NCBI GenBank assembly: GCA_964057225.1 | Contig: OZ059900.1 | Span: 10,106,001-10,170,000, forward strand | Origin: Auanema rhodensis | Lineage: Eukaryota; Animalia; Nematoda | Length of the DNA stretch: 64,000 nt | Direction: 5' to 3' | In this document: piece by piece, positions 1 to 64,000 of the stretch | How the letters are laid out: each line of letters opens with the position of its first letter | Numbering within the stretch: the first letter of the stretch is position 1 | Translations under genes and position numbers: made by a program | The notes under the pieces: generated by a model | Told to the model about the DNA's origin: nothing | Database searches by the model: none | What the model saw: the letters and a program-made list of their open reading frames with translations, nothing else

Positions 1-1392
1 TCAGAAAATGTTATTTTCTGTGGGTCAGCGTAACCAGTATTAAGAATCGCTCACTTTCGGATTGCTTCATACAAGTTACGCTAACCCCCCGAAACATTTT
101 TTCCAGGAGTGATATAGGTTTCAGGAAAACTAGTCTTAAAAATAACTTTTTCTGTGGATCAGCGAAACATGCAACGTTATCAGTTTCAGACAGATTAAAT
201 TTGCAGGTTACGCTGGTCCACAAAAAAACTTTTTCTAGTGATATAAGTTTTCAGTAGCTTATTGTTTTAGGGTGTTGTAGGATATGCAGGCAATGCTTAC
301 TACAGTAGTCTCATCAAGTGTCAAGACCAGAGAATGAGTCTTTGTATAAGGGCAGTCGTTCACAACCGCTAGTGTACATCAGAAAATATTTGTTTCCTGG
401 GGATCAGTGCGAATAACTTCCAAGATCGTTAGTTCACAGATTTTGGAAGAGATTCACACTGACCCACAGAAAATGATTTTCTGAATCAGGGTATTGGTTT
501 GGAACGGTTAGTGTTCATCAGAAAATTTTATTTTCTGCGGATCAGAGCGAATAACTTCCAAGATCATTAGATTAAAGATTTTGGCAGAGATTCACGCTGA
601 TCCACAGAAAATGATTTTCTGAATCAGGGTATTGGTTTGGAACGGTTAGTATCCATCAGAAAATGTTATTTTCTGTGGGTCAGCGTAAACAGCATTAAGA
701 ATCGCTCACTTTCAGATTGCTAATGCGAGTTACGCTGGCCCCCAGAAAAAATTTTTCTAGTGATATAGGTTTTCAGTAACTTATTGTTTTAGGGTGTTGT
801 AGGATATGCAGGTAATGCTTACTACAATAGTCTTAGCAGGTGTCAAGACCTGAAAATGAGTCTCCGTATCAGGGCTGTCGCTCAAAACGGTTAGTATCAA
901 TCAGAAAAATTATATTTGATGTGGATCAGTGCGAACAACTTCCAAGACCGTAATATCAAAGATTTTGGAAGAGATTCACGCTGATCCACAGAAAATGATT
1001 TTCTGAATCAGGGTATTGGTTTGGAACGGTTAGTATCCATCAGAAAATGTTATTTTCTGTGGGTCAGCGTAACCAGCATTAAGAATCGCTCACTTTCAGA
1101 TTGCTAATGCGAGTTACGCTGGCCCCCAAAAACATTCCTTAAAGAAGTGATATAGGTTTCTGGAAACTGGTTGTTTCAGGGTGTTGTAGGATGTGCAAGC
1201 AGTGTTTAGTACAGTAGTCTCATCAGCTGTCAAGACCAGAGAATGATTCTTTGTATAAGGGCAGTCGTTCACAACAACTAGTGTCAATCAGAAAAATTTT
1301 ATTTGCTGCGGATCAGTACGAATAACTACCAAGTTCGTTGGTTCAAAAATTTTAAAAGAGATTCATACTGACCCACAGAAAATAATTTTCAG
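1..1392. repeat. Higher-order tandem array of palindromic (hairpin) units, period about 384-387 bp; runs off the left edge of the window
   Basis: Units starting TCAGAAAA at 1, 379, 518, 656, 901, 1040 and 1288, plus a variant near 140. Arms TTTTCTGTGGRTCAGYG ... CRCTGAYCCACAGAAAA are inverted complements. A third unit type (GTGATATAGG...GGGTGTTGTAGG...) recurs near 240, 760 and 1148. Confidence 0.93.
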
Positions 1393-1472
1393 TTTTCTTA
1401 GTTCGAGTTGTCTTAATATATTCAAGGGATCAGGTGTTATAATGTGTATTAGCTGGTAATAAGTTCAGTAGT

Positions 1473-1862
1473 TTAAGTTTTTTCAAGGAATTGCTGGAAA
1501 AGGCTATTTTTTCTCAAAAATTTCTTTTTTTTTCACGTGGATAAGCGTGAACATTGATAACAACTTAGAGAAAAAGTCATTCGTTGTCAAAAAGCCGAAA
1601 ATTAATATATCGTGTTCAGATTTGCAATTAGAATTAGACAGCTGTAAATGTTTTCAATTTTAGCCAATGTTTCGGTTTGTATGCCTTTTGACTGAATATC
1701 ATATTTCCGAAAAGGATTATTCTTAAATTGGTTGCTTACCATTATATAGAAGGTGATATTCAATATTATAATTAACAGGATAATTTGAATCAAGCGAACG
1801 ATAGCACGCATCCTGCGCAAAGGATTAAGATTAATTGCTTTCAGTTTAGTCGTTCGATCCAT
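1473..1862 (-). CDS. Small 2-TM family paralogue A (3 exons), downstream gene of the minus-strand pair
   Basis: TTTAG|AGA-ATG. Exon 1 MDRTTKLKAINLNPLRRMRAIVRLIQIILLIIILNITFYIM ends at a GTAAGC donor. Exon 2 (1641-1537) LSNSNCKSEHDILIFGFLTTNDFFSKLLSMFTLIH shares FLTT...KL with paralogue E2. Exon 3 QFLEKT*. The 3' exons are less certain. Confidence 0.62.
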
Positions 1863-2083
1863 TCTCTAAAGGTTTGCTTAATTGGTATAATGAGCAAATG
1901 TTAGGTATATGAATATAGCATAAACTATATGAGATACAGAGAGGTTTAGAGAGAAAGTAAGATTGAATGCTTTTATCAAGTCATATGAAAATCAAAAAGA
2001 GAATGAAAAACAAGATGTGAAATCATAAATGGTAAATGGTTTTCAAGACAAATACGAAAAGTCTTGTTGTTTCATATAAATGA

Positions 2084-2570
2084 TTATTCAGCTTCAGGGT
2101 TTGTTCTTCCTCTTGTTATGGTTGTTAGAACTCTGTCACAGTACTGTACGAAACAATTCCTAGGAGTTATTGTCAATAAAATTATTTTGTATTGTGCATG
2201 TTTACCAGTATCCATAGAATAATATGAATACAACAAGTGTTGTTGATGACATAACTGAGTATGCACCCAAGGTAGTAGCAATGGTTACACATTTCATTTC
2301 TTCATACTATAACTTGTTGGTTTTTATCAAGTATTATTTCAAATTTTTCAGGATTTTTTAAATTTTTTTTCAGATTTTAAATGAAAAGAACAGTATTTTA
2401 ATGCTTTTTTTGCTTGTTTTTCTATCAAAAATTCAACTTACAAAAGTCATAATCACCAAGAAACAAAAGGTTGTTAGTAGATAGAAGAACAGGATGTGTA
2501 GAATCCCTGTGATCATGTTTTGCAAATCCCTCGTTGTCCAAGATGTTGGACTGCTTTGAACTTCATCCAT
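2084..2570 (-). CDS. Small 2-TM family paralogue B (3 exons)
   Basis: TTTCAG|AAATC-ATG. Exons 2570-2442, 2306-2206 and 2159-2084 splice in frame: MDEVQSSPTSWTTRDLQNMITGILHILFFYLLTTFCFLVIMTF-YEEMKCVTIATTLGAYSVMSSTTLVVFILFYGYW-NCFVQYCDRVLTTITRGRTNPEAE. Colinear with E1 at 7214. Confidence 0.82.
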
Positions 2571-2698
2571 GATTTCTGAAAATTATCGAAATTTGTACAA
2601 GCTTATGAAAGTAATAAGAATGAGAATAACGCCCTTAAGAGCAAAATACAGGTAAATTCTAAAATTCTAGACGACCGCTGGTCACCAAAGCTGGCATA

Positions 2699-3485
2699 CG
2701 AATGATTGAGCTCTCAGTTAATCGGCTTTATATAGGCGGCTGCTAACGCACAAAATCAAACACCAAAATCTCTTATGTGCCTTTGAGCCTCATTATCCAA
2801 AATTATTTCATCATTTTCATACAGTCTCTAGCAGTTTGGGCGTGGCTTAAAACAGAAATTTTTGTTTTTTTGCCGAAGTAGAATTTTCAAGCCAAAAGGT
2901 CATGTTTTTTCATAATTCCTTTGAGATTATAAAAGTTTTCGCTTCAGGTAGAACCGGAACTATTGTATAGCGCAAGCTTTTTGAAAAGAAAATCATAATA
3001 ATCACGTTTTTACCTACTTTGATACTTCAAAAGAACGACTGAAAATTATAATGTTGTGGGAAGTAGGGATGCTCAGAAATGCTCATGGGTGTCATGAAGA
3101 GACAATTCGGTTAACTAGGTCATTCACCTCAAATTTCGATATTTTAAAGAAAATTTGAATTTTGAGTTCATCCTTATGCCTATAGTTTGACGTACTCGTA
3201 TCTCTCGAAAATTAAGAACTTTACCTCAGTCTCAGCAAGCAATAGAAAGGTTTACCTCTTATTCTTCTTTTTTTCGAATCAAAGTTTTGACCACATATAT
3301 ACTGAAGATAATATTTATAATTTTGTTTTTAAATCAAACTAATCCGTATAGTTCTACCTCCTTGAAATTATTTTATTTATATTTCAAAATCTCTTAATGA
3401 GTCTCCTTGATTCAAGGAATCACTCAATTTCTCACGAATGTTCAGAATTTCTAAATAAAATTCAAATTCTGAGCACATGCTAACG
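2699..3485 (-). promoter_or_regulatory. Duplicated promoter cassette, copy 1 (drives B-A leftwards)
   Basis: Reverse complement of 6281-7067. Contains TATATAA (near 2728-2734), GGGCGTGGC (2838-2846) and an Inr-like TCATTCG at the repeat end. Confidence 0.8.
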
Positions 3486-4004
3486 AATTGAAATAAACAA
3501 GTTGACCGAGATTTAAACATAGGATAAAAATTGATTCTGCACCAGCTATATGATTAACCATTTGTATGATTTTGAATAATAATACAATGATCTGAAAAGA
3601 AATCAAACACGAAATTATAAAATTAAAATATTATAAAACAATTGGAGAGAATAACACTTAACGCTTCATGAAAATAGTAATAAGTCATTGTTTTTTCAAA
3701 CTTGAAAATAAATAAAAGTTTATAGTTAATAGAAAAAAAAGAAAGAAATTAAAATATATCATATAATTAAACAAATACTTGAAATAATTGAAATACGTCT
3801 TCACACATAATGTATCGAGATAATAAATAATCAATCAGATAACTCACCTATACTTTCATTTTTACCATTTCATCCGAAAACAAAATGAAAGGAATAATTG
3901 GTTTTGATAATTTCAATTATTGAAACTAATTTTAACTTTATTTTTAAACTTTATTAACATATTAAGTGAAAATCTTTTGTTCAATATGGAACCAGCCACA
4001 GAGA

Positions 4005-4377
4005 TCAAACCACAGCAATATTCATTTCACGCAATTGATTGCCAATTATCCTTGAAATGAGACTAGATAAGAAAACTTTAAAAAGATGTTCGTAAATACC
4101 ATGCGTGAATAGTTTCTCTGTATGTTAAGTAAAGGAAAATTGACATGCATAGATATACAATGAAGATATTGAAAAAGATTTCCCAAGTCAAAGTTGCAAT
4201 CTACGGAATATTATGCAAAAAAAAATTAACTAAACTTGAACTTACGAAAGCATTTACAAAAGCAAGTACGAATGTAAGACCAGCAAATATTATCAGAATA
4301 CATAAAATGTATTCGTAGATAGGTGGATCAACATACACACGTTGAATACGATGACGTGTATCAATACAATAGTTCAT
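4005..4377 (-). CDS. Small 2-TM family paralogue C (3 exons)
   Basis: TTCAG|GAA-ATG. Exons 4377-4246, 4200-4100 and about 4050-4005: MNYCIDTRHRIQRVYVDPPIYEYILCILIIFAGLTFVLAFVNAF-IATLTWEIFFNIFIVYLCMSIFLYLTYRETIHAW-IIGNQLREMNIAVV. Shares A.VNA and TWEI...IF with paralogue F. Confidence 0.75.
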
Positions 4378-4976
4378 TTCCTGAATTCTTCAATTTAATG
4401 TATGAAAAATAGAAAAACACGACGTTAAGCACATCAACATAAAAAATTAGCTGATATCGGTGAGTAAATTAGTAAATAGTTTGATTTCTGGGAATTTTAA
4501 ACTTTGAATATAAGAGAAATATTGAAACTCTACATCAGAATAGAACATACATGTGTACCTGAAGACGTTAAATATATACACTGAAGCATAAGACGAGCTA
4601 GTGGAAAACGAAGGAAAATAATTAAATTATACCAATATAAAGTTTTTATATGTATTCAATACACACATGAACTCTAATTCAATATCAATGTTAACATTTT
4701 CCATAAATGTTATTAAATCACAAACAAATTATTTTTTTATTATTACAATTACATAAACTATGCTGAAGTAAGATTGAGTGTGACTGTAATGCACTGTATT
4801 CATATACGATAACATCAAGAAGTAATCTAAACATCGATTTTCAACAGAAATTCGAATTTCGAAGGAAATCCGGTAGATGCCCTGATGCTGTAACATTTTT
4901 AGATATTCGGGTTCATGAAGATAATTCAAAATCAAAAAAGAAAGAATTTTCGGTACGTGGAACTGTTCGTTGTAGA

Positions 4977-5475
4977 CATAAGGATGAACTTAAAATTTGA
5001 ATTTTCTTTAAAATATCGAAATTTGAGGTGAATGACCTAGTTAACCGAATTGTCTCTTCATGACACAAATGAGCATTTCTGAGCATCCCTACTTCCCACA
5101 ACATTATAATTTTCAGTCGTTCTTTTGAACTATCAAAGTAGGTAAAAACGTGATAATTATGATTTTCTTTTCAAAAAGCTTACGCTATACAATAGTTCCG
5201 GTTCTACCTGAAGCGAAAGCTTTTATAATCTCAAAGGAATTATGAGAAAACATGACCTTTTGGCTTGAAAATTCTTCTTCGTCAAAAAAACAAAAATTTC
5301 TGTTTTAAGCCACGCCCAAACTGCTAGAGACTGTATGAAAATGATAAAATAATTTTTGATAATGAGGCTCAAAGGCACATAAGAGATTTTGGTGTTTGAT
5401 TTTCCGAGCTGGCTACTGCCTATATAATGCCGATTAACTGAATCATTCGTATGCCAGATTTGGTAGCCAGCGGTC
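4977..5475 (+). promoter_or_regulatory. Duplicated promoter cassette, copy 2 (shorter; drives D)
   Basis: Direct repeat of about 6588-7067 and inverted repeat of about 2672-3178. GCCACGCCC near 5309, TATATAA at 5421-5427. Confidence 0.8.
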
Positions 5476-5591
5476 TCGTATTTGAATTTCTTATCAAATT
5501 TTTTTATTTTCTCGTTTTCTCGTTTTCTTCATTTTCTTTTATAATATATAAGTTATGCATCAATGAAACTTGCATAAATTAAAACACAGAA

Positions 5592-5915
5592 ATGGATCAC
5601 CGTCTTGCCGCTCAAATGGTTCTCATGCCTATACTCGGAGCTCGTTCAGTTGCTCGCATTGCACTGATTGCACTTCTTCTGATTTTCATGGGAATGACCT
5701 TGATTCTATTGGTAGGCAAGCAGAAAATTAGTCACATTTTTGAAAATTACTGCTACTACAGTTCAAGGATTTCTCTCGTCAAATGTTTGGCAGCATTGGA
5801 AGTGTTTACGGTTACATAACTGTAATCAGCATTATCTTCAAGGTGAACAAGTTGTTTAGCACTTGGTGAGGAGAAAAAAAGTTTTCAAATTTCTAAAAAA
5901 AGTTTCAGGCAATAA
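5592..5915 (+). CDS. Small 2-TM family paralogue D (3 exons)
   Basis: Exons 5592-5711, 5762-5865 and 5909-5915: MDHRLAAQMVLMPILGARSVARIALIALLLIFMGMTLILL-FKDFSRQMFGSIGSVYGYITVISIIFKVNKLFSTW-Q*. Close paralogue of E2 with the same 104-nt exon 2. Confidence 0.78.
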
Positions 5916-6280
5916 CGAACAATACCCAGACGTTCTTCTACAACATCTTTGAAGAATTTTTACTTGTTTGTTTCATGTTGAGAAATAAATAATCCATTGT
6001 TGAACTTGTTTTACTATGAAACATCGATAAAATGAAATATTACTTGAATTCATCTCATCAAACATTCATAATAATCAAATCAAACTTGAATCTCTCATGA
6101 ATATCCAAATCAAAAATAACATGAAACAGATGATACTGTACGCAATAGAATGTGCTCAGAGTTAGGACTTTCTTAAAAATATTGGATTTTGAGATAAATG
6201 ATCTGAGTCACCGAAGTGCTGCTCCATTGCACTCCTCAACAATTCTGAAGATATCACTTCTTCTTCTACAATAATGATTT

Positions 6281-7067
6281 TGTTAGCATGTGCTCTGAAC
6301 TTGAATTTTATTTAGAAATTGTGAACATTCGCAAGAAACTGAGTGATTCCTTAAATCAAGGAGACTCATGAAGAGATTTTGAAATATAAATAAAATAATT
6401 TCAAGGAGGTAGAACTATACGGATTAGTTTGATTTAAAAACAAAATTATAAATATTATCTTCAGTATATATGTGGTCAAAACTTTGATTCGAAAAAAAGA
6501 AGAATAAGAGGTAAACCTTTCTATTGCTTGCTGAGACTGAGGTAAAGTTCTTAATTTTCGAGAGATACGAGTACGTCAAACTATAGGCATAAGGATGAAC
6601 TCAAAATTCAAATTTTCTTTAAAATATCGAAATTTGAGGTGAATGACCTAGTTAACCGAATTGTCTCTTCATGACACCCATGAGCATTTCTGAGCATCCC
6701 TACTTCCCACAACATTATAATTTTCAGTCGTTCTTTTGAAGTATCAAAGTAGGTAAAAACGTGATTATTATGATTTTCTTTTCAAAAAGCTTACGCTATA
6801 CAATAGTTCCGGTTCTACCTAAAGCGAAAGCTTTTATAATCTCAAAGGAATTATGAGAAAACATGACCTTTTGGCTTGAAAATTCTACTTCGGCAAAAAA
6901 ACAAAAATTTCTGTTTTAAGCCACGCCCAAACTGCTAGAGACTGTATGAAAATGATGAAATAATTTTGGATAATGATGCTCAAAAGCACATAAGAGATTT
7001 TGGTGTTTGATTTTGTGCGTTAGCAGCCGCCTATATAAAGCCGATTAACTGAGAGCTCAATCATTCG
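6281..7067 (+). promoter_or_regulatory. Duplicated promoter cassette, copy 3 (drives E1-E2)
   Basis: Near-perfect inverted repeat of 2699-3485. GCCACGCCC at 6920-6928, TATATAAA at 7033-7040, TCATTCG at 7061-7067. Confidence 0.8.
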
Positions 7068-7213
7068 AGCGCTAGACTCCATAGCGGGCGGTTTGGTTGC
7101 AATTTCGACTCTCATTTCCTCTCCTTTATTTCATAAAAGCTTCATATAAATTCTGATTACTCTTATACTCTTAAACAAAGCCACAACAAGTTCTTTTTCA
7201 ATATTTAGAAAAT

Positions 7214-7623
7214 ATGGAACGTTTCCCGAACAATCCTCCTGTACTCGATGAAAGAGATTTGCGAAGCATGATCAAAGGCGTTCTACGCATCGTGATTTTT
7301 CTGCTGACACTAACTCTGGCGTTTCTAGTCACAATGATGATTGTAAGTTATTTAGTTTATCTCAAAAATATAAAAAAAACATGCTGTTCTAGCGTGAAGA
7401 GTTGAATTGTCAAATGATTGCTTACGCATTTTTCGTTCACTCATCTGTTTCGGCTGCTGGAATTATCCTTTTCTTGTCTTTTTATGGATATTGGTAATAG
7501 TAAATTTTAAAAAAATGACAAAAAAATCTGTGTTATAGGAAAGACTTTAAAATTTTTTGCAAAAAGATTGTCACAGCCATAAAATTAGTAAGATCAGCTG
7601 AACCGACTCCAGAAACAGTGTAA
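7214..7623 (+). CDS. Small 2-TM family paralogue E1 (3 exons, 104 aa)
   Basis: TTTAG|AAAAT-ATG. Exons 7214-7342, 7393-7493 and 7539-7623: MERFPNNPPVLDERDLRSMIKGVLRIVIFLLTLTLAFLVTMMI-REELNCQMIAYAFFVHSSVSAAGIILFLSFYGYW-KDFKIFCKKIVTAIKLVRSAEPTPETV. Confidence 0.83.
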
Positions 7624-7760
7624 TCGACTACTTTACTGATACAACGCAAAATCTCTCATAATTTCATGATATTCACCATTTTCATTTCAATATTCATATA
7701 ATTTGTCTTGATAAAAGTATTTAATCTCCATTTCTCTCACTCTTTTCCTGCTGTGCGCTT

Positions 7761-7788
7761 TATAGTGTATGCTATACCTACATATCTT
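7761..7788 (+). promoter_or_regulatory. Ur-element-like intercistronic signal (short stem-loop plus TAYYTT)
   Basis: TATAGT-GTAT-GCTATA hairpin followed by TATCTT, about 45 nt upstream of the acceptor AG at 7830-7831. Related hairpins at 1914-1929 (minus), 9099-9114 and about 10397-10422. Confidence 0.55.
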
Positions 7789-7836
7789 TCACAAACTCAT
7801 TTGCTCATTGTGGACCTAACCAATATTTTAGAAAAA

Positions 7837-8162
7837 ATGGATCATAGAATTGGCGCTCATGTAAATGTGAATCCTCTTCTGAGAATTCGAGCAACGCTTC
7901 GTTTCATTCTCATCATTTTCATGCTCATATTCTTGGGAATCTCTTTGACTTTTCTGGTGAGTGAACAGTCATCACTAATCTCCCTAGGAATCATGATCTA
8001 CAGTTTAACAATGTTTCTCGCCAATCGTTTGCCAATATAGGAGTTGTTTACTGCTTCTTAACTACCATGGCTGTTATTCTCAAGCTCAGCATTTTATTCG
8101 GCTTTTGGTCAGTTGTAAATTACATATTTCTCGACTTAAGGAAAAGTTTTAGGGAGCAATAA
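7837..8162 (+). CDS. Small 2-TM family paralogue E2 (3 exons), downstream gene of the E1-E2 pair
   Basis: TTTTAG|AAAAA-ATG. MDHRIGAHVNVNPLLRIRATLRFILIIFMLIFLGISLTFL-(8004-8107)FNNVSRQSFANIGVVYCFLTTMAVILKLSILFGFW-EQ*. Confidence 0.78.
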
Positions 8163-8597
8163 TGAGCATACAAATAATGGACCTAATTTGCCATCTTCAA
8201 TTCTTCGATGAACATTTATTCCGCCGTCTTCGGTTTTCACCCAAACTTTTCAGACTTGATTACATTCATTAATATATATAAAATGTGCTTGCAAAGAAAT
8301 AAATATTTCATTCTTTCTTTATTTTTACTGTAAGATGTCAAATTAACCAAATTATAACTTAAATACTGCTTCGAAAACGTTTCAATCATAACTTATGAAA
8401 TGCTTAATTGACTTGTGACGAAATTAAAGTTAGAAAAGGCGGGACATCCACGAACGGAAGCTTTAGGAGATGAGATATGTTAGTTATATCCAATCGTCTC
8501 ATCCGGACAGCGCTACTACTGCTGTGCTACATCAAAACTACTACAACGACTACTTCAACAAGTCCCTTTTAACTTTTGAAAATAAAATAAAAAACTT

Positions 8598-9021
8598 ATG
8601 GATTTTGTCTGGCCATCATCTATAATGCCTAAGCTTACTGTCAATCGTGTATTTGGTGCCCTTCTTCTCATCTTTTTATTTATCATCTGTATCGCTCTTG
8701 TGAACGCAATCGTAAGTTTACATCTTTCACAATTATACAGCCAAAGTCAACTACTACAGTCAAAAGATATGACTTGGGAGATTATTGTTTACATCTTCTT
8801 CATCTTCTTCTGTCTCTCGCCACTGGCAATCTTGGCAATTATTTCTATGAGCGAGTATTGGTATAATTGAGCTAAAACATGACAAATAGATGTTTTGAAT
8901 ACAAACGTTTAGGAAAAGCATGAGCGACACCATCAAGACAATGATGGGAGTTGCTTCTGAAACTGCTGAGGTTACAACTCCCACCATGGATCCGATTGAA
9001 AATTGTGTTCCAACTCACTAA
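8598..9021 (+). CDS. Small 2-TM family paralogue F (3 exons)
   Basis: Exons 8598-8711, 8760-8860 and 8913-9021: MDFVWPSSIMPKLTVNRVFGALLLIFLFIICIALVNAI-SKDMTWEIIVYIFFIFFCLSPLAILAIISMSEYW-KSMSDTIKTMMGVASETAEVTTPTMDPIENCVPTH. Confidence 0.8.
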
Positions 9022-9163
9022 ACACACGATATTTTGCTAATGTTCGTGATGCAACCTGTTAATAAGAAATTTGTAAAGTGTATTGTTTGACTCAAATTTA
9101 TAGTTAACGCTATGCCATATTGTGAAATGTTCATGATTTTCATTCTAACATATATCTAGAAAA

Positions 9164-9496
9164 ATGCCAAGTCTCGCTAATCTACTAAGAGAAGAAAACC
9201 GACGTATTCGTCGCAACATGCGCATATGCTTGGGCGCTGCTCAAATCTTCCTAATGGTCATGCTGTTCATTTTGGTTCTGAACATGGTGGTAAATTTAAA
9301 ATCCTATAAGATGTTCAAATTGCGTATGTTTCTCAGCTCAGAGAGCTGTCTTATGAAATTTTGGAATACAGCTGCATCATCTACACCATTGTTGCACTCA
9401 TTTCGGTTATGAGCCTCGACGAGATTAATGAGTTGAAGTGAGCTTACAACTTAATTCAGAAACTAAAAAGACATTTTCAGGGAACGTATCGCTTAA
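9164..9496 (+). CDS. Small 2-TM family paralogue G (3 exons), downstream gene of the F-G pair
   Basis: CTAG|AAA-ATG. MPSLANLLREENRRIRRNMRICLGAAQIFLMVMLFILVLNMV-(9337-9437)LRELSYEILEYSCIIYTIVALISVMSLDEINELK-ERIA*. AATAAA near 9612. Confidence 0.78.
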
Positions 9497-10464
9497 TAGA
9501 ATTGAGACAAGCAGAACAGTATCCGAACAACTTCATATAATCATCACAATCCACATATAATCAATTATATAATCTCTCGTATTCATTATGATCGTATTAC
9601 TGTAGTTTCTCAATAAACTTTATCTAGTTGCCTATTTCTTCATTTGCGTCTTTTAGCAAAATTTTCTGCCTCATTAGTGTAACATCCAAAAGGTTTTCGA
9701 GTAAAATATAAAATATATAACATAATTAATATCATTACGACAATACTTGGACGTCTTCGTGACGCTATAAAAATAATATAAATGCCAGATAGCTACAGTA
9801 CTACCTTCTAATCAGAGTAATTAGACGACATAAACTTTTGCGAGAGAAATTTTACGTCAAAAATAAATGTTATATATCATTAGCAGAATGTCATATACCT
9901 ATTAGTTAATATAAGGCTGCAAATATAAGGCAGAAAGTTTTCTGCAACGACTGAGAGAACGACGTCTTCTACACCACTCTGCTTGGAGTAATACTCTATT
10001 CTTCTTCAACTAATCTATTATAGCCAATTCTTTCCATTTGGTTTCTTCTACCCGTTTATACATACACATGCCTCTATTTCTTTTAAGATCATTCTTATTT
10101 CTTTTTCTATCTCCTCGATACTTTTCTAACCTTCTATACTTTTTATCCCGTAGACAACCATCCGGTTGAAAATAGCTATGTATACATATATACATAGCCA
10201 GTTTGAGCTTAAAAGCAGAAAAACTCTCTCAAGTAGCTACAATCTTTCTTTCCTATTTTGCATATATTCACTTCATCGGTAAATTTCAGCTCCACCATGA
10301 GTTTGATCATTTTTTTTTGGGGGCGTGGCACTTTACCCTCCTCTGATAAAAAACTTGTCCATTTCTCAAGCTAATATTCTTGACAGATATCGGAGAATAG
10401 TGCTTGCTCTACTTCATATCTTTCACTACCACTATTCCTTGTTTTATTACCAAAGTTTTAGAGA

Positions 10465-10837
10465 ATGAGACGCGACATCAATGATCCACATGTTAACTGC
10501 GATGGTGTTCCGAGACGTACGTGCCGAGGTGTTCTTCGAATAACTTTAGGCGTTGCCGCATTACTGCTGACCATACTGTTGGTTGACTCATTGGTATGTT
10601 CCGAAACTGTCTTAAAACAGACAAAATGCAACTCATGTATAGGTGAGAGGATTGACATTCGAACATGTTGTGTACACCTTCATCATCTATGGCTACATGT
10701 TCATCCTTCTTCTCTGGGGCTTTGGCGAGATATTCGCATTTACTCTCTACGTCAACGTGGAACCAATAAATCCACGAGAAAGCTTTGAGATGTATCGTGC
10801 GTATAACGGAATCATGGTTCACGAACCGACTCGTTGA
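10465..10837 (+). CDS. Small 2-TM family paralogue H (2 exons; intron 2 absent)
   Basis: TTTTAG|AGA-ATG. Exon 1 to 10593 (GTATGT donor), exon 2 10643-10837: MRRDINDPHVNCDGVPRRTCRGVLRITLGVAALLLTILLVDSL-VRGLTFEHVVYTFIIYGYMFILLLWGFGEIFAFTLYVNVEPINPRESFEMYRAYNGIMVHEPTR. AATAAA at 10858. Confidence 0.8.
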
Positions 10838-12309
10838 TTATGTTCATTAGTATGTGTAATAAACATGAATACCTGTTACTTATTTGTCACATAGTTAAGC
10901 AGTAAACAAACGCACAAACAACCAATTAGAATAAAAAACACTAAACTTTTTTTGCCCTTTGTGTTTTTGACCACATTGAAAAACAATATTTGAGCATTGA
11001 CCAACAAATTTTTAAATTGAGAAAATGAGTAAACAAGCAGATAGTAATCATATTGGCATATCTGCATTTGAAATAAAATATTTGGAAGGGATTTATACAA
11101 TTTCATCAAATACTTCATGTTCATCGAATGCGAAGAAATAAAAGTAATGAGGTAGTTTAAGAAGAAACATTACAAGAATTCTTTGAGAGCAACTTTAAGG
11201 CCTTTACGACGTGACGTACATATGTATATCCATCAATCTATTATGTATATGCTGTTATGCCATAAGGAAATACTTGCAATAATTTAGTTTTTTTTTCATT
11301 TTGTTGGTTCAGCTGATCCAAAAAATAACCTCACGAACTAATATTGTTCCTACATAAACTTGTTGAAAATTAGATGTCGTCATTGAAAAAACGATTAAAA
11401 CGAGTAAAACGGAAGAATTATCAAAAAAACGAATGAAAATCGAAGTTTCTAAATAAAGAACGTAAAACTACTACTTCCTAGACGGATATACTTACGGTTT
11501 GAAATTAATAGAGAATTTCCTAAATTTTCGTATTCCGGAATTAATTTTTTTTACGTTTTTCACCTTCTTTCTATTCTCTCTTTTTTATGTTCGGTTATCT
11601 TTTTTTGTTTAGAATTCAATTTTGAAGGAAATTATAATAAAAATATCGGGTAACTATTGAGATTAAGAGATGGAAGAAAAATGAGTGAGAGACTATAGAT
11701 CTGGAAAAGCGTTTGCGTAACTTTTCGGAATCTACGGTATATTTTAATATTTTTCACATATTCATTTAAAGAGATGTGCTAATTATATAACATATCTATA
11801 GAGTAGTCACATATCTGTTTCATAAATTAGCAGAACTCTTCTACATAACCACATAACCACATATCTACACTTATTATTTGAGAGATCTCAGATATTTTCT
11901 CAGAGTTTACTTTATGGTATTTGCTTCTCACTTTTCTTTCTACTATTTCAGAATCATGTTAATCAACACTCAAATATACACAGAGTTTTACAGAGTCAGA
12001 GACAAAGATGCAGAGAATTTCAATTCAACAGGTAAAACTCTTTCGGGAAATATTTTAAAATGAGAAAGCATGGAACTAGAAGAGAATCAGAACAGGTAGC
12101 CTTGTAAAAAAATCTCATAATGAATGGGCGGAGCTCAAAAGGTAGAATATTAGGAAAATAATGAGTTTTAGAGATAAAAGGAAGTCAAAATCACATAGGA
12201 CCTGAGCATAAAAGGCTCAAAACTGGTAGATATCTCATATTTGAATTTTTCTCTCTTTTTTTGAATGTTCGTTGCTTTGCTTAGTAAAATATTACTTACA
12301 ATTTTTTAG

Positions 12310-12504
12310 ATGTGCTGCTGCGAAAGCTTCAAGTCTTTGTGCCGAGCTATTGCTCACAAGTTATGCTTCAGAATGTCTGAAGAAGAAGAAGAACCCGAAA
12401 TCGTCTTCACCAAAGACACAAAAATTGTCTTCAGAGGCTTCCGTCCTATGTATCCTACTCCGGAAGCTGTCGAAGTTCAGGAAATTCAAGAACTTGCCGA
12501 ATAA
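12310..12504 (+). CDS. Small acidic protein with N-terminal Cys cluster (MCCC), unknown function
   Basis: TTTTTTAG directly before ATG; coding-like composition; upstream GGGCGGAGC near 12126 and CATAAAA near 12207. Confidence 0.55.
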   Translation: MCCCESFKSLCRAIAHKLCFRMSEEEEEPEIVFTKDTKIVFRGFRPMYPTPEAVEVQEIQELAE

Positions 12505-15500
12505 CCACAAGTAGGCTATAAAATGAGAGAAAGATGGCATCGAACACTTATAGATTTTCTACTTCAATTCGAAACCTCCAAAAACCTTTCAACCACCTTC
12601 ATGAACAATCAACCCATCCTGCCAATCAAGAATAACTTCATACACAACCAACCGCCTCACCAAATGGAAAAAAGAAAACTCTTGCCAATCTTCACATTAA
12701 TGATCCAACTTGTTTTTACTCATCCAACATACTAATAAACTTGGACCTTGTTAAATAGTCTTGCATGTTTACTTATAGAAAATAGCAATTATAACATGAA
12801 AGGGAGGGCTTAACAAGACAGCGAACAAAATTCTACAAGATATCGCAGCAAATTCCCGCAGCTGTTCAGTTAAACGCAGACGAGCAGACAGCATACATAG
12901 ACACGCAGACATCGAGACATTGAAAAAAATCTACGGTAGTCAGCGTGCAGCTATTCGCTCATATCAAAAGATCACACATCATCACCTCGTTCTTCACCGA
13001 AGCAGTTAGAAATATTTGCATTTTTTAATAAATAAGTTTCAAATATTATTCAAAAATTAAATAAAACAGAAACATATTAAAATTTCAAGGAATATGCCAG
13101 AAAACATTGAAATTAAAAAAAAATCACAATTACTTATTCATTTCTTAAATTTGAAAAAATATAGCTTATAGCTCATATATTTTGTGAAACAACTCTTTTT
13201 CTCTCATCAAAATCGAATATATTAGCTTAATTAATTTCTAAAATAAACCTTTTATGTCAATTTTTTTCAAAAAACTGATTTATATCTGTGTCCTCGTTTT
13301 GATACACATGTCGCTCATATGCATATCAATATCTTTAAATTAGAATAGACACCTATTCTTTCAATTTCCTTCTTAGTGTGATGGGTAATATCCGTCTTCA
13401 ACAAGCTTAGCTCTCTTTTAATTTTCAGACTAACTGCTAAACGATATACAACACATAAGTGAGAAACGATATCTCTCGGATTTGCTTCAACTCTATTCAT
13501 ACGTTTCTCTATCATGCTCTTATTTCTCTCTTCAAATACATTATCTATCAATCCGTGCATACAACCTCATCACTGATCACATATCGTTCATGATGAGGGC
13601 TCGACCAAAGGTTTGAAATCAGCATACATCACACGTTTTGTCTCTTTTAATTTTTTAATTTTCAATAGAAATTTATAATTTTGTTTCACATGAAAAACGG
13701 GGGATATGAACAAACGTATATAAATATATATATACATATATATATTTCCAGTATTTTAATACTTTTTAGGATGTTCTCAATTACTTCATACCGTACATAT
13801 TCTATATAGGAAGTAATATTTTCACTTTTTCCTCATCGAAACTTCCTTTTTCATCCTTTTTTTCCAAAATAAATCTTCCGTGCAAGATTTTTGAAATACG
13901 TTTTATTAGAGTTGAAAATATTCGTTACTAGCTTCTCTTTGAAAAAAAAATTGAAAATAATTTAATTTGAAAAAAAATGTTATTTTCTCACTCATACCTG
14001 AGCAAAATAACTGCGTGATATCTTATAAAATTTAGTAAAAATCGTATAGTGGCAAAGTGCATTTAAGAAAAAAAATTGAGTTAGCATATGCCTCATTAAT
14101 TTGACCAATGCTGACTTTTTTTTATCAAAGCTTGCTTTCAGTCTCTAATTAGCCTCATACGTTGACATAAACATCTCCTGTTGCTTATTGTTTTGCCAGC
14201 AAAAACAGAAAACTGGAGTGTTGTGTTTTGGAATACAAATAGATTTAATTGTAAACATAAACATAAGTGCAATTTTTGACTCAAATAAATATGGAAATGT
14301 TAATAAAAATAAAAATTTTAGGAGAGCTACTGCCTCTTGTTACTAAAATATAAAAGAAAAATTCAGGTAAGTTTGTATGTATCAAGATATGAAGATGTAT
14401 AGATATTTTCTCTCATAAAACCTGCATTTATCATATAAAGCCTCTTACACATTGATGTTTTTTGATTATTTTCACATAATATTAGTAAATTCACATAGTT
14501 TAAGAATATATAAAATACAATTTACTTTAATTATTATTTGAAAACCCTATTATCTCAATCAACGTTTTAATGCTAAACATCTTCATATCCAACCATATTT
14601 TTACTTTTTTAGTCAAAAGAAATTATAGAAACTAACCTATCTCTAATCCTTGCAATGTTTTGAAGCCGTGGATTCTTCTTATTTAGTTGTTGTGAATTAC
14701 TGTCAGTTACTAATCCCAAACTCTTCAATTTCTTAAATTTATTCTTTGATATATGGGAAATACAATCATATGTATTGAACAAAGAGAGAATCAATGTAGT
14801 TCAGGTTAAGGAGAAAAACAAGGAAACTTAAAGTCAATTATGACTTGGTATAATGAGCGTCGTACTATTTACATGCAATATAAATCATGAGAAATGCGCA
14901 TTAAGGAAGACAAAAATTGCTAAATTTGAATATAAATATGCTACTCAACTATTTTACCATAATAGTTTTTATATTCAAAAAAAATGTCATAAGTAACTTT
15001 ATATAAGGAAATAATGGACAGTAAAGAATGAAAAATGGGAAACAAATCAAGAAACAATTATTTTCTTGCTATTTTATGAATTTATTCCAATACTAAATCT
15101 TATGAAAAATAGTTTTTTGAGATTTAACATGAAAAACAATGAGAAGTACTATAATTTATCTAAAACCTGCATCGTTTACAAGTTAAGAAGTGTGTTAACT
15201 ATAAACACTCTTCAATCTAATACTCATATCATTAGAAAGTTTTAATATTCAAAGTTAAATAATACTTAAAACTTAATTTATTTTTTGCTATTTTTCAAAG
15301 TTGTAAGAAAACAATGTAACAAACCTTTCAATTAGTTCCAGATTATAACGAATTAAACTGTATATGAATGACATTGGATTGTATTAACCATATTGAACTG
15401 TAATTCCACCTAAAAGATTTAATATAAAAGCATAATATAGTTCTAGGTATACAAGCGATTGTTAGCAAGATGTATGAAATAATAATAATAATATTATATG

Positions 15501-17189
15501 GAAATATTCATAATCTCAATGTGACATCCTCATTAGAATAATAAAAGCGTGGGTCATAAGACAGTTAAGTACTTAAGTATGTTTATTAGTGAATTTTAAT
15601 ATAAGTATATACGTTCCTATGCATTTAAGATTGACCAATTAAACGTTTAAATGACATTCTATTGAAATGTAACTAGAATCTCTTCCAATTTACAAGAAAA
15701 AATCAATAAAACAATAAATTATTACATTATTTTTTGTTAAAATAATCATAATTTTCAACAATAAATATTAGATACTGCATGCAGTTTCAGTAAACTACTA
15801 TGACTAAGCGTATCGATAAAAGTGGTTTTAAACACATGAGGTCTAATCTATTACCTTTGGGCGCCAAAACGTATTATATATAAAGGTGATACGGATCAAA
15901 TTATTTCGAATATCCGGAAGTTTTAGTGTGGCTGTGCTGGGTTGCAGAAGCATTATGCTCTTCATCTAATTTGAATTATTCATTATATTGGTAACTATAC
16001 TTATATAACTATATCTTTCTATATAGTTATATAAGATATCATAACAATTTTTGCTGTCACTATGTGGTTTTCATAAGTTATATCAGATTATGATGAAACT
16101 GTTTATATTTACAAAAAGAGAATATATCGAAAATTTTGTAATATATAGTAAAGAATTTATTAACTATACATAGTTTATTACCTAATACATATAGTAACTA
16201 GTACAGAATACAATGTGAATAGAGATTCATAAAGTTTACTTTAACAGCTTTTTCCAGTTCTAAGCATTTCAGACTTTGAATTTCATTTAATATTCAATGT
16301 TTTATCTATTTGAATGATTTAAATCAAATATTCTAAATGAAGTTTTCATTAGCAAAGATGATCATAAAGTTTTCGTTAACAATAGTTTTTTCTTTTTATT
16401 TCTTCTTTGTTTTATAATTCTTTTCGTATTTTTTGTTTTTTTTTTACAAATTTCAAAGGAAATATTTAAAACTTCTTAAAGTTATTATATTTTTGGAACT
16501 AATGCTTGTATTTGCCTATATAAGTCGAGTTTTGTGTAAGATTTGAAGGAATTCCAATCTTCTCAATAGAAAATTGTTATTTTTTTTGAGTTTGTGAACG
16601 TTTTTTGTTTGAGAATTTTCTTTTTTTTTACCCATTTCTTGAATAATGCTTGAAACAATTATTTGAATATTATTTTGTGATTTTTAAGTTTTAATTTGTA
16701 TAGTTAGGTCTTATACTTCATAAGGCTCTAATCAATATTGTTCTCATTAGTTATGGCTTTAAACTATTGAATTGTGAACACTTCTTACATCATTATCTAG
16801 AAGAATTTAGAAGCAAATATCTCACATGACATTATTTAATTGGAAATTTTAGTTTGAAGAACAAGATGAAGTACGAGATTTAATAGGCGAATATTCAACA
16901 TAACTAATGAAGCACGATGCTGTAAACGGAAAAATAGGTATTAGGTTAATCAAACCAGAAGAGAATTTATGTGACTTTTATAATGAATTTGTTGAACTAA
17001 TTTGAAGACAAATATTTTATATTTTAGAATAATAATAAAGGTAATTATAAGAAAACAAATAAATATTTAATATAATATTAGAAAACATAACATATTAGAA
17101 TTAAAAAATAATAATTTAGTTAGTAAATTTATAAAAAAGTTGGATATTAAGCTTGAACCGCATTACTATCAGAAATAGCATTTTTTCGT

Positions 17190-17519
17190 TTAGTATGTAA
17201 ATAATATTGATAAGCTCCCCATACACCAATAACCATGAACAGAGTCAAAACGCTGATTAATACGCAAAATATTAACCATTTTTCCTGTGATGCACTTAAC
17301 TAAAATTACAACAAATATAATAATATACAGAATAGAGTAAAGACTTACATCATCTGATGCCAAGGATGATGACGCTAGCACTAATACAACAATAATAGTA
17401 TATACAAGTATTAGTTTAATATATGCTTTCCAATCTTCTGAATCACATGTTGGTAATGTTTCAGTCGTCTGCACAGTATTTGTGCTGTCTGTGAAATGAG
17501 ACATGTTACAATGTTCCAT
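17190..17519 (-). CDS. Putative isolated small 2-TM protein
   Basis: ORF from ATG 17519 (MEHCNMSHFTDSTNTVQTTETLPTCDSEDWKAY...) with two hydrophobic helices around an SSSLASDD loop. TCTTAG acceptor just upstream. More GC-rich than its flanks. Confidence 0.45.
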   Translation of the reverse strand: MEHCNMSHFTDSTNTVQTTETLPTCDSEDWKAYIKLILVYTIIVVLVLASSSLASDDVSLYSILYIIIFVVILVKCITGKMVNILRINQRFDSVHGYWCMGSLSILFTY

Positions 17520-20263
17520 TTCACTCAAGTACCTAAGAATATTTAATAAAAGTTGAAAATGAGTAAGAAAATGAAGCATAAACAAAGAATTTTTTTAACA
17601 GTTACTTTTTTTTTTTTTGAAAATTAAGAAAAAAATCAATAATTTATTCTTATCGTTTTTCTAAATAATAGATTTTGTACAAATATGTCTAGTTTCAAGA
17701 TAGAGAAGCTCATGATTTTGCAAACTTGTCTATCTCTGACGCAGAAAAAAAAACATTTGAAACTATTCTTACAATTTTGGTTATTATTATTCACAAAAAA
17801 TGACGAATGGCCTGATTTTTCCGACAGTCTTTCATGACAAATCATATAAAACATTTCACATATAAAATTATTAAACTAAAAAATGAATAGTTAAAAAAAT
17901 ATAACAAAGATTTATTATATTATGATTCTGAGCAGGTTTGAAAGTTATGAAATTTTTCATGAGATTATTAAAAAATAAGAGATGTTATAGAGTTTTTAAC
18001 ATATAAAATTGCAAAATGAATGAAAAAATAGAAAAAGTCTATAAGTATAGTTGTCAAAAAATATGTAATTTGATTAAAAATTATTGAGAAATATATTAAA
18101 TTATAAGTTTGTTTTGGTAGTTAATGAGCAATTAATTAAAAAAAAATGTATTGTCACATATTTCTAACATACTCTCTAAACAGTGAAGCGTTTTCAATTA
18201 GAAGGCATTACTGAAAAATGTTAAAAAGCGCTGGCATTTTCAAAGTTAAACTGATAAAATTAGAAAAACAAAGCTTAAGCTTCCAAGGATTGAATCTGAT
18301 TGTTTTAAACGAGAATATCAGATGATATATTCAACTGTGAATGTAATTCATTCATGATATATGTATAATAAATATTATTTTGATTTTATTTATATTTCGA
18401 AATGAGCTAATGCCTTCTATTGTATAATGTTTTGATATATTTATATGATTATCAAAACATTCACATAGTTAACGATTAAAGAAGAAATGAGAAAAATGAA
18501 AAGAAATGAAGAGATATGCATAAGAATAATGAAATTCTATATAATTTAAATATATTGGCAAAAACTTACTAATATTAAATTGTCTGAATATGAAGAGATA
18601 TTCGCAAAATGCTAGTCATCCATCTGACTCGGCATCCTCCTATATACAGTCAGCATATACATATATTTGTGTTTCATCCGGCTGCATATGAGCCAACACA
18701 GACATGCTGTAGAAGAATATGCTGTGCAGATGTACATGGATGCAAGTACGTCTGTTTTTCAATATATGCCTGACATTTTTACATTTAAAAAAAAGAAAAA
18801 GAAAAAGAAATGTCTTGTGTCGGCATTGGTTTATTGTTTTTTTTTGTTGGCCGGTATGACTAACACACAAAAAGGCATTTGTGTGTGAAACACATTTAAA
18901 CGAATGTTCGCGCGTGATCAATTCAAGGAACATGACTCTTTCACTTTGTTTACGTGTTTTTGTATTAAAATTCACAAATATGATTACTTTTTTCCTGTTA
19001 ATATCATCAACATAAGTATAAAAATTTTAATTTATTGATGTTTCTCATGATTATCCTGCTTGAAACAATAGAAAACTATGCAATATAGGGCTTACTAGGG
19101 ATTTATTGAAATCCTTGAGATAACGAGGCAAAAAAAAGTAAAAAAAAACAAGAACAAAAGAAATTGATGACACTATGGATGTTAATGAAAAACAACTTAT
19201 ATATTGAAGAAAATGATGATGCAAATATTACAATACATGATAAAGAAAAGAGGAAGAAGTTACCAATGTTAATTTGGTTGCCAATTGACTAGTTATCAGG
19301 AATATAGGAATATATATATATATTTATAGATATAAGTAAATATATCTATATATATATTAACTTATATCATATAATATTCAATAGGAAAATCATAATGTGT
19401 CTAGAAAAAATGAAGGAATAGCATGATTTTGAATGATCCAATAGTTGGAGCATAAGAACAAACGATTGGGGATGACAAGAATATTACTATGCTATGGAAA
19501 AATAAAAAAAAAGATGATTGAATATTATAAATATTAATAGAATAGTTATTAGAAAAAATTAAAATGAGAGAGGGGGTATGCACGGGAATAGGGAAGGGAG
19601 ATGGAATCGGAAGTATTGGAATGAGACGAAATAATATAATTTGATAAAAAAAGAATGTATGTGATTTAAATAGGTAAAATATAATATGATAGAAGCATAT
19701 ATACTATACTATACTATACTATATGGATATAGTATATAGGGTATGGAGCATAATATCATCACGGCTTGCATATAATATATAGATAATCATATACTATATC
19801 AAAATACAATTATGATATAAAACTATTCACACAGTTTGACAAGAAATATGATTTGTTAAAGGCAAGTATGGTAATAAACGGGGAGATATTTTAGGGAAAG
19901 GAACGTCAAAAAAGAATTGGTTAGGAATGTGGATAGAAACAATTGTCGTAATATCCGGAATGGTTATCATAATAGAAAAAGAAAGTGAGAGAGAGAGAGA
20001 GAGAAAGAGAGAGATAATGGTAGAGATATAGAGATGAGTCAAAATGCGGGAATCAAACATAATTAAGTAATACTTACAATGAACACAGATGAAATCATTC
20101 GAGAATTATAAAACATTCAAAATTCAATGTATATATATATGTAAAATGTACTCGGTTTCTTGATAATATTTCCTTTATAATTATATATTTATATTCATAT
20201 AATTGTACTGTTTTCTGCTGCAATCGCTTGCTCTGTTATGTTTTCTATTTCAAAAACAAGCAT

Positions 20264-23200
20264 TTATGATCTCCAATAGTGACTGGCATCATGTTGATCA
20301 GCAACAGCTGATGCTGTAGCTGCGGACAAATCATGCATAGATGGTGCCTGAGGTACAGCAACTGATACGGGATCCAAGCTGTTGAGAACAGCAGACACTG
20401 GGATAGTCATTCCAGGAGGAATACCTGAAAAAATAACATTTAAACAGTTGAACATTTTGAATTTCGCATGTATTCATGAGATTTCAGTATAGATTAATGT
20501 CATGTACTCAATAAGTTTTGTTTTCGATATGTTAGCCAAGGTGTTTAATAAATGAAAACCAGAGCCAAGATACAGTTCACATTTTTCATTCACACCCCAC
20601 AAAAATGTGACAAACTTTATAATATCGTCAAAGGAATACTGAGAAAATCCTTTTTTTTTTGAATATACCCACACGCTAAATTTTGATTTAAATTCAGATT
20701 GAAAGATTGTGACGAAAAAAGTCTAGGTGAATGGGATTTGAGTCTAATCTGTACTGACAAGTGGCACATGTATTAAATAGTTGGAGTCACATCTGGCCTG
20801 GGATGCTTGATTTCTCTCTGTGTATGTGCAGAGAACAAGACACAAAGAGAGAGAGAGAGAGGGTGGAAAAGGTATATGGAAGGGCTTCTGTCACAGTAAC
20901 TAAGACTAGAAAAAGAAAAGGGAAGTGGTTAGCGAATTGATTGCCATCTTTATGTCTTTTCAACAAAGAAATCATTTGAAAATTGAGCTAAAAAAAATTT
21001 AAGTGGAATATGAGGAAATATTCTGGCACTTATATCTCTATCTAATTTCTAATTAACGCTCAGCAGATTATTCAACCGACCTCGTGTTACTGTTGAATTG
21101 CACTTATCTAGACGCAATTCGAATGTAAAATATACTTTATCGTAGATCACAATAAAGTATAGACAGTAACTATAAATGACAGTCGTAAAGCGTGAGGACA
21201 ACAGTAGGCGGTTATTCATTGCTTGATGTCCTCTCACCTACATTGGGATAATAGCATCATTAAGTCGTTAATCATTGCATGTACTACATGTGCTATCGCT
21301 CAGACAGATCAGCATATTTGAACGTGAGTGGTAATAATGCTGTTAAAATGACGATGTTTAAGTCCTCTCTTTGTGTAGCATCAGACTGTCCTCTTTGGTC
21401 CCCAATTACTTCCCCCTTCGTCTTCAATCTACCTACGCAACGCTTCATGTTGTGTTCCTGTTCAGACTGTTGTCTGTATTTCTCGCCATATGTTGTACAC
21501 TCTAATAATCTTTCTCTCACTCTGTATCTCTCTAATACTCATCGTACTCACTCTTCTTTCGTGTTACTCTATATGACCACATCATCTCTCTCTCATTCAC
21601 ATGCAACACTATCATTTCTCTGCATCTCTCATCTTCACGTGCACTTATTAAACGTATGCAATATCTCTCATCTCTTTGAACATTCTATGTTCATATTCTT
21701 AGTTCTCACCCCACACTGCTGATGACAATCTTACAGCGACATCGACGGGAAGTGAAAGGGGTCAACACGGATTACTGTAGTTTCTGCTAAAAATGCAACC
21801 AATAGCTAGTCACTAACGCTGACTAGATGGAACGCTCTGATCATGTTTAGGCATCAATTTTATATTATATCCGATTGCTTCTAGTTTTCTCTCTTTACTT
21901 GTTGTTTGAGTTTAAGCTACAAAATCTGTACTCACCACTGACGTTGGTTGGGGTGGATGCGCTCATGGGTGGCTGGAATGAGTGTGTAGTTTGGAGAGAT
22001 CGACCATAAGGCTGAAATTATAAAAAATTAGTAAAAAACAACATTATTTTTGTAATTTTGAAAAGAATCGTCACTTGTCCACTTACGTTGAATGCATCAT
22101 AAGGTGATCGGGCATTGAACATGTGATGCGAGTTGAAGTCGGTGGTTTGATATCCCATACCGAGGCCAGGATTTGGAAAACCGAAACTGAAAAAACAAAA
22201 CGTAAAAAGCCGTATAAGATATTCAATATATATATATGTTCAATCAAGTATGACATGTTTAATTAGTGTCACAAACTATGTTTGGAAGACAATCGGCCTG
22301 AGACACGGTGACAAGTCATGGCGTCAACCAGAGTGTTTTTCAGATAGATCATGCTGACGACGACAAACGACATCGATGTCGCTTGAGGCTGTCATATCGA
22401 GACTGTGAACAATCTCCATCAAACGGATTGTCACCGAAGACAAAGAGCGAACGTATGCAATTCATCATCAAGTCACATAAATTAGATAAAGTGTTTCCAA
22501 TGTGAAAGTCATAAATTAGCGGGCGGAAAGAAAAAAAAACGATTTGTTTTTACGATTAATTAATGATGACCGGAAGTGTTTCAAAAACTTATGAATTTGT
22601 CGCAAGCTTTTATAAACAAATTATTGCATAATTAATTAGTTAGAATAATAAAGAAACGTACTATGGATCCATGGTTGGTTGAGGTGGAAGACCGCCGTAC
22701 ATCTGTGCTGTTGCAGCACCTGACGGTGGCACAAAGCTTGTGCTGACGGGCGCTGAATTTGTTGGGAATCGACTTTGCGATGGAGTCGGCGAACTGCTTG
22801 TCGTTGTGCTGGATGGATTGCTACCCGTTGTGCTCATTGAAGTATCCATAGTGTTTGACCGCTTATTTCGCAGCTTTTCTTCCCGTCGCCATTTTGCTCG
22901 ACGATTTGAGAACCAGACCTAAAAATGTAATGAGTACAGAGTTATTATTGAAAATTCTTTGATAATATAATAGTTTTTCACATATTTTCTTTTTTTATTT
23001 TATAATTGTACCACAGATTCCAGAACCAACTTCAATAGCATTGATTTACATATGTGTGGATCTATAGACCCAGATGAGAATTATGCTGATGCTAAGATCT
23101 GATAGAATACAAGAAGCAAGTTTGATGGCTGACCGGATATGCTCATTATCTTATTCTCTCCCGCCAATCCATGTCAACCTTCACCCTCGCAATCGTTCTC

Positions 23201-26200
23201 ACTCCTCATCAAGTTCAATGAGAAAGGTGACTATACACACATGAGAGATTGGAAAAAGAAACGAGGCACAAGGATACATACATAGTAGTGAAGAGATGCT
23301 GATAGCAGCAATGACAAGGCATAAGACAAGATGGAACCTTGTCAGTCAGTCATACAAGGCGTGATGTAACCAACGTCAAGTTGTCACTAGCCAATCAACT
23401 AGACCGCTATGCGCCAAGGTTAACCGCCAGAATATGGTTTTCTGATGATAACAGCCTTTTGTATTTTCAAAAAAATAGACAAAAGTAAAGAGTTCTCGAT
23501 TGATAAAAATGTATTTTAGACATTGCAAAATATTTTACTGTACCTGTATCCTGGCTTCTGGTAAACCAATCTTCTGTGCTAGTCGTTCACGTGCGAATAC
23601 GTCGGGATAATGGGTTCGTTCAAATTCTGTAAATACATGTAATTGTATTTCTTTTACATTATAACATAGTAAATGTGATAATTTGGAGAATAAATAATTA
23701 ATAAATACATGAAACATACCTTTTTCAAGGGCTTCTATCTGTTCTTGGCTAAATGAGGTTCGATTTCGTTGGAGTTTTCGTTTCAATCGCATTCGAGCTG
23801 CTACATCTTCATCAGAATCAGTTGATGGTTTCACATCCTCATCAAGAATAATGCAGGATTGTTCTGTAATAATTAATATACATATATCATACAATTTTAA
23901 AATAAATCATAAAAAAATATATTTTTTGACTTCATTTTGGCTGTTTCAATTAAATTTTTGAAAGAAAAAATAGTACAATTCGTTTAATGAGATAAAACTT
24001 GAAATATTTTATAATATTTTTGGATAAGTTGAAAGAATTTATTATTATAAGATTATGAAAATATTGTTTGAGAAATATCCTACTTCGTCTGATTGTTGGA
24101 GCTTTAATAGCCAGAGGTTGAGTGGATAGCATTTTAATAAGAATAAGCTAATATATATTTATAAAATACAAATATTTAGATATTTATATTTTAATATATA
24201 AATGTATATGTATATAAATATCTCTAATGAATCTGTGTCAAAGATTATTGCAGATTTGTATCAAACATATACACACGTAATTACACGTCAAAGTATCAAA
24301 TAATGATTAATTCTAGTAAAATTGAATAATAAAAGTACAAAGATATACTAGCGATACTATGTATATATCTGTAAGCTGTGTGCCGTATCCTGCGATATGG
24401 AATAAACAGAAGTAGCAGTAGGATGATGCCTAGTACAGACTATCAATCAAAAGTAATAAAATACTTCGAATCGCTTCTTGTGTAGGCAAGAAACAACGAC
24501 ACGGAATACAAGAGGTGGTGTGTGAGAGAGAGAAAGAGAAAGAGAGAGAGAGGGTGGGCAAAGGACTGGTAGCAGTGATGGCGGTGGTTGTGTCTTGGAG
24601 TCTCTCTTTCTGTCTCTCGTTCGTTTGTTCTCCTTTTTCTGGTTGTAAGTCTATCGTTTTTTGTGTCTTCTATGGCTGTTTGACTGTCGAGGCAGAAAAC
24701 AGAAAACGATTTGTAGGAGGGAATACGATGGACTGTTCAAACTGACGAGAACGATAAGAGGCAGTAGTAGCTAGGATGAAACAGTTGTCGACCTTTTTCT
24801 CGTTGTTGCTGAAGTTGTGGGCCGAGATTGCAATGATGTACGTCAAATACAGTCGACCAGTGTGAATGTTGCGAGAGGGAGCACGCAATGCCAAGCAAGA
24901 TAGAGGCCGAACTCTCTTTCTCTCTATATTTCTCAATGCGAGACGAGAAAATCAGCGAAAGATGAAGAGTGAGAGGAAAGATTGTTGGCGTTGATTATTA
25001 AATATTGTACGCAAACGAGATACGCTAACTCAGTCACGTAGATAATGCGTGAATATGATGTATAGATAGACAGAGTGATCTTGGAACGGAAGGAAGTAGG
25101 TAATTAGCCGGTTTTCACCTCCGTAAGCTTGATGAGCAACGACAGCAGATAAGCTAAGCGTGCGACAGCTAGCAGTAATCAACGTAATATAATTAACGTG
25201 TAAATTATAATATTATCGCGTTAATTTCGTTATTGTTGTTAATATTTCGGGAAAATAAGCAGACACAATTACTGCTGTAATGAAAGGCGAATAGATAGAG
25301 CTGAGTTGAGAAGTTCAGCCAGTTACTGTGGATCTGAATGGTCACTAGCAAACTGCTGACGATGGGCCGTTCGTCAAGAATCTGGGGCGGGACATATATG
25401 CGTATGTAGTGAAGGTGGTCTTCCTAGAGGAGATAGCTATAACATAGTATAGAAAAATTGGAGAACGCTGAGAAAAATAGAATAGAGTGGAAGAGGAGTG
25501 AGAGAGAAGAAAGAGAAAAAGAACTAAGATATAGTCAGCCAGTATGAGAGTAAAAAAATTCGTTTTGAATACTATTTCTTGTCGTATGCGCTTATTTCTA
25601 TCAACTGTTTAGAGAATTATTTTGCTTTTTTTTGTCGATTTAATCAACAAACCGTCATTTACAACTGTATACTGATATCAGTAAAAACCGACAAAAAAAC
25701 GACTACAACGTGAAAGGTTGCTTGACGGAAAAGAGACAGGGTACATGACAATCTTGCAGTCCATTCAACAAGCAATGCTGCAACGGGTGGGGACTGACTT
25801 TCGAACTCATCATTGGCGTAGACAAGCGTGAATAGTTTTTTATTCATGTCAAGCATCATCAGCTCTTAATTCAATTTCATACAATGTGACAGGCCTCTCG
25901 CTTTCCTGCGATTAGAGTACCATTAACGAACATATCATCATAATGAAAATAAACTTAATGTCCGCAAATTAGATAGATCAACATGAGCGTAAACCCGAGA
26001 AAAAGAAACAATTAGCCTAATGTATGATAGATATATGACACATTTGTGCTGGCAAATTGCATTAAATCATTAATGTTCAGCATTATACAACTATTTGTTG
26101 CCTCTGCTTGGGCTGTATAGATTTTTTTGGTTAGTTTCATTGATTGTTCAAACAGTCTATTCCCTTTGCCCACACTTTGTTATTTTGCCTCCTTTTTCGA

Positions 26201-29200
26201 AATATTTTCGCGTTTCATCTTTCAGTTTCCCATCTTTCATCAGCAAGCAGTCTTCAACGAAGCGCATTCCTGGTCCCCAACATAGCGTGAATGATAATGC
26301 TGTTACCGTAACCCGCCATCAACTCGATTTGAAGTGATGACGAAATATTGAGATTGTTAAGAGAGTGTAAAGAAGATTTAGATAGTCGAACTGAACGAAA
26401 AGAAGAATAAGACGAAGAAGAATAGTAGAAATGCAAAGAAGATGGAAAGATGACAAAGGCGAAAGGTAGGCAACTTCGCCAGTTTCTCACTATTTCTCAT
26501 GTTCTACAGCTTGAGTTTTCGTTTGGATTCATCAAGTTTTTGTCTTTCTCTCATCTATTTCTCCTCTTATTTCCCTCTCTCTCTTTCTCTCTCTGATGAA
26601 CTGTTCACTTGTCTCTATATTCAACATAATCTTTACGACCTGTTACCTCGCTTGATTCTTCGTTAGCAACAGAAATGAAGAAATAAGAAGGCAATGAAGA
26701 AGAAAAAGAAGAAATTCTTAAGCCAGGTGTGCCTACAGTAAGTCTTTCCTGCCCAAATAAAACAATACTTGACTTCAGTCCGAATAGATTTACAATAATT
26801 TATAGCCAGGCATATGCAGAGCAATTACATTTTTTTCCATTTTACGAAGCATTTCAACAAATTTCGGTTAGAAGTAATCCCCCCTCCATGAATATTTGAG
26901 TGTGTTTGCTAAAGATAGTTTAATGATCTTGTAAAAGTTCATAAGAAATAATGATTAATGAGCCAATTTGCAATAGTAATTTGTCAGAAATATTTGAAAA
27001 ATCTATTGACAAGTATTGCAGTTATAGTTGTTCACCACACAAGAACAGGAAATTGCTACGCGATAGGGTACGGTGGACAAGAACGAGCCAATAAGAGACG
27101 AACAGCATAACGCCCATAATCATTGTTTTTGCAGAAAAGAATAGAAATATTTGTTAAAATGATTAAAAAAATATAATATTTGGAAGTAAATTGAGGGGGT
27201 TTACTTGTAATTTGAAAATATTTAATCCAGAATCGTTATTTTTAAAATATTATTAAAGCAGATTGAATTAGAATGGTTTGACTTGCTTGATATGAAAAGC
27301 CTAATTGATGTTACTTAATGAAGTTTCCTCACCTATTGCTATTAAACGACACTGATCCAATAAATTAATTAACGACCACACATAGTGCGAGGAAATTGCA
27401 AAATCAAATTAGTTAATTTCATTTTCTTGATTTTGACTCATTCTGTCGTAATCGGATCTTCCATGAATAAACATATTATCACAAAATCAGTATAGAGAGC
27501 TGAGCAATGATGTTATAATAGCTTTCAAAATTATTTAAAATGTAAGAAGGAAAAGGAAAAAAGAATTTGAAAGCCGTATGTGATCGGAAGGATGAAAGAA
27601 TAGATGAAAAAGGCTGCAGATTAGCATTGAACATGTCATTTTCAATTAATACAGCAAATACGTAAACGACTATTGAATGAGTTAGCTGGCTGACTACTTG
27701 GCTGACTATATGACGATTGAGGAGGTGAAACAAACATAAAAAATAGAAGTATCGAATGGATTGATCTTATATCGCGATGAGTACGTGGAGAAGAGACGAT
27801 TTTATGAGTATGAGGATATGAAGAGAGGTACGAGGAAATGGCTGAAGAAGATGATGTTGATGATTATGTGAACGACGTACCTCATCATCATCATCGTTAT
27901 CCGATGTCATTATTGTCATGATGATGATGATGATGGTGATGATGATCATCATTGTCGGCCCTGTTAACGAAGAACATATTTTCATCGTCAATACAGCCAT
28001 TTAACCTGCCCCGGCGTCTGGTATAAATGTCACATTCTATTATTTACATTACCCATATCTCCATACTCAATCATGGCATTAAATCGAAGGATAGGATAGG
28101 TTCATTGTGAGTCTGCCTTCAGTCTCATTCATACTTGCGCTCATTATATATGAAGTATAACTATGCATATAGCTAATATTATTATATTTCATATTCTATT
28201 AAGTCTATATTTTATTTTATTTTATGTTAATCCTGAATATTTTATGCTTTTTTCACAAAATTTGAAGTCGTTTTCAATGAAAATATCATTGTTTATAATT
28301 TAATCTAATATAATTTTTTTCCAATATTGATTATATATTAGTTTATAATTTAAATAATTTCAAATAAAACATAACTAACCCATCGATTTTTTCGGCTCAA
28401 TTTCGGCGGGAGGTAGTGAAGTAAATTGTGTTAACCCAACTGTCGGTACCGACATTTGCCATGGATTATATCCCCACGTTGTGTATCTGTAAGACATTCT
28501 ATAATTAAGAAAATTATTCATAAATGAATAATAGTAATAGTTTGCATAAGTTTGTATAAGAGTAGATAGCTTAATGGCAAAATACTAGACATATGTATAT
28601 TAAAAGATAATAAGTGATTGAGCTAAAATATCAAAATATACTAGAGAAAACGATGATATTGCTTTATGCTATGCGCTCATTTCTATTAATTTCGATAATT
28701 ATTATAATTATAATATGAACATATAATTATATTATATACATATTATCATAAAATAGAATAGAATATAAACATAGAAATGAATTTATCAGCTACAATGAGG
28801 ACTGAAAAGGAAGGTCGTCCACGTATTAAGACAATCTATGAATCAGTCAAGCGAAAATCACCGTATAAATCTATGCTATTTATCAGAAACGTATAGTTGG
28901 GGAAATATATTTTGTATTTTTTCGACGATAAAAGATAAAATGTATAAGAAGTTATCATTGAATATTATTTATTTTGCATCCAAATTAGTTGAGGAGGGGG
29001 GGGTTATAATTAGTTAGAAATTTGTAATACTGTACTGTATATATTTCAAATGATTTTCTTAGAAAAAAAGTACAGAAAATAGATTGAAATCAATTATTTT
29101 GATATAAATTAATTTGATCACATTATATGAATAAATGTGAACAAATTATCATGATCATGTTTGTTTATTGAAGTAATTTAAAACAAACTTACAGTTGATT

Positions 29201-29493
29201 CTGATCCACCAAGCGAAATCTATCGTAGAAATCGCTGTGCAGCTGCTGTTGCTCTTTTTTGGACGCCAGATTTCTAAGAACACGGTTTATTGATGAAACC
29301 TGTAAAGACATATGAATGGAATTGAGTATATTTCACATATCATTCTGAATAAGTTGACGAATATTTAAATGATCTGATTGCTAAATAGCTGTAAAATAGT
29401 TGATAACAACAGCTGTCATGAGCATCATCGTAATTATTGTAAATAAGAGAGATAGTTGTACTAATTAATGCATTTAAAAACTCTATCTATATG

Positions 29494-29535
<42 letters not shown>

Positions 29536-32500
29536 TTTTTTTTATAATTAATATGTATTTGGCAACAGTTTTGAAGATGTGAATTGAGAATAAATGTGTT
29601 GCAAAGTAGTTGGAGAGACTGGTAAAGGAGAAAGGGGACGAGGGCAACAGGGAAAAAAAAGGTGAGGGGGAAAGTCTTTTTCGAATAGTCAATAAGATTT
29701 TTATCAACGTCCGAGTGCGATGATGTAAAGTTGTTGGGGACGTTAAACATGAAATGCTCTAACAACAGGTTCTTAAAACCAATGTGTTACGGTAGGACGT
29801 GGTGCTATGAAAACACCTGTTCTTGAAGACAGTTGAAAATGAAGAACAGGAGAAATAGAAAAAAGATAGAAATGCAAAACGGAGAGTATTGCCCCTTGTA
29901 TGTGTATATGGTGGTGAAGGGGGGGGGAGAGCGAGAAAGAGAGTGGTGGTGGTGGGAGGGGGACAGAAGAGTGGGTAGTGTAGCGGGATGGATAGAAGAC
30001 GTTGAATTTCAAATACATATCGAGTCTGGACATGTTCGAGAAAAAGGAAAACGTTGTTCCATTTTTATTCTCCGTTAAGACTACTGTCGACGAGAAATTT
30101 CATCTCCCCCCCTACCCCACCATCCCAAAGCATCAATTCAAGTATAGGGTTATATTAAAGAGAATGGTTGGTCAATTAGAAAATGGGGGGGGGGGGGTTT
30201 CTTATATAGATTTGAATAAATTTATTTATTTGACAATAATTTCTTTTTTTCTTATTTTTAAACTTTTCCTTTAATTAACTTACACTTGGAATACTATCTG
30301 CTGTGCAAATATTATCGCTCAGCAACTTATCACGAATTTCCCAAGCGAATATACTCGGCTGCTCCCGCTTATATTCTTCAATCTTCAAGACAACGTTCTG
30401 TGTTGCAACTCTGGAAAAAAATACTTTCAAATTAATGAATATTTATAGCATAATTTATAACAAAATATATATAGATAAGATAATTATATCATTAACCATG
30501 TGTATGTGCCTAATTTGATTAAATTTTGATAAATTAGATGAATCATTTTCATCCAAATATATTAAGATGTTTTAATATTTAAATAAACAATTTAAAATTT
30601 GTTCACACGCATCTGATAACAATTTGATTAGTGCTTTATCACATTACAGATTAACTACATTTATATACGAAATCAAATTAAATGAATCAAACTAATGAGA
30701 AACGATTGGCAAACGATAAAAGCTGAAATGTGATGCTGCGGATTATGATATTGCTGTGCTTATGCTGCGCTCATACGTTATTGCAGGATGTTACTTCTTT
30801 CATAACATAGTGAGTGCTTGCTGATTGAATGAGCAGTGAGCGATGAATTAGCTAGATAGATGGAGAGAGAGAGAGAGATTAACGAAAAAATGCCGAGATA
30901 AATAAATAAAAGGTTAGCCGAACTGCTGTGATCATGAATGAATATGGAGATGCGGAGTTAATTTAGCAAATACTACTGATTTAGACAAGATATCAGCCTA
31001 AAACCATGATATGTTAATGAGGTTTCAGGATGTTAATCATGTAACAGATTATCGGCATATGCTCAAGAAGTCGTTCCTCCCCCATTTATGAAGGAAATCA
31101 AAAGGCGAGACTAGATAGTTAGAGCTTTTCAGGATATTATTTAGTTGTGTTAGCTACTTCAAACGGATGAATGCATTAGTATATGTTCCGGTCGAGTCAG
31201 GTGCCGTTGATGTTGGCAAGGATTAAATAATAATTGTATAAATCTCTGGGCTGAGTAGAAAAATAGAGAAAAGTTTATAATTTTCAATAAATATGGATAT
31301 GCTTAAAGCTTAAACTATTCAATTGAATTATGCTATAGCTGATTTAGACATTTATAATTTATATCCTATTAGGTGATGTATAGGAAATAAAATTTTCAAA
31401 AATAAATTCAATAAATCTCATTAAGAGCTTGTGAATTTTTGCGGAGAGGTGATACTGATGCTTATACTCACTTTCGCTCCAATTTACTTCATAAGTAACA
31501 ACTTTCAGGAAATTAATTGAATAAAACATTTTTAAAATTTGTCTGGAAAGCTTACCTTGGCTTGGATCCTCCAATTGCTCGAGGCTTGATAGTGCCAGAT
31601 TCGTAATATCGACACAAGATCTTAGAAACACAACTGCAATTAATAATTATATCATATATACATATAATTATAATTAAATTGATGGTTACATACATGCACT
31701 ACATGTATGCATATAAGGATGTATGGGTGTGTATGTGTATGTGTGTGTGTGTGTGTATGATGATAAAAATAAAATTTGATGGCTGGCAACAACATTTGTC
31801 GTCTTTTACAGAAACCAATTAGCTGATGACAATATTAGAGTGAGAAAACGAGAGAAATTGGACAAAAGAAATGAGAAAAAGAGACAGACAGACTGTAAGA
31901 AGACAAAAAGAGAATGATAAAAAGATATAGAATATGATTCTAATTGTTAGAAGTATTAAGAAAAAAAAGAGAGAGAGAGAGAGAGAAAGAGAAAAGAGTG
32001 AAGGAGAAGAAGGCACACAGAGATGTTAGGAATGGTAATGTTTGTATGTGTGTGGAAAGCAGTGTCGTCAGGACGAGTACTCGACTACAACAACGTCTGG
32101 AACAACGATGTCGGTGAGAAACGATGAAAACGGAAAACGATAAACACAACCAGGAAAATGATGATGTTTCAAAAAGAAGAATATAACTTTGATTTAGAAG
32201 ATGATAATGACGATGATGTCGTCAACATGGACAACTGATGCTGTCGTAGATCGGCGCGTACAGCAAATCATCTTCGTCATACTCAACTGACGTGAAACTT
32301 CATGGTCGTTTTTTTTCTGTTCGTCTCAAGCAGTTTTATCCGTTTTTTTTCTTTTTTCGTTGTCCTGCTAACTCTCTGCTTTCTCACTAATTTGCGATGT
32401 ACAACTATGAGTTCAAGACACTATACGGTGAGGAGAAAAACGAAACAGTGACAGATACTTATCGAACTTACCCATTAGATACTTGAAGATAGCGACTGAT

Positions 32501-35500
32501 ATCGCATGGTCGTTGTCCGCTTTTTGCCATTGCTACTATCTGCTCGCGGGTTTGATCAGGTAACGGCCTACCATTTACAAATACGCCGCCGAGCTGATTG
32601 ACACCCGTATGTCCACCTGTATCTGGAACTTATTAATGGGTGCAAAATTTCAGTTTAAAGTACCTCCATGCTTCTCTAATTTCCTATATAATTTCAAAAT
32701 AACTATACTATTAGCTTTAAATTGATATTATTTAGTAAAAATATTCAAAACAAAAATTAAATTAGAATAAGAACCTCATTTTAGCGCCAAAAAGTTTTAA
32801 AATACTCCGAGAAAATAGGGTGTTTCTCATTATATTCAATCACAAATGAACTTTGTTGTGTACTTAAGTAAAATGATTTTAAATAATTTCTAATTCTTAG
32901 TATCATTTCCAAAGATCAGTAAATCATTTTTATAAGAAAATCATATACTATTTGTGATAGTTTGATGTTTGATTTAAAGTTTCATTATAATGATCTGTGA
33001 ACCTAAGTTTATATATTTTTACAGAATATCAAGGCATGTTTCTATATCATATTGTAGAAATATTATGAACTATTGAGCTGAATAATTAGTATTGGTTAGC
33101 TTTGATCCCCCCCCATTGGGAATAGAGCCTTTTTGACCTGATGCTTTCAAGTAAAAATGACATATATTGATACTTCATATGGATTATAAACTATATTACA
33201 ATAACTATGATGGAGTAATTATGACATCATTAACCATCTGTTATGATAATTCATTAAATTTTGTTATATGTAGGATGATATTTGTATTTTAAAAAATAGA
33301 ACAGAAGGTAGTCTTGAAAAAAAAGAAGATTTTTCTTTTCTCTTAGACAAAAATACAAAACTTGGGAAAAATATCTCAAGTTATACGCTTGAGTGTGTAG
33401 CAGATAAAGCTATTCACCTTGAATACTGAGATGGTATTCAATTAATTGTTGTTTTTTTTGTATTATTTCAAAGAACAATTGTTGTTCAATCAATTTCCTA
33501 GTTCAATGTCATATAATAAATAATTAAAGCTTTATAATCATTAAAATAAATATAGATAAACTATAATTAGATTGTGACTGTATGTGAGTTTTATTCAGAA
33601 TCAGTATTATGGCTTTGTCTTTTTTCTTTTTGTCTTTCTCTAATCCTTTTTTTTAATATATATTTTTATTCTTTCTTATTGTTTGGAGCTATGCATGTTA
33701 GAATAAATATATGTATATACTAAGAGAGATAGCTATATAATTGCCTTACGGGTCAGTGAATCTCAAGAATTCAGTAGATAACACTACCGACGGGAAACGG
33801 AAGTTATTAGGCAACACTATTCTGTGAACATGTAGAGTAGATCAGGATGTCATAGCGTATACGAATAATGAAGAGATTTAGAGATATTCTCATGAACAGA
33901 TACTGAGATATAGGCTGAAGAATACAATGAGATAGCAAGGTGAGGCTAGAGAGAAGATAGAGAGAGAGAAAAGAGATAAAGAAAGAGGGAGAGATTGCCA
34001 CTAGATGAAGATCATCATCTTCATCATCATCATCAACCTCAAAGTCATCATCATCATCATAATCTGGTTACGAGATAGGGTTTGTAGTATGTTGCGATGT
34101 GAACCTTATTAAGATCTCCAGATGTTATTGAAACAGAGATATCTTGACAGATTGACAAATCAACACATATGCACAAGTAATGTTACATAATAGTTTGTAG
34201 TTTATACTATATTTCAAAATACTTTATGCACTTAATCAATTAACTGAATGACTCGTATTGATGGATGGTAATAGATCATAACTATATCTCTTGACATACT
34301 AGACATATAGTTAAAGTTAAAGATACTTGAACTACATCTGTTTCTGAAATATAGTTTGTGTCTATGTGCATGCAATGAAACATGAGAAACAAAGACAATG
34401 CAATATCTAATACATTAGTTTGAGATTGTGCATTGAACCCTATTAACATAACTATATCCTTTATAGTTAGACGTGTGTATATATTCATTCTACCTCAGTT
34501 TTATATATAGATACTAGCATATGGATATAATACTATAATTAATAGTAAACATAATTATAATATTCTTTTCTTTTTTCTCACTTTTTTGACTTCTTATCCT
34601 ATTATTATTATTACTATGATGTCAATATAGTTTCTTTTTTCCTTTTTTCTTTGTTTATAATTAGCACTAGTTGCATGGATTTCGTCATCGTACCCCTAAT
34701 GAGAGATTAGAAAGACTGGCCCTCTGAGTTTGCGGTCCGTTCTTGCTTTAAGCCAAAAATTGACGTTGCATGACTGCCGTATTGCACCATCAGCACAATC
34801 TGTTCAAGGTACTTGAAAGCGCTAGCCGGCATAAGATGTACGCATTAGCATTTGTGATTCGTCTTGCTAACTGTCGCCATGATACCTAATGTCTAACTGT
34901 TATATATACATATGGTATACAGGGCGACATATCCTATCAAACGTCACAGTTGGAAGCCGTGTGTATGGCTTGACGCGCTATTACAATGTGGTATAGCTGT
35001 ATATATGTATAACTATATATATAGTTATAGTAGATGTGAGAGAAATTATAAGAAAAATGAAATAAAGAAATTAAAAATTATTAGATTAGAGTGGTATGAT
35101 CAAACTGATTTAATCAGTTTATTGGTGAATATCATCTTACCAACTTAGTTAAGTATTATTCAAGCATTACACTTGAAAGCTTTACTATTCTGATCAATGA
35201 GTTTTCTGATTTGTTTTTACTATTTTTTGGTCCCCCCTCCATGACTTTTTCATTAATTTCAAAGTTCAAAAGAAAAAAAAGTAAAAACATTAGAAAGATG
35301 TCGTTAGTTAATATTTCATCGTAAAATTGAGAAAACGTTGAAATTCTGCATTTCAACACAATATTGTCTGTGCCAGCCATTCTTTTACTCAGTTCATTGT
35401 GTTATTTCCATTTCTCAAGGTGTTTATAGAACAGGAGGCATACATCTATCTATATGGAATATAATAGAATCATGCATGTGTGAAATTAGGCAAAGGATAA

Positions 35501-37181
35501 CATTATGAACTAGCAATAGCTGGCTATTTATGAAAGCGATTCCATATATATATAGAGAGAGATAGCTGTAAAACAGTTAAGAGAATTGAAAAGAGAAGGC
35601 AAGAAAAACTAAAACAGTATGATACTCGATGAAGACACTGCAAACTGACGACATATTCCATACAATAAAAGTGAAATATTGAATATATCATCATGTATGA
35701 ATAGAATTTTTAAGATTTTCTAACCATGTTAATGTGATTATAGCTATAAAAACGAATGAAATACATATAGTTAAAGAGTTCTAAAGCCTATACTACCAAA
35801 TACAAATGTCATTTTTAAGCTGAATGTTAGAGAAATAAACCGTAGAGATAGTTTAGTTTACGAAAATCAATTGTTACTTTTGAACAATAGTGTCAAAAGA
35901 TTATATTTCATTTTAACTATATAGTTATAAGTTACATAATTGATTGTTAATTTAAACAGTTGTTGATTAACTGTATAATTATTTAAATTTAATTGCCTAA
36001 TCCCTTAAGTTATCCCCTTATATCCGGCTTTATTTCGTTTTTAAATTTGCTTGTCATCAATAGCAATTGTAACGGAATAGCCACTATAAGAACTTCCGGT
36101 TGCCGTTTTTCTCTACTCCATACCGATGATGATGAGAGTTCAACGATGAACAGGAAGGTCTCTCACCGGTTACATTTGTAGGTACAAACGGTTTGGCCAT
36201 GAAAGCAAAGTCATGCACACCTAGCTCTAGTGATTTTATCGTCATATAGACGAACGAATGCAGACGTACAGTGAGAAACAGTTACATCAGGCCATATCCT
36301 CTTCATAACTTTTATATACAAAGAGAAGATATATTTCATTGAATTTCGTTTTCCATTTCTCTTTATAACACATTATAAAATGTGATTTCGAATGCAGAAG
36401 GAAGTTCAAGTACGCTGTTGCATACACATACATACACAGGAACACGTATACACAGTTTGTCTAGACCACAATAATCGTTTAGATTTATGACCATTTTCAT
36501 GATTTAAGGTCAGACATTTTCACATTTTGAAACTCTATGATCGTTTGAAAGAACGCTTTTCTAATTGGCATTGGTGTTGAAAGTAACGGCTATAGTATTG
36601 GGCCAACTTCAATGTGCAACCAACTCAATTTATTCGTTCGTTTCGAATGTCATCCTTGAAAAAGATTTGAAAGAAAAAGTTCGATATTATTTTTCTTTGT
36701 TCTTTATGAATATTTAATTAGAAATAACTAAGAAATAGGTGTTTCAATGCATTTATTGTGCATTTTCTCATTTGGCGCTCAAATAAGTATGCGAGAGATA
36801 GAGAGAGTAAGAGCAATAAGATGCGAAATGTTTCGAAAAGCTTCCTGTGTTTAGGAGCTATTTCGTCTAAATTATGTTGAAGAATAATAATCGTAGGAAG
36901 TTCTAAATGTTTAGAATCAAGCCAACAATTGAATAAGATTCTTGGAATATTTTCTTCAAAATCCATGAAGTATAAATACTTTTCTGCATCAGTTTAAATG
37001 CTTTTAATTAAAATAATTCACTTTTTTGCTTTATTTTACGCAAATAAGAAAAATTAAAAACTTTGGTTTAGTTCAATTGAATTTTTCAAAAATTAGAGAA
37101 GCGATTTAATATGTTGTTATAAAAAATAAAATGCATACCTCTTCCCGAGGGTATTTTGCGCGACCCAGTAATGATAGTCAT
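20264..37181 (-). CDS. vab-3: Pax6 orthologue: paired domain, paired-type homeodomain and PST-rich tail; 11 coding exons
   Basis: In-frame exons 37181-37139 (putative first exon, [14 protein letters not shown]), 32622-32472 ([20 protein letters not shown]), 31633-31556 ([26 protein letters not shown]), 30410-30284 ([13 protein letters not shown]), 29299-29193 ([11 protein letters not shown]), 28486-28380, 23863-23720 ([12 protein letters not shown]), 23626-23544 ([16 protein letters not shown]), 22918-22662 ([15 protein letters not shown]), 22186-22087, 22011-21936 and 20424-20264 (ends HYWRS). The 11 exons from 32622 down are secure; the first exon is less so. Confidence 0.96.
29497..29530. 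repeat. (TA)n microsatellite in a vab-3 intron
   Basis: Direct reading. Confidence 0.9.
31724..31757. repeat. Imperfect (TG)n microsatellite in a vab-3 intron
   Basis: Direct reading. Confidence 0.85.
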
Positions 37182-37490
37182 ATCCAAATAATTAGTGTAA
37201 ACGACTTAATGTCGTTCAGATGATACAAAATATAATAATCTGAAAATAAAACTATAAAAATACAAAATAAACTTGGAAAACGATTGCGAATAATAGACGT
37301 AAAGCTTGAAATAGGAGACAAAATCACAAAAAATCAATGAAAACAAGCTGTTAAAGACAAAGAATGGTCAAGAAATTCGACCACACACAATGATTTACCC
37401 AAATTAAATTAAATCGCTTATCTTCTCAAACATTTTGTTAAAATTTCATTCATTTTCCACTTGACGTATATCACGTTAAGCTGTCTATAT

Positions 37491-37547
37491 GTCATGCGTG
37501 AAATCCTATGAATTGTCGCCGAAACTCGTACCGCTTAATCAAGCGTG
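37491..37547 (-). promoter_or_regulatory. Pair of Pax6 paired-domain consensus sites upstream of the putative vab-3 first exon
   Basis: Minus strand TTTCACGCATGAC (37491-37503) and CACGCTTGATT (37537-37547) match the TTCACGCWTGANT Pax6 consensus. Confidence 0.45.
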
Positions 37548-40500
37548 CTGTCATTGCCGGCCGTCTTTACTGAGTTCGCTGTTAGTCGTCGTCTGTTCCT
37601 ATCAACAACCAGTCAGGCGCTTTTTTTTCTTTTCATTTTCATAAATTTGAGACATTTCTTATATGTGATTACAAGATTTAGCCAGCTTTAGCATGTATTT
37701 TAATGAAAAAATTGATTGAAACAGGCAAAGTTGAAAAGTTCAGTGTAGAAACATAGTGAAAACTGAATAAATTAGCTTGTATGTTAAATAATTATTTAGT
37801 TTTAGTTGAAGTTATAAGAAGTTTAGTATAGATAGAACTCAAAAAAAAGAAATGTTTTGTAGTTATCTGTGATGAAATGATCTAGATGAGCAAGATTTCG
37901 TTTATCTTTATACAAATATTATAAACTATTCAAGAATACAACTTAATTTAGTTCATTTTTTTCTTTTCTTTGCTTTTTTTGTTAAAAAAATAGTAATAGA
38001 GTATGGATTCTCAGAGTAGTGATTGGAATAAGCCTTAATGAAAAAAGTAGCTTTGACTGCAAGTGACAGCTTGAGCGAGATATAGCAGTAAATGCATCTC
38101 ATTCTCAAAATCTATGTCATTACATTGTATAACATTTGTTTGAAATTTTTAAAAAAATTCAAATAATTTCTATTTTTCTTCCAAAAATAAATAATATAGT
38201 ATATATAGTTAGTTAATATATTAATGTTAAAGCAGAAATTTTTGTTTTTCATAAGTTAGAATGTCATCAATAAAATTTTTAAAAAATTAAATAAAAATAT
38301 ATAGTTAACAGAATAGATTCTTAGATAATTGTATGTCAATATAATGAATAATAGGATAAATATGTCATAATGGTGAGGCGGTGCAAATATGTTTTGACGA
38401 TCGAAACTTATCGAAATTAATTGAGAGCGCTGAGATTTAAGTTTATTATATGTTTTTTTATTAAAAAGTATAGTAATATGCTGAATTATGAATGATATAT
38501 GCAGCATAACTGTAAACTTTATGAACTTGAAAGTGATTTATAACGAAATAATCAATATATGATATGGTTGAGATACTTAATCATGTAAAAAAAGTAAAAA
38601 TAACAAAATAATCGAATTTGTAAATGCTTCATTAGTTCAGATTTGTAAATATGATGCATACATGTGGAAACAGATGGAACTGGCCAATACCCACGCTTGC
38701 AACCGTACCTAGACTCCGCCCACCAATCTGGCATTTGTTCTAAGTACGTATGAGTTGTGAGAGAGTGAGAGAGAGTTAGAGTAAAAGAGAAAGACAGAAG
38801 GTATTGCATATATGTGAGAATGCGATGAATCTAAGAATTTTGAGGTGGATAGTATAATTAATATTATTAATATATATATATGAATATAGTAAAATATTAT
38901 AAAACTTATATTATTTTTGTTACATCAATCTAGTTTACTTCCAAATCAATATGGTTTATAGTTTGAATTATGAAATACAAAATAGATTATAGGTATACTT
39001 AATATGTATATTCATATTAAAAATTGAAAAACGATTCGAATGGACAGAAGAAATTGTTGTTATTTCATTGATTATCTTTATGAACTGAAGACTATTTGCG
39101 AGAAAATAAATTAAGACTTTGGCTAATATGACTGGAGGTATCGATTAAAACGAATGTCATCAATGCACTTGTATTAGAATGAATTTAACCACGATAAAAC
39201 GAATTATTTCTATGATGAAAGAGAGAAGAACGATACGAAAAATTGGCCAAATACGTTGAAGAATATTAGAATGCAACAGTAATGACTTGTATATAACAAG
39301 AGTCGGTACAGCGGTACAGTCGTTCAGCTCTGAGGGATATTCAGTCTAAATCCTTTTCTACTTATTTATCTCTCCGGAAGTTATCGTTCAAGTTGTCACT
39401 ATGTTCTCTCTTTTTTTTCTCTCGCTCTCTCTCTTACTCTCTTACTCTTCTGATAGATAAATGATTGAAATCTGCATAATTTACTTAGAACTGTTAATAG
39501 TTTGCCAGGGTTATCCTAATATCTAATCGCAGCACTATCTACCAAACATCCTGAGAGAACGTCAATGACTATGGCAAACAGTAGGAAGACCTCAGCTCAC
39601 TACGTGAGCTGTTGTCACTCCATGACACGTTAATTACGTAACTACGAAAAACTGACAAATGTGTAACGGAAGTCATGACGAGAACGATGGTTATCGTTCA
39701 TCTTTAATCAAGATTTTTCTGGACCTCTCAACACGGCTGCAACCAAATCTTGATTTAATCATCGAGAGTCTAGATTTTATGCTTTACCGGCAATACTTGT
39801 GCATTGCCACTGTTTAAAGGTTTTTTTTCTTTCTTTTTTTTTTTAAATTTTACCTCACAAGAAAGAAAGCATACGATAATTTTCACCAATTATTCGTCAA
39901 TGAGCATGTGACGTACAACAACAAGAGGAAATATATATTTATATAATAATCTCTAATCTTCATTTTAATAATTTATTACGTCAGAATAATCTAAATTTAT
40001 TTTTAAACTAATACGTATATCCCTCATTTTTACTTGGAAAATGGCCTCAAAAGCTCAATCGAGATCACTGTGTATGCCTTCAGTTTGGTATTAAGTACAT
40101 GAAAAACGATTACTATTATCGTCTTTTATTATAAAAATGATTTTTGAATGTCATCCAATACACACTCTTATTGTAGATTATATAAAACATTCAATTATCA
40201 CAATTTCTGAACAATGCTACCGTTTTCATATCGTTTTATTCGTTTTTCTTCAACATATTCTTCATCTTTTAGCAATTATTTTGTTCTTGAAGGTTATTGA
40301 ACAAATCATCATGTTTAGCGATGTAGAGGTGTAAGAGTTGTCGTGTTCATGTCACGGTCGCCCCAATGGCAAAGAAGAAGAAGAAGAAGACAGTTTAGCG
40401 CGCAAAAAGGTATTGCAAAAATGGTCACTGAGAGAACCAAAAAGAAAGAGAGAAAAGAAGCGACTGCATGAGAAAATTAAGATGAAAACGAAGAAGATGA

Positions 40501-43500
40501 AAAACGAATCAGAGACTACTGAAGAGATCGGTTAGAGTAAGTGAGCGAACGATCGACAATGATCATCATGATCGACATCATCATCATCCGATATTTGTAA
40601 GAATATTGAAAATAGTAGTAGGCAACAGAGTGGGGGGGAGAAGACTAACTAATTGATTTATGTGAACAAATGCTAAAACTGAAATTTATTCATTTGGAAA
40701 AGTAATAGCTAATCTGTAGAAAAGGAATGAAATGGAATACGATAGTGCGAATCAAAACTCAAAGCTCAATGAGACTTCTTTCATTTTGCAAAAAAAAAAT
40801 TGTATAGTGATCACATCTTATACAAATTATAAATTTGACAAGATTATACTTCCCTCATATTTACGAAATCAATAGAGTTATCTCACTTGAGGCGTAGTAC
40901 GGTAGATTGAATTTGAAATGGCATCAGAGACTGAATAAGTGAGTGAGCAGCGTACAAGCTTCAAGATCAATCCATTGGTATGAACAGGAATATGCCACAA
41001 ATAAAGTATCAACATAGTATATACAGGCAATAACAACAACAATATGAACAATGAGTCAAAAAAGGCATAACGTTATAAAGGATCTTATTATGTGCTCGGC
41101 TGTCGGTAGTTAGTTTATTCTCTCTCCTTCTTCCTATTTTCTGAATTGTATGCATGTAATTTTGCTATCTCTCACCATAGCCTTATCTTATTACGTCTGT
41201 TCTCGTACTCTTTCATCCTATACTAATGAATGCCGGCACAGGCTGTCATTAACTCATTTTCATTAGAGATATGTAGAAATAACATCTAGTAGAGTTATGA
41301 ATGAAACAAAGTAAATGTGGTTGACTCTATGAAACACTGTACCGCAATGCCCTGGATCATTATATTGTCTCTCGAAAAGGTAGCCTACGCATTAAACTGG
41401 CTATATACGGTAATATGAGTATGTAGACACAATGCTCACTATTCAACTACTAACTATATGTATAATAGAGAATGAGAAAAGAAGAGAGAGCAAGAGAAAG
41501 AGAAAAGCAGTGCGAAGGCTAACTATCTAAAACTATAATAGAGACTGAATAAGAGAAAGCGGAGTGAACAGAGTGAACCTCATCGTCTCATCCATTATCC
41601 AATAATAACATCATACCGACAGTCTATTGTATTTTAGAAGAATTTTGGACGGCATATATGGAAGGATATGTAATATGCGGCATTCAATATACATACATGC
41701 ACACATCTCATGTCTCAATTTTAGCTGAAATACAGGAACAGAATGAGAGAAAGAGATATTGAAAGATAAAATGAATGTAGATACATGTCGGCACTGTTTG
41801 ACTGCTAATTGAATAAGGAGATCATGCGGAACTAACTCAAGATCTTCATTTCAAAAAAATTTACATGAAAATATACATTATACTTAAAATTATAATAATA
41901 TTCATATATATGTAGCAGTAATTTCATGAAGCAAAATATTTATAAATGGCTTTGAAATACAGCTACTTCTGCACATGTGTACTATAGCTTGATGCGCTTT
42001 GGGCAGACTTTGGAAATACAAGACAAAGAGAGAAGAGGGTAATGCGTAGATTACAATCTTTGTGACCAGCTTGGCTTATGGATAGAGTATGAAGATGTCT
42101 AGCGGTAGTCTAGCTTTTAGATAGTCGAATGAGACAAACAAAGCAAAAAAAATTCTGTACAATCTAAATGGCAAATGAGTTTTTCCAAATTTTATAAAAA
42201 TTTGGTTATCTGTCGTATAATTAAGCAGATACATCTGAATAAAAAGACATTTTTATAATTAGCAAATGTAATAACTGTGATAATACGGCATTGGAATGCT
42301 TCGATACACTTGGATGATAATCATAGAGCATATAGCTGTGCAAGCAGAAAATGGCTCAATAATCATGAATATCATTACTCTGCTAATGAACACGAAAAAT
42401 TATAATATCTTTCAGACTAATTAGGCTGATTATACAGTATAGGAAGGAAGCAGACTGAATCTTATTAATAGAGATGAACATGTAATCAAATTTGAAAAGA
42501 GAAAGACAAAAGAAATACGGTAGTATTTTTATAGATCTCCAAGGTACTGAGCAAAATGTGAGCAAAAAGACAAGATAATAACTATGAGGAATCGAATAAT
42601 ACTCTTGATTTTCAAAAATTTTTTTTTCCTAGTATACTCAATAAAATATGCAAAATTATGCGAAAATAAGGTTTAAAAATCAGATTGTAACTGACATGTT
42701 ATACTAGCTTCAACATACAAAGCGCGTAATTCAAATTTAGTCGGATACGTTCACTTCGATGAGCAAAAACGCAACATGTAGTTAACATGCTAAAGCAGCA
42801 AGCACAAACCCGAAAAGAATCTTTTAAGTGACTAACTCAAGAGAAAGAAAGACAATTGGCCTAATGTGCTGCAGGTATAATCTGATATCACTTAACACTA
42901 ATAGCATATCTGATGCATATAGTGAGCATGGTATACAGACAATTGACGATGAAGAATTAAAAGTTTTCTAATTTTTTAAAAATTAAATAAATCATTTTTT
43001 CTTTGACAAAATTAAATATCGAAAAGCTGGAAGTTGTGTATATTGAGTAGCGTAGGCTAGCAGCATTGAGGTAGAAAGACGACAGAATCCAGCCGGGTTC
43101 GTTCTCGCTAGTGCGTCAACCAATCATCAGTCACGTCCAGGGCGGAGCTCATGACTGCCCTGTCTAGTCTAACTCTCTCTTGAATACTCTGAATCTCTCA
43201 CAGTACTACTAACTATATGTTCCAAATTACATAGCTGTTCAAATCTATTTTAGACTAAATTTAATAATAAAATAGAGAATAAATAATAAAAATTAGAAGA
43301 TGAATAGATATTCTTTGAAAATGAAAAACAAATGTTAGATATCGCAACGTATGTTTACGGAAACTCACGTAATCTCATCATTACGGTTATTTTCCTCTTC
43401 GCAGCACACATACAGCGATGAATACATACTAGTTGCAAATACACTGCTATACGGATATATTCATTACAAGGCAATGCGAATCTGCCAATCAACTATAGCA

Positions 43501-46500
43501 ACAACATGAGCGCTAGCCGTGCAAGCATATAGATACCGCCAGATTACGATTACCGCATTATGACTTATACAATTGGAACGGTGCATGGATTGAGATGTTG
43601 CTTAAACGATGTATGTGGCCAGCAGGTGTCTAACGCATTCAACCAAAAGACTACTCATAGAATATTATGAGAAGACATGAGCTCAAAGCAACCCTTTGAT
43701 CATATCAACCTGGCAGTCAAACTCACTCCCTGAGTATAAAATTTCGAGAAGGACTATTTTCCGTTTTACAACTTTCTATCATAACAGCAGACATCTACAA
43801 ACAGCATCATCATAGTAGAAACTGTTGGCCCATGTACAACAAGCCGGTTATGCCAGCTACTGATGCAGATGCTGATGATGCAACAAGCAAAAACGAATCA
43901 TATGTCTGCTCAATAGTGAAATCGCACTTAGACGCACCGTTGGTCATCCGGAAGAGAATAGGTAGGATGCACAAAGAATGAAACACGCCATATATATAGA
44001 CACGCATGTATACACATGGATACATGCAGTTTTCATTCGTCCAGACCATCTATTTCGCATCTCGCAGTGTGCATGAGACACTAGTCCTCCAGAATGTTCA
44101 GTATTCAAGCTACGCCAAAACGAGAGAATCTCAACTAAAACTATGTATTTTATTCGATTTTTCACAATTTATTGCCTCTTTTCTTGAACGTTTTCAACTT
44201 TATTCGTAAATTGTGCTTATCTTTACTATCATAACGACCCTCATATTCTTATAATGACTCACATATTGTCGTTTACTAATTGCAAGCCATTTCAACATTG
44301 TTGGAAGCAGTTGGCAAAATAATCATTTTTTATACAAAAAATCAAACAAAACGACTTTTACAATCTGATTGCCATCTGATGCTAATGTAATTGTGACTAT
44401 TAGAGCAATAATTACAGAAGAATATCATTGAGTTGGAAATCTTTTTATCTTTCTATTCAGTCTAAGCATGGTGAAAATTCAATTTTATCGTAGAGATTGA
44501 ATAGATTTTCGCTCTTTTTCTAACTTTTTTCACCAGATTAGTTTGTCTCTTATCGGATTTATTAATCATTGATTTTGTTAGAAACAAATCTAATTAACTC
44601 TAATTACGTCATCTATTCTGTATCGCAGATTGTTTGGCTTGTACTTGATAAAGGAAGCCTGACCTCATAATCACCTAGTTCTTCCGGTCCGATGTTATTA
44701 TGCAATCCATCAGCTGTATATGTTTGTAATTCTCTCATCATAGTCAAGCTATGTCAAATTGCTCTAATTGAGCAACAGGCCCCCTATGATGTCATCATTA
44801 TAGATAAGATCTAAAGCTGTCTGCTTCATAATTGTCGATAGATGCTCAAGTTATCTTAATCTTATTTCAAATAAAAAAAAGATATTGATGAATACATACG
44901 ATATGAGCATTGTTGGCTGAAGGCAGATAAATGTAATTTGAGAAAAAGATAAAGAGGAAGAGTGGACTAACTATGTGTTTTTGAAAATAGTAGATAATCA
45001 GCTATAAATGTCTAATGTAATATCTTATGTAGCTGTTTGATGTATACCGTATTTGCATTTTCTTTGTTAAAACCCAAAAATATATAAAATTTGATTGTTC
45101 AATTGTATAAGTATGTTAGGGTGTTTGTAAGAAACTAAGAACGAAAAGCAACCTATTTTAGTAGGAATTTTCAATATTTTTTTCTTTTTCGTATATGTCA
45201 GATTACGGTAGTTGATGAAAGAACACGAAAGGAAAGAAAGAGAGGAAGTAGTAGTAAAGAGAATATGAGGGAAACATCGAAGAGAGAGAGATAGAGAGAA
45301 CGAATCTAGTTAACAATAGAGTATAGGAATTATGAGAGAAGTATGAGAATTGGTTTATGAGATACAATGTAATATCAAGAGATTCAGAATTCGGATAAAA
45401 CTATAATTTTGTTAGCTCGAATAGAGCAGTCAATATACTATGTGAGGACTAGTAGTTTCTCTCTCTCTCTCTCTCTTTCTCTCTCTTTGCTATCTTCCTT
45501 ATTCTATTTTCCCTCTTTTCTCTCTCTCTATACTTTCATCAAAACTTCCTCAGTCATTCTATTCATCGGAAGTCTTGCTACGAATTAGTTTCCACATCAC
45601 AGAACTTGCCTCTGCCAAACATAACTTTTGTGTCTAACAGTGAGAATGAAGAGAGAATAAAATAGTCAAATGCTAACTGGGCAATACACTAAAAAACCTT
45701 GTATCTAGAGAATAATTGACAGTAGAAATGTAACAATACTTATATTGGGATCATAACTTATATAAAATATAATATGAAAAATATTTATACACATATATAC
45801 ATATAGTTATAACTATATTTAACTATATATTTTTGAAGAACTGACATGAAGAAACAAAAAGAGTACATGTTTTAATGTTTTATTATTAGAATTGATTGTT
45901 ATTAGAATTAATTTCATGATAATTAACTAGATATTCACTATTCATAAGTTTGTTGAACTGTTTTTTTCAATAAAATGATTACAAAAGCTTTACGCTTTCA
46001 TTCTTTTGTCATTTAATCAATATAATATTGAATAAAACACCATTTATATGTCAAGGGAATTTATAAGTTTTCGTAGTTTGTGGTTACTAGTGTAGATCAT
46101 ACGGTAGCATTAACAAATATTTTCACTTCGAACTAAAAATAGTATGGTTGTTTGAAAATGATTTTGTTTAATTTCGTGAGAACCTTATACTTTTGCCTGA
46201 AAGTTTAATTTTTTTAGTTTTATTAATCTATATACATATATATAATTTAGTATAGCTATAATATTGTCAAGTTTCAAATTAACTATATATTATAAATTAA
46301 AATTATATAACTATTTAGACATGGTATATGAATTTATAAATATATTGTCACTATCTATATATGATTTAATCTATCAAATGTCTTCATCTTTTTGATGTAT
46401 TATGAACAATTTTGAAATTATATTATGGTATGTGACAACAATTACGACAATTATCTCGTTCACGGGTAACATCATGTTGCCAATACTTTGACTTTGACAC

Positions 46501-49099
46501 ATCTATGCTTCTGTGTGGGTGTGAGTAGTAGAGAAAAGACGTGAAGGGGTCTGCTGCAACGACAAAGTTGTCTGTTTGAAATGAGAGGGAGTGGTTGTTA
46601 CTTTCTGGGCTAAAAGTAAGAAGAGAGAGGGAGAGAGAGACAGAATGAAATGAAGACAGACAGCATTTGATTGAAAGAGAAGGGATCCAATTACAATGAT
46701 GAGGTGAATTGAGCAATACTGTCAATCTGTCTGACACTTTCCTCTTCGTCTGTCTGCATCCATTAGAAAATTATAGTTTACTTCTTCAATGTAATATAAC
46801 TCAATTCAATATGTATTTCTCTTGTAATAGATGTTTGACTTATTGCTCTCTCTCTATCTCTTTCTCTCTCTCTTTCATTCACTGCAGTTAGTTCTTCACG
46901 TCTGTACGATCTACTATAATTCTCGATAGATGGAAATGACGAAGGAGCAATTAAATTGTCATGCTTGCCTGAGCAAGGCTTGTTGCACAAATTTAGAACA
47001 AGCATCTTTCTTCGTGGCGGTCGACTGCCGAAAAAAGGATGTATTCATTGTCTACGACCTAATACAGCAAGTAGAGGGCATTAGTAAGGAGACGTCCAAA
47101 AAAGAAAATGAAAAAGAAATGAATGGCGAACAAACTGAACAAAAGAAGACGATATAGAATGGAATCTGTGATGAAAATAGCTCACAAAGCTGCCTCAAGA
47201 GAATTGCCGCTGTTTGGAGGTTTTCTAAATAATTCACAGGTCATTTTCTAATGCAATGTATATGTTTCTTTTTAACTCAATTGCCTTGAAAAAAAGAAAA
47301 AAGGCGACAAAAAGTTACAAAAATTACAAATTTTACTAATTGCTTTTGGATTCGTATAAGTACATTTGTGCAATTAGGATTATCTTTTGTCTACATTTTG
47401 TCTATTCGATGTGTAAAATGGATTTCAAATTTGTAGAACAATCTACCGTATTTGCTATTATATTTGGCCATGAATTTGCTTGAAAAAGCTAGATATTATA
47501 GTGAATCTTTGAAAAAGATGACAGAACATGTCGATTCACTTAGTGAATGAATTCCAAGATTTTAAAAATGAGGCTAATATCTGTATATGAGAATGTTTTA
47601 ATTACTTTTTACCGGTCTTTCCTTTTCATTTCTTCTTTCTCAAGTTGTTACCCTAACACCTGCTAAGCATCAACTATGAGTGACCTACGTTGTAGATGAA
47701 AATGCAAGCCTGATGAGCTTAATTGAAACGTACAAAGGTGAGATAGCAGCTAATCATAAAACTATAGTCACTTTCACGTTTTCATCTGTCGTTGCCACAT
47801 AAGACAGAGCTAATCTAATGTTGTTACGAACGGCATACATCTAAGTGTTGCATATTCACTCAGATGGAACTGTGATTGCGCGCTGCACACCTGTTGAGCT
47901 AAGTAACCAGCAGTAAGGCACCGGCTTGCTCAAAAGACAGATTAATTAAGAGATTAGCTCGAATCAAGAAATTATTTACAGTGCACTGAACAATGCTCCG
48001 CACATGTATGCAAATTTATTTTTAATAATTATTGAGAAAATCTTAATCACGGGCCCAACAAGTTAGAATTTGAGAAGAAATTAATAAAGTTATGATTATA
48101 TGCGAAAATAGCTTGATTAAATAGTTTATAAGTTCTTTCAATAGAATCACGAATGAATTATTTATTTTTATTCTTAATTTCCATAAAATTTCTTTGCAAT
48201 ATTACAGTTAAAAGTAATTTTTAATGCCTTCTTCGCTATCATGTGATACAAAAACTGCATAGCTTTGGCATTTCATCAATTTTCATTTAAATTTTTCATA
48301 CAATTTAATAAAAAAATTTTATTCTTATGAATATGTTATGAATAATTTTCATCATATGGTAGTTAAAGTGACCGGCATAGCCATGAAAAATTCCGATATT
48401 TCAGTGAAATTGTAACTTTTTTTTGAAATTCATTTATTTTCTGTTGATCTATTCAATTTTGAAAATTGAAAATTTCATTTTCATTCAGCTGGAAAGAAGT
48501 ATGAGGAAGTAAAGGTACATAGGGGAGAAGTCGATTAGATTGTGAATAAACAGCTTGTACATATTAGACGCTTGACTGAATCAACATATGTCAACTCCTT
48601 TTTCTAATCCAATGTGAAACATGTAACATTCAGTATGCTACACAGCTTACATACATTCACTCATCCACACCTGCAATAATCCGATAATTATAGCTGCTAG
48701 CCGACTTGAGCTTATGTGAAACAAATGGATTATAGCTCCTATGTACATCATAATGACTTACAGGGCCAAACAGTCCATATTGCAAAAGAAAAAGGATCAA
48801 AGTTGCTGAACTAACAGCAGCATTAATCCATCTATAATTTTTGTGCATTGCACATGCCATCTGACCTATTGGCAACTGTTTTCAAACTCACTCGCTCACT
48901 ATACCTGCTTTCCACTGTGCCAATGGGGTTAAGGTTTTTTGGGGGTAACATGAGGGATGAGAAGAAGGAATATATAGATCGCTAAAGAAGAGGATGAACA
49001 TAGTTTGCAAACAAAAATTGTAATTAAGATCAAATATATATTTATATCACTTATAAGCATATACTAAACCAAAACTATTTATATAGAATAGTTTATTTC

Positions 49100-51066
49100 T
49101 TATATTAATTCATCAGATTCAACCAGAGTGTCCTCATCCTGATAGATGACATCGTCATCAGCAACTTTTAAAGAATGAGCAACATTGTATTCATCATCAT
49201 TGAATAAGCCTTGTTCCTAAAAATAAGAATAATCAAATGATTCAGCTCATTTTTATCGTTTTACCCGTAATTTTTCAATTTTCTTGGCGCTTATATTTGG
49301 TGTTTTAACATCGAAAACGTTGTGAAATTTACCAAAATCAATATTATATTGTCCTCGATCTTTTTTATATTGTACCAACTTTTCAAATCTGTTAATTATA
49401 TATAAATATAACTTATATTCATGTTTATAGATATGTGATACCGTTTACCCCAAAGAATTTCACGAGGAAGAAAACTGGTACGTGCCTGTGTTGTTGATCC
49501 TACGCTTTCAACAACACCCTCCAATATAGCTAGAAGATAAAGAGTTATTTATATTATATTAATTATTATTATAATTATAATTATTATTATTATTATTATT
49601 GATTTTAATATTTTAATTGTTGTACCTATAATCTCGAATGATTCAGTTACGAGATCATCTCTGCCAATGCTATACAGAGGACTATCCTCATCAATAACGT
49701 GACAAATGGTTATAGGCCAAATAACGAAAATTCTATCTAATCCCTGATCATATCTGAAACTTTTTATTTCATTATATATTATATTTTTAATTATATCATA
49801 TAGTATAAATATATTTGCTTTCTTTCAACTTACCCAACATTCATATCAAGTTGATGATATGGAATTAGTTCGCCTTCAGTTGTTAATGTTCGTTTAATCA
49901 TCTATAATAATAAAAGCATTTGTCTTATACTAATTATGATAATCTTTAATTTATTATGATTTATTTATATTTTTCCATTATATTTTAATTCGATTATTTA
50001 GTGAAAAAGTAGAAACGTACTTGTAGGCGTACATGAGCTTCTGCTAAACTGCTCTTTCGCATATCACCGACACGAAATAATAAACATAATTTTCCATTTC
50101 TCATACAAATAACCTGATAATAAATTGGTTTTTAATATCCATTATAAAGTTTCGATAATTACGGCATTTTTACTAAAAATTAATGTGGCTGCTCTCTTAA
50201 TTGGCCGGGCTAACTTGGCAAATATAATACCAGCCATTAATGTCTGAATAATCATAAAATAAGTTGGAAGCAACAATTACTTTTTGACTTTACTTGAGTC
50301 ATAAGACCTATCATAAACTGCACACACATTGTTACAACGACGATCAAGCACTGTTCTGTTGGATATCTTCAAGTTAATAGGTATTTCATACTCATTTTTT
50401 TGCTTTTTATAAGCTGATTATTGTGATTTAACATTGTGACTAACCGATGGCCATAGCCAATTGTTGTTTGAGTTGTCAGAGAAAACAGGAAGCTGTTAAG
50501 AAAGCCTTGGCCATTGACAATACATGGATCCCAGGATGTATTATTCCTTGGATCCATATCACCATGCAATCTGATGCAATGTAAATATTGAAAGTGAAAA
50601 CGATTGTTTCATTCTTACTTCCCTATCTGAAAATAGCAGCAAGCAAAGAATGTCCATGAAGCAAAGAAGGAAAGAGCAAAAATAGTAAAACACCATCTCC
50701 ATTGCATTTCAATAACAGTTGTGAAAATGTCACTGAAATAAGTAATTGAAAGGGAGAAATATAGAACAGATGACATATGATAATTCAATAAAAAGTAAAT
50801 TATATAAACGAATTTTATGTGAAAGTACCTGCAGTACATTCGTCGCTGTTTCGGCACATTCTTTAAGCTGATATTACATATTCCCTGAAAGTATAATAGT
50901 CAACAAAATATTTAATTGATGTTTTCCCATACAAATAAACAAAATAAAATTAAAAATTCTATTAAATAAAAATCAATACTTGTTTTTGAATTAATCTATT
51001 TTTGGCGGGTCGTGTAGTACTTGTTGAGAATTGACGCTGCTTTGCTGTTGCAATACATTGATCCAT
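49100..51066 (-). CDS. Inward-rectifier potassium channel (Kir, nematode irk family), 12 exons
   Basis: Spliced translation gives [24 protein letters not shown], pore [80 protein letters not shown] and [30 protein letters not shown]. Stop at 49100-49102. Confidence 0.96.
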
Positions 51067-53654
51067 GTATGTTTACCGCAATATCAATTTATCTGAAAAA
51101 TTCATCAGCTTTTCGTCTCTGTTTCTTTTTTCATGATAATATATATAAAATAATTTTTAATTAAATAAAAAATGAAGCAGACCTATATGAAATTTGTGAA
51201 CATTTCGTTATGCAACACATGGCAATAATTTTCTAAAGACGAAAAACAAACGACACTCTCGGTCGGATGGAAGAGAGTTCAGCACATCGCATTATAATCC
51301 TATTTGCATAGTGATTCTTCGTCTACATTTCCGTTTCTCTAATTGATTAATTTGTTTTAGCAAAATGAAGAAAAGAAAAAAATACAACATGTTGAACAAT
51401 TTTCTAATGAAAAGAAAACATAATGAAACACAAAAAAAAGAGCTTGAACAACAATTCGTTGCAATCTACTTGCGCATAACTCTATATCAGTGTCTTCCCC
51501 CCTTCACCCATCTCATTAGCTATTATGTTGGCTTTGAAGCTAGAACATAGTTTTGAAAGGCATACTTGTTCAATTCTTTTCACAAGCTACAGCCTGAAAG
51601 GGCTGGTAAGCAATTGTTCTTTTTCTCACTCTTTTCTGTTTTTCTGATTTTGACTCAAACAAAGTACACAGTCACGATAATTTTTACTTATTTTTTTGTT
51701 CACAAAATATCAGAATACTTTTTGAATGTTTAAAAATTGCCCGAAGTTCAAAGCTCTCAGTTTTCTTTACAAAGTTCGTTCACTCTTCACACCAGCTCTT
51801 CCTATAAACAACTATAGTTTTCTAGCTTTTCTTCGTCTCTTCTTCCCTCTATGTATTTTCTCTATTCTGGTAAAGTGTTTTGAATATATATATATCTATT
51901 CATTTCAGATAAAAAAATATTTTAAAATAAAATTCAATGAAAATTTACTTAATATGAAAGAATTTAATTCATTTTGTAATTTTTTTCATTTTTTTAATGT
52001 AATTCTTACTATTTTTCAATTAGTATAATAGCTATAGTGGTCGTGCTAGAACAAACTCATTGGACGACAAATTGCTTCGACTATTTAAATTGCATGGGTC
52101 AACCAGATAACTTATATCATATAAATAAATCTTGTCTTCATATTTCAAAGTAATTTGAACAAATTCTTACTTATCCTATCAAATTTCTACACAATAACAT
52201 TTTTTTTCTTTTGATTTCGTGTTTTCTTAGAAGAAATATTACCAGAAACACAAAGACACCCATTAAGTAGTCAAGACAAATCCTCATTAGACTTTATTGG
52301 ACTTGCGTACGAGTGACAGAAAATGACCATTCGCATAGACAAGGAAAATGATGTTTCATTTCTCTTCCTCTGCTATTTTGCATTTGTGTTTTAAAGAATA
52401 CTACAAGTGAAATGAAACACGTTCTGTCGTGCTCAACAAACCCAAAGCTACTTAGCATTAGCCTTCCAAGGCCTTTTACTTTCGATCTTAAATTTCGTTT
52501 GATTATCAATTTTCATAGCAAACAAGCTCTTAGCAGATTTCGTCACAGTTTCTTTCTCATTTCTTCTCCCTCACTTCACCTGTAAATCAAATCATATGTA
52601 AAATTTTATTTTATTCAATATAAATTTGGAATTTTGATGAATTAAAAAATATAATTATGATAATGAATGCATTTGATAACAATGACAACTCCACCAAGAA
52701 TAAAGCAAAGAATATATAAAAAAAGAAGAAGAAAACGAAAAAAATGTTTAATAATTCATATAAAATACTATTTTTCGAATATTCTTACTATCCTTCTTCT
52801 TATTCAAGTTCTCCCCACTGTCCTCCCGTATTATAGACTTTTAAACTGAATTTGAAACCGAAACATATCTTCTTTTATAAAAACATTCATGTTTTATATG
52901 TTTTATGAACTTTCTGTACAACATTCGTCCTTAGGCATCAACCTAACGGTTATTATCAATAACAATCATCATGCCAATGCATTTATCGGCATGCAGCAAA
53001 CATTTCAGCTGCGCCCACATGTGTTCCTTTTCAATTTGCTGATTTTTTATGTTTTTTTTTCATAATTTTAATGTATTATTCGTATCAGATTGCTCTTTTC
53101 TTTGGAGTGTTTTTTTTTCATAATATTTTCATTATTTACTATATATATATTTATAAATATATTTATATATTGATATAAAACCAATATATATTGTGCTATA
53201 TATATAATTTACTATTCCTGTATGCATATATAACTATATATATACATATGTTATCTTTGTATAATTAATAACTTTTTCAAATCTTTTTTTTTTTCGAAAA
53301 AAACAGCAGTCCCAACCTGATACTTAACATACGACATAGTTATTTTCACAATGTTATCATTGACACTGTATACTTACCAATAATGATTAAAATCAAAACT
53401 ATGTTGCTCTTTTTCACTTCTCACTTACCTGCTTTTTTCTGTTTTTTTTGCATTTCAATCTATTTATATATAAATAGATATTATTATATTTTTCAGCTTA
53501 GCTAATCAACTGTTATTTTAACAATTTTTTAGTTTTCCTCTTCCTCATCTTCTTCTACGTCCACTTCCTCCTATTCACTATTTCTATATTCATACCCTTG
53601 TTTAATTTGAAATTTAAAAAAAGTAGCATAATCTAACTATAATATATATATACA

Positions 53655-53682
53655 ACTATATATATATATATATATATATATA
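53655..53682. repeat. (TA)n microsatellite
   Basis: Direct reading. Confidence 0.85.
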
Positions 53683-56600
53683 ATAAAGTTTTGAAAACCA
53701 TTAATATAGACTCTAGACAACTCATTAATGAGTGCTTCTTCATTACCGCCGTATATCATCCTCCCACGACATTTTTTTTCTCTTTCTGATTAACTTTCTG
53801 TTTCAATTATTCAATTGCAGATACTTCATTGTTATCCCAAAATGGAAAGTTTTCAAGAACCAATAATTGTCTATGAAATTGTAATGACCATACAACAATA
53901 AGTCTAGACACTTGAAACGAAAAATTCACGCCACTATTCGCTTTATGAAGTTATTCCATGAATAGAGAGAGAGCGAAAAGATGGAAAGAGGAAGAGAACA
54001 GAGAGAAAGAAATAGATCGCCTATGTGAGTGAATGACTATGAGAAGAATGATTGGTGTCTCATATACGTCTAAATTCTCTGCATTACTTCTTCGTATTTT
54101 CCTTTTCTTAGCATATATTTTCCATTTTTATAACACTGATTGTTTGAATTGAATTGTTGTTTCTAATATTCTAACAGATTTTTAAATTCCGTTAAGGCAC
54201 ACGTATACCAATTCAGCTTTAACTTGATCGTACGTGAATAGAATAGCCCTTCGAATGTCCAGGAATAAGGAAAATACATGAAAATAAATTTTTTTTAAAA
54301 AAAGGGGATAAGAAAAACGAAACAAAATGAAATGCTGAGTATCTGTTTGCCTTTGTTCTTTTCTTAAAATAAAGTGAAAAAAAAAATTTAGAAAATATGA
54401 AAAAACTAGAATATCTAGTTCAACATCATAGTAATCAGTTTTAATCTAATTTATTTTTTTCTTCCTCTATATAATAGCTTCAAAAAAATTAGATAGATCA
54501 TATTTTGGTGACATATCTCTGTCTGCCTCTCTCTCGCGGTGCTTTATTCTCTGCCTCTCTGCCACACCCTCACTCTCTACTATTTAGGTAATATATCAGT
54601 ATTGTTGTGTTATTCTCAACTACTCACTATTCATATCTTTCTCTGAAAAAAAGCGTTGTGATTTGTGTTTTTCGCATATATTTCAGTGTTTTTCGATGAA
54701 ATTGATACCGCTTCTTTCTTATGGCCGCAATTTTCACTTGCCTCTCGCTCGAGTTGTCTTGCATATCATATTTTTTCCGCTTTGTTACATATTAATCAAA
54801 TCTTATCTCTTATTTTTCTCCAAACTTTCACGAACATTTGAAAATAGTAGATGTTATATTACAAGAACAACATGTATGAGCAGTCATTTGATAATTATGC
54901 TTGGATCAAATGTTTAATTGCTTTTTTTATCATTTTTTTCTCTTTTTCTCAAACTACAATTCTCTAAATTTCATAGATATTACTCTATTTTGCTCGTATA
55001 TATTCATACATTTTTGGACAAGGAATATGAAATTATTTTATGTTTTTAGGAAAAGTTGAAGACGCTACCCTCTGCTCCGCAAAGATAATAGGAAATACGT
55101 TCTTTCATCATATTGTTGTGCCTATTAAAATGGACAAAACCTTTTGACACAAAACTCATTCATGCGCGTATTTTTCATTTTTAAAATATAATTGTATTTA
55201 TCGTGCAAATCAGTAACTTTTGCATTTTCTTCTTCATTTTCAGATTCTTCTTCTTTTCTTAACTTTTACCAGTTCATGTATACTTTGTCACTAAAAGGGT
55301 TGAAATCATTTGTCAATCCTTTGAAATTCTATCCGAAAAATGATTGATAATAGGATCATCGAGCTAAACTTATATCAAATTTTCTCTGATGTTCCAAATA
55401 CTCATTATAAGATATTTTATGCCTCAAATAGCAAAGCAATACAACTCTATTTCTAATTATTCAACTCATTCCTAACTCTTCCTTGCCAAGATACAGCAAC
55501 AAGAAATCCTTAAAATTGACGAGAAACAGGAAATTGGTTTAGATTCATCTGAATACTTGCTTTTTTTCTTTTTTTTTTACTTTTGCTGCATACAAAAACA
55601 TTGAATGTTTGAAGATTATCATCTGCTGTTTTCATGAAAAAAAATTTTATCTTAACATGTCATAAAGGAGAGATTTTTGAATCAACTCTTTACTTTCTCA
55701 TTGTTTTGTTCCAGCTACATCAAAACAAAGATGTTTGATGTTGTTGTCTTTGAATTTCAGTCTATCATATATGAATATTGCATTCCCTCATCTATTCGGT
55801 CATAAACTACTGAATGACCGTAATAAATTTATTCTCAAACTATGAGGTTTTGGCGAAAAGAAATTATAATAAACGCTTACTTTTTCTAATTAACCCGACT
55901 ATTGAGTTCAATTATACTATTTTTATACCATTTTCGAGCATCGAGAAGCATGAAAATGCTTTTAGTTCATTTGGTTATTAAATGGTATGACTAGTGACAA
56001 CGGATAATTTTACTTCCTTTTATAGCTTGCCAGAAAAAGAATGAGTGATAGAGTAAGAGAGAAGTAGATATAAAGAGTGAGACGTAAAAAAAGAAGGGAA
56101 AGAGGGAAGTAGTATGAAATAGAGATCAACTTATTGCTCATTGTATCCTGTTTTCATATCTAGCACCATATGCATTCAAATACAGGCAGATGTAAAGCGA
56201 ATGTGCATGCACGTACATCCAGACTGTGTACATGTAGATATGGCTGAGTATGTCTGTGTGACAGATAGATAGATGCTTATAGATATAATAGAGAGCATAT
56301 AATAAATAATCTATTATATTTAAAATTCATCATCGTTTGTCCTGTACTATGTCAAGCTTCATCATTTTTTTTTATTTATTGTGCTCGTTGGTATTTTAAA
56401 ACATTTTTTCATTTCATGTAAAGAATGTTCTTGTTCATTTCATGTTTATTAGAAACTCTTAACAACTAAAGCACCCATTCTAAGAAAGTAAGAGAGTAAG
56501 AAAGAGAAAACAAAAAAGTGAAAAAGCCTTCTAAAAGGTTTGTGTATACATAAAGAGACATAAAGTTCTTATCATGAAATCTGGTCCATTTCTTATCTTT

Positions 56601-57321
56601 TTCGTTTAATTTGTTTTTCTGAATTACATACATGGAGGTTAAAATTTCTTTGAATAGGATTATTAATTATCAACATATTTATGTATATTTCACACGTTTT
56701 TGTTCATTTATAATATGTCTAAAAATTTAAGAAACACAAAAAAAAAAGAATTGAAATAGAATTTTTATTGAGCAGCTCATCTGGTGTGTGTAATATGTTT
56801 ATAGCCATTCACAATGTGTGCACATCATCATGTACATAAGCTTGTTGCACCGGGGGGAAAAGAAAAAAAAGAAAGAGAGGAACGACGGAGTACAGAGAGA
56901 ACAGAAAGGAACATATAAACATGCGTAGAAACAGGAACGCAACACACTACCTTCATTCCTTTTTTTTATTTCCCTCTTCCAGTGCTTCTCATTTGGACAG
57001 CACTTCTAATCTTTCATCCTCTCTTATCTCCTATTTCATATATCTCAATCATCAATTTCCTTATTCATTCTTAATGACATCTTCTCTCTCATTCTGCTTG
57101 AATATCTCTTACTTCTCCTTCCCATCTCTCTCTTTGCTCGTTGCCTATTCTCTATTAATCTTCATTCCAACTTCCATATATGAAAAGTTTTTTCTAATAT
57201 CAGACAATCATATAAAGATATTACTATATTATCCTTTTATTAAGTCATTTTTTCTGCAAAAACTTTATATAACATTTGCTTTTGAGCAGGATTGTTGGCC
57301 AGATAACACGTACATCTTCAC

Positions 57322-59362
57322 ATGAACCGTAGATTTTCAACAGAGGTAATAATTTTTTTATCTTTTTCACGTACTAATACTAGCATCATTTGATTTTTTT
57401 TCGTTTATACCTTTTTTCAAATAAAACTGATCAATCTCACATCCAGTATATGCTGCTAGATACAAAGCCTTTCATATTCTATTTTCAAAATGAATTACAT
57501 TTTACACCACAGCAATTAATCTTAAATCGTTTCAGGACTTTCTAAGTTTCATTGAAGATCCCGATTCGCAGGAAATGTAAGATAAATTCAAATTTTAATA
57601 ATAATCACTTATGAAACCAATTGTTATTTCAATTTAAAATAATATTTTCGTCATAAATACTTAAGTAATAATAAGCATTTTGTATAAATTATAGATTTGA
57701 AGAACTTTTTCCAACCACATCGCAGTATGAATACAATTTTCGTATCATATCATCATTGCTATATGCTTCACTTGCTGTTATGGGGTAATTGACTTTGAAT
57801 TTTTCAGTTAAAATCTTAGTTTGCAACAAATAATTTAGCTTAATCATTAGGAGTTTAATTATATATTGCATACTATAACGAAATAGATTTTTTTTTGCAG
57901 TTTCGTCATTAATTGTTTTTTCTGTTGGATAATATGGAAGGCAACTGGCTTGCATCGCGTCAGCCATATGCTAATGGCAAATATGGCTGTTAGCAATTTG
58001 CTATTTTTAACATTTTTTTCACCCTATTTTCTATCCACGTTTATATTAGAAGCCAATTGGATTCTAGGTATTAATTTTCTCTCCTTTTTTAATTGATTTC
58101 ATCATTTCAAAGTGTTTTCTTAAGTGTTACATGACGAATTTTCTTATTATTTCCTTATTTTAGGACGAACAATATGCAAAATATCCTTCTCTATTCCATA
58201 TGTCACGGTTACAGGTACGCTAGGATGTTAGTGCAATGTATGCATCATGCCATTCTTAGGTTCATTCTACTTTATGGCCCTTGTGGCGCTTGACCGATGG
58301 CTGGCTATCTTTCATAGAAAACGACGACTTAACTTCTCAATCTCCATCGCACTAACTATAGCCACATGGACATTAGCTATATGTGTGGCTAGTCCATATA
58401 TTTATCAAAGTGATGTAAGATGATTGCCTAAAAATCACTAAACAAACATTTTTCTATTTTAATCTGATTATAGGTTGTTATAGCGGGTGTCTCGTCAAAG
58501 CCAGCATTAGCACTAACGCGATGTGGCAGAATGCCAACAGAGTATGATGATCATCTGAATATGGTGGGCTTGAATTACTAGATGCTCTCAAAACATTTCA
58601 TAATTTATAATTTCAGATTATTTTGTTTTTTCAATATGGTATACCCTTAGCCATTATGGTGCCAGCATATTCACATTTGGCTTACTTCTTGTATAAGAAG
58701 CAACCGATTGGAAAGCAGACACAGAATAGCAGAAGTCGTTATTACAAGCGAAAGCAGCGACTTGTTGGTACACTCATTGGTATTTTAATTGTTCAGGTAT
58801 GTGACACGGAAGTAAAAATAAAAGAGAAAATAGTCAGTTTATCAGTATTTATCATTTTATATTTGTTTAGTTACTCGGCTGGTTGCCCTTATTTTCTGTG
58901 CCATTAATCAATAAGATACTGGGAAAATGGCATTATGCCCCTTCAATTGTTTGCTCTATGATTGCTTTGATTGGAGTAACTGTAAGATTTGCTCAGTATT
59001 TCAACGCATCCACGCTTAAACATTATATTTCCAGCTGACTCCAATATGTTATCTATGCAACGATGGCTTGAATACTCAAGCAAGAGATACATTACGCTTT
59101 ATAAAAGGTCAAATCTTCCGCTGTTCAGGTCAGCGTGGTATAATTTGAAATATTTCATAACATTACTTATATTTTCTATTTATAACAGATTTATCAGCAT
59201 ACAATGGCGAATCAGCTCCATTACAAAATTCCACAACGACCGCGCCCAATAACGGTCAATATACATCAAATGTTATTGAAACTTCAGTTGAGGTATACAC
59301 AACTATTTCATAATATTGCCATTTCTTCAATGTTTCAGTTTCAAATTGTTTCAAATTTATAA
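57322..59362 (+). CDS. Class A (rhodopsin-like) GPCR, probably neuropeptide-receptor-like, multi-exon
   Basis: Spliced translation: MNRRFSTE-DFLSFIEDPDSQEI-FEELF...LAVMGFVIN (TM1), LMANMAVSNLL (TM2), W.LG..ICK, VALDRWLAI (TM3), TW...VASP (TM4), QYGIPLAIM..AY (TM5), GWLP (TM6), LTPICY (TM7). Terminal exons are less certain. Confidence 0.9.
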
Positions 59363-60595
59363 TGCTTTCAACACACACATCACATAGGAATTACTATACA
59401 ACATTGCAATCAAATACAGTTATCTCTAGGCATCTGTTTCATTTGTTTTTCAAGATCTTCACGAATACGGCAAACACAATATTACTGGAAGAAAATTATA
59501 CACATCTCTATTGTTATTAAGAAGAATTATGTGATATTTATTTAACTACATGCATAAATATTAAAATTGAGTATTATTTATAGATAATGCACTGCTGTTG
59601 TTGTTAAGCTAATTATACAGCAACTGAATATAAAAAGCATTGACCTAATTTTAAACTATCATAACCATAACTAAACAGTTATTCAGTTTTTTTCTATATT
59701 TAATAGTAACGTACATTAGATATTATATGAAATATCTGTTTATGTTTTTATTGATTTTTTATACAAAATTAAGAGAAAAAAAAGTTCTTTTTCAATTTTA
59801 TAATTAGCTCTTTTTATTGTTCGCGAACTTTATTTGTTTTAATATTTTTGATTTTAAAAAATAATAACGAATTTCAACTTTTAGTGTTCTTTTGAATATT
59901 TATTAAAAAAATAGCTATATTCATCTAATATTCGAACAAACTACTAGTTAACCCACGCATGTATATGCAAGACAAAACAAGCAAATGAACATCAAAACTC
60001 AAACATTAATTATGAATTGTAGAGAAAAAATAAATATTAAACGTTATGTAGCTTATTTTTCGAAATTTAGTGATATTTTTAAAATAATTTATAACTTTTA
60101 ATAATGGGTATTCAACATTTTAATGTACTATCCATATACACTATAACCCCCCCCCCCGCAATAGTCTTACTACACTGTTGTTTTGAAAACAACCTTTTTT
60201 GTGGCATTTGAATCTAGAAGTCAAAAAAATGTACGACGTATTATATTGGAATTATGCTTGAGATACCGCCAAAAGGACAGAAAAGTCTTCATTTTTGTTT
60301 TCATATAAGCACTTGAAAATGAACTATTAGGAATGAAATTGTGACGTTAGTTCTCGTTAATGTTTTGAAGAATTTCAATTTTGTTTCCTTTTTCTCAAAG
60401 AAATAATAATAATTTCTCATCAATAAATTTGAATCCATTTTTTACCGCATAAATGTATTATACTTCCCTTTCCAGCTTTTGAAGGGACTTATAGATGTCT
60501 AGTAGTCATCCAACCAACTAAATTTTAACTAAAAAGAGTGGATCAAAGATGAATCACGTGGACAGCCGGATGACATGTATGGATTTGTACTTGAT

Positions 60596-61090
60596 AGTAG
60601 TATAGGAACGAGGGATTATAATACCATTTTCGACATTTTGCTCTGTAGAACGTTTTTTCTTTCTCCGATGACAGATTTACAACACTTTTTTCAAAAAAAT
60701 GTGAAATGAGTAAATTTTAAGAGGACTAAAAAGTGCTTATTTTCAATAATTTTTATACATTTTCAACCATTTTTTTGTTGAGATGTCGATTTCATTTTTT
60801 ATTTTCTATTTTCATGCTTAAATACTCAAAAATGTGTCATTTTTACACTTTTTAGAAAATCAGTGGATGTCGAAGGATGTCGATTTCTTTTAAAAAGTGG
60901 TATTATAAAATTTATACTTTTTAAATGACGAATCTAAGATTCGATAAAGATCTAAAGCCATTAACAAACTTTGATCTTCTAGAATTAGTAGACTTATTAA
61001 AGATCAAGAATTTCCGTGGCATCTTTATGAGAGATACTTTGCCTACTAAAATTTTGAAAGAAGAAACTGGTATTATAAATTTAGATTCTT
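60596..61090 (+). repeat. Left terminal inverted repeat
   Basis: Reverse complement of 62597-63102 apart from an 11-bp indel and a nearby substitution, as far as I could see by eye. Confidence 0.93.
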
Positions 61091-61344
61091 CAGAAGGTAA
61101 AGGAACTCATTGGGTTTGTTATTCCAAGGACGCTAAGAATAAAAAGATTTATTATTTTGATTCCTTTGGATTGGATCCTCCATTAGAACTTCAAGAATAT
61201 TTGAAAAATGGGAAAGATAAAATACTTTTATCAACATTTCAAATTCAAGAATTTAATACACACCATTGTGGTTATTACTGTTTACTTCTTTTAAAGTTAT
61301 TAGAATCTTATGATTATCGAAAGTCAGTAATTGGTCTGATGTGA
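60925..61344 (+). CDS. Adenain-like (clan CE) cysteine protease, Maverick PRO; intronless, 139 aa
   Basis: Motifs FRGIFMRD, IINLDS...GTHW (His), YYFDSFG (Asp) and Q.....CGYYC (Gln oxyanion and Cys) are all intact. TATTATAAAA at 60901. Confidence 0.93.
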   Translation: MTNLRFDKDLKPLTNFDLLELVDLLKIKNFRGIFMRDTLPTKILKEETGIINLDSSEGKGTHWVCYSKDAKNKKIYYFDSFGLDPPLELQEYLKNGKDKILLSTFQIQEFNTHHCGYYCLLLLKLLESYDYRKSVIGLM

Positions 61345-61583
61345 ATACCATCATCCATTACAACACCTTTTGGATACACCGGAGATAAGCCAGCAAACGC
61401 GTTTGGCTAGAGTGGAAGGCAGAGACGCGTCTGTGAGCAGAGACGCAGAGGAAACTGCCAAATCGCATTCTTCCATTAACTTTCATGTTTATTATTATTT
61501 TCTCTTTTATTTTGTGTTGCCATTAACTTTTCCCACTTTTTTCTCAAACTGATCGGTTTTTATAGGGCGTTTCGAGTTCAAAC

Positions 61584-62446
61584 ATGCCCCGGCACTTCAT
61601 CTCAGTAAGTTAAACTTTAATTTTAGAATTCTTGTATGTTTAGTTTATATTAATTTAATATTTCATTTTAGCCGCAATCTCGCTCGCTATTCGCTACGTT
61701 TCTTGATGTCTGCACCAGACTGAAAGAAAAGTGAGTATATGACTTATATTATTTTTATAATTAATTTTTAAATTTTCGCTTTTTATTTTTTTTTGTTCTA
61801 GAATCATCAACAACGATAACGAAACGCGTGTAGTTTTGGACGCAGCTGTGTTCAAGTATATCGTGGACCTCGATCTTCTTCTTCAGAATCCATCAGGTAT
61901 ACGAAACCTCTAATATTTTCGGTTTCTCATATAAATTTTTAAAAAATATTCTTATTTGATAAATTTGAAACTTTTCCTGTAGTTTATAAAAATATTTTGT
62001 TTTAGTGCGTGGAAACCTTGATCCGACCATGCGCACCCCTATGGTTAACATGGTATGTTTCTTTTTTCTAATTCTTCCGTCAACAATAAATTATAATATT
62101 AGACTAATCTATGTAAAAGTATTTATATAATCATTTAATTACTGAATATTGTATTTAGCAATCGTCAACAGGAGTCCTTCTGAAACGAATGAAACGACAA
62201 ATTAAGGCAATTTGTACTCTCGCCGACGTTGTTTATATTGGTACGTTTCAATACTTTTAAAAATATATTTTTAGAATCTTTCTATATTTAACATTTGAGT
62301 TAATGATATTGCTTTTAGGCCCACCAGCTAATACGAATGAGGCTGAAGTCCTATCGAAGGCCCAGCTGGTGCTGAATCTCTTGTACGACACGATCACACC
62401 ACCGTCTTCTTCTTCTAGTGCAGATGCACAAACTGACTCCGACTAA
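61584..62446 (+). CDS. Six-exon cargo gene inside the mini-Maverick, 143 aa, unknown family
   Basis: Exons 61584-61604, 61672-61730, 61802-61896, 62006-62052, 62159-62240 and 62319-62446. All five introns are GT-AG and the frame is uninterrupted: MPRHFISPQSRSLFATFLDVCTRLKEKIINNDNETRVVLDAAVFKYIVDLDLLLQNPSVRGNLDPTMRTPMVNMQSSTGVLLKRMKRQIKAICTLADVVYIGPPANTNEAEVLSKAQLVLNLLYDTITPPSSSSSADAQTDSD. AATAAA at 62535. Confidence 0.85.
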
Positions 62447-62594
62447 GGAGTCATGGTCCTTATTTTTTCAAACGTTTGTATTTCTTCTTTCATATTTTGT
62501 CACTTCCTCTTTCACTCGTTTGTGCTTTTTTCTGAATAAAGATGTAAAGAAGGGAATCTTGAAAGCTCTACTGCTCCTCTTTTATCTTTCCCAT

Positions 62595-62762
62595 TTAAGA
62601 ATCTAAATTTATAATACCAGTTTCTTCTTTCAAAATTTTAGTAGGCAAAGTATCTCTCATAAAGATGCCACGGAAATTCTTGATCTTTAATAAGTCTACT
62701 AATTCTAGAAGATCAAAGTTTGTTAATGGCTTTAGATCTTTATCGAATCTTAGATTCGTCAT
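62595..62762 (-). pseudogene. Truncated second copy of the protease N-terminus inside the right TIR
   Basis: MTNLRFDKD...GIINLDS then TAA, stopping before the catalytic His. Followed by a 17-nt piece matching 61206-61222. Confidence 0.85.
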
Positions 62763-63102
62763 TTAAAAAGTATAAATTTTATAATACCACTTTTTAAAAG
62801 AAATCGACATCCTTCGACATCCACTGATTTTCTAAAAAGTGTAAAAATGACACATTTTTGAGTATTTAAGCATGAAAATAGAAAATAAAAAATGAAATCG
62901 ACATCTCAACAAAAAAATGGTTGAAAATGTATAAAAATTATTGAAAATAAGCACTTTTTAGTCCTCTTAAAATTTACTCATTTCACATTTTTTTGAAAAA
63001 AGTGTTGTAAATAAGGTGATTATCTGTCATCGGTGAAAGAAAAAACGTTCTACAGAGCAAAATGTCGAAAATGGTATTATAATCCCTCGTTCCTATACTA
63101 CT
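62597..63102 (-). repeat. Right terminal inverted repeat
   Basis: Reverse complement of 60596-61090. Confidence 0.93.
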
Positions 63103-64000
63103 CTTGATAAAGCCAAAATGTTTAGTGAAGCGAAAAGATTGATGTATCGCGTATCCCATAACTAGCAATTCAATATAATATATTCTTATACATGTAAAAC
63201 TACTTTCTTTGGTGAATCAAACTCAATTCTTAAATTTATTCAAGATTTTTCAAGCAGAAAAATGCAAAAAGCAAGTGACAAAGGGAGAGAACTACAGTTT
63301 ATTATAATGGGTACATCAGCTCTATCATTGTTAAACTCATTTTCAGCCCAAAAATAAACTTCTAAAGAAAAAAAATTATAAATTATAAAATATCCATTAG
63401 AACTTGATGAGCACTTTCTATAATTTTAGAAAAAAAAACTGATAGAAACATAAAAAAAGGTTTAATGAAGATGTGCTCCAAATATAAATTTTTTTATATT
63501 TTTTCGAGAGACATTCCCAGTTTTATCGGTTTTTCTTAATTTTCTATTTTTTTTGAACAAGTAATTTATAATTTGATGATATTCTAACAAAGAAATTATG
63601 CTCAATCTTAAAAATTTCATTTTTTTTTAATCTTTTTCATTTTTTTTGTAAGTATCCGCATAGAAAATGTTGATTCAGCATCTGATGATAGCTTATAATG
63701 TCAAGAGAATAACCGAACGTCTCTTCTGCCCATATCAAGATAGATATATCGTTGTTGTCTTTTTGTTTCTGTTGTTGTCTGATCTTTCTTTGTTTATTAT
63801 GTGTCAAAAATATTTGAATGACAATCGAGGATGTCATTCAATGCTTGCCGTGAAATCAAACATCAGCTCTTTCATTTTTCTTTTTCTGATAAATAGCATA
63901 GGTTTCTGGCTTGTGTTTCTTTTGACACGGAAAATGCTATCAAGATTTGCAATATTTATTTATTTGTTGTATAAATTACACAGAGATATGATGAATGATA

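Follow-up and report, generated by a model that had tools for sequence, protein, structure and literature searches.

Nine small tandem genes of the nematode Auanema rhodense probably form an old, species-restricted family of two-helix membrane proteins

In a 64,000-nt window of the A. rhodense germline assembly, nine small genes of 76-107 codons each lie within about 9.4 kb (1473-10837; Table 1). We re-derived the gene models independently with our own parser; all coordinates refer to the window, and the splice junctions are predictions. The cluster is flanked by a soluble guanylate cyclase gene and a homeobox gene (Pfam identifies only the homeodomain), the latter of which we take to be Pax-6/vab-3. 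Neither the window nor the 10-kb pieces sampled upstream, out to 1.1 Mb, are repetitive, except for one piece 50-60 kb upstream in which 38% of 16-mers are repeated. A study of this species describes retained, gene-rich DNA as non-repetitive and eliminated DNA as repeat-rich, low-coverage blocks bounded by a break-site motif (10.64898/2026.08.27.747507). Since the cluster occupies non-repetitive DNA between the guanylate cyclase and homeobox genes, it probably lies within the somatically retained part of the genome.

Table 1. Predicted genes and upstream promoter blocks of the cluster (window coordinates)
Feature	Position	Strand	Details
Gene A	1473..1862	-	82 codons; exons 1862-1740, 1641-1537 (105 nt, phase 0), 1493-1473
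Gene B	2084..2570	-	101 codons; exons 2570-2442, 2306-2206 (101 nt, TG/G), 2159-2084; intron 1 of 135 nt
Gene C	4005..4377	-	92 codons; exons 4377-4246, 4200-4100 (101 nt, TG/G), 4050-4005
Gene D	5592..5915	+	76 codons; exons 5592-5711, 5762-5865 (104 nt, TG/G), 5909-5915
Gene E1	7214..7623	+	104 codons; exons 7214-7342, 7393-7493 (101 nt, TG/G), 7539-7623
Gene E2	7837..8162	+	77 codons; exons 7837-7956, 8004-8107 (104 nt, TG/G), 8153-8162
Gene F	8598..9021	+	107 codons; exons 8598-8711, 8760-8860 (101 nt, TG/G), 8913-9021
Gene G	9164..9496	+	80 codons; exons 9164-9289, 9337-9437 (101 nt, AA/G), 9481-9496
Gene H	10465..10837	+	107 codons; two exons, 10465-10593 and 10643-10837
Promoter block upstream of B	2699..3487	-	98% identical to 6279-7067; TATATAAA (TATA) box 164 nt before ATG
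Promoter block upstream of D	4973..5441	+	shorter copy, 95% identical to the other two
Promoter block upstream of E1	6279..7067	+	98% identical to the B copy

The genes share a rigid exon architecture, as expected of one paralogous family. Every exon 1 has a length divisible by three, so that intron 1 is in phase 0 in all nine, and exon 2 measures 101 nt (B, C, E1, F and G) or 104 nt (D and E2) in seven. Intron 2 interrupts a Trp codon (TG/G) in six genes (B, C, D, E1, E2 and F) and an AA/G codon in G. All predicted introns are GT-AG and mostly 43-50 nt long, with intron 1 of B an exception. The second donor of E2 (GTCAGT) is unusual, and the 48-nt intron 1 of F is itself open and in frame. 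All nine reading frames are open in DNA of 31% G+C, where about 8% of random codons would be stops. By hydropathy, two hydrophobic segments are present in eight genes and a single strong peak in gene A; the N-terminus carries 3-7 Lys/Arg residues in A, C, D, E1, E2, G and H, and seven of the nine proteins start with Met followed by Asp, Glu or Asn. An earlier note on this DNA had described the same layout (a mostly basic N-terminus, a first membrane segment, a phase-0 intron and an exon 2 carrying the second segment), together with the two exon-2 lengths, the split Trp codon in six genes and frames kept open despite divergence, and our models reproduced each of these. We scanned 158 kb on both strands with an architecture template (a first exon of 105-150 nt that starts with ATG and runs to a phase-0 GT, a 40-140-nt intron closed by AG, and an open 101- or 104-nt exon ending in TG/GT). 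The matches were exactly the six TG/G genes, with none in the remaining ~148 kb, and the architecture is therefore beyond chance. Overall, the genes of the cluster look real.

Sequence similarity extends to every member. Pairwise comparisons against shuffled sequences join all nine genes through a chain of significant links (A-D-E2, D-C, C-F, F-E1, E1-B, E1-H and H-G), each with z of at least 4.4 and with 0-2 of 300 shuffles reaching the score. Two pairs are clear paralogues, namely B-E1 (z 15.8 and 12.4) and D-E2 (z 13.9 and 12.5). Gene C is linked to D through exon 1 (z 6.2) and to F through exon 2 (z 6.4), and exon 2 of F is also linked to E1 (z 6.1) and G (z 4.8). Gene H is linked to E1 through exon 1 (z 6.6) and to G (z 4.4 and 5.9). 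Leave-one-out profile scores were weak for several members, and the unity of the family therefore rests on these transitive links and on the shared exon structure; conserved columns are also present in the exon-2 alignment. The weakest member is gene A, whose exon 1 resembles those of E2 (z 9.5) and D (z 5.3); its exon 2 reached z of only 2.3-2.8 and was not matched by the A3 exon-2 profile. Helix 2 of this gene is degraded, and the gene as a whole looks partly decayed.

An exon-profile search of the 181-Mb genome found no further copy of the family. A candidate for a tenth member, on contig C5, reached 21-22 bits against the exon-2 profile and was rejected, as it had no upstream exon or ATG. 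An open reading frame at 17190-17585 that encodes two helices was likewise rejected, as it had no significant similarity to any of the nine.

To search for relatives elsewhere, we used the exon translations singly; joined proteins served only for frames, hydropathy and pairwise similarity. A single two-exon profile, for which exon pieces were aligned with the F read-through, was dropped because MAFFT overlaid helix 1 on helix 2. Ten exon translations and the F read-through, searched with E limits of 10 and 1, matched no Pfam-A family at its gathering cut-off, and the only sub-threshold matches were to CD225 (14.7 bits against a cut-off of 27.1) and O_Spanin_T7 (11.9 against 25). There was no match in the PDB at E up to 10 and no usable match in the ESM Atlas. 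The exon-1 profile, run against 1.84 billion proteins, matched only a 4487-residue repeat protein, in which profile positions 1-23 recur nineteen times, and we judged this match spurious. Word searches with exon 2 of H, the F read-through frame and exon 1 of E2 (queried within its read-through frame) found nothing in protein collections; these queries failed to retrieve even their own genes, so the family is absent from annotated collections. The earlier proposal of a two-segment micro-protein family with no recognised relatives is thus borne out, in that pairwise similarities join all nine genes, the genome copies are confined to the cluster and none of these collections yielded a relative.

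These searches also bear on whether the nine could be very diverged members of a known family of small membrane proteins, such as CD225/dispanin, Pmp3/RCI2-type proteolipids or another nematode family masked by the short exons. CD225 (IFITM-like; PF04505) proteins are likewise small and have a short loop joining two hydrophobic segments, and exon 2 of F matches the profile weakly (E 0.033). However, that match covers positions 6-26 of 68 and falls within a hydrophobic helix, the other eight genes have none, and the remaining exons gave no Pfam match at E up to 10. A match across the profile in most members, including the conserved intracellular loop, was not found. Together with the empty PDB, ESM Atlas and billion-protein searches, this makes membership in a known family extremely unlikely. 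Pmp3/RCI2, Hemotin/Stannin and class II holins are proteins of 50-110 residues with two helices and charged termini that oligomerise or bind larger membrane proteins. They share the size and two-helix layout of the cluster proteins with no detected sequence relation, and we use them as a working analogy for mechanism only.

The strong dissimilarity among the nine proteins appears to be mainly a matter of age, with weak purifying selection in addition. In the closest pairs (B/E1 and D/E2) dN is 0.45-0.53 and dS 1.3-1.8, giving dN/dS of about 0.3 with synonymous sites near saturation. Identity at codon positions 1, 2 and 3 in ungapped exon alignments is 0.57, 0.65 and 0.45 for B/E1 and 0.56, 0.75 and 0.49 for D/E2, and when the pairs are pooled, conservation at position 3 falls below that at positions 1 and 2 (Fisher P=0.0012). 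These values identify old duplicates under protein-level constraint. They lend no support to the earlier description of the family as rapidly diversifying. Introns, UTRs and synonymous sites have diverged as much as the proteins, so that the divergence can be accounted for without selection at the protein level.

The same figures weigh against the functions suggested in the earlier note (gamete or self recognition, pore-forming immune effectors, toxin and antidote), taken as a fast-evolving system for recognition or conflict whose divergence was driven by positive selection. Such a system could account for a taxon-restricted family without relatives, for tandem expansion with very low pairwise identity, and for small hairpin proteins whose polar helix-2 residues could line a pore. 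TATA promoters, typical of inducible genes, would fit as well, and Auanema sperm and sex-chromosome biology is unusual, according to the genome study (10.64898/2026.08.27.747507). Yet saturated dS, a dN/dS of about 0.3, and a least conserved third position are what old duplicates kept by purifying selection would show, non-coding sequence is as diverged as the proteins, and we found neither expression at 5480-10900 in three listed runs nor, within 1473-10837, an unrelated partner gene that could serve as an antidote. We therefore regard a recognition or conflict system as unlikely. PEEL-1, which the earlier note cited together with PMPL-1 as a precedent, is a small, lineage-specific, sperm-delivered toxin of C. 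elegans with four predicted helices, encoded by a single gene and paired with the antidote zeel-1; we know of no wider family to which it belongs. The cluster proteins resemble it as small lineage-specific nematode membrane proteins but differ as nine two-helix paralogues, a distinction drawn from layout rather than from sequence comparison.

Three genes (B, D and E1) share an upstream promoter block that exists in only three copies in the genome, all within the cluster and 95-98% identical; a transposon origin was rejected on this distribution. Between the E1 and B blocks, an identity of 98-100% gives way to background within the ~30 nt that follow the TATA box, which is about the expected transcription start. 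The three genes appear to have recently gained the same block by gene conversion or local copying, and expression is probably conditional and TATA-driven. GATA (TGATAA) sites are not enriched. It is also conceivable that the genes encode co-regulated hairpin proteolipids of a self-acting membrane system, for example one of toxin/antidote or gamete/embryo compatibility type, in which control regions are homogenised but differences between the transcribed parts are preserved or increased. Blocks of 98% identity that end at a fully diverged transcribed region would then point to a homogenising process rather than a plain conversion tract. We consider this very unlikely.

A YAG occurs 2-6 nt upstream of the ATG in eight of the nine genes, compared to a background of 14% (P=1.4e-6). 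Gaps between same-strand neighbours are 221 nt (B to A), 213 nt (E1 to E2), 435 nt (E2 to F) and 142 nt (F to G), in keeping with operon spacing (~100-400 nt), and the gap from G to H (968 nt) lies outside that range. Short gaps and AG acceptors just before start codons suggest a trans-spliced, possibly polycistronic organisation, with the putative units B-A, D and E1-E2-F-G, the last perhaps including H.

No listed sequencing run contains the stretch, and three species-labelled runs, whose kind was guessed (20 Mb of contigs in each resembles transcriptomes), gave no contig on 5480-10900 and only chance pieces of 19-23 nt. This argues weakly against strong constitutive expression. It would also fit relics or non-genes, that is, once-coding frames now silent or gene-like structures never translated, as would the failure of the H, F and E2 queries to match protein collections, the missing helix 2 of gene A and the unusual donor of E2. 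On the other hand, nine frames remain open at this base composition, every modelled intron boundary is GT-AG, codon-position asymmetry recurs in two independent pairs, and exon lengths are conserved although dS exceeds 1. Acceptor-like AGs precede eight of nine ATGs, and three promoters are recently homogenised and intact. That the cluster consists of relics or non-genes is accordingly improbable.

The reading we prefer, and hold to be reasonably probable, is a tandem cluster of nine old paralogues encoding hairpin membrane proteins that are, as far as is visible, restricted to A. rhodense. Judging from sequence rules, each gene would produce a helical hairpin of 76-107 residues with both termini in the cytosol. 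The N-terminus would be short and mostly basic. Helix 1, encoded by exon 1, would lead into a turn of ~5-8 residues on the opposite membrane side, and in most of the proteins this turn is acidic or polar. Helix 2, from exon 2, would begin with Glu/Gln and have an aromatic residue, mostly Tyr, near its middle, followed one turn on by Ser/Thr. The helix would close with an interfacial Trp, encoded by the codon that intron 2 interrupts, and the cytosolic tail after it would vary between 1 and 39 residues. The constant exon-2 length of 101 or 104 nt would then mean simply that insertions and deletions are not tolerated in the turn and helix 2, with no special genomic mechanism, and selection would act on hydrophobicity, on the length of the helices and on a small number of polar positions. 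Most likely the proteins act as small proteolipid-type subunits, which may self-associate or dock onto larger membrane proteins by way of helix 2's polar face.

Taxon-restricted families of small proteins are common in nematodes, and the cluster is a real but ordinary orphan family of this usual species-restricted kind, giving no pointer so far to a new mechanism. As in other nematode tandem families of this type, its genes are small, have short nematode-type introns and lack outside homologues; unlike them, it has a rigid exon and helix geometry and a promoter block freshly homogenised among three of its members. About 15% of A. rhodense genes had no homologue in the species compared, according to the genome study (10.64898/2026.08.27.747507). 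If expressed, the genes would make up an unannotated family of membrane micro-proteins in a nematode that attracts study because of its three sexes and massive DNA elimination, and would be a clean example of helix geometry freezing exon lengths while sequence drifts past recognition. In the promoter block copied in front of three paralogues that diverged long ago, control-region homogenisation is seen in a compact natural setting.

We re-derived the gene models independently of the earlier note, which had described nine small genes (A to H, with E1 and E2) of rigid exon architecture. In the rebuilt models A, B and C lie on the minus strand and the other six genes on the plus strand, and the stop codons of A (1473) and H (10837) coincide with the limits proposed for the cluster. 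Exon 1, which encodes the N-terminus and the first helix, measures 114-132 nt and is divisible by three in all nine genes, so intron 1 is always in phase 0. The values noted before for exon 2, which encodes the second helix, were recovered unchanged: it measures 101 nt for five genes (B, C, E1, F, G) and 104 nt for two (D, E2). In all of these except G, intron 2 splits a Trp codon (TG|G); in G it splits AA|G. Exon 2 of A is 105 nt in phase 0, and H has two exons. The models predict 17 splice junctions; apart from intron 1 of B (135 nt), introns are 43-50 nt long with TTTCAG-like ends, in the style of rhabditid nematodes. The window, C8:10106001-10170000, has ~31% G+C. A strict template (ATG exon of 105-150 nt, phase-0 GT, intron of 40-140 nt, AG, open 101/104-nt exon ending in TG|GT) scanned over both strands of 158 kb matched only the six genes with a TG|G split. 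Thus, both the rebuilt models and the scan bear out the cluster and its architecture.

Similarity in the majority of gene pairs is at the level of shuffled sequences, and a chain of significant pairs connects all nine genes (see the table). The exon-2 alignment has common positions at columns 5 (Ser/Thr), 7 (Glu/Gln), 16 (aromatic, six Tyr) and 20 (Ser/Thr), and the C-terminal exons of B and E1 appear similar by eye. Leave-one-out profiles gave weak scores for several members, so the unity of the family rests on transitive similarity and architecture. When exon-1 and exon-2 profiles were run against the whole genome (180,911,798 bases, 112 contigs), only genes of the cluster were found; the exon-2 profile missed exon 2 of A, whose second helix is degraded. 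A putative tenth copy on contig C5 (21-22 bits) was ruled out because it has no exon 1. An intron-less ORF at 17190-17585 on the minus strand of the window, 109 codons long counting from its first ATG, is family-like in layout, with a pair of hydrophobic segments and a short, acidic turn. It was rejected as a member, its similarity to every member being insignificant (best z 2.7).

Features of the cluster: copies of the promoter block, same-strand gaps between genes, and gene pairs with significant similarity (z against shuffled sequences)
Feature	Window positions	Location	Value
Promoter block, B copy	2699-3487	upstream of B	789 nt
Promoter block, D copy	4973-5441	upstream of D	469-nt part
Promoter block, E1 copy	6279-7067	upstream of E1	789 nt
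Gap B>A			221 nt
Gap E1>E2			213 nt
Gap E2>F			435 nt
Gap F>G			142 nt
Gap G>H			968 nt
Pair A-E2			z 9.5
Pair A-D			z 5.3
Pair D-E2			z 13.9 exon 1, 12.5 exon 2
Pair B-E1			z 15.8 and 12.4
Pair C-D			z 6.2
Pair C-F			z 6.4
Pair E1-F			z 6.1
Pair E1-H			z 6.6
Pair F-G			z 4.8
Pair G-H			z 4.4 and 5.9

Because their exon lengths are equal, B/E1 and D/E2 could be compared ungapped. In B/E1 the identity is 0.57, 0.65 and 0.45 at codon positions 1, 2 and 3, and in D/E2 it is 0.56, 0.75 and 0.49 (positions 1+2 versus position 3, pooled Fisher P = 0.0012). Nei-Gojobori estimates are dN 0.53 and dS 1.77 for B/E1 and dN 0.45 and dS 1.32 for D/E2, with dS undefined in more distant pairs. The codon-position asymmetry and these estimates indicate, at the level of sequence, that the paralogues are old and that protein-level selection acted on them. 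Random sequence of the same composition is expected to contain ~8% stop codons, so nine open spliced frames at such divergence would not persist without selection. The two pairs do not show the rapid diversification suggested previously, nor positive diversification, position 3 being the least conserved, and the proposed functions (gamete or self recognition, pore-forming effectors, toxin/antidote) found no support in whatever could be tested.

The predicted proteins comprise 76-107 residues; five start with Met-Asp, one with Met-Glu and one with Met-Asn. An N-terminus of ~20 residues, carrying 3-7 Lys/Arg in seven of the nine genes, would be followed by helix 1, a turn of ~5-8 residues (acidic or polar in most members) and helix 2, closed by the Trp of the split codon; a tail of 1-39 residues follows. 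By the positive-inside rule both termini would be cytosolic, and the constant length of exon 2 may reflect a turn and second helix intolerant of insertions and deletions.

The most unusual feature of the cluster is a copied promoter block, a near-identical stretch upstream of B, D and E1. The B and E1 copies are 98% identical and the D copy 95%; per 50-nt window, 48-50 of 50 positions are identical over nearly the whole block. Identity drops to background within ~30 nt past a common TATATAAA box, about where transcription would be expected to start. A dispersed transposon is ruled out as the nature of the block, since these three copies are the only ones in the genome. The genes behind it are long-diverged paralogues and D belongs to a different subfamily from B and E1, so the block has been copied across subfamilies, most simply by recent gene conversion or local segmental copying.

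A YAG just before the ATG is the usual appearance of nematode trans-splice acceptors. It occurs 2-6 nt before the start codon in eight of the nine genes, against a window-wide frequency of 14% among ATGs (P=1.4e-6). Judging from gene order and spacing, B-A, D and E1-E2-F-G(-H) are possible candidate units, with one promoter block ahead of each. The G-H gap contains a short AT-rich palindrome (10175-10200, arms GCTATGTATA / TATACATAGC), at which run contigs match over 23 nt by chance. These contigs come from three runs with the same species label (~20 Mb each, transcriptome-like, type guessed), among which 5480-10900 had only chance matches of 19-23 nt. The run data argue at most against strong expression of the cluster in those samples.

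Searches for relatives were made exon by exon, plus the F read-through, and hence had limited reach; at that level the family remains as unrecognised as first described. Pfam gave only sub-threshold noise (CD225, 14.7 bits, F exon 2; O_Spanin_T7, 11.9 bits), exon-level queries of the PDB gave no match at E up to 10, and word searches with exon 2 of H, exon 1 of E2 and the F read-through were equally negative. The single match of the exon-1 profile among 1.84 billion representative proteins was a repeat protein, judged spurious. Exon-level ESM Atlas queries returned no usable match, and we found nothing relevant in the literature on Auanema orphan or transmembrane families.

A soluble guanylate cyclase gene (C8:10103359-10104947, plus strand; HNOB, HNOBA and Guanylate_cyc domains) flanks the window immediately upstream. 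Downstream of the cluster is a homeobox gene, which we take to be Pax-6/vab-3 from a paired-type resemblance seen by eye, with Homeodomain exons at 23535-23894 (minus strand) and ~20.2-25 kb (Pfam Homeodomain, E 3e-11) and its 3' end ~9.5 kb past H. A tandem array at 1-1392, belonging to the family with TCAGAAAATGTTATTTTCTG... and built of ~384-522-nt units with internal inverted repeats, reaches to within ~80 nt of the stop codon of A. Rfam gave no match in the window at the gathering threshold. An ORF of 139 codons at 60925-61344 (plus strand) encodes an adenovirus-type protease domain (Peptidase_C5, E 1e-6) and probably belongs to a Maverick/Polinton-type element. Samples of upstream DNA, taken as far as 1.1 Mb away, are non-repetitive except for one piece 50-60 kb upstream, in which 38% of 16-mers are repeated. 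A preprint whose annotation comprises 11,943 gene models distinguishes retained gene-rich parts of the A. rhodense genome from eliminated repeat blocks (bioRxiv 10.64898/2026.08.27.747507), and the non-repetitive surroundings would fit the former rather than the latter.

The predicted hairpin membrane micro-proteins of the cluster form a family that is real, old and taxon-restricted. The guanylate cyclase and homeobox genes would serve as synteny anchors in other species.

Follow-up and report, generated by a model that had tools for sequence, protein, structure and literature searches.

Architecture of the element

The 64-kb stretch of DNA analysed here (the window) contains, at a single locus, a 2,507-bp element (60596-63102, or 60590-63108 together with the flanking target site duplications, TSDs), which begins with AGTAGT at 60596, ends with ACTACT at 63102, and carries a protease gene and an intron-bearing cargo gene framed by long terminal inverted repeats (TIRs; Table 1). 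The two TSD copies were identical, and the probability of such a 6-bp match by chance is approximately 5e-4, as computed at the local base composition. The two TIR arms differed by one substitution in 495 aligned positions and by one 11-nt indel, both located in the outer ~80 nt, with the inner 416 nt being 100% complementary. Two short motifs were found only in the TIRs, with TGGTATTATAA present three times and ATGTCGA four times in each arm. The CTTGAT duplication, the AGTAGT termini and the near-identical TIRs of approximately 500 bp had all been described in the original prediction for this locus, and all were found at the same positions in our analysis.

Table 1 Features of the element and its borders, with positions in the 64-kb window
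Feature	Position	Strand	Remarks
Left TSD copy, CTTGAT	60590-60595		Perfect 6-bp match to right copy
Left TIR, 495 nt	60596-61090	+	Opens with AGTAGT; contains the upstream region and first 55 codons of the protease gene
Predicted adenain-type (Peptidase C5, clan CE) cysteine protease gene	60925-61344	+	139 aa, intronless, without stops, GC 0.29
Spacer between protease and cargo gene	61345-61583		By composition
Cargo gene, six exons	61584-62446	+	143 aa; exon sum 432 nt; 0 in-frame stops
Cargo exons	61584-61604, 61672-61730, 61802-61896, 62006-62052, 62159-62240, 62319-62446	+	
Cargo 3′ untranslated stretch	62447-62596	+	AATAAA at 62535; ends directly at right TIR
Truncated protease duplicate	62595-62762	-	First 55 codons only; in right TIR, inward-facing, antisense to cargo gene
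Right TIR, 506 nt	62597-63102	-	Closes with ACTACT; complementary to left arm
Right TSD copy, CTTGAT	63103-63108		Perfect 6-bp match to left copy

The protease and cargo genes are both intact and are encoded on the same strand. In the spacer between them, a GC-rich block (61345-61480, GC 0.485) adjoins the stop codon of the protease gene, and is followed by a T-rich stretch which reaches the ATG of the cargo gene. The spacer contains short palindromic and direct CAGAGACGC motifs, the RNA of its GC-rich part folded only slightly better than shuffled sequences (z = -2.1), and its open frame did not match any Pfam family. It is likely to be the upstream region of the cargo gene, and is also likely to represent the junction site left by the loss of other Maverick genes.

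The protease gene

The protease ORF is the second-longest in the window, and its product scored 28.9 bits with the Pfam Peptidase_C5 family, against a cut-off of 21.3. A total of 301 homologues were detected, most of them 130-150 aa in length, with the relatives being up to 80% identical and having the same length and catalytic set; the one named relative among these homologues is from the rhabditid nematode Auanema sp. JU1783. The contigs bearing protease relatives were 15-24 kb, which is the size of complete elements. Alignment with 89 relatives and matching to the residues of adenain placed His62, Asp79, Gln108 and Cys115 on conserved catalytic columns, with Asp79 and Cys115 being invariant, and His62 and Gln108 at least 90% conserved in these relatives. 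The protease family profile matched adenain (1avp, E = 9e-7), and an AlphaFold model of the protease (pLDDT 90.8) retrieved the adenovirus 2 proteinase as best match in Foldseek (E = 2e-8), with ASFV pS273R and Ulp1 also in the top matches and the Sputnik protease among the further fold matches. The closest predicted viral fold by TM-score was that of the adintovirus adenain (TM 0.81, rmsd 1.9 Å). Both the sequence comparisons and the model identify the product as an adenain-like predicted protease, with a predicted adenain/Ulp1-type fold. The intact His-Asp-Cys protease reported earlier for this locus was confirmed, with 139 codons free of stops and the catalytic columns conserved.

The TIR reaches into the protease gene in both arms, covering 166 nt of its coding sequence. 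The partial copy of the protease gene in the right TIR, consisting of its first 55 codons, had been missed in the earlier description of the locus.

The cargo gene

The six-exon gene is intact in frame, as had been predicted, with 432 nt of exon sequence lacking in-frame stops, and with all five introns (67-109 nt each) having GT..AG borders. The GC content of the exons was 0.47 versus 0.15-0.19 for the introns, and GC3 was 0.49 for the cargo gene versus 0.22 for the protease gene. The label of cargo given to this gene in the original prediction was also supported, with a GC-rich, intron-bearing gene located beside a TIR as found for nematode Maverick cargo (10.1101/2022.07.12.499685).

Searches with the cargo gene were run exon by exon and thus with queries of only 15-41 aa, which makes them weak tests. 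In these exon-wise searches, exons 5 and 6 had no Pfam or PDB match, exon 3 had no matches in 1.84 billion representatives, and exon 6 had none in a set of 5.8 billion proteins, where the only candidates were proteins of 23-72 aa. With no family matched above threshold, the exons give no grounds for placing the gene in the WASP or KRMA cargo families. Exon 3 alone aligned with MOZART2 (PF12926) at 12.1 bits (E = 0.17), which is below the cut-off of 23.3, and this reading was dropped as exon 3 did not match any PDB entry at E-values up to 10.

Assignment to the Mavericks and absence of other core genes

Mavericks are defined by a 6-bp TSD, ends of the form 5′-(AGT)2//(ACT)2-3′ and TIRs of 46-1,447 bp, where the doubled short end motif can be either 5′-(AGT)2//(ACT)2-3′ or (AG)3//(CT)3 (PMC8097293), and the 6-bp TSD is also listed among the criteria for Maverick/Polinton elements elsewhere (PMC3014272). 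The TIR of the C. elegans Maverick is 744 bp. The element described here combines a 6-bp TSD, long TIRs with the doubled end motif and an intronless, adenovirus-like protease gene, and has in addition the nematode type of cargo, in the form of a GC-rich, intron-bearing region directly inside one TIR, with the protease gene being lower in GC (0.29).

Genes for the polymerase, the integrase, the packaging ATPase and the major and minor capsid proteins were absent from both the element and the rest of the window in a Pfam scan, which covered all 163 open frames of at least 62 aa in the window and, besides the Peptidase_C5 match, yielded homeodomain, IRK channel and rhodopsin-type receptor domains only. 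These three domains indicate an animal host, without narrowing it further. None of ten window ORFs, among them that of the protease, was present in a collection of 15 billion proteins. The protease and cargo genes take up the 1.5 kb between the TIR arms, leaving no room for other core genes. Other copies of the element were not detected in the window, as blastn returned only the element itself and its own arms, and tblastn with the protease and each of the cargo exons did not identify paralogues in the window, nor were there any matches to Rfam families. The element is a non-autonomous derivative of a Maverick/Polinton, and cannot move by itself since the genes for replication, integration and particle formation are all absent. 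Both parts of this assignment had been proposed from the first inspection of the locus; the TSD, end motif, TIR length, protease profile and predicted fold agree on the Maverick/Polinton origin, and the absence of any core gene besides the protease means that the element cannot be autonomous.

Age of the insertion and intactness of the genes

As calculated from the single substitution in 495 aligned TIR positions, the numbers of substitutions expected since insertion were ~0.42 and 0.44 in the two coding regions, with a 95% upper bound of ~2.4. With only about 0.4 substitutions expected per gene, the intact ORFs do not carry a signal on selection, and the most likely cause of both genes being intact is a very recent insertion, not a special two-gene system. 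The survival of both genes also does not require a function, because they are the end-proximal genes: the protease gene has its promoter and its first 55 codons inside the left TIR, and the cargo gene adjoins the right TIR. A functional reason had been suggested for the retention of the protease as sole core gene, but such a reason is not needed when the promoter and 5′ end of this gene are part of the TIR. The element illustrates well that intact reading frames should not be taken as a sign of function when the insertion is young.

Origin of the element

We consider it probable that a Maverick/Polinton (adintovirus-like) element gave rise by deletion to this very young, non-autonomous derivative, and that the host is an animal with an AT-rich genome, probably a nematode as judged from the named protease relative, the style of the introns and the literature. 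The insertion followed the integrase-type reaction with a 6-bp stagger that is typical of Mavericks, and both termini are retained in full, along with the doubled AGT motif at the ends, which protein-primed replicons use for jumping back during initiation. Only the end-proximal genes remain between these termini, the maturation protease and the intron-bearing cargo gene, which may survive by their location and not as a working pair, and which are probably undamaged because too little time has elapsed. The middle could have been lost before insertion, with a defective genome being inserted by the enzyme of a helper, or afterwards in place; on the evidence of one copy, the two are about equally likely. 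The original prediction took the TSD as proof of integrase-mediated insertion, which stands with regard to the type of insertion, but does not extend to the miniature being the form that inserted, since insertion of a full-length element with later loss of the middle in place would look the same. If transcribed, the perfect ~500-nt inverted repeats would yield double-stranded or antisense RNA, as would the promoter copy that faces inward from the right arm, and for this reason the element is more likely to be silenced than active.

In line with a deletion derivative, most nematode Mavericks are reported to be incomplete (10.1101/2022.07.12.499685). The protease is internal in vertebrate Mavericks (PMC8097293), and the ends of Caenorhabditis Mavericks bear the integrase and cargo at one side and the polymerase at the other. 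A terminal protease departs from this published gene order, and therefore requires either more than one rearrangement or an order specific to the lineage. What also speaks against derivation by deletion is that both breakpoints spared complete genes and their flanks, which is not guaranteed by random deletion. A selected role for the cargo gene is conceivable.

It is possible, albeit doubtful, that what propagates is the 2.5-kb form itself, as a non-autonomous element which arose as a defective replication genome and which a full-length helper integrated with its enzymes. For example, a one-ended fragment would then have regained its missing end by copying of the left end, lengthening the repeat into the protease gene, and the product would serve as a minimal vector for a passenger gene, as was proposed originally. 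The TIRs, which in both arms include 166 nt of protease coding sequence and of which the inner 416 nt are identical, have the form expected from such self-copying of an end, although the parent repeat may itself have been ~500 nt and have included the start of the protease gene, and no special event would then have to be assumed. Deleting part of a standard element in place would give another anatomy, as published Maverick gene orders do not have a terminal protease; the miniature is complete in its termini, end motif and TSD, and the 15-24 kb contigs with protease relatives have the size of complete elements. Conversely, the 64-kb window contained neither a second copy nor helper genes. The fullest version, with a whole family of propagating miniature Mavericks which regained their ends by self-copying, were integrated and perhaps packaged by a helper, and ferried a lineage-specific orphan gene, we regard as unlikely; if true, the protease and the inward-facing promoter copy would represent cis or trans features of importance to a parasitic lifestyle.

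The deletion derivative also has to be weighed against a selected module of the two genes, in which a toxic protease is paired with an antidote or inhibitor supplied by the cargo gene, or in which the pair interferes with a helper, as put forward in the original prediction. We consider this very improbable, as nothing links the gene pair to either function. Both genes are indeed intact and on the same strand, and clan CE includes deubiquitinases and effector enzymes acting on host proteins, which were seen among the fold matches, but the intactness is expected from age alone, and both genes lie beside the ends, which accounts for their retention. Furthermore, the protease has nothing to set it apart within a family 300 strong, whose members share its length and catalytic set, and the exon-wise searches with the cargo gene did not match any inhibitor, toxin or antidote family. 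Maverick cargo has once given rise to a toxin-antidote element, msft-1/tlpr-1 of C. briggsae, in which the toxin is an HtrA-like serine protease that was Maverick cargo and was captured by a MULE, and the antidote derives from a MULE-associated gene. This precedent, cited in support of the module, is apt in that Maverick cargo and a protease are involved, as in the element, but concerns a cargo serine protease inside a MULE, whereas the protease described here is the Maverick's own cysteine protease; no similarity was found between the genes of the element and either msft-1/tlpr-1 partner. Finally, perfect long inverted repeats can be artefacts of assembly or library construction, and only one copy is present in the window, but it is hardly credible that the structure is a fold-back chimera or a chance inverted duplication and not a mobile insertion. 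The repeats are exactly bounded by a 6-bp TSD of low chance probability and by the end motif published for Mavericks, there are 301 natural relatives of the protease, and the arms differ by a substitution and an indel, unlike a fold-back artefact.

Comparison with known elements

Like the element, the nematode Mavericks with cargo described by Widen et al. (10.1101/2022.07.12.499685) are bounded by TIRs, have an intronless viral gene of lower GC, and have a GC-rich, intron-bearing gene directly beside one TIR. They are about 15-20 kb, in contrast to the 2.5 kb of the element, which lacks their integrase, polymerase, ATPase, capsid and fusogen genes. Their cargo is located between TIR and integrase, whereas that of the element lies between TIR and protease, and a further difference is that the element has the start of its protease gene inside the TIR. 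Vertebrate Mavericks/adintoviruses (Barreat and Katzourakis, PMC8097293) share the identical end motif, the 6-bp TSD and the range of TIR length, but have eight conserved genes, among which the protease occupies the inner end of the integrase-capsid module, whereas in the element it is the sole core gene and terminal. Adenain itself (PDB 1avp, 1nln) has the same order of His, acidic residue, Gln and Cys and the clan CE fold predicted for the element's protease, but is 204 aa versus 139 aa in length and ~20% identical, and the element does not encode a capsid substrate.

In the literature on miniature Mavericks, fragmented and degraded elements are described, and we found no two-gene miniature bounded by TIRs and TSD. 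To our knowledge, Mavericks are the sole documented vehicle for gene transfer between distant nematode species, and nearly all copies that we know of are large and decayed. If further copies exist, the element would be the first clear non-autonomous Maverick with a passenger gene. Internally deleted DNA transposons and defective genomes of the adenovirus type keep their cis-acting ends and lose the machinery, and in protein-primed linear replicons a repeat which has grown over formerly unique sequence is the result of end repair by self-copying. The element resembles these deleted transposons and defective genomes in having kept its ends with the machinery gone, and marks which parts of a Maverick persist beside the termini. 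Its perfect ends and near-identical repeats point to very recent Maverick integration activity in the host genome.

Boundaries and inverted repeats of the element

The element, a Maverick-derived insertion, starts with AGTAGT, ends with ACTACT, and is flanked on both sides by a CTTGAT duplication; with the base composition of the window, the probability that 6 bp match by chance at any one pair of positions is about 5e-4. The two arms (terminal inverted repeats) are 100% identical over the inner 416 nt and differ in the outer ~80 nt by a single substitution and a length difference of 11 nt. The original prediction had described the duplication, the end motifs and the near-identical arms of about 500 nt correctly, but missed that the protease gene starts within the inverted repeat. 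With its inner edge at 61090, the left arm covers the first 166 nt of the protease coding sequence, and thus the protease promoter region and the initial 55 codons are part of the inverted repeat, with a truncated copy in the right arm which points inwards and is antisense to the six-exon passenger gene (cargo).

Positions of the element, its parts and neighbouring host genes in the window
Feature	Position	Strand	Size	Remarks
Element	60596-63102		2,507 bp	
CTTGAT duplication	60590-60595 and 63103-63108		6 bp	both flanks of element
Left arm	60596-61090		495 nt	reverse complement of right arm
Right arm	62597-63102		506 nt	reverse complement of left arm
Protease ORF	60925-61344		139 aa	no stops, no frameshifts
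Truncated protease fragment	62595-62762	minus	55 codons	in right arm
GC-rich block	61345-61480		136 nt	48.5% GC; starts right after protease stop
Cargo gene	61584-62446			six exons
TGGTATTATAA copies, left arm	60616-60626, 60898-60908, 61068-61078		11 nt	
TGGTATTATAA copies, right arm	62609-62619, 62779-62789, 63072-63082		11 nt	mirror sites
ATGTCGA	60630, 60783, 60867, 60877		7 nt	mirror sites in 62804-63062
Homeodomain open frame	23538-23906	minus		clear match, E=3e-11; apparently divided by in-frame intron
Inward-rectifier potassium channel gene exons	about 49200-50900 (e.g. 50372-50608)	minus		Pfam IRK and IRK_C, E down to 7e-14; pore signature included
Rhodopsin-type receptor exons	57887-58904	plus		three open frames match successive portions of rhodopsin-family receptor profile

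The protease gene

The protease, originally called intact, indeed has an uninterrupted reading frame with conserved catalytic residues. It is the second-longest ORF of the 31%-GC window, and matches the Pfam Peptidase_C5 family (adenovirus endoprotease) with 28.9 bits, above the gathering score of 21.3. A search of a set of 5.8 billion proteins gave 301 relatives (best 80% identity), mostly of 130–150 aa, and 139 aa is therefore full length for this family; the only informatively named relative belongs to the nematode Auanema sp. JU1783. Among 89 aligned relatives, Asp79 and Cys115 were invariant and His62 and Gln108 were at least 90% conserved, and the profile built from this alignment matched both adenain (1avp, E=9e-7) and ASFV pS273R (E=7e-6), with the catalytic motifs aligned. 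The AlphaFold model was confident (pLDDT 90.8), with the adenovirus 2 proteinase as best match among solved structures (E=2e-8, TM 0.68); among predicted viral folds the nearest by TM-score was an adintovirus adenain (TM 0.81, rmsd 1.9 Å), and the Sputnik virophage protease was also matched.

Several relatives (P0014, P0033, P0076, P0101, P0106 and P0109 in the list of 301) are located on contigs of 15–24 kb, the size of a complete Maverick-type element, and others on scaffolds whose sizes range from 94 kb to 2.8 Mb, hence the family is found both on element-sized contigs and within large eukaryotic scaffolds. One 56%-identical relative (P0075) is assigned in NCBI to the metagenome-assembled genome of a Balneolales bacterium, but its contig is probably eukaryotic or viral and wrongly binned with the bacterium.

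The cargo gene and its upstream region

On the basis of its sequence features, we take the cargo gene to be real, in agreement with the frame-intact six-exon gene originally described: all five introns (67–109 nt) have GT..AG splice sites, the exons total 432 nt with zero in-frame stops, and the GC content is 0.47 in exons versus 0.15–0.19 in introns. An AATAAA is present 89 nt 3′ of the stop codon, from which the 3′ untranslated stretch continues straight into the right arm, and an in-frame stop overlapping a candidate acceptor AG is found 19 nt upstream of the ATG. The GC3 was 0.49 for the cargo, 0.22 for the protease and 0.20–0.35 for neighbouring host reading frames. The GC content of the cargo introns is below the window mean of 0.31. 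Neither recent acquisition from a GC-rich genome nor a native local origin is an obvious explanation for this combination of GC-rich exons and GC-poor introns.

Exon-by-exon searches with the cargo product gave no significant match, which for single exons of 15–41 aa is a weak negative. A sub-threshold Pfam match of exon 3 (61803-61895) to MOZART2, a gamma-tubulin ring complex partner (E=0.17, 12.1 bits), was not confirmed by a PDB search and was rejected. The GC-rich block between the two genes contains CAGAGACGC three times, twice in direct and once in inverted orientation, and its RNA fold is only a little better than that of shuffled sequence (z = -2.1), with no match to Rfam; it is apparently part of the cargo upstream region, and may function in control of the cargo.

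Classification, age and origin of the element

Mavericks have been defined by a perfect 6-bp duplication, 5′-(AGT)2//(ACT)2-3′ or (AG)3//(CT)3 ends and repeats of 46–1,447 bp, with the doubled end motif being linked to a jumping-back step in protein-primed replication (PMC8097293); duplication, ends and repeat span of the element correspond exactly to this definition. In nematode Mavericks, the copies of which are reportedly mostly incomplete, the viral genes are intronless and low in GC, and a GC-rich slot of 2–5 kb with intron-bearing cargo adjoins one repeat (10.1101/2022.07.12.499685), a description with which the composition and layout of the element are consistent. Polymerase, integrase, ATPase and capsid genes were found neither in the element nor among the 163 open frames of ≥62 aa in the window, and the element is thus a non-autonomous derivative rather than an autonomous Maverick. 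Both the Maverick origin and the non-autonomy, as originally proposed, are well supported, the former by the duplication, end motif, repeat size and adenain-type protease together.

The single substitution in 495 aligned repeat positions corresponds to a change of ~0.1% per arm. The number of substitutions expected from the time at which both arms were still the same is 0.42 for the protease gene and 0.44 for the cargo coding sequence (95% upper bound ~2.4). With near-identical arms and less than one expected substitution per gene, two intact reading frames are the default expectation and uninformative about selection. The element is mainly of value in that it marks very recent Maverick activity; if more copies turn up, it would also be a candidate for the first representative of a miniature Maverick form with cargo.

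The 6-bp duplication shows that the insertion was of the integrase type, as had been suggested. An assembly artefact is unlikely in view of this duplication, of the canonical ends and of the few differences that distinguish the arms. The same duplication would result from insertion of a full-length element with later loss of its middle part and from integration of a defective genome by a helper. Since the protease starts in the left repeat and the 3′ stretch of the cargo meets the right arm, both are end-proximal genes, and the lost Maverick genes would all have occupied one gap, from 61344 to about 61350. If the parent repeat already had a length of ~500 nt and the protease gene was terminal, with its start inside the repeat, a single internal deletion suffices. 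Alternatively, and with about even probability, the parent repeat was shorter and a one-ended fragment, replicating as a linear form, rebuilt its missing end from a copy of its left end. The repeat would thereby have been extended into the protease gene, and the deletion would be older than the insertion. Such end-copying would be favoured if the published gene orders held in this lineage: the ends of Caenorhabditis Mavericks are occupied by integrase and cargo and by polymerase, and the protease is internal in vertebrate Mavericks (PMC8097293).

The element may represent a satellite-like vector, as the original prediction had it. Its further proposal, that protease and cargo form a functional toxin-antidote or interference module, is unsupported: the protease is an ordinary member of its family, the cited precedent (msft-1) used another kind of protease within another transposon, and the cargo exons, searched one by one (15–41 aa each), did not resemble anything known.

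Genomic surroundings and motifs in the repeat arms

Judged by its homeodomain, potassium channel and rhodopsin-type receptor sequences, the window is animal DNA. The receptor is the closest host gene upstream of the element, with its last detected exon ~1.7 kb away, and the location of the element is apparently intergenic.

Each arm contains three copies of the 11-mer TGGTATTATAA, which is absent from the rest of the 64-kb window, with the outermost copy being inverted. The middle copy has a TATA-like appearance and is located 27 nt upstream of the protease ATG, and the inner copy is separated by 12 nt from the inner repeat boundary. The copies may serve as promoter elements or for binding, and the inner one might indicate where a template switch once took place. 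The 7-mer ATGTCGA is present four times per arm, with 8/10 of its occurrences in the window located within the two arms.
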